DNA of 10,442 nucleotides, taken from positions 1-10,442 of the forward strand of contig QMRC01000021.1 in NCBI GenBank assembly GCA_003649205.1, written 5' to 3'. The translations under genes and the position numbers were made by a program. This DNA is from Thermoprotei archaeon. GTDB taxonomy: Archaea; Thermoproteota; Thermoprotei; Thermoproteales; B15-G16. Shown here piece by piece: positions 1 through 10,442 of the stretch. Under the pieces are notes generated by a model. The model searched no databases and was not told the origin of the DNA. It was given only the letters and a program-made list of their open reading frames with translations. Within the stretch, counting starts at the first letter, position 1. Every line of letters begins with the position of its first letter.

Positions 1-39
1 TATTATATATTTCCTTATAATATATATAGAGTACTTTCA
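1..39 (+). repeat. Left terminal direct repeat (circular overlap or att core)
   Basis: TATTATATATTTCCTTATAATATATATAGAGTACTTTCA is identical to 10404-10442. It contains an inverted repeat TATTATA-N8-TATAATA (1-7/16-22). Confidence 0.97.
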
Positions 40-79
40 TACTCCTTTCTATTTCCTTCTAAGAATTTCGAAAACCAGC

Positions 80-475
80 AAACCACCCATACCTTGGGGA
101 TATCCATAGGTGGGGGTTATGACAGACAGGTCTTCTAGAGAGTAGTGGGGTATAATCCCGATATTCATCGCTGTATAAACCCCCTAATCAAACCAGTCAT
201 CAGACCCCCCATTACTTGACCTTGGGGGTCATCAGTCTCTATTCTCTGATTGTACGGTACGAAGAATATTATTTGTGTGGATACCTTTGGGCTGATTGTC
301 CGGGTCTGATGTGGGGGATTATCCGTACAATAATTTAATTGAGTATCGTGATCTGAATTCTTTTTACATTTCCATTAGAGAGACTATTCTCTATGTAGAG
401 ACCAGAAAGCCAGCTCGAAAGAGTAGAAAGAGGGGGGTCTGATGTTCTATTGCTAGCATATTCTCTACATAGCGA
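80..475. other. Structured non-coding region with G-tract motifs and inverted repeats; putative replication origin or att arm region
   Basis: Part of the largest intergenic gap. Inverted repeats: CATCAGACCCCCC 198-210/432-444 (13 bp; 10 bp also at 302-311), ATTGTACGG 249-257/323-331, CTATGTAGAGA 391-401/462-472, GACCCCC 203-209/224-230. Repeated WGGGGG(G)TY-like motifs. Confidence 0.5.
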
Positions 476-525
476 TCTTGGTAAGGCTATGGTTCTACTC
501 TTCTCCAACATTTTCGATAGGCGAC

Positions 526-598
526 ATTTTATGGTTACGGTTATGTGGAACATTTAATTCTTCAATTATCCACTATTTCATGGTCACGGTTATGAGGA
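526..598 (+). repeat. 24-bp imperfect direct repeat, 49-bp period
   Basis: ATTTTATGGTTACGGTTATGTGGA (526-549) vs ATTTCATGGTCACGGTTATGAGGA (575-598), 21/24 identical. Confidence 0.85.
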
Positions 599-645
599 TA
601 AATATAGAGTTGAATAGGCTACATTCTTCATGACGCTGAGTAGTC

Positions 646-656
646 GTGCTTATATT
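646..656 (+). promoter_or_regulatory. Putative TATA box of the first operon
   Basis: GTGCTTATAT, ~40 bp before the start. The same 10-mer precedes the recombinase (8878-8887), and GTGTTTATAT lies at 2538-2547. Confidence 0.55.
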
Positions 657-689
657 CCACATAAGAAACCATAGTTAGATGGTGGTGTG

Positions 690-977
690 ATGAAAGAGAT
701 TAGATTCAGACTACGTGATGCTGATTACGAGGTTCTGAGGGCTATTGCAAGGAATCGTGGATATACATCAGTTAATGAATTCGTTAAGCACCTTGTTCTT
801 GACTTGATTGAGAATCGTATAGTTATCGATCAGATAGATTGGAATAACTTGGTTTCGAAGGTGAACCATCTTCATGACAGAATAGATGATTTAGAAACTA
901 AACTTGTAGAGCTTGAAAAAGAGCTGAATGATTTGAAGAACAAGCTCAAAGGAACGTTGTTGTTTAAGGTGAGGTGA
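690..977 (+). CDS. RHH (CopG-like) DNA-binding protein with C-terminal coiled coil
   Basis: KEIRFRL beta strand, DADYEVLRAIARNRG helix, SVNEFVKHLV helix, then heptads (LHDRIDDLETKLVELEKELNDLKNKL). SD GGTGG. Alternative GTG start at 687. Confidence 0.85.
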   Translation: MKEIRFRLRDADYEVLRAIARNRGYTSVNEFVKHLVLDLIENRIVIDQIDWNNLVSKVNHLHDRIDDLETKLVELEKELNDLKNKLKGTLLFKVR

Positions 978-981
978 GATC

Positions 982-1170
982 ATGAGTCTTCGTAAGAAAA
1001 GAAAAGAGTATTTGGATAAGGTGATCTTATATTTTGTCAAATGCACAAGTGATGGTGTTCACTACACTACATTAGCAGTATACAAGGATTATGATATTGC
1101 ACGTGAAAAAGCAAGAGTCTTAGAGCACAAAGGGTTTAGACATTGTATAGTTGTTGAAATGGAGGTGTGA
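982..1170 (+). CDS. Small hypothetical alpha/beta protein
   Basis: SD GAGGTGA, 4 nt after the previous stop. LAVYKDYDIAREKARVLEHKG is a beta-alpha pattern loosely like SPOR or small phage domains. Confidence 0.75.
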   Translation: MSLRKKRKEYLDKVILYFVKCTSDGVHYTTLAVYKDYDIAREKARVLEHKGFRHCIVVEMEV

Positions 1171-1173
1171 GGT

Positions 1174-1704
1174 ATGGAGAAGAAGAGGGTTGAGTTTAGG
1201 GTAGATGAAGAGCTTCTTGAAGAGTTTGACAAGAAATGCATTGAGCTAGGAATCATGGATAGAACAACATGCATTATCGAGGCTATGAAGGGATTGTTAA
1301 ACAGGTCTCAGACAATAGAATACCTTGACAAGAGGATTGCTAGCAAAATGAAGCAGATGACCATCTATGATATTGTCAAGAAGGCTTTGGAGAAGGAAGC
1401 AAAGGAATTGTCGTATCAGCAAGTAGTTAAGGACTACTACGATAGGTTGAATAATATCATGAAGAAGATTGAACAAGAATTGCTGAGGCTTGAGAATGCA
1501 AGGTCTTCACTTAGGGGTATCGAGGATATGGATAGATACTTTGAGACGTTGAACAAGATCATTGATGAGCTTCATACGATTAGATCAGAATTACAGCAAT
1601 TAGATCAAGAACTGCATGCTATCAGAATTGCGTTATCGAGGAAGTCATCACAGCGTAGATCGAGGAGACGTAGGTATGAAGAATCGGAGATCATTGAGGG
1701 GTGA
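1174..1704 (+). CDS. RHH protein with long coiled coil and basic tail
   Basis: KRVEFRVDEELLEEFDKKCIELGIMDRTTCIIEAM fits RHH; extended heptads; RKSSQRRSRRRR tail; SD GAGGT. Confidence 0.85.
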   Translation: MEKKRVEFRVDEELLEEFDKKCIELGIMDRTTCIIEAMKGLLNRSQTIEYLDKRIASKMKQMTIYDIVKKALEKEAKELSYQQVVKDYYDRLNNIMKKIEQELLRLENARSSLRGIEDMDRYFETLNKIIDELHTIRSELQQLDQELHAIRIALSRKSSQRRSRRRRYEESEIIEG

Positions 1705-1776
1705 CCCCCCAGCCCAATGTATGGCTAGCTGTATACATTACCTGTGTTTTCACATTGAATATATGGTGACGGCTGT

Positions 1777-2049
1777 ATGAAAAACACATTTTTCATAACG
1801 TTATCCATAATTATCCTATCACTATTCTCATTGCTATTCATAATGGTATATGCTTTCCAATCGACAATCGAGAAAATCGCTAAATCACCATTTGTTGAGT
1901 ATGGATTTGCGATAATATGGTTTGTAATCCTATGTCTGTTTCTGATTGCTATGGGTTGGATACTTGTGAAAAGCTATGAGGCTTTTATACATTACAAGGA
2001 GTTAGATAGAATATGGAATGTGATGAAGGGACATGGAGCTGAAAAATAA
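1777..2049 (+). CDS. Small membrane protein (2 TM helices)
   Basis: Hydrophobic stretches FFITLSIIILSLFSLLFIMVYAF and YGFAIIWFVILCLFLIAMGWILV; SD GGTGA. Confidence 0.8.
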   Translation: MKNTFFITLSIIILSLFSLLFIMVYAFQSTIEKIAKSPFVEYGFAIIWFVILCLFLIAMGWILVKSYEAFIHYKELDRIWNVMKGHGAEK

Positions 2050-2057
2050 GTGATGAA

Positions 2058-2258
2058 TCACCCACACGCTGAATTTCTAAAAATCGAATCGATTATCTCA
2101 CGACATTTTGACTCTGCTACAAAGCATCTTACTTCTGTAATTCTATAGCGTCTAAGTTTTTGGTTGTAATCCAACCATACAATTGCTAGCACTCTTTTAT
2201 GTACATCAAATATCCATATCTTCAGCATTGTACCTAGCTTTATCGATTCCATGATCAT
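2058..2258 (-). CDS. Hypothetical protein (66 aa)
   Basis: Start moved to the ATG at 2258, which overlaps the upstream RHH stop (ATGA coupling); beta-rich sequence. Confidence 0.65.
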   Translation of the reverse strand: MIMESIKLGTMLKIWIFDVHKRVLAIVWLDYNQKLRRYRITEVRCFVAESKCREIIDSIFRNSACG

Positions 2259-2473
2259 TGGTTGATCCCCAGCTCTTCTTTGAATTCCTTTAAATGTCTT
2301 ACTGTAAACCATATGCATGCTCTTATGAATTCTGATCTCGATTTGAAACCCAGTGATTTGTACAATTCATCAACTAGCTGAAGGGTTTTGTAATGCATCT
2401 TTAGGCTGATTACTTTTGGATATCCAATATCTGCTTCTTCGAGTTCAATCGTGTATTTGTTTATCCAACGCAT
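2255..2473 (-). CDS. CopG/RHH transcriptional regulator
   Basis: KVISLKM...LQLVDELYKSLGFKSRSEFIRACI is a typical RHH signature. Start is ATG 2473 or GTG 2482. Divergent from the 2584 operon. Confidence 0.85.
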   Translation of the reverse strand: MRWINKYTIELEEADIGYPKVISLKMHYKTLQLVDELYKSLGFKSRSEFIRACIWFTVRHLKEFKEELGINQ

Positions 2474-2482
2474 GTGTATCAC

Positions 2483-2583
2483 GCATGTTATAGTATTATC
2501 TGTCCTACTAATAAACTGTTAATGTACTTACTCCTACGTGTTTATATAGTAACATTGACAAACTATGTATATTGGTGAAATCC
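2483..2583. promoter_or_regulatory. Divergent promoter region with two TCCTAC boxes
   Basis: TTTATATA at 2541-2548 (+); TTTATTA at 2515-2509 (-); GTCCTACTAA 2502-2511; CTCCTACGTG 2531-2540. Confidence 0.6.
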
Positions 2584-2796
2584 ATGAAGGTATCCTTTAG
2601 GTTGGATCCAAATAACCCTGCAGATAGGGCTCTGATCAACTATCTCAACTTTATCAATGCACCAAAAGCAGGATTAGCAGTTCACGAGCTTTTGAGAAGG
2701 TTAATAATGGAAAAATGTATGAATGATCCTGAATGGAAACATCTATACTGTAGTCATCTACGTGATGAACCGATCACCGTAAGGGTGAAAGCATGA
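2584..2796 (+). CDS. RHH-like small protein
   Basis: MKVSFRL strand, DRALINYLN helix, AVHELLRRLIME helix. SD GGTGA at 2574-2578 favours ATG 2584 over TTG 2572. Confidence 0.7.
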   Translation: MKVSFRLDPNNPADRALINYLNFINAPKAGLAVHELLRRLIMEKCMNDPEWKHLYCSHLRDEPITVRVKA

Positions 2797-3032
2797 ATGT
2801 GAGGATGTATACAGGTGTTATACACCTTGTCAAGTACGGCGATGTTCATATAATAGAGATTGCAATGACGAAGAAAGAAGCAGAAGAATTCATTGATACA
2901 ATGCTGAAGCTATGGTATCCAGTGATACGTGATTACTCAACAAATCGTTACTACATACCGTTGCTGAACATAGTAGTGAAAGTTATTGGTGATGAAAAAG
3001 ATGAAGGTGAGGATAAAGAAGGAGTGCAATGA
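2793..3032 (+). CDS. Hypothetical protein (79 aa)
   Basis: ATGA overlap with the previous gene; SD GGGTGA. Confidence 0.75.
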   Translation: MNVRMYTGVIHLVKYGDVHIIEIAMTKKEAEEFIDTMLKLWYPVIRDYSTNRYYIPLLNIVVKVIGDEKDEGEDKEGVQ

Positions 3033-3207
3033 AATAAGGTTTAGGTTATTCGGAAAGAACATTGCGTTGATATGTGATGACCAAGAAGTGCTGGAGATGG
3101 ATATCAACGAAGCAATGAAGATTATGAAGCAGTTGCACGAAATGATAGCAATGTACATAGCTATGAGTATAGGTCAAGAATCTTCAAAAAACGAGAATAG
3201 GAAGTAG
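3001..3207 (+). CDS. Hypothetical protein (beta strands followed by a helix)
   Basis: SD GGTGA at 2988-2992 favours ATG 3001; overlaps the end of the upstream gene; convergent with the 3209 gene. Confidence 0.7.
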   Translation: MKVRIKKECNEIRFRLFGKNIALICDDQEVLEMDINEAMKIMKQLHEMIAMYIAMSIGQESSKNENRK

Positions 3208-3208
3208 T

Positions 3209-3367
3209 TTATACAAGCTCTATTCCTAGCTCATCAAGTATTTTTCGTATGTACTCAGCTATTTTCTTTGGATTTGTATACTTTTTGATCATTCTTCTTA
3301 TTCTGATTTCTGTTATGATGCTGTAGCTTAGGAATATTGCTATCATTATGATCATGTCCATGTTCAT
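3209..3367 (-). CDS. Small single-pass membrane protein (52 aa)
   Basis: MNMDMIIMIAIFLSYSII hydrophobic N-terminus, then a basic amphipathic helix. A TATA-like TATATATTTA ~30 nt upstream suggests a leaderless start at 3367. Confidence 0.65.
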   Translation of the reverse strand: MNMDMIIMIAIFLSYSIITEIRIRRMIKKYTNPKKIAEYIRKILDELGIELV

Positions 3368-3425
3368 GTGTAGGACACCAGTACATATTAAATATATACA
3401 GGAATATGTATTCTGAGGTGATCGC

Positions 3426-3746
3426 ATGAAGGAGATCCTCGAAACGATTTCACGTCATTATAAATCACACCATATCGAAGCTCATCCCGTAGCAGAAGAT
3501 GAAGCTGAGATAGTGATTAGGATTGGTATCAAAGGTGTTGAACCCAAACAGCTCGACAACATTGTTAAGATTCTCGATATGTTTGTTACGGGTCTTAGCA
3601 AGGGTAAGCTAGTTATACCTGTTACAAAGAAGACCAAGAAGAAGTTTGAGGAAGAGATGAAGAAGATCGAGAAAGATAGGAAACTCGTACAAAAAGCATT
3701 CTTGGTAGCAAAAGGTCTTCATGTAGAGGGAATGGAGAATGAGTGA
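3426..3746 (+). CDS. Hypothetical protein (106 aa)
   Basis: Strong SD GAGGTGA; AT-rich TATA-like element at 3386-3398; typical codon usage. Confidence 0.8.
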   Translation: MKEILETISRHYKSHHIEAHPVAEDEAEIVIRIGIKGVEPKQLDNIVKILDMFVTGLSKGKLVIPVTKKTKKKFEEEMKKIEKDRKLVQKAFLVAKGLHVEGMENE

Positions 3747-4212
3747 AGAGGGTGGAAAGGTCAAAAGGACATTCAGAATACCGAAAGAGCTTGATGAAGC
3801 TTTGGAGATCTATGCATCTACGAAAGGAATGACAAAGGAAGAAGTAGTTACAACTGCATTGGAATCGTTTCTCAAAGGAGAAATAGTTGATTGGAGTCAA
3901 ATTCGTGGAGACCATATCATTGCAACGCTGAAGCTTTTGCAGTATATCAGAGACCTTGACTTAAAGCATGAGACCGAGAAGACCAAGGTGTATTTGCGTG
4001 CACGATTTGAGGAGATGAGCTATCTATCAGAACTTATCAGAAAGTATGAGGAGAAGAAACGAAAGATGGAGAAGGAAGAGGAGGAAGAGGAAGAAGAGAA
4101 GAGTAGTAAGCTTGAAACGTTGTTGTACTACATGCTTCTTGGTCTTGGTCAGAGACTAGGACTGATAGAATTTGTTGAATTACCTGAGTCTCAAGGTGAA
4201 GAATCCTCTTAG
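3739..4212 (+). CDS. RHH protein with coiled coil and poly-Glu tract
   Basis: KRTFRIPKELDEALEIYASTKGMTKEEVVTTALESFL fits RHH; E8 tract; 8-nt overlap with the upstream gene. Confidence 0.85.
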   Translation: MSEEGGKVKRTFRIPKELDEALEIYASTKGMTKEEVVTTALESFLKGEIVDWSQIRGDHIIATLKLLQYIRDLDLKHETEKTKVYLRARFEEMSYLSELIRKYEEKKRKMEKEEEEEEEEKSSKLETLLYYMLLGLGQRLGLIEFVELPESQGEESS

Positions 4213-4225
4213 CCTTGTCAATTCG

Positions 4226-4241
4226 TATTTTTGATGTTTTT
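4226..4241 (+). terminator. Oligo-T terminator
   Basis: TATTTTTGATGTTTTT just after the 4212 stop. Confidence 0.5.
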
Positions 4242-4246
4242 CAATA

Positions 4247-4273
4247 GTCCTACGCAACATGTTATATATCTTT
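4247..4273 (+). promoter_or_regulatory. Putative late promoter 1 (GTCCTACGCA-N5-TATA)
   Basis: GTCCTACGCA ACATG TTATATATCTTT; starts 58 bp before ATG 4305; aligns without gaps to 5430 and 7111. Confidence 0.8.
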
Positions 4274-4304
4274 CTTTGACGTAATTATTCTTGCAGGTGA
4301 TGTT

Positions 4305-4718
4305 ATGGGTAGGAAAAGATCTTTGCTAAAGAAAACTGAAGAAGAGATTATTGTTGAAGCAATAGCAAGAAGGATTTCAGCACTTGATCGTGCAAAAAGA
4401 GAGTATACATTGAAATACATAGTGAAGAATCCACAATGGGCGGGATGGTTAGCGTTTATGGTGGAGAACCTTGAAAAGCATAAAGATGAACTTGAGAGAC
4501 TCGATCCTGAGAGTAGAGCAAAGCTTGTATGGAGAATTATAAGTGAAGCTAAGGACGCATGGAGAGACCTACCACCTAGTGAAAAGGCTAAGTACATAGA
4601 GAGAGGAAGAACGCTGTTTACTGAGTACAAGAAGACGTTGGAGAAGCTCATCACTGAGGCTAAGGAGTATGAGAAACTTGCTGAAGAAGTTGAGAAGATG
4701 GTTGAAGCTCTCGTGTAA
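4305..4718 (+). CDS. HMG-box-like DNA-binding protein; candidate nucleoprotein
   Basis: K41-x-P43, W48, F51-x2-EN, W86-x2-L89-x3-EK-x2-Y97 and Y108 match the HMG-box consensus; basic N-terminus; SD GGTGA. The CDS is secure; the fold is inferred. Confidence 0.7.
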   Translation: MGRKRSLLKKTEEEIIVEAIARRISALDRAKREYTLKYIVKNPQWAGWLAFMVENLEKHKDELERLDPESRAKLVWRIISEAKDAWRDLPPSEKAKYIERGRTLFTEYKKTLEKLITEAKEYEKLAEEVEKMVEALV

Positions 4719-4731
4719 AGGGGTGGGATAG

Positions 4732-5307
4732 ATGGCTGAGGTTCCCAAGCTTCCAAAGATCAAGGCTGTTGGTAAGAAGGCTCTGATAAGCTTTGTAACA
4801 GGTACAATAACTACAGGTCTATTACGTAATGGTGCTAAGATTCCACAGCTTCATGGAATTGCTAGAGATTGGCTGAAGAGACCAAGGCTAGCAGGTCATG
4901 TTGTAGCAATACCAATGAACTTGATAGCATCTCTATTCGGTAAAGGAGAAGTTAGTGAGCAAGGAGCCTTTGCTCTTGGTTACAGTATTGGTGATGTGAT
5001 AGCAACTGAAGTAATGGATGCTGAGCCCGTTATTCTTGTGTACAATGATAAGATAAGGGTTGAGGGATTCGATGCTAATGCCGAGATAAAGATTATCATA
5101 GATGGTAAGGAGTATGGTGTAGATGCTTTCCAAACCCCAGCAACGTTTGGAACAATTGACACCACGAACAACAAGCTACTAACTGATGGTAGTGGAGTAT
5201 TTGAGGCTAAGTTCAAGGATACCTACGAGCTTGGTAGTGGAGAACACGATGTGTTTGTGTATCAAGTAGGTGCTAAGAAGGCTGGTAGGGTCAAGGTAGC
5301 TCTGTAA
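4732..5307 (+). CDS. Putative virion envelope or coat protein: Gly/Ala-rich apolar helices plus a C-terminal Ig-like domain
   Basis: N-half has three weakly hydrophobic helices. C-half IRVEGFDANAEIKIIIDG...TDGSGVFEAKF...GEHDVFV fits an Ig-like beta sandwich. SD GGGGTGG. Confidence 0.7.
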   Translation: MAEVPKLPKIKAVGKKALISFVTGTITTGLLRNGAKIPQLHGIARDWLKRPRLAGHVVAIPMNLIASLFGKGEVSEQGAFALGYSIGDVIATEVMDAEPVILVYNDKIRVEGFDANAEIKIIIDGKEYGVDAFQTPATFGTIDTTNNKLLTDGSGVFEAKFKDTYELGSGEHDVFVYQVGAKKAGRVKVAL

Positions 5308-5328
5308 AATCGTTCTTGAACCAAAATC

Positions 5329-5352
5329 TATTTTTTAACATATTTTCGTTTT
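5329..5352 (+). terminator. Oligo-T terminator
   Basis: T6 tract followed by further T runs after the 5307 stop. Confidence 0.55.
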
Positions 5353-5429
5353 ACACAGCTCAACTCAATTCTCGTGCTCTTCGAGACTGATGGTGATTAC
5401 CAGATTTTATCGTGTTTGAAGCAATATTT

Positions 5430-5456
5430 GTCCTACGCATAATTGTAGATATCTTT
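5430..5456 (+). promoter_or_regulatory. Putative late promoter 2
   Basis: GTCCTACGCA TAATT GTAGATATCTTT; 59 bp before ATG 5489. Confidence 0.75.
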
Positions 5457-5488
5457 GCTAATACTAATTCTATATTGCAGGTGAAAAC

Positions 5489-6721
5489 ATGATTATAGTC
5501 AAGGATTTTCCACGTGTGATACCAGCTCAAGCTTGTCCAGTAGTACAGGCTAAGATCATCGGTCACAACGGTAGGATTCTACGAGTTAAGTCAATAGATT
5601 ACTTCACGAAGAAGGTCATTGATGAGTATACCGTGAACATAACTAGCGATCCATTCGAGTACAACCTTACGTTTCCTACAGGTGACACCAACGAGATTAT
5701 TGTTGGTATCATAACGGTTGAGGATAGCAACGGTAATGTCTACGAATTCTACGAGACGCACATCATTCACATACCAGACAACGAGATTAGGGATCTTGGT
5801 GAAGAATACGAGATCTGGTATATTGCGAAGAATGGCTTTAGTGTCAAGGTCAAGGATACGAGGATGTATATACCAAACGATGGTATCTGCATGATCATAG
5901 CGTGGAAGAAAGGGAAGCTGATTGTTTGGGACGGTACCTACAAAGAGTATACAGGAAGATCAGCATTGCTGAAGCTGAGGTTTGTCGTGAGGAGAGATCT
6001 TGCGAGTGTCTATGCTAACACTATCGATGATAAGGATGTTACTGATATCATCTACAAGGTACCAGATCTTGCACCAATCGTTGGTGCTATTAGACTTGTT
6101 AAGCACATCTTCGAGGATAGGCGATTTACACCTGTAGCAGTTTCAGTTGAGTACGATGATAATAATGTGTATATCGAGGTTACGACACATGTAGATCTAT
6201 ATTCACCAATTGACCTTTGGGGCTTAATCAAAATACTAACAGGTGTCGGTGCTATAGTAGCAGGTGCAATTCTATTGATAGCAAGTGCAGGTGTATCAGC
6301 ACCACTATCATATGCGATGTTCACAGTTGGTGCTATGTCTATAGCATGTGGATTGATATCGATATTCGATGCAAAGCTACAGGAATCACCAAAGCAGATA
6401 GTGGAATATGCAAGATCAGTTGCTGAAGAAGCGAAGCAGAAGAATAGATCGACTAGACAAAAGCTTGAGGACTACCTCAACCAATTGGTTACAGAAGGAA
6501 AGATCACAGAGGATGAGAAGAACAAGATCCTTAGATATGTAGATGAAATTATTGCTACGTCTGAAGAAGCAATGGATGAGCTAGTGAATTCAGTTGATAA
6601 AGCTTACAAGAATGGATATAACGATGGTCTTGAGGAAGGAAAGAAGAGAGCAATTGTATACTCAGCAATTGCAGGAGGAGTAGGTTTTGGTATTGGAGTA
6701 ATTGCAGGTAAGAAGGTGTAG
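5489..6721 (+). CDS. Putative minor virion membrane protein: beta-rich N-domain, hydrophobic hairpin, coiled coil, C-terminal TM
   Basis: Apolar aa ~243-293 with two Gly/Ala-rich helices; charged helical region; C-terminal AIVYSAIAGGVGFGIGVIAG; SD AGGTGA. Confidence 0.75.
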   Translation: MIIVKDFPRVIPAQACPVVQAKIIGHNGRILRVKSIDYFTKKVIDEYTVNITSDPFEYNLTFPTGDTNEIIVGIITVEDSNGNVYEFYETHIIHIPDNEIRDLGEEYEIWYIAKNGFSVKVKDTRMYIPNDGICMIIAWKKGKLIVWDGTYKEYTGRSALLKLRFVVRRDLASVYANTIDDKDVTDIIYKVPDLAPIVGAIRLVKHIFEDRRFTPVAVSVEYDDNNVYIEVTTHVDLYSPIDLWGLIKILTGVGAIVAGAILLIASAGVSAPLSYAMFTVGAMSIACGLISIFDAKLQESPKQIVEYARSVAEEAKQKNRSTRQKLEDYLNQLVTEGKITEDEKNKILRYVDEIIATSEEAMDELVNSVDKAYKNGYNDGLEEGKKRAIVYSAIAGGVGFGIGVIAGKKV

Positions 6722-6725
6722 AGCT

Positions 6726-6932
6726 ATGGCTGAGAACCACAACACAAAGTTGTTGATTCACTACATTCTTAAGGAGCTTGAGAAGATTAATGATGAACTT
6801 GGTGTCTTAGCTGAGAGGATAGCGAGGTTAGAAGCTCAGCAATCGACTACACATATGATCATCAAGTATGTTGTTGTTCCATTGCTTGGAATAGTTGCGG
6901 GTCTTGTAGGTCTTAAACTGTTCTTACCTTAG
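6726..6932 (+). CDS. Coiled-coil protein with a C-terminal TM helix (XhlA-like architecture)
   Basis: LEKINDELGVLAERIARLE heptads, then IIKYVVVPLLGIVAGLVGLKLFLP. ATG 6726 lies 4 nt after the upstream stop; SD AGGTG. Confidence 0.75.
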   Translation: MAENHNTKLLIHYILKELEKINDELGVLAERIARLEAQQSTTHMIIKYVVVPLLGIVAGLVGLKLFLP

Positions 6933-6943
6933 TGTACAAAACC

Positions 6944-6952
6944 TGTTTTTTA
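6944..6952 (+). terminator. Oligo-T terminator
   Basis: T6 tract 13 nt after the 6932 stop. Confidence 0.45.
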
Positions 6953-6976
6953 CAATTCTCTAAATGGGTAGGAGTC

Positions 6977-7123
6977 ATGAAGGTTATTCGTATACGCATA
7001 GAGAACGACTTGTACGAGCTTCTAAGGTCTAGGATTCCAAAGGGTGAGCTGAGTGCAAGAATAAGGAAGCTGATCGAGAAGCATATTGATGAGCTGATTG
7101 AGAATCGTAAGTCCTACGGATAA
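6977..7123 (+). CDS. Minimal RHH protein (48 aa)
   Basis: MKVIRIRIENDLYELLRSRIPKGELSARIRKLIEKHI; start set to ATG 6977 after GGTAGGAG. Confidence 0.8.
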   Translation: MKVIRIRIENDLYELLRSRIPKGELSARIRKLIEKHIDELIENRKSYG

Positions 7124-7137
7124 TTGTATATATTTCT
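7111..7137 (+). promoter_or_regulatory. Putative late promoter 3
   Basis: GTCCTACGGA TAATT GTATATATTTCT; 58 bp before ATG 7169; overlaps the last codons of the RHH gene. Confidence 0.8.
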
Positions 7138-7168
7138 ACTTGTTGTTACTACAGTTAAGGGTGCTACT

Positions 7169-8512
7169 ATGCCGACTCTTTCTCAATTAATTGAAATTAG
7201 TGATTCGGCTGAGCCAATTCCATCATATGTAACAGAAGATGAAAAGTATCTGTATGCTGTACTTAACTTTGGTGGTAATCCGAATAATCAAGGTAGGATA
7301 GTAAAGATCGATTTGACACAGTCACCACCATCATTAACAGCACTATTGACACACAGTAGACTTGCAATGTGGCAACAGGTATACTTGAAGGAAAAGAACA
7401 AGCTATATGCGTTTGGTGAGCTAGATGATGAGAACGGTACTCAGAGAGCTGGTGTTGCAATAGCAGATCTTAGTAATGATACTGCACAAATAGTGTATCA
7501 TCCAAATACTGGTGACTGTAATGAGTTTATAGGAGTAGCATATGATGAGAAGACTAAGCAGTTCATTGTTGGCGAAAGAAAGGGTGGTGGTGTTACAACT
7601 GGTAGTAATTATCCAAATGGAGGTGGTTTATGGACTATTCCGCTAGAAGACATACTTAATCCAAGTGCTTGGAATAGAGTTCACGAGTTCTCACCATTAC
7701 CAAACGAGTCAGTGAATCCATCAGTGTTTAAGATAGCTATAGTTGGTGATCAAGTATTTGTGATACTAAAAGGGGATTCAATTGCGAGATTGGTCAAAGC
7801 AAGTATATCAGATCTGACAACGTGGGAAACAATTGAGGATCTAGACATTGCTACTGGTATCGAGAAGTGGGGTAAGAGAATAGCCTATGTAAGCAAAGAT
7901 CCTAACACAGGTAATGCTGTACTGAAGTATTCCGATGATGGAGGTGCAACTTGGAATACGATTGATCTTGGTGCATCTCCATCTACTTTGTCAGATTTGG
8001 CAATGCCTGTTATAATGCCGATACTATATGGTAAGTATGCTATTGTGGTTGCACAACACAGTCAAGGTGCTAAGGTTCTGCTAGTCGATATCGATGGAGG
8101 TAGTGTATCGCAGATAGACACGATGACAAATCCGTATTGTCCACACAATGTCGGTACTCAGAGAAATGACAAAGTGTTCATAGGTAATAGTGCTTCACAA
8201 TCACCTGGTTATATCTATCAGCTATCATTTGATACAAGGTATGTAATAGCTATTGCTCTAAGCAAAACTAATCCCGCTCCTGGTGAAACCATAACCATTA
8301 CGGCAACTTTGAAGGATGCAAATGGAAATCCTGTATCTGATGCTGAGATAGAGTTCTATGTTATAACAGCTAAGGTTGATGATAGACACTATGGTGATCT
8401 TATAGGTACTGCTAAAACAGATGCGAATGGAAATGCATCAGTACAGTATACAATACCTAGTACGCTAAAGCAAGGAGATGTGGTAGTATTCAGAGCGGTG
8501 TACAAAGGTTAA
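7169..8512 (+). CDS. Beta-propeller (BNR/Asp-box) protein with a C-terminal Ig-like (Big_1-type) domain; putative receptor-binding adhesin
   Basis: Asp-box YSDDGGATW (7928-7954); blade-like repeats (GRIVKIDL, GGLWTIPL, AKVLLVDI, GYIYQLSF); GETITITATLKDANGNPVSDAEIEF...AKTDANGNASVQYT. Start 7169 is supported by SD AGGGTG and promoter spacing. Confidence 0.85.
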   Translation: MPTLSQLIEISDSAEPIPSYVTEDEKYLYAVLNFGGNPNNQGRIVKIDLTQSPPSLTALLTHSRLAMWQQVYLKEKNKLYAFGELDDENGTQRAGVAIADLSNDTAQIVYHPNTGDCNEFIGVAYDEKTKQFIVGERKGGGVTTGSNYPNGGGLWTIPLEDILNPSAWNRVHEFSPLPNESVNPSVFKIAIVGDQVFVILKGDSIARLVKASISDLTTWETIEDLDIATGIEKWGKRIAYVSKDPNTGNAVLKYSDDGGATWNTIDLGASPSTLSDLAMPVIMPILYGKYAIVVAQHSQGAKVLLVDIDGGSVSQIDTMTNPYCPHNVGTQRNDKVFIGNSASQSPGYIYQLSFDTRYVIAIALSKTNPAPGETITITATLKDANGNPVSDAEIEFYVITAKVDDRHYGDLIGTAKTDANGNASVQYTIPSTLKQGDVVVFRAVYKG

Positions 8513-8523
8513 TGGGTGGTTAG

Positions 8524-8805
8524 ATGCCAACTTATAGCGATGCTGTAGCAAATGTCACTATATCGTATGGTTCACCATCATATGCTGATGCAGTAGCAAG
8601 TGTAACAGCTATAGTACTTGGTTCACCAACTTATAGCGATGACGTAGCAAGTGTAACAGTTGTAACAAGGTCACCATCATATGCTGATACAGTAGCAGTT
8701 GTTACACAGATACCAAAACCTAGGAAAATCGAGAAAAAGCCTTGGTGGATACTGATAGTTTTGGACATCCTCGTTAAACTAGGTCTTTCACGAATTAGAA
8801 AGTAA
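8524..8805 (+). CDS. Four-repeat peptide with a C-terminal membrane anchor
   Basis: Four P(T/S)Y(S/A)DxVAxVT repeats, a PKPRKIEKKP linker, WWILIVLDILVKLGL and a basic RIRK end; SD GGGTGGT. Confidence 0.8.
   Translation: MPTYSDAVANVTISYGSPSYADAVASVTAIVLGSPTYSDDVASVTVVTRSPSYADTVAVVTQIPKPRKIEKKPWWILIVLDILVKLGLSRIRK
8527..8709 (+). repeat. ABAB tandem repeat, 99-bp period
   Basis: CCAACTTATAGCGATG at 8527 and 8626; TCACCATCATATGCTGAT at 8572 and 8671. Confidence 0.9.
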
Positions 8806-8817
8806 CTCCAACACAAA

Positions 8818-8836
8818 TTATTTTTATATTCTTTTC
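8818..8836 (+). terminator. Oligo-T terminator
   Basis: TTATTTTTATATTCTTTT after the 8805 stop. Confidence 0.5.
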
Positions 8837-8841
8837 TCGTA

Positions 8842-8896
8842 AAACCCCCTAGCTAGTTTCGTTTCTCTAGGGCGTGAGTGCTTATATAGGGGTTTA
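8842..8896 (+). promoter_or_regulatory. Recombinase promoter bracketed by inverted AAACCCC(C)TA sites
   Basis: AAACCCCCTA 8842-8851, TATA box TTATATA 8882-8888, TAGGGGTTTA 8887-8896. Confidence 0.6.
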
Positions 8897-8913
8897 GACA
8901 CATATATTCTCGG

Positions 8914-10356
8914 ATGATACATATGTCCTACGCATGGTATCAAAACCTACATCCCAAGATCAAGGAGATTTTGGATAACCTACAGGTTAGAACTTCACAA
9001 CTCCTAAAGCAGTATGGTTCACTACAAAAAGCAGGAAGACCAATCTTTGAATCCGAGGAAGAAGTTGCAGTTGTCTACTATATTGCTAGAGAAATCGCTA
9101 GCTATGCTGAAGTAGCAGGATACCTAAACGTTACCAAGCAAAGTGTCTACAACTGGATCAAGTCTATTGAGAACAAAGGAAAGATAACGATATACGACTC
9201 CAAAACCGCTAAGACAATAATCATTGACTTCACACCTGAGAAAGCTAAGGAGATAATCAACAAGATCACAGCACCAAGTGGAAAGAAGCATGTTAAGGAC
9301 GCTCTTGAAGCTAAGTGCATCAAGGAGTTTGTTGAGAACCCAATCAAAAGGACTAGAAGGGCTCATGGTGTAAGTTATTACAGTCCTGCAAAGGTTAAGC
9401 AGATCATATCGAAAGTGCAAGATCTCATAGACTTCATCAAGGCTAAGAACTTAGATATTCCTAGCAATCCTGATATGTGGGATGAAGACTCGATACGTAG
9501 AGTCATAGAGATGTATTGTCAAGAGAAGTATGAGAATGATCTTCAGAAAGTGCCTAGGTGTATACGAAACATAAAGAAGACCCTTAGACACATACCAAGG
9601 TTTAGCAATTGGTTTAGTGGTGAAATAGGTGCTGAGATATCATTTGCTAGGTTCAAGGAGAATGTACTATTCTATGAGCACTATCTAAGGATAAAGAAGC
9701 TCATGAAAGAAGGTAAGATAGCTGAGGTAGAATGGTTGATTCCTGCATTGCATATTCTATTGGGTTGCAGAGAGGGATGGGGTACACTAACAGCTCAAGG
9801 AAAGAAGCTTAGTGATGTTAAGCTAGATGATGCTTCTAGTAGCCTCATAGGATTGAAATGGAGAGATGCTATCTTCGATGCTAACGGTAACATCATTGGT
9901 TTCCACATCTATGAGCACAAGACTGAGAAGGTATGGTCTCTACGATACAATTGGCTTGATCCAGAAATCCTTGAGAAGGTAACTGAGATATTCAAGAAGA
10001 TGAATCCAAAGCCTGAAGAGAGCGTGATCAAGACAATTCTTAGGTACTATGGAATCAAGATCGAGACCGTATCACAGTTTGCAAATTGGTATAAGAGAGT
10101 ATTGAAATGGATAAGCAAACAGCTCAACCTACCTTGGACATTAACGCCTCACGATATGAGACGTGCTCATTTATCGATAATGGCTGATCTCGAAATACCA
10201 TTGGAGATAGCCCTCAAGGATACAGGTTTTGGAGTGGGATGGGATGACATCAAAACAGCGGTAGACTTCTACCTAAGAATCAGCTCAAGAAGAATCAATA
10301 GAATCCTAGCAAGGGCTGAAGAGATCAAGAAGACCATCGAAGCTCAGCTATCATAA
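8914..10356 (+). CDS. int: Tyrosine recombinase/integrase with an N-terminal helix-turn-helix
   Basis: Catalytic set R286 (LGCREG), K336 (EHKT), H413-x-x-R416 (PHDMRR), W443 (GVGW), Y453. HTH: SYAEVAGYLNVTKQSVYNWIKS. Alternative start ATG 8923. Confidence 0.88.
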   Translation: MIHMSYAWYQNLHPKIKEILDNLQVRTSQLLKQYGSLQKAGRPIFESEEEVAVVYYIAREIASYAEVAGYLNVTKQSVYNWIKSIENKGKITIYDSKTAKTIIIDFTPEKAKEIINKITAPSGKKHVKDALEAKCIKEFVENPIKRTRRAHGVSYYSPAKVKQIISKVQDLIDFIKAKNLDIPSNPDMWDEDSIRRVIEMYCQEKYENDLQKVPRCIRNIKKTLRHIPRFSNWFSGEIGAEISFARFKENVLFYEHYLRIKKLMKEGKIAEVEWLIPALHILLGCREGWGTLTAQGKKLSDVKLDDASSSLIGLKWRDAIFDANGNIIGFHIYEHKTEKVWSLRYNWLDPEILEKVTEIFKKMNPKPEESVIKTILRYYGIKIETVSQFANWYKRVLKWISKQLNLPWTLTPHDMRRAHLSIMADLEIPLEIALKDTGFGVGWDDIKTAVDFYLRISSRRINRILARAEEIKKTIEAQLS

Positions 10357-10403
10357 CCATAAAATTTTTCTTCGGAACTCAACTCTTCTGAAATAAAACC
10401 TCT

Positions 10404-10442
10404 TATTATATATTTCCTTATAATATATATAGAGTACTTTCA
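10404..10442 (+). repeat. Right terminal direct repeat
   Basis: Identical to 1-39; begins 47 bp after the recombinase stop codon. Confidence 0.97.

Follow-up and report, generated by a model that had tools for sequence, protein, structure and literature searches.

A short conserved box upstream of three operon promoters as a candidate regulator-docking site in a small circular element of an uncultured archaeon

The short box that precedes three operons in the DNA analyzed here is very probably a transcriptional cis-element bound by some factor. The window, i.e., the whole stretch of 10,442 nucleotides under study, is a complete circular element of approximately 10.4 kb that carries an integrase, and it represents a small, virus-like DNA of an uncultured heat-loving archaeon (Thermoproteota). 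The contig is linked to its host by binning only, in an assembly of 2,066,741 bases (2.07 Mb), and neither an att site nor a spacer match was found for it. The reading that we prefer, and hold as a whole with about even confidence, is that the box would be the docking site of one element-encoded regulator that activates the three operons and blocks the integrase gene and the operon starting at 2584. One sequence-specific DNA-binding protein, most likely encoded by the element itself and probably a small ribbon-helix-helix protein, would thereby co-regulate the three operons, with activation as the favored sign at their promoters. The same protein could act as a roadblock or occluder at two further copies, on the integrase start codon (8925) and at the TATA box of the 2584 operon (2531). 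The outcome would be a switch in which the structural genes are on and the early genes and integrase are off.

Three promoters on the forward strand carry the box. Promoter 1 (4247..4276) reads GTCCTACGCA-ACATG-TTATATATCTTT, with the box at 4247-4256, a 5-nt spacer and the TATA-like TTATATAT at 4262-4269, and heads the operon at 4305-5307. Promoter 2 (5430..5459) reads GTCCTACGCA-TAATT-GTAGATATCTTT, with GTAGATAT after the spacer, a TATA-like element at 5445 and CATAAT/TGTAGATA as its best BRE/TATA reading, and heads the operon at 5489-6932. Promoter 3 (7111..7140), GTCCTACGGA-TAATT-GTATATATTTCT, has GTATATAT after the spacer, a TATA-like element at 7126 and GATAAT/TGTATATA as BRE/TATA, and heads the operon at 7169-8805. 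Its box also encodes the last residues (KSYG) of a small ORF at 6977-7123, just before the stop codon. The original prediction had placed these strings at exactly 4247, 5430 and 7111, where they are indeed present, and the ATGs at 4305, 5489 and 7169 lie 58, 59 and 58 nt past the box starts, in agreement with it. A repeat search of the window grouped the promoters into one 30-nt direct-repeat family (77-83% identity), the best-kept part of which is the box (10/10, 10/10 and 9/10 matching letters), whereas the spacer and approximately 25 nt past the TATA box vary. The box has the consensus GTCCTACG(C/G)A and begins 15 nt upstream of the TATA box (start to start) in all three promoters. What had been described as near-identical promoters with fixed spacing is borne out as a shared, constrained cis-element at a set distance from the TATA box. 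Each promoter has a single, non-palindromic copy; there are no tandem sites, and a CTAC...GTAG symmetry occurs in just one of the three.

The core promoters themselves are close to the Sulfolobales BRE/TATA consensus RNWAAWTTTAWATR, as given in a preprint (10.64898/2026.06.17.732947). Promoters 1, 2 and 3 match it at 10, 10 and 12 of its 13 specified positions, although this consensus is that of the Sulfolobales and not of this host. Eight other candidate promoters of the element score 8-11 of 13, which leaves the box promoters among the best, and at least 10 of 13 was reached by 240 of 2000 random 55-nt windows, which places the three in the top 12%. This comparison contradicts the original premise of weak promoters with no BRE and with non-canonical TATA boxes. 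Promoters so close to consensus would hardly seem to need an activator, a point that weighs against the activation reading. The position of the box points the other way: it lies wholly upstream of TATA and immediately upstream of BRE. It ends 5 nt before the TATA-like octamer, but overlaps the best-fitting BRE hexamer by approximately 2 nt. Because the box ends where the BRE begins, a protein on it would contact transcription factor B or compete with it. Archaeal activators are described as typically binding just upstream of BRE, and repressors over the promoter or downstream of it (PMC5512572).

Further copies of the box lie elsewhere in the window. A fourth, exact GTCCTACGCA is found at 8925-8934 on the forward strand. 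It overlaps codons 2-4 of the gene for the integrase, which starts with the ATG at 8923, and the TATA-like CTTATATAGG precedes it by approximately 40 nt. An 88%-identical relative, L006, has the same letters at this site, and both integrases start with MSYAW in this comparison of two sequences only; coding constraint alone could suffice to conserve this copy. A degenerate box, CTCCTACGTG at 2531 on the forward strand, directly abuts TTTATATA (TTTATATAG), the TATA box of the 2584 operon (2531..2549 for both), within the divergent promoter region between the reverse-strand gene at 2255-2473 and the forward-strand 2584. The same region holds a weaker box-like copy, GTCCTACTAA, at 2502. A one-mismatch copy, GTCCTACACA (3367..3376, reverse strand), lies beside a bidirectional AT-rich promoter region (3385-3400) and, taken alone, is within chance. 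The copies at 8925, 2531 and 3367 were all absent from the original prediction, according to which the motif marks the six candidate virion genes of a putative late regulon. It does head their three operons, but further copies sit on the start codon of the integrase gene and, as a degenerate version, within the promoter of 2584.

Six small proteins within 10.4 kb are candidates for the regulator. The 48-aa ORF at 6977..7123 (forward), which ends at box 3, is ribbon-helix-helix-like by eye only, and a family search with it gave no match; the product of 2584 is likewise ribbon-helix-helix-like by eye only. A putative ribbon-helix-helix protein of 72-75 aa is encoded at 2255..2473 on the reverse strand (Pfam RHH_1, 19.1 bits, below the cut-off of 20.5); alone among the small DNA-binding proteins, it has a homologue (5105c, E 1e-5) that could be detected in the distant relative L010. 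Box-like sites occur in its promoter region in the window; none was found in the promoter of the L010 homologue. The 95-aa ribbon-helix-helix-like protein at 690..977 (forward) has a coiled coil and weak DUF6290 and PHROG matches. The putative 176-aa ribbon-helix-helix protein at 1174..1704 (forward; RHH_1, 19.9 bits, again below 20.5) also has a coiled coil and bears a weak resemblance to the L010 6950 family, an integrase neighbor in most related loci. The 157-aa protein at 3739..4212 (forward) lies directly upstream of promoter 1 and has a PHROG match (E 2e-6); PHROG labels the matches of both this protein and the 1174 protein as Arc-like repressors. No regulator that co-varies with the box was detectable, and none of the element's regulators could be tied to it.

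These labels, together with the near-consensus core promoters, raise the possibility that a repressor uses the box as its operator. This ribbon-helix-helix protein, encoded by the element and bound beside BRE, would silence three strong structural promoters in the carrier or integrated state, and likewise the integrase gene and the 2584 operon, with expression upon loss of the repressor. We consider this somewhat unlikely, although several observations are in its favor: the near-consensus cores, the overlap of the box with the start of the BRE hexamer that fits best, and the placement of the other copies, one past the TATA of the integrase gene and one against that of the 2584 operon, where only repression would be expected. 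Against it, a tandem or palindromic site is absent; a lone non-palindromic box is unusual for a ribbon-helix-helix operator, which counts against the preferred reading as well. In Sulfolobales and in their viruses, small ribbon-helix-helix proteins are reported to repress via short promoter boxes, but the boxes described for aCcr1 lie between TATA and the start codon, unlike here (PMC9976878). In addition, the operon boxes, which are wholly upstream of TATA and almost wholly upstream of BRE, occupy the position described as typical for activators (PMC5512572). We retain activation at the three operons, with blocking at the other copies, as the preferred reading.

A two-gene unit closed by an oligo-T tract follows each promoter, three of three, as had been proposed. 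All genes of these units are on the forward strand. Operon 1 (4305..5307) consists of 4305-4718, encoding a basic, helical protein of 137 aa, and 4732-5307, encoding a protein of 191 aa that has hydrophobic helices at its N terminus and a beta domain at its C terminus; the family of this second protein is present in eight elements. Operon 2 (5489..6932) consists of 5489-6721, encoding a 410-aa protein with an N-terminal beta-sandwich region, hydrophobic helices and long C-terminal helices, and 6726-6932, encoding a 68-aa protein whose tail is hydrophobic. The 410-aa protein has closer relatives in P0039 (75%), P0040 (59%) and P0042 (58%). Operon 3 (7169..8805) consists of 7169-8512, encoding a 447-aa protein with a below-threshold match to the Ig-like Big_1 at residues 373-428, and 8524-8805, encoding a 93-aa protein with four repeats of approximately 16 residues and a hydrophobic tail. 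The three operons are predicted to encode membrane-anchored, beta-sandwich surface-type proteins. The tracts are T6 at 5331..5336 (24 nt past the operon 1 stop), T6 at 6946..6951 (14 nt past the operon 2 stop) and T5 at 8821..8825 (16 nt past the operon 3 stop). Forward-strand T runs of at least five in 4247-10403 occur only at 5331, 6946, 8821 and 10365, each closely 3' of one of the three units or of the integrase gene.

The box is enriched in the element, and its exact 10-mer is absent from the rest of the assembly. TCCTACG occurs five times in the window, always on the forward strand, compared with an expected mean of 0.54, and none of 200 shuffles reached five. When up to two mismatches to the 10-mer were allowed, nine sites were found against 4.56 expected, and 15 of 200 shuffles reached nine, indicating no extra enrichment. 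In the whole assembly, the exact 10-mer occurs three times, every copy being in the element contig (the 10-mer read backwards, as a control, occurs once). The remaining 2,056,299 bases contain, on both strands, 198 copies of TCCTACG and 23 of GTCCTACG; from these rates, approximately 1.0 and 0.12 copies are expected on the element, where five and four are seen.

These counts bear on whether a host transcription factor or an alternative TFB might read the box as an extended core-promoter element copied onto the structural promoters. Such a role has a precedent in Sta1, a host factor reported to activate rudivirus promoters (PMC1635249), and it would agree with the lack of a linked regulator in the element and with a partial frame, GT...ACGCA, common to three lineages with probably different hosts. 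We nevertheless regard it as improbable. The exact 10-mer is missing from the other 2.06 Mb of the assembly, to which the contig is joined by binning; none of the 23 host GTCCTACG sites looks like the box plus TATA, and none of 15 host TCCTACG sites followed by AT-rich DNA resembles the box. Across 987 crudely defined upstream regions of the host, the frame GTnnnACG(C/T)A shows no peak at any position. The missing 10-mer and the flat host profile would fit an element-encoded factor.

A related element, L010, has a box of its own. This contig, which is circular, 14,683 bases long and bears a terminal repeat of 127 bases, is distant from the window (38% identity between the integrases and 32% between the homologues of the 410-aa protein). 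Its box, GTAAAACGCATCAA, occurs in four copies, all on the forward strand and 57-67 nt before start codons, and the 14-mer is identical in all four, although the copy at 10103 has a differing TATA region. The L010 box keeps the window's register to TATA and shares with it the frame GT...ACG.A; when L010 and the three window promoters are aligned jointly, all six specified columns of GTnnnACGnA are invariant, as are three A's of the TATA region. One boxed L010 operon encodes a 183-aa protein homologous to the window's 4732 product (E 5e-7), another a 431-aa protein homologous to the 5489 product (E 1.5e-51), and a further copy heads an operon whose resemblance is limited to the sizes and order of its genes. 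In a third lineage (L028, L035 and L019), each member has one copy, 54 nt ahead of the homologous operon, that reads GTTTCACGCA or GTTTCACGTA (consensus GTTTCACG(C/T)A), with ATATTTATAA after it. Boxes in their own letters are present in L010 and in the third lineage; therefore, the box is a conserved, lineage-specific cis-element. The frame was not found upstream of the homologous operon in L061, L023 and L065, and an nhmmer profile of seven promoters gave no further match at E < 2.7 in 87 loci.

The similarity of the three window promoters could also have arisen by threefold duplication of a promoter cassette, the box being a passenger without separate function that is kept through the youth of the copies. 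The common 30-nt repeat, which takes in TATA and the TCTTT/TTTCT after it, and the alike Shine-Dalgarno regions of two of the three copies (TTGCAGGTGA) are compatible with such a history. It is nonetheless very improbable as an explanation of the box, which is the best-kept part of a repeat that has diverged in the spacer and further downstream. The 14-mer of L010 is unchanged next to a different TATA region; the frame keeps its register among elements whose proteins are just 32-38% identical, and the exact copy at 8925 lies outside any promoter cassette.

The triplet within the frame differs by element (CCT in the window, AAA in L010 and TTC in the L028 group), as expected of element-specific factors rather than a host factor. 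A bolder extension, which we consider speculative and unlikely as it stands, is that the box is an address code in which the frame GT---ACGCA surrounds a three-letter core co-evolving with a small element-encoded regulator. Each element would then switch on only its own surface-protein operons, and the same protein would shut the integrase gene and early operon via differently placed copies. If true, this would be a specificity system resembling lambda immunity but built on archaeal TBP/TFB machinery.

The arrangement is a virus-specific promoter consensus element, a kind already known from other archaeal viruses. SIRV1 and SIRV2 are reported to carry a further, virus-specific consensus element (PMC1635249), and an early-gene consensus is described for SIRV2 and about 57 other archaeal virus genomes (PMC11065993). 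As in those accounts, several genes of one small genome share a sequence flanking an ordinary BRE/TATA core, and the core is similar among relatives while the flanking consensus is virus-specific, as in the window, L010 and L028. In the crenarchaeal viruses, such differences from virus to virus are taken to imply different virus-encoded regulators. Their consensus, however, is reported for early anti-defense genes, extends over 30-100 bp to either side of the core and is accompanied by expression data, whereas the present box is 10-14 nt long, lies upstream only and precedes surface/structural-type operons of an uncultured Thermoproteota element.

The sites of the activators EarA, Ptr2 and TFB-RF1 are also located just upstream of BRE/TATA at a fixed distance in several co-regulated promoters. 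Those target promoters need the activator because their BRE or TATA is weak, unlike the cores here, with 10-12 of 13 matches to the Sulfolobales consensus; EarA sites consist of four 6-bp repeats rather than a single 10-nt box, and no homologue of these activators was found in the element. Further small ribbon-helix-helix regulators with short promoter boxes are SSV1 F55, SvtR and AvtR. The resemblance to aCcr1 and its viral homologues lies in the putative 48-96-aa ribbon-helix-helix-type proteins encoded by the element and in a short (9-10-nt) box that is common to a set of promoters and has its counterpart at the equivalent places in relatives; according to its description, the aCcr1-box is palindromic, located between TATA and the start codon and repressing, whereas the present box is non-palindromic and upstream of BRE at three operons (PMC9976878). 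In halovirus HF2, a tailed haloarchaeal virus, repeated intergenic sequences with AT-rich motifs are reported to act as promoters and to be conserved in sequence and position within the genus, but those repeats are 29-58 bp long and reporter-tested, while the element strictly keeps only the upstream box (PMC8707807).

Regulators of archaeal viruses and plasmids with known target sites are few, and almost none come from uncultured Thermoproteota. The element offers a compact, testable system, in which one short box precedes three promoters close to consensus, two more copies lie at places where one would expect repression, and six small candidate regulators are encoded. L010, with a different box in the same register, allows swaps that address the evolution of specificity and the position-dependent sign of one factor. 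The box also serves as a handle for annotation, namely for the surface/structural gene modules of what appears to be an unclassified, so far undescribed family of integrase-bearing elements of 10-15 kb, the proteins of which have no database matches.

The integrase-like recombinase (8923..10356, forward, 477 aa) has the family's invariant residues R283, H410, R413, H416 and Y450 and, at its N terminus, a helix-turn-helix that scores below the cut-off (HTH_23, 22.8 bits). With this domain and an exact box copy inside its gene, one might take the box for an integrase arm or core site, or for a packaging signal or replication iteron. Such a non-transcriptional role is hardly credible, since the copies are on one strand and three of them lie at a fixed 15 nt from TATA and 58-59 nt from ATG. 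Furthermore, an integrase relative is present in 86 of the 87 loci, yet a repeated box of this kind was found only in L010, and the host assembly has no 10-mer copy to serve as attB. The non-coding region at 1-690 is rich in repeats and is a better candidate than the box for an origin or att site.

Three near-identical boxes at 4247, 5430 and 7111 lie 58, 59 and 58 nt ahead of the ATG codons at 4305, 5489 and 7169, as originally predicted, and a repeat search placed the three promoters in one 30-nt family with 77–83% identity (D3). The core TCCTACG occurs five times in the window, always on the + strand, against 0.54 expected, and none of 200 shuffles gave five copies. When up to two mismatches to the 10-letter word were allowed, nine copies were seen against 4.56 expected (15 of 200 shuffles gave nine), with no enrichment beyond the five core copies. 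Across the whole assembly, the exact 10-mer is present three times, in this contig only. The rest of the genome carries TCCTACG 198 times and GTCCTACG 23 times on both strands; at that density the element should have about 1.0 and 0.12 copies, whereas five and four were seen. The observation of the original prediction is confirmed, and its interpretation as a weak, activator-dependent late regulon of six virion genes is partly supported. From 4247 to the close of the circle, + strand T runs of at least 5 nt occur only at 5331, 6946, 8821 and 10365, each 3' of one of the three two-gene units (4305–5307, 5489–6932 and 7169–8805) or of the integrase gene, and the picture of operons closed by T tracts therefore holds. 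Within 6946–6977, the T6 tract ending the second operon is located about 27 nt ahead of the ATG of a 48-aa ORF and could double as the TATA box of a leaderless transcript reading into the third promoter.

The core promoters were compared with the Sulfolobales BRE/TATA consensus RNWAAWTTTAWATR (10.64898/2026.06.17.732947). Against this consensus, which is not the host's own, the promoters at 4247 and 5430 each match 10 of the 13 specified positions, the promoter at 7111 matches 12 (BRE GATAAT, TATA TGTATATA), and eight other candidate promoters of the element match 8–11. Of 2000 random 55-nt windows, 240 reach 10 matches and 7 reach 12. On this comparison, the claim that the three promoters lack a BRE and have non-canonical TATA boxes is unsupported. 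A host promoter model built by EM from 221 upstream regions had low information and scattered positions, and was discarded. The final two letters of the box double as the start of the best-fit BRE hexamer; thus, a protein bound to the box would sit against transcription factor B.

The box was originally noted as marking the six candidate virion genes. It does head their three operons, and a fourth exact GTCCTACGCA (8925–8934, + strand) covers codons 2–4 of the integrase gene (8923–10356), approximately 40 nt past the TATA-like CTTATATAGG of the same gene. The related locus L006, with an integrase 88% identical, retains the stretch ACATATGTCCTACGCATGGTAT intact and differs in letters a few bases beyond; as only two sequences are compared and both encode MSYAW, coding constraint is indistinguishable here from a regulatory site. 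At 2531, the degenerate copy CTCCTACGTG adjoins TTTATATAG in the region of divergent promoters that separates the ribbon-helix-helix gene 2255–2473(-) from the 2584 operon; GTCCTACTAA is located 29 nt upstream of this copy, and GTCCTACACA occurs at 3367 on the - strand. Taken singly, each one- or two-mismatch copy is within chance. Upstream of the integrase TATA (window 8840–8875, L006 75–115), AAACCCCCTAGCTAGTTTCGTTTCTCTAGGG has inverted CCCTAG...CTAGGG arms and is kept almost letter for letter in L006 while adjacent letters vary; it is possibly a second regulatory or recombination site.

Archaeal repressors are described as binding over the promoter or downstream of it (PMC5512572), and small ribbon-helix-helix factors such as aCcr1 as repressing via a 9-bp box positioned after the TATA but before the start codon (PMC9976878). 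The position of the box at the three operons fits an activator, as originally proposed; the near-consensus core promoters fit a repressor, and the copies at 8925 and 2531 are placed where only hindrance would be expected. We therefore favour a single element-encoded factor that would act by position, activating at the three operons and hindering at the integrase gene and the 2584 operon. The main rival is a factor that only represses.

The integrase has 34 relatives with E ≤0.001, most of which are approximately 35–42% identical and located on 10–17-kb metagenome contigs. R283, H410, R413, H416 and Y450 are invariant in their alignment, a set which we take to be the tyrosine-recombinase pattern; Pfam gave no integrase match at E ≤0.01. 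Three of the four matches in the genome collection are in MAGs labelled Desulfurococcaceae or Desulfurococcales. A relative was present in one of 60 related genomes (E = 2e-4), and, among 119 other genomes of the class, alignment A4 had one match (E = 1.4e-5), confined to the C-terminal part. In viral contigs, single-protein scans found nothing, alignment A1 retrieved two distant loci and A4 none. Metagenome contigs scanned with the integrase alignment yielded 80 loci. When the 20 proteins of the window were searched in 87 loci, the integrase was present in 86, the 410-aa protein in two (L010 and L065) and three early window proteins in L006 only; the 447-aa protein had one borderline match (E = 0.001), and the remaining 14 proteins were absent from all 87. 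Nearer relatives of the 410-aa protein are encoded on other contigs: P0039 (75%, on an 11.3-kb contig), P0040 (59%), P0042 (58%), P0043 (42%) and P0046 (34%). In most related loci, the integrase gene adjoins a gene for an approximately 190-aa protein with CxxC…CxxC and a coiled coil (L010 6950–7525 and about 60 other loci), to which the small window proteins at 1174 and 3739 are weakly similar (E = 0.005 and 0.017).

L010 (14,683 bases, circular, terminal repeat of 127 bases) has a box of its own. Its 14-mer GTAAAACGCATCAA occurs four times, always on the + strand; an AT-rich TATA-like stretch comes after every copy, and start codons follow 67, 61, 57 and 58 nt downstream of the copies, the fourth being a GTG at 12879 picked by N-terminal homology. 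The 14-mer heads four units: 496+255 aa, with repeats and a hydrophobic tail, resembling the 447+93-aa unit of the window in layout only; a 217-aa gene; 164+183 aa, the 183-aa protein being homologous to window 4732–5307 (E = 5e-7); and 431+97 aa, the 431-aa protein being homologous to window 5489–6721 (E = 1.5e-51). The three window and four L010 promoters align in a single register, with the G, T, A, C, G and A of GTnnnACGnA and three A's of the TATA region invariant. The copy at L010 10103 retains the identical 14-mer despite a different TATA region, so conservation of the box does not depend on the rest of the promoter. A profile of the seven promoters recovered only those seven at E ≤0.0031, with the next match among the 87 loci at E = 2.7. 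The window and L010 both have an ORF that terminates within, or exactly at, a box copy downstream of it (L010 2647–2650 and 10103–10106; window 7111–7123), and one of these ORFs per element is a very small ribbon-helix-helix-like gene; in L010, the TAA within GTAAAACG is the stop codon of two ORFs.

The family of the 191-aa protein (window 4732–5307) is present in eight elements. Upstream of the operon homologous to the 191-aa operon stands GTTTCACGCA in L028 and L035 and GTTTCACGTA in L019; ATATTTATAA comes next, and the distance to the start codon is 54 nt. Being closely related, these three loci were counted as a single lineage. No such box precedes the homologous operon in L061, L023 or L065, and L065 has homologues of two operons yet no common upstream box. 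The loose pattern GTnnnACG(C/T)A also occurs at non-promoter places in the eight elements, so a single copy lacks significance; the weight lies on the register of the frame ahead of a homologous operon. In L028 (10340–10414), L019 (12455–12530) and L035 (875–950), GTCTACGATATAGCGTAAAAATATTAAC lies ahead of a 391-aa gene, and its start looks like the window box minus one letter (GTC-TACG), a likeness that is suggestive only.

The exact core TCCTACG was not enriched in 44 related loci of at least 5 kb. L007, the sole locus with three copies on one strand, was rejected because they are not promoter-like, as was a near-match in L074 that falls within repeated coding sequence. The window box+TATA pattern had two single matches in viral contigs (39 and 60 kb), which we take as chance, and the L010 pattern had none there. 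A de novo search of the loci for repeats made of a box plus AT-rich DNA was noisy; besides L010, only a block in L034, L053 and L068 was prominent. In these more distant integrase relatives, 4–7 copies of the approximately 50-nt block (…TCTTTTCTTCAGCATAATATTTATAAGCTTTCTAAC…) precede a row of small genes (L053 10440–14420), another case of repeated promoters in the wider group.

That a host factor reads the box is less likely, because the remaining contigs of the assembly lack the exact 10-mer, no host TCCTACG site resembles box plus TATA, the frame has no positional peak in 987 host upstream regions, and the variable triplet (CCT in the window, AAA in L010) differs from element to element. For the favoured element-encoded factor, the only small DNA-binding protein common to the window and L010 is that of 2255c and its counterpart 5105c (E = 1e-5); the promoter of its own gene carries box-like sites in the window and none in L010. 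Thirteen small proteins searched by tblastn against every locus showed no informative phyletic pattern (one of them, L10_5470, was out of frame and uninformative). By eye, the 6977–7123 and 690–977 proteins share an MK.IR.R....YE.LR start and a KH...LIENR end, the latter spanned by DNA repeat D12; paralogy was not significant by BLASTP (E = 1.9). If paralogues, they could compete for one DNA site.

The products of the marked operons are compatible with an envelope, as surface or membrane-anchored proteins; their late timing and virion status, both part of the original prediction, are putative. A model of the 410-aa protein from 16 sequences (mean pLDDT 66, pTM 0.56) predicts a beta-rich N-terminal part, which is confident, hydrophobic helices and long C-terminal helices; fold searches returned generic Ig-like or FN3-like domains only (TM-scores ≤0.29). 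The 447-aa protein has a Big_1 match below threshold. The 93-aa protein (8524–8805) consists of four approximately 16-residue repeats, SP(T/S)Y(S/A)DAVA.VT, encoded by 48–51-nt DNA repeats, and then a hydrophobic tail.

SIRV has virus-specific consensus elements beside ordinary promoter cores (PMC1635249), many archaeal viruses have consensus elements at early genes whose flanks differ between viruses, taken to imply different regulators (PMC11065993), and halovirus HF2 has repeated intergenic promoters (PMC8707807). Relative to these accounts, the window element is a further example of a specific consensus beside an ordinary core, and its box, unlike the early-gene consensus, marks surface-protein operons. 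The element belongs to an unclassified family, and a short frame is common to several lineages; our searches, which were not aimed at the family, found no description of this family. The box system matters as a small, internally controlled and directly testable one.

The window is the entire contig C21 of a 31-contig assembly of 2,066,741 bases. Its first 39 bases recur at its end (1–39 and 10404–10442), and the contig is therefore a closed circle of approximately 10,403 bp. The G+C content is 39.1%, against 42–44% in the large contigs. Its genes encode the 477-aa integrase-like protein, which has a helix-turn-helix at its N-terminus, several small proteins of ribbon-helix-helix type, whose matches mostly fall under curated cut-offs, and further proteins without family matches; Rfam and tRNA scans found no RNA gene. 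A megablast search with the entire element matched no plasmid or phage, and tblastn found nothing for the integrase among plasmids or for the 410-aa and L010 183-aa proteins among phages; the integrase had a single weak phage match (28.5% over 43% of the query). None of the public plasmid or phage records resembles the element. The other contigs of the assembly contained no att-like or CRISPR-spacer-like match, one 18-nt chance match only, and the link to the host is by binning only. The sediment run X1, which contains the element, also has contigs of diverged relatives; of the 66 pieces aligned to window 1–10442, 30 are <90% alike, and therefore several related strains coexist in one sample. 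Among 40 listed of the 604 differences, none is in the three promoters, which is uninformative on box conservation. About 650 nt within 1–690 is repeat-rich and holds no convincing gene, with ATGGTTACGGTTATGTGGA and ATGGTCACGGTTATGAGGA spaced approximately 50 nt at ~530–600 and several words GGGGGTC(T/A)(G/T)ATG or CAGACCCCCC at 200–445; this region is a candidate origin or attachment region.

What the first reader, a model, noticed from the sequence alone, without database searches (positions are those of the whole stretch)
8239..8805. Possible donor-strand complementation: an Ig domain lacking its last strand plus a membrane anchor carrying four such strands
Seen: the adhesin stops at ...GDVVVFRAVYKG* with no TM anchor and no signal peptide. 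The next gene (own SD, 11 nt later, different frame) is almost only four repeats (PTYSDAVANVTI, PSYADAVASVTA, PTYSDDVASVTV, PSYADTVAVVTQ) plus a TM and basic tail. Known: prokaryotic Ig-like domains usually continue after the 'A-x-Y-x-G' F strand with 'Y..s....V.V' as the G strand, and donor-strand complementation joins incomplete Ig folds in chaperone-usher pili. Inference: each repeat supplies the missing G strand in trans, so one 93-aa anchor could hold up to four propeller heads on the envelope as a multivalent, swappable spike.
Basis: partly seen in the sequence, partly recalled or inferred. Interest (0 to 1): 0.88.

Follow-up and report, generated by a model that had tools for sequence, protein, structure and literature searches.

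The report
Split Ig domain: head plus strand-donor anchor
A small circular archaeal mobile element encodes a propeller-shaped head protein whose last Ig-like domain always stops one beta-strand short, followed by a tiny membrane-anchored protein made of repeats that look like the missing strand, which suggests the head is clipped onto its anchor by strand donation.

Summary
ORF1 (7169-8512) is a beta-propeller plus a C-terminal Ig-like domain and stops at ...FRAVYKG. Eleven nt later, in another frame and behind its own GGGTGG Shine-Dalgarno motif, ORF2 (8524-8805, 93 aa) has four 12-residue P-[ST]-Y-x-D-x-V-A-x-V-T units, a 15-residue hydrophobic stretch and a basic tail.

The Ig domain lacks strand G. 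Pfam matches stop 17-26 profile positions early, AF2 gives six strands, and a profile of 11 complete neighbour Ig domains ends at position 67 of 83.

The truncation defines the family. All 20 homologues, 24 of 24 related loci and 17 of 17 representatives among 1.84 billion proteins stop there, and no fused form was found. A unit-bearing ORF2 follows in 23 of 24 loci, with 1-6 units, in all three relative frames. Single-unit ORF2s align colinearly with "strand G + Cys motif + TM" of neighbouring complete Ig-anchor proteins.

Insertion in trans is inferred, not shown. AF2 of a natural read-through product left the units disordered, and unit-to-G-strand similarity is not significant. A 4:1 stoichiometry is untested.

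Best reading (0.55): hetero donor-strand complementation. This is a new variant of a known principle.

The parts
7169..8227 (+). ORF1 N-terminal beta-propeller head (aa 1-353 of the 447-aa protein)
   Evidence: The AF2 model has mean pLDDT 87.4 and is all-beta. Foldseek matches are generic propellers (Kelch, sortilin Vps10p, an archaeal YVTN propeller + PKD 1l0q) at TMq 0.3-0.55. Invariant HPNTGDxNE and PNGGGLW motifs are present in 20 homologues.
8243..8509 (+). ORF1 C-terminal Ig-like (Big_1/MG-type) domain with strands A-F only; it ends at ...FRAVYKG
   Evidence: Pfam matches stop early: Big_1 17-67/93, Big_3_5 3-71/88, Invasin_D3 20-74/98. AF2 gives six strands: 359-364, 374-382, 393-403, 406-416, 422-428, 440-445. 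The match to the cis-Ig profile covers positions 2-67 of 83 and ends at the last residue.
8510..8523 (+). ORF1 stop TAA, an 11-nt spacer with the SD-like GGGTGG (8514-8519), and TAG (8521-8523) closing ORF2's frame upstream
8524..8805 (+). ORF2, a 93-aa small anchor protein
   Evidence: No Pfam or PHROG family at E <= 0.1. Positional homologues follow ORF1 in 23 of 24 related loci.
8527..8562 (+). Unit 1 (aa 2-13), directly behind the initiator Met
8575..8610 (+). Unit 2 (aa 18-29)
8626..8661 (+). Unit 3 (aa 35-46)
8674..8709 (+). Unit 4 (aa 51-62)
8743..8802 (+). Hydrophobic stretch W74-L88 (likely C-terminal membrane anchor) and basic tail SRIRK
   Evidence: Hydropathy. The stretch aligns with the TM segments of the L048, L003, L001 and L002 ORF2s.
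1..39 (.). 39-bp terminal direct repeat (identical to 10404-10442), so the contig is a circular element of about 10,403 bp

Best explanation
ORF1 and ORF2 are the two halves of one spike, split inside the F-G loop of an Ig-like domain.

- ORF1 is a soluble head: a beta-propeller plus an Ig domain with strands A-F.
- ORF2 is a small C-terminally anchored protein. Its N-terminal units are descendants of strand G.
- After separate translation (each gene has its own SD, and the pair is tightly coupled), at least the N-terminal unit of ORF2 inserts next to strand F of the ORF1 Ig domain. This completes the sandwich and tethers the head to the membrane of the element's particle or of the cell.
- This would be donor-strand complementation between two different proteins. 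No chaperone or usher gene was identified in the element.
- The further units may each hold another head (multivalency) or may act as a stalk of variable length.

Shown: the missing strand, its universal conservation, the conserved partner gene, and colinearity with cis G strands in part of the family.
Inferred: physical insertion, stoichiometry, topology, and whether the element is a virus.
For: 1. Strand G is absent.
- Pfam profile matches of the ORF1 Ig domain stop 17-26 positions before the profile ends. A neighbour-locus Ig domain with strand G in cis (L022 ORF4) runs to the end: Big_1 15-92/93, Big_3_5 13-87/88, Invasin_D3 18-96/98.
- AF2 of ORF1 gives six Ig strands.
- Against an HMM of 11 complete Ig domains from neighbouring genes, 23 of 23 ORF1 Ig domains end at position 67 of 83, which is their last residue. 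Positions 68-83, strand G, are unmatched.

2. The truncation is a family trait.
- 20 of 20 homologues (33-49% identity, 429-447 aa) end in the same column.
- 24 of 24 loci whose match reaches the C-terminus stop after Y-[KRH]-G. These were 24 of the 50 loci fetched.
- Of the 150 best hits of a profile search over 1.84 billion representatives, 17 span propeller plus Ig, and 17 of 17 lack a strand G. Fifteen end at the profile end, one has 6 extra residues, and one ends at strand F.
- A search among longer proteins gave only 2 partial hits.

3. The partner gene is conserved.
- 23 of 24 loci have an ORF2 that starts with the unit from 1 nt of overlap to 58 nt after the stop. In the 24th (L011) the contig ends too soon. 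Unit counts of 1-6 were made by eye from the sequences printed.
- ORF2 ends in a simple TM (4 loci), a PT linker and/or Cys motif + TM (8), an A-strand-like end without TM (10), or is open at the contig end (1).

4. The two genes make separate polypeptides. Relative frames are 0, 1 and 2 in 7, 2 and 15 pairs. Only 3 near-identical loci have a single stop between the ORFs. SD-like motifs precede the starts in the window and in several loci (read by eye in the junction sequences printed; not counted).

5. Positional homology. Single-unit ORF2s of L012 and L013 align with the C-terminal part of complete Ig-anchor proteins (L022 and L039 ORF3), from within or at strand G through the Cys motif and TM, at E 2e-12 and 2e-16. 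In one search the alignment starts at the unit itself.

6. The same elements split Ig domains at gene borders elsewhere, at the A|B border. This suggests strand exchange may be their general way of joining parts.

7. ORF2 alone is not predicted to fold: the Atlas model has pTM 0.23 and pLDDT 0.51.

8. The junction is confirmed in contigs of two studies.
Against: - AF2 of the natural read-through product of L006 (Ig + 4 linker residues + ORF2, 162 aa, alignment of 21 rows) left the three units (aa 98-148) below pLDDT 50 with no strand. It formed a strand from the C-terminal A-like segment instead (151-159, block pLDDT 67 and 56). VIA alignments to MG/Big_1 domains run to model residues 160-162, so that segment, not a unit, sits in the last-strand position. 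Only 2 of the 21 alignment rows covered the ORF2 part, so this is weak.
- HMMER found no significant match of any ORF2 to the G-strand part of the cis-Ig profile; scores were about 0.
- In an ungapped PSSM scan the window's four units are the top four windows (5.4-6.8 bits), but 73 of 500 shuffles score as high.
- The window's ORF2 does not align with the Ig-anchor protein of G038 (E 2.3). Colinearity is therefore shown only for another clade.
- The window's hydrophobic stretch is only 15 residues and holds D and K.
- ORF1 has no visible signal peptide. Meeting ORF2's N-terminal part therefore requires a cytoplasm-facing topology at assembly, which is assumed.
- In L006, L008 and L018, no Ig ORF follows the A-like end within about 300 nt.
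Confidence: 0.55

Rival explanations
1. The six-stranded Ig domain is stable as it is. ORF2 is an independent small membrane protein whose repeats form a stalk or self-associating beta structure (for example a fibre shaft of variable length). It either binds ORF1 by another surface or does not bind it at all.
For: AF2 did not place the units against the Ig domain. Unit-to-G-strand similarity is not significant. Unit number varies from 1 to 6, as shaft repeats do. The AF2 Ig model is confident without strand G, with block pLDDT 81-96 except for one loop.
Against: This reading does not explain why every one of 24 loci and 17 representatives stops at exactly the F-G loop, while other Ig domains in the same loci keep strand G. 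It does not explain why ORF2 always begins with the unit right behind ORF1. It does not explain why single-unit ORF2s, which are too short for a shaft, are colinear with strand G plus anchor.
Confidence: 0.27
2. In relatives that have it, the strand that completes the ORF1 Ig domain is the C-terminal A-like strand of ORF2, not the P-S-Y units. The units then have another role. In that case the window's ORF2, which lacks such a strand, would bind differently.
For: The AF2 read-through model of L006 puts the A-like segment (151-159) in the last-strand position.
Against: Confidence there is low (block pLDDT 56-67). In 6 of 10 loci with an A-like end, the next gene is an Ig domain that starts at strand B, which is a better-fitting acceptor. 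Twelve related loci and the window have no A-like end yet keep the truncated Ig domain.
Confidence: 0.1
3. ORF1 and ORF2 are made as one protein by programmed frameshifting or stop-codon read-through, or the split is a sequencing error or pseudogene.
For: The spacers are short (1 nt of overlap to 58 nt). Three near-identical loci are in frame with a single stop.
Against: All three relative frames occur. Four of 7 in-frame pairs have 2-6 stops between the ORFs. In the window a TAG directly precedes the ATG in ORF2's frame. SD-like motifs precede the starts in the window and in several loci, read by eye. Contigs from two studies agree at the junction with 0 gaps. The split is conserved at 28-50% identity.
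Confidence: 0.03

Closest known systems
Donor-strand complementation in chaperone-usher pili (FimA/PapA type)
   Same: An Ig-like acceptor lacks its C-terminal strand G, and the proposed donor is an N-terminal segment of another polypeptide. The known mechanism is recalled from established knowledge and is also described in passages of bioRxiv 10.1101/2022.04.26.489512.
   Different: Here donor and acceptor lie on two different proteins, not on every subunit, so the product would be a tethered complex and not a homopolymer. The donors are tandem (1-6). No chaperone or usher gene was identified in the element: the longest ORF is 480 aa, and the 8 larger ORFs scanned gave no such Pfam hit. No signal peptide is visible. 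The donor protein carries a membrane anchor.
Archaeal threads (Saci_0406) and archaeal bundling pili
   Same: These are crenarchaeal, heat-stable assemblies held by an N-terminal donor strand. For threads I read passages. For the bundling pili I saw only the search listing and a citation.
   Different: They are secreted homopolymeric cell filaments with signal peptides. Threads add an Asp-Asn isopeptide bond. No sequence relation was found or sought. Here the genes lie on a 10.4-kb circular mobile element and encode a head plus an anchor.
Big_1 / macroglobulin-type Ig domains (intimin, invasin, complement MG domains)
   Same: The fold is the same class: VIA Z 11.4 to C5 MG4 (6rpt_A), 10.8 to intimin D00-D0 (6tqd_F), 9.5 to 1f00. 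Pfam Big_1 gives E 1.9e-7.
   Different: Those domains are complete, with A-G in one chain. This one scores 31.5 bits, below the Big_1 cut-off of 34.9, and covers only profile positions 17-67 of 93.
Engineered split Ig-like domains (SpyTag/SpyCatcher, from a CnaB2 domain)
   Same: A last-strand peptide docks onto the rest of an Ig-like domain. This comparison is recalled and was not searched.
   Different: That system is man-made and locked by a Lys-Asp isopeptide bond. Whether the Lys of YKG and the Asp of the units react here is untested. Other clades have YRG or YHG and units without that Asp.

Membership tests
Donor-strand complementation systems (mechanistic class) | Acceptor Ig-like domain that lacks its final strand G | tested here: met
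   The trait is conserved in 24 of 24 loci and 17 of 17 representatives.
Donor-strand complementation systems (mechanistic class) | A strand from another polypeptide fills the groove | tested here: inconclusive
   For: positional homology of single-unit ORF2s with cis strand G plus anchor. Against: the AF2 read-through model left the units disordered, and sequence similarity is not significant.
Chaperone-usher pathway | PapD-like chaperone and usher pore encoded with the subunits | tested here: not met
   No ORF longer than 480 aa exists in the 10.4-kb element. The 8 larger ORFs gave no chaperone or usher Pfam hit. The smaller ORFs and the host genome were not scanned.
Pfam Big_1 (PF02369) | Score at or above the curated cut-off over the whole domain | tested here: not met
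   31.5 bits against a cut-off of 34.9, covering profile positions 17-67 of 93. The shortfall fits a truncated domain. The fold class is supported.
Archaeal thread / bundling-pilus subunits | Each subunit carries both an N-terminal donor strand and an acceptor domain, is secreted by a signal peptide, and forms a homopolymer | tested here: not met
   Donor units and acceptor domain lie on separate proteins. ORF1 has no signal-like N-terminus by eye; no predictor was run.
Tail-anchored membrane protein (ORF2) | Single C-terminal TM helix of about 18 or more hydrophobic residues | tested here: inconclusive
   The window has a 15-residue stretch containing D and K. Homologues L048, L003, L001 and L002 have clear hydrophobic segments at the aligned place. 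No TM predictor was available.

The most novel reading that the evidence does not exclude
Crenarchaeal mobile elements build their surface spikes from parts that are joined by exchanging single Ig strands encoded at gene borders.
- Heads end at strand F and are captured by tandem strand-G units on small anchors or adaptors.
- Adaptors and other heads end in a strand A that completes Ig domains beginning at strand B.
- One anchor could then carry several exchangeable heads, giving a natural, possibly covalently locked, 'tag and catcher' kit that is stable at high temperature.
Probability: 0.3. Interest if true: 0.85.

Novelty: new variant of a known kind. Interest (0 to 1): 0.72.

Why it matters
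Donor-strand complementation is known from homopolymeric pili of bacteria and archaea. Here the same principle would join two different proteins of a mobile element, a receptor-binding-like head and a tiny membrane anchor. The donor strand is multiplied in tandem, and relatives carry adaptors with donor strands of two kinds.

If true, this would matter in three ways:
- It gives a simple rule for how spikes of uncultured hyperthermophile elements are assembled.
- It explains a conserved, odd-looking gene split.
- It offers natural heat-stable peptide-domain pairs for protein engineering.

It is directly testable with two small recombinant proteins.

Tried and rejected
- **Complex prediction.** Chains were the ORF1 Ig domain (aa 352-447, alignment A1) and ORF2 aa 1-66 (alignment A2). 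The verdict was 'no answer' (ipSAE 0.07 twice, mark 0.32) and the controls were not run.
- **Profile and PSSM scoring of ORF2.** HMMER of ORF2s against the cis-Ig profile gave scores near 0. PSSM scoring of the units gave the right windows, but 73 of 500 shuffles reached the window's best score. I rejected both as statistical support.
- **A correction of my own work.** In one search I first read L019 and L004 as natural fusions with strand G in cis. Searches showed that was a tblastn-joining artefact. Both keep the split, and the cis strands belong to downstream ORF3s.
- **Searches for named relatives.** megablast of the whole window gave no match. tblastn against the phage collection gave no match for ORF1, the 410-aa protein or L021's 354-aa protein. 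The integrase-like protein gave one weak hit. The viral-contig scan found no relative. PHROGs gave nothing for ORF1 or ORF2.
- **Protein Atlas for ORF2.** All feature hits scored under 0.9, so they give no usable lead.
- **Other negative results.** BLASTP of the window's ORF2 against the G038 Ig-anchor protein gave E 2.3. ARAGORN found no tRNA. No RNA holder was listed by the look-up of sequencing runs, so expression could not be examined.
- **Literature.** Four searches found no paper on strand donation in a virus or mobile-element spike. This covers only the held library. No supplementary files were opened.
Full report
**What is in the window**

The window is a whole contig with a 39-bp terminal direct repeat. 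It is therefore a circular element of about 10,403 bp with 39.1% G+C. It is binned as contig 21 of a 2.07-Mb genome that is 93.8% complete.

Nearly all long ORFs lie on the + strand. ORF1 (listed as 7124-8512) most likely starts at ATG 7169. All homologues start at the equivalent Met, and GGGTG lies 7 nt upstream. ORF1 ends ...GDVVVFRAVYKG with TAA at 8510-8512.

After 11 nt containing GGGTGG, ORF2 starts at ATG 8524 in a different frame. A TAG sits directly in front of it in its own frame. ORF2 (93 aa) has:
- four units of the form P-[ST]-Y-[SA]-D-x-V-A-x-V-T-x at aa 2-13, 18-29, 35-46 and 51-62 (TRF: period 51 nt, 3.2 copies, 74% matches);
- a Pro/Lys-rich linker;
- a 15-residue hydrophobic stretch (W74-L88, containing D81 and K85);
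- the tail SRIRK.

**The Ig domain lacks strand G**

Pfam finds the C-terminal Ig-like domain, but every match stops well before the profile's end: Big_1 17-67 of 93, Big_3_5 3-71 of 88, Invasin_D3 20-74 of 98, MG2 13-75 of 96. As a control, an Ig domain from a neighbouring gene of a related locus (L022 ORF4) matches to the end: Big_1 15-92/93, Big_3_5 13-87/88, Invasin_D3 18-96/98.

AF2 of the 447-aa ORF1 with 20 homologues (mean pLDDT 87.4) gives a propeller followed by six strands (359-364, 374-382, 393-403, 406-416, 422-428, 440-445) and then the C-terminus.

I built an HMM from 11 complete Ig domains that lie in downstream genes of related loci (83 positions). All 23 ORF1 Ig domains tested match positions 2-4 to 67 and end there, at their last residue. 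Positions 68-83, which are strand G in the complete domains, have no counterpart.

**The truncation defines the family**

- All 20 homologues found by word search (33-49% identity, 429-447 aa) end in the same alignment column. Nineteen end with [YF]-K-G and one ends a residue earlier.
- Of 50 loci fetched (47 metagenomic and 3 from genomes), 24 have a match that reaches the C-terminus. In 24 of 24, ORF1 stops right after Y-[KRH]-G. The other 26 loci are partial or propeller-only matches and were not examined.
- A profile search of 1.84 billion representatives gave 1383 hits at E <= 0.001. Among the 150 listed, 17 span both propeller and Ig, and none continues into a strand G. Fifteen end at the profile end, P0031 has 6 more residues, and P0049 ends at strand F.
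- A search restricted to longer proteins found 2 partial hits and no fused form.

**The partner gene is conserved**

In 23 of 24 loci, a short ORF that starts with the unit lies from 1 nt of overlap to 58 nt behind ORF1's stop. In the 24th (L011) the contig ends too soon. L008 and L018 have identical ORF2s, as do L022 and L024, so about 20 are distinct. Unit number, counted by eye from the printed sequences, runs from 1 (L012, L013, L015, L028) to 6 (L002).

The ORF2 ends fall into four kinds:
- a simple TM, as in the window (L001, L002, L003, L048);
- a Pro-Thr linker and/or a Cys motif followed by a TM and a basic tail (8 loci);
- no TM but an A-strand-like end (10 loci);
- open at the contig end (1 locus).

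Relative frames of stop and start are 0, 1 and 2 in 7, 2 and 15 pairs. Four of the 7 in-frame pairs have further stops between the ORFs. SD-like motifs precede the starts in the window and in several loci, as read by eye in the junction sequences. Recoding cannot be the general rule, so these are two polypeptides.

Contigs of two studies agree with the window across the junction, with 0 gaps.

**Are the units strand G?**

The best evidence is positional. The single-unit ORF2s of L012 and L013 align with the C-terminal 50-55 residues of complete Ig-anchor proteins of other loci (ORF3 of L022 and L039) at E 2e-12 and 2e-16. In one search the alignment begins at the unit, which pairs with the cis strand G, and runs on through the Cys motif and TM. 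In one search it begins inside the strand. ORF1 plus ORF2 therefore has the layout of a head-Ig-anchor protein cut in the F-G loop.

The rest of the evidence is weak or negative:
- HMMER finds no significant match of any ORF2 to the G part of the cis profile.
- A PSSM scan puts the window's four units on top in one register (5.4-6.8 bits), but 73 of 500 shuffles do as well.
- The window's own ORF2 does not align with an Ig-anchor protein that has a similar P-W-W anchor (E 2.3).

**Structure prediction**

The one complex job gave no verdict; it is listed only under Tried and rejected.

As a test of the read-through rival and of fit, I folded the natural in-frame read-through product of L006: Ig domain, TAA read as Q, three spacer residues, then ORF2 (162 aa in all). 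The alignment had 21 rows, of which only 2 covered ORF2. The Ig part was confident. The three units were below pLDDT 50 and without strand. The C-terminal A-like segment (151-159) formed a strand at block pLDDT 56-67.

VIA alignments to MG and Big_1 domains run to model residues 160-162: 6rpt_A Z 11.4, rmsd 2.6, 102 aligned; 6tqd_F Z 10.8; 1f00 Z 9.5. That segment therefore lies where the last strand belongs. This counts against the units as donors, though weakly, given the shallow alignment and low confidence.

ORF2 alone is not predicted to fold (Atlas model pTM 0.23).

**A wider pattern**

The same elements also split Ig domains between strands A and B at gene borders.
- In L004, L009, L010, L022, L024 and L039, an ORF2 that ends in an A-like strand is followed by an ORF that begins at strand B of an Ig domain, either overlapping or within 35 nt. 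That ORF keeps its own strand G and then carries more units and/or an anchor.
- In a distant relative in genome G038, a second 423-aa head ends in an A-like strand and is followed by an Ig domain that starts at strand B, plus a linker and a TM.
- In L006, L008 and L018, no such ORF lies within the next 300 nt or so.

This recurrence makes strand exchange between gene products the most economical reading of the whole group.

**Context**

The element also encodes a 480-aa HTH plus integrase-like protein. Its Pfam Phage_integrase match is weak (E 0.097), it is 39.7% identical to a gene next to ORF2 in L001, and it is 28.5% identical over 42% of its length to a record labelled STIV1. A 410-aa membrane/coiled-coil protein has a relative in L048. 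L048 is titled as a contig of an uncultured Desulfurococcales MAG. No named virus or phage matched. Among 40 relatives of the host genome, only one has a clear family member. Whether the element is a virus or a plasmid is open.

**Comparison with what is known**

Donor-strand complementation is established for chaperone-usher pili and has been described for archaeal threads and bundling pili. For threads I read passages of bioRxiv 10.1101/2022.04.26.489512; for the other papers I saw only search listings.

Those systems are secreted homopolymers in which each subunit is both donor and acceptor. Here donor and acceptor sit on two different proteins, the donors are tandem and variable in number, the donor protein is membrane-anchored, and no chaperone or usher gene was identified in the element. 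My four literature searches found no such case in a virus or mobile element.

**Verdict**

- The missing strand and the conserved split are firmly shown.
- Strand donation in trans is the best explanation (0.55) but remains an inference.
- The proposed four-heads-per-anchor stoichiometry is untested.

Noticed in passing
window 1-39 and 10404-10442: An exact 39-bp terminal direct repeat shows the contig is a complete circular element of about 10,403 bp with 39.1% G+C. No tRNA gene was found.
   Followed up: partly
L004:1854-2592; L010:1998-2704; L022:2642-3566; L039:7272-8196: Ig domains are also split between strands A and B at gene borders. A small ORF, or an Ig ORF, ends in an A-like strand, and the next ORF (overlapping or within 35 nt) starts at strand B. 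This occurs in 6 of the 10 loci with an A-like ORF2 end.
   Followed up: partly
L056 (G038:C99), minus strand, ORFs of 423 aa and 129 aa: A second, unrelated head protein ends in an A-like strand. It is followed by an Ig domain that starts at strand B and carries a linker and a P-W-W TM anchor like the window's ORF2. This is a mirror-image head-anchor split.
   Followed up: no
L021:2894-4042; L019:1230-2990; L007:2858-3271: A shared anchor module (Pro-Thr linker, a Cys-x-P...F-C-V-G motif, a TM and a basic tail) ends several different proteins of one locus: ORF2, a five-Ig protein and a 223-aa Cys-rich protein.
   Followed up: no
window 8914-10356: A 480-aa protein has an N-terminal HTH (HTH_23, E 7.8e-5) and a weak tyrosine-recombinase match (Phage_integrase, E 0.097). 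It is 39.7% identical to a gene beside ORF2 in L001 and has one weak tblastn hit to a record labelled STIV1.
   Followed up: partly
window 5489-6721 and 4732-5307: Upstream of ORF1 lie a 410-aa protein with hydrophobic segments and a coiled-coil-like C-terminal half, which has a relative in L048 (25% identity over 173 aa), and a 191-aa protein without any family hit. They may be further particle or membrane components.
   Followed up: no
window ORF1 residue -6 from the end, and the ORF2 units: Strand F reads F-R-A only in the window's clade (6 pairs: window, L048, L001-L004). Only these ORF2 units carry Asp at P-x-[YF]-x-D. Clades with F-A-A or F-F-A do not. This could be a cross-strand salt bridge, but it is a single clade and so weak (read by eye).
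   Followed up: no
L007:3430-3927; L013:8886-9482: A conserved protein of 165-198 aa downstream of the spike genes has a weak match to Lectin_C_term (E 1.7e-4).
   Followed up: no
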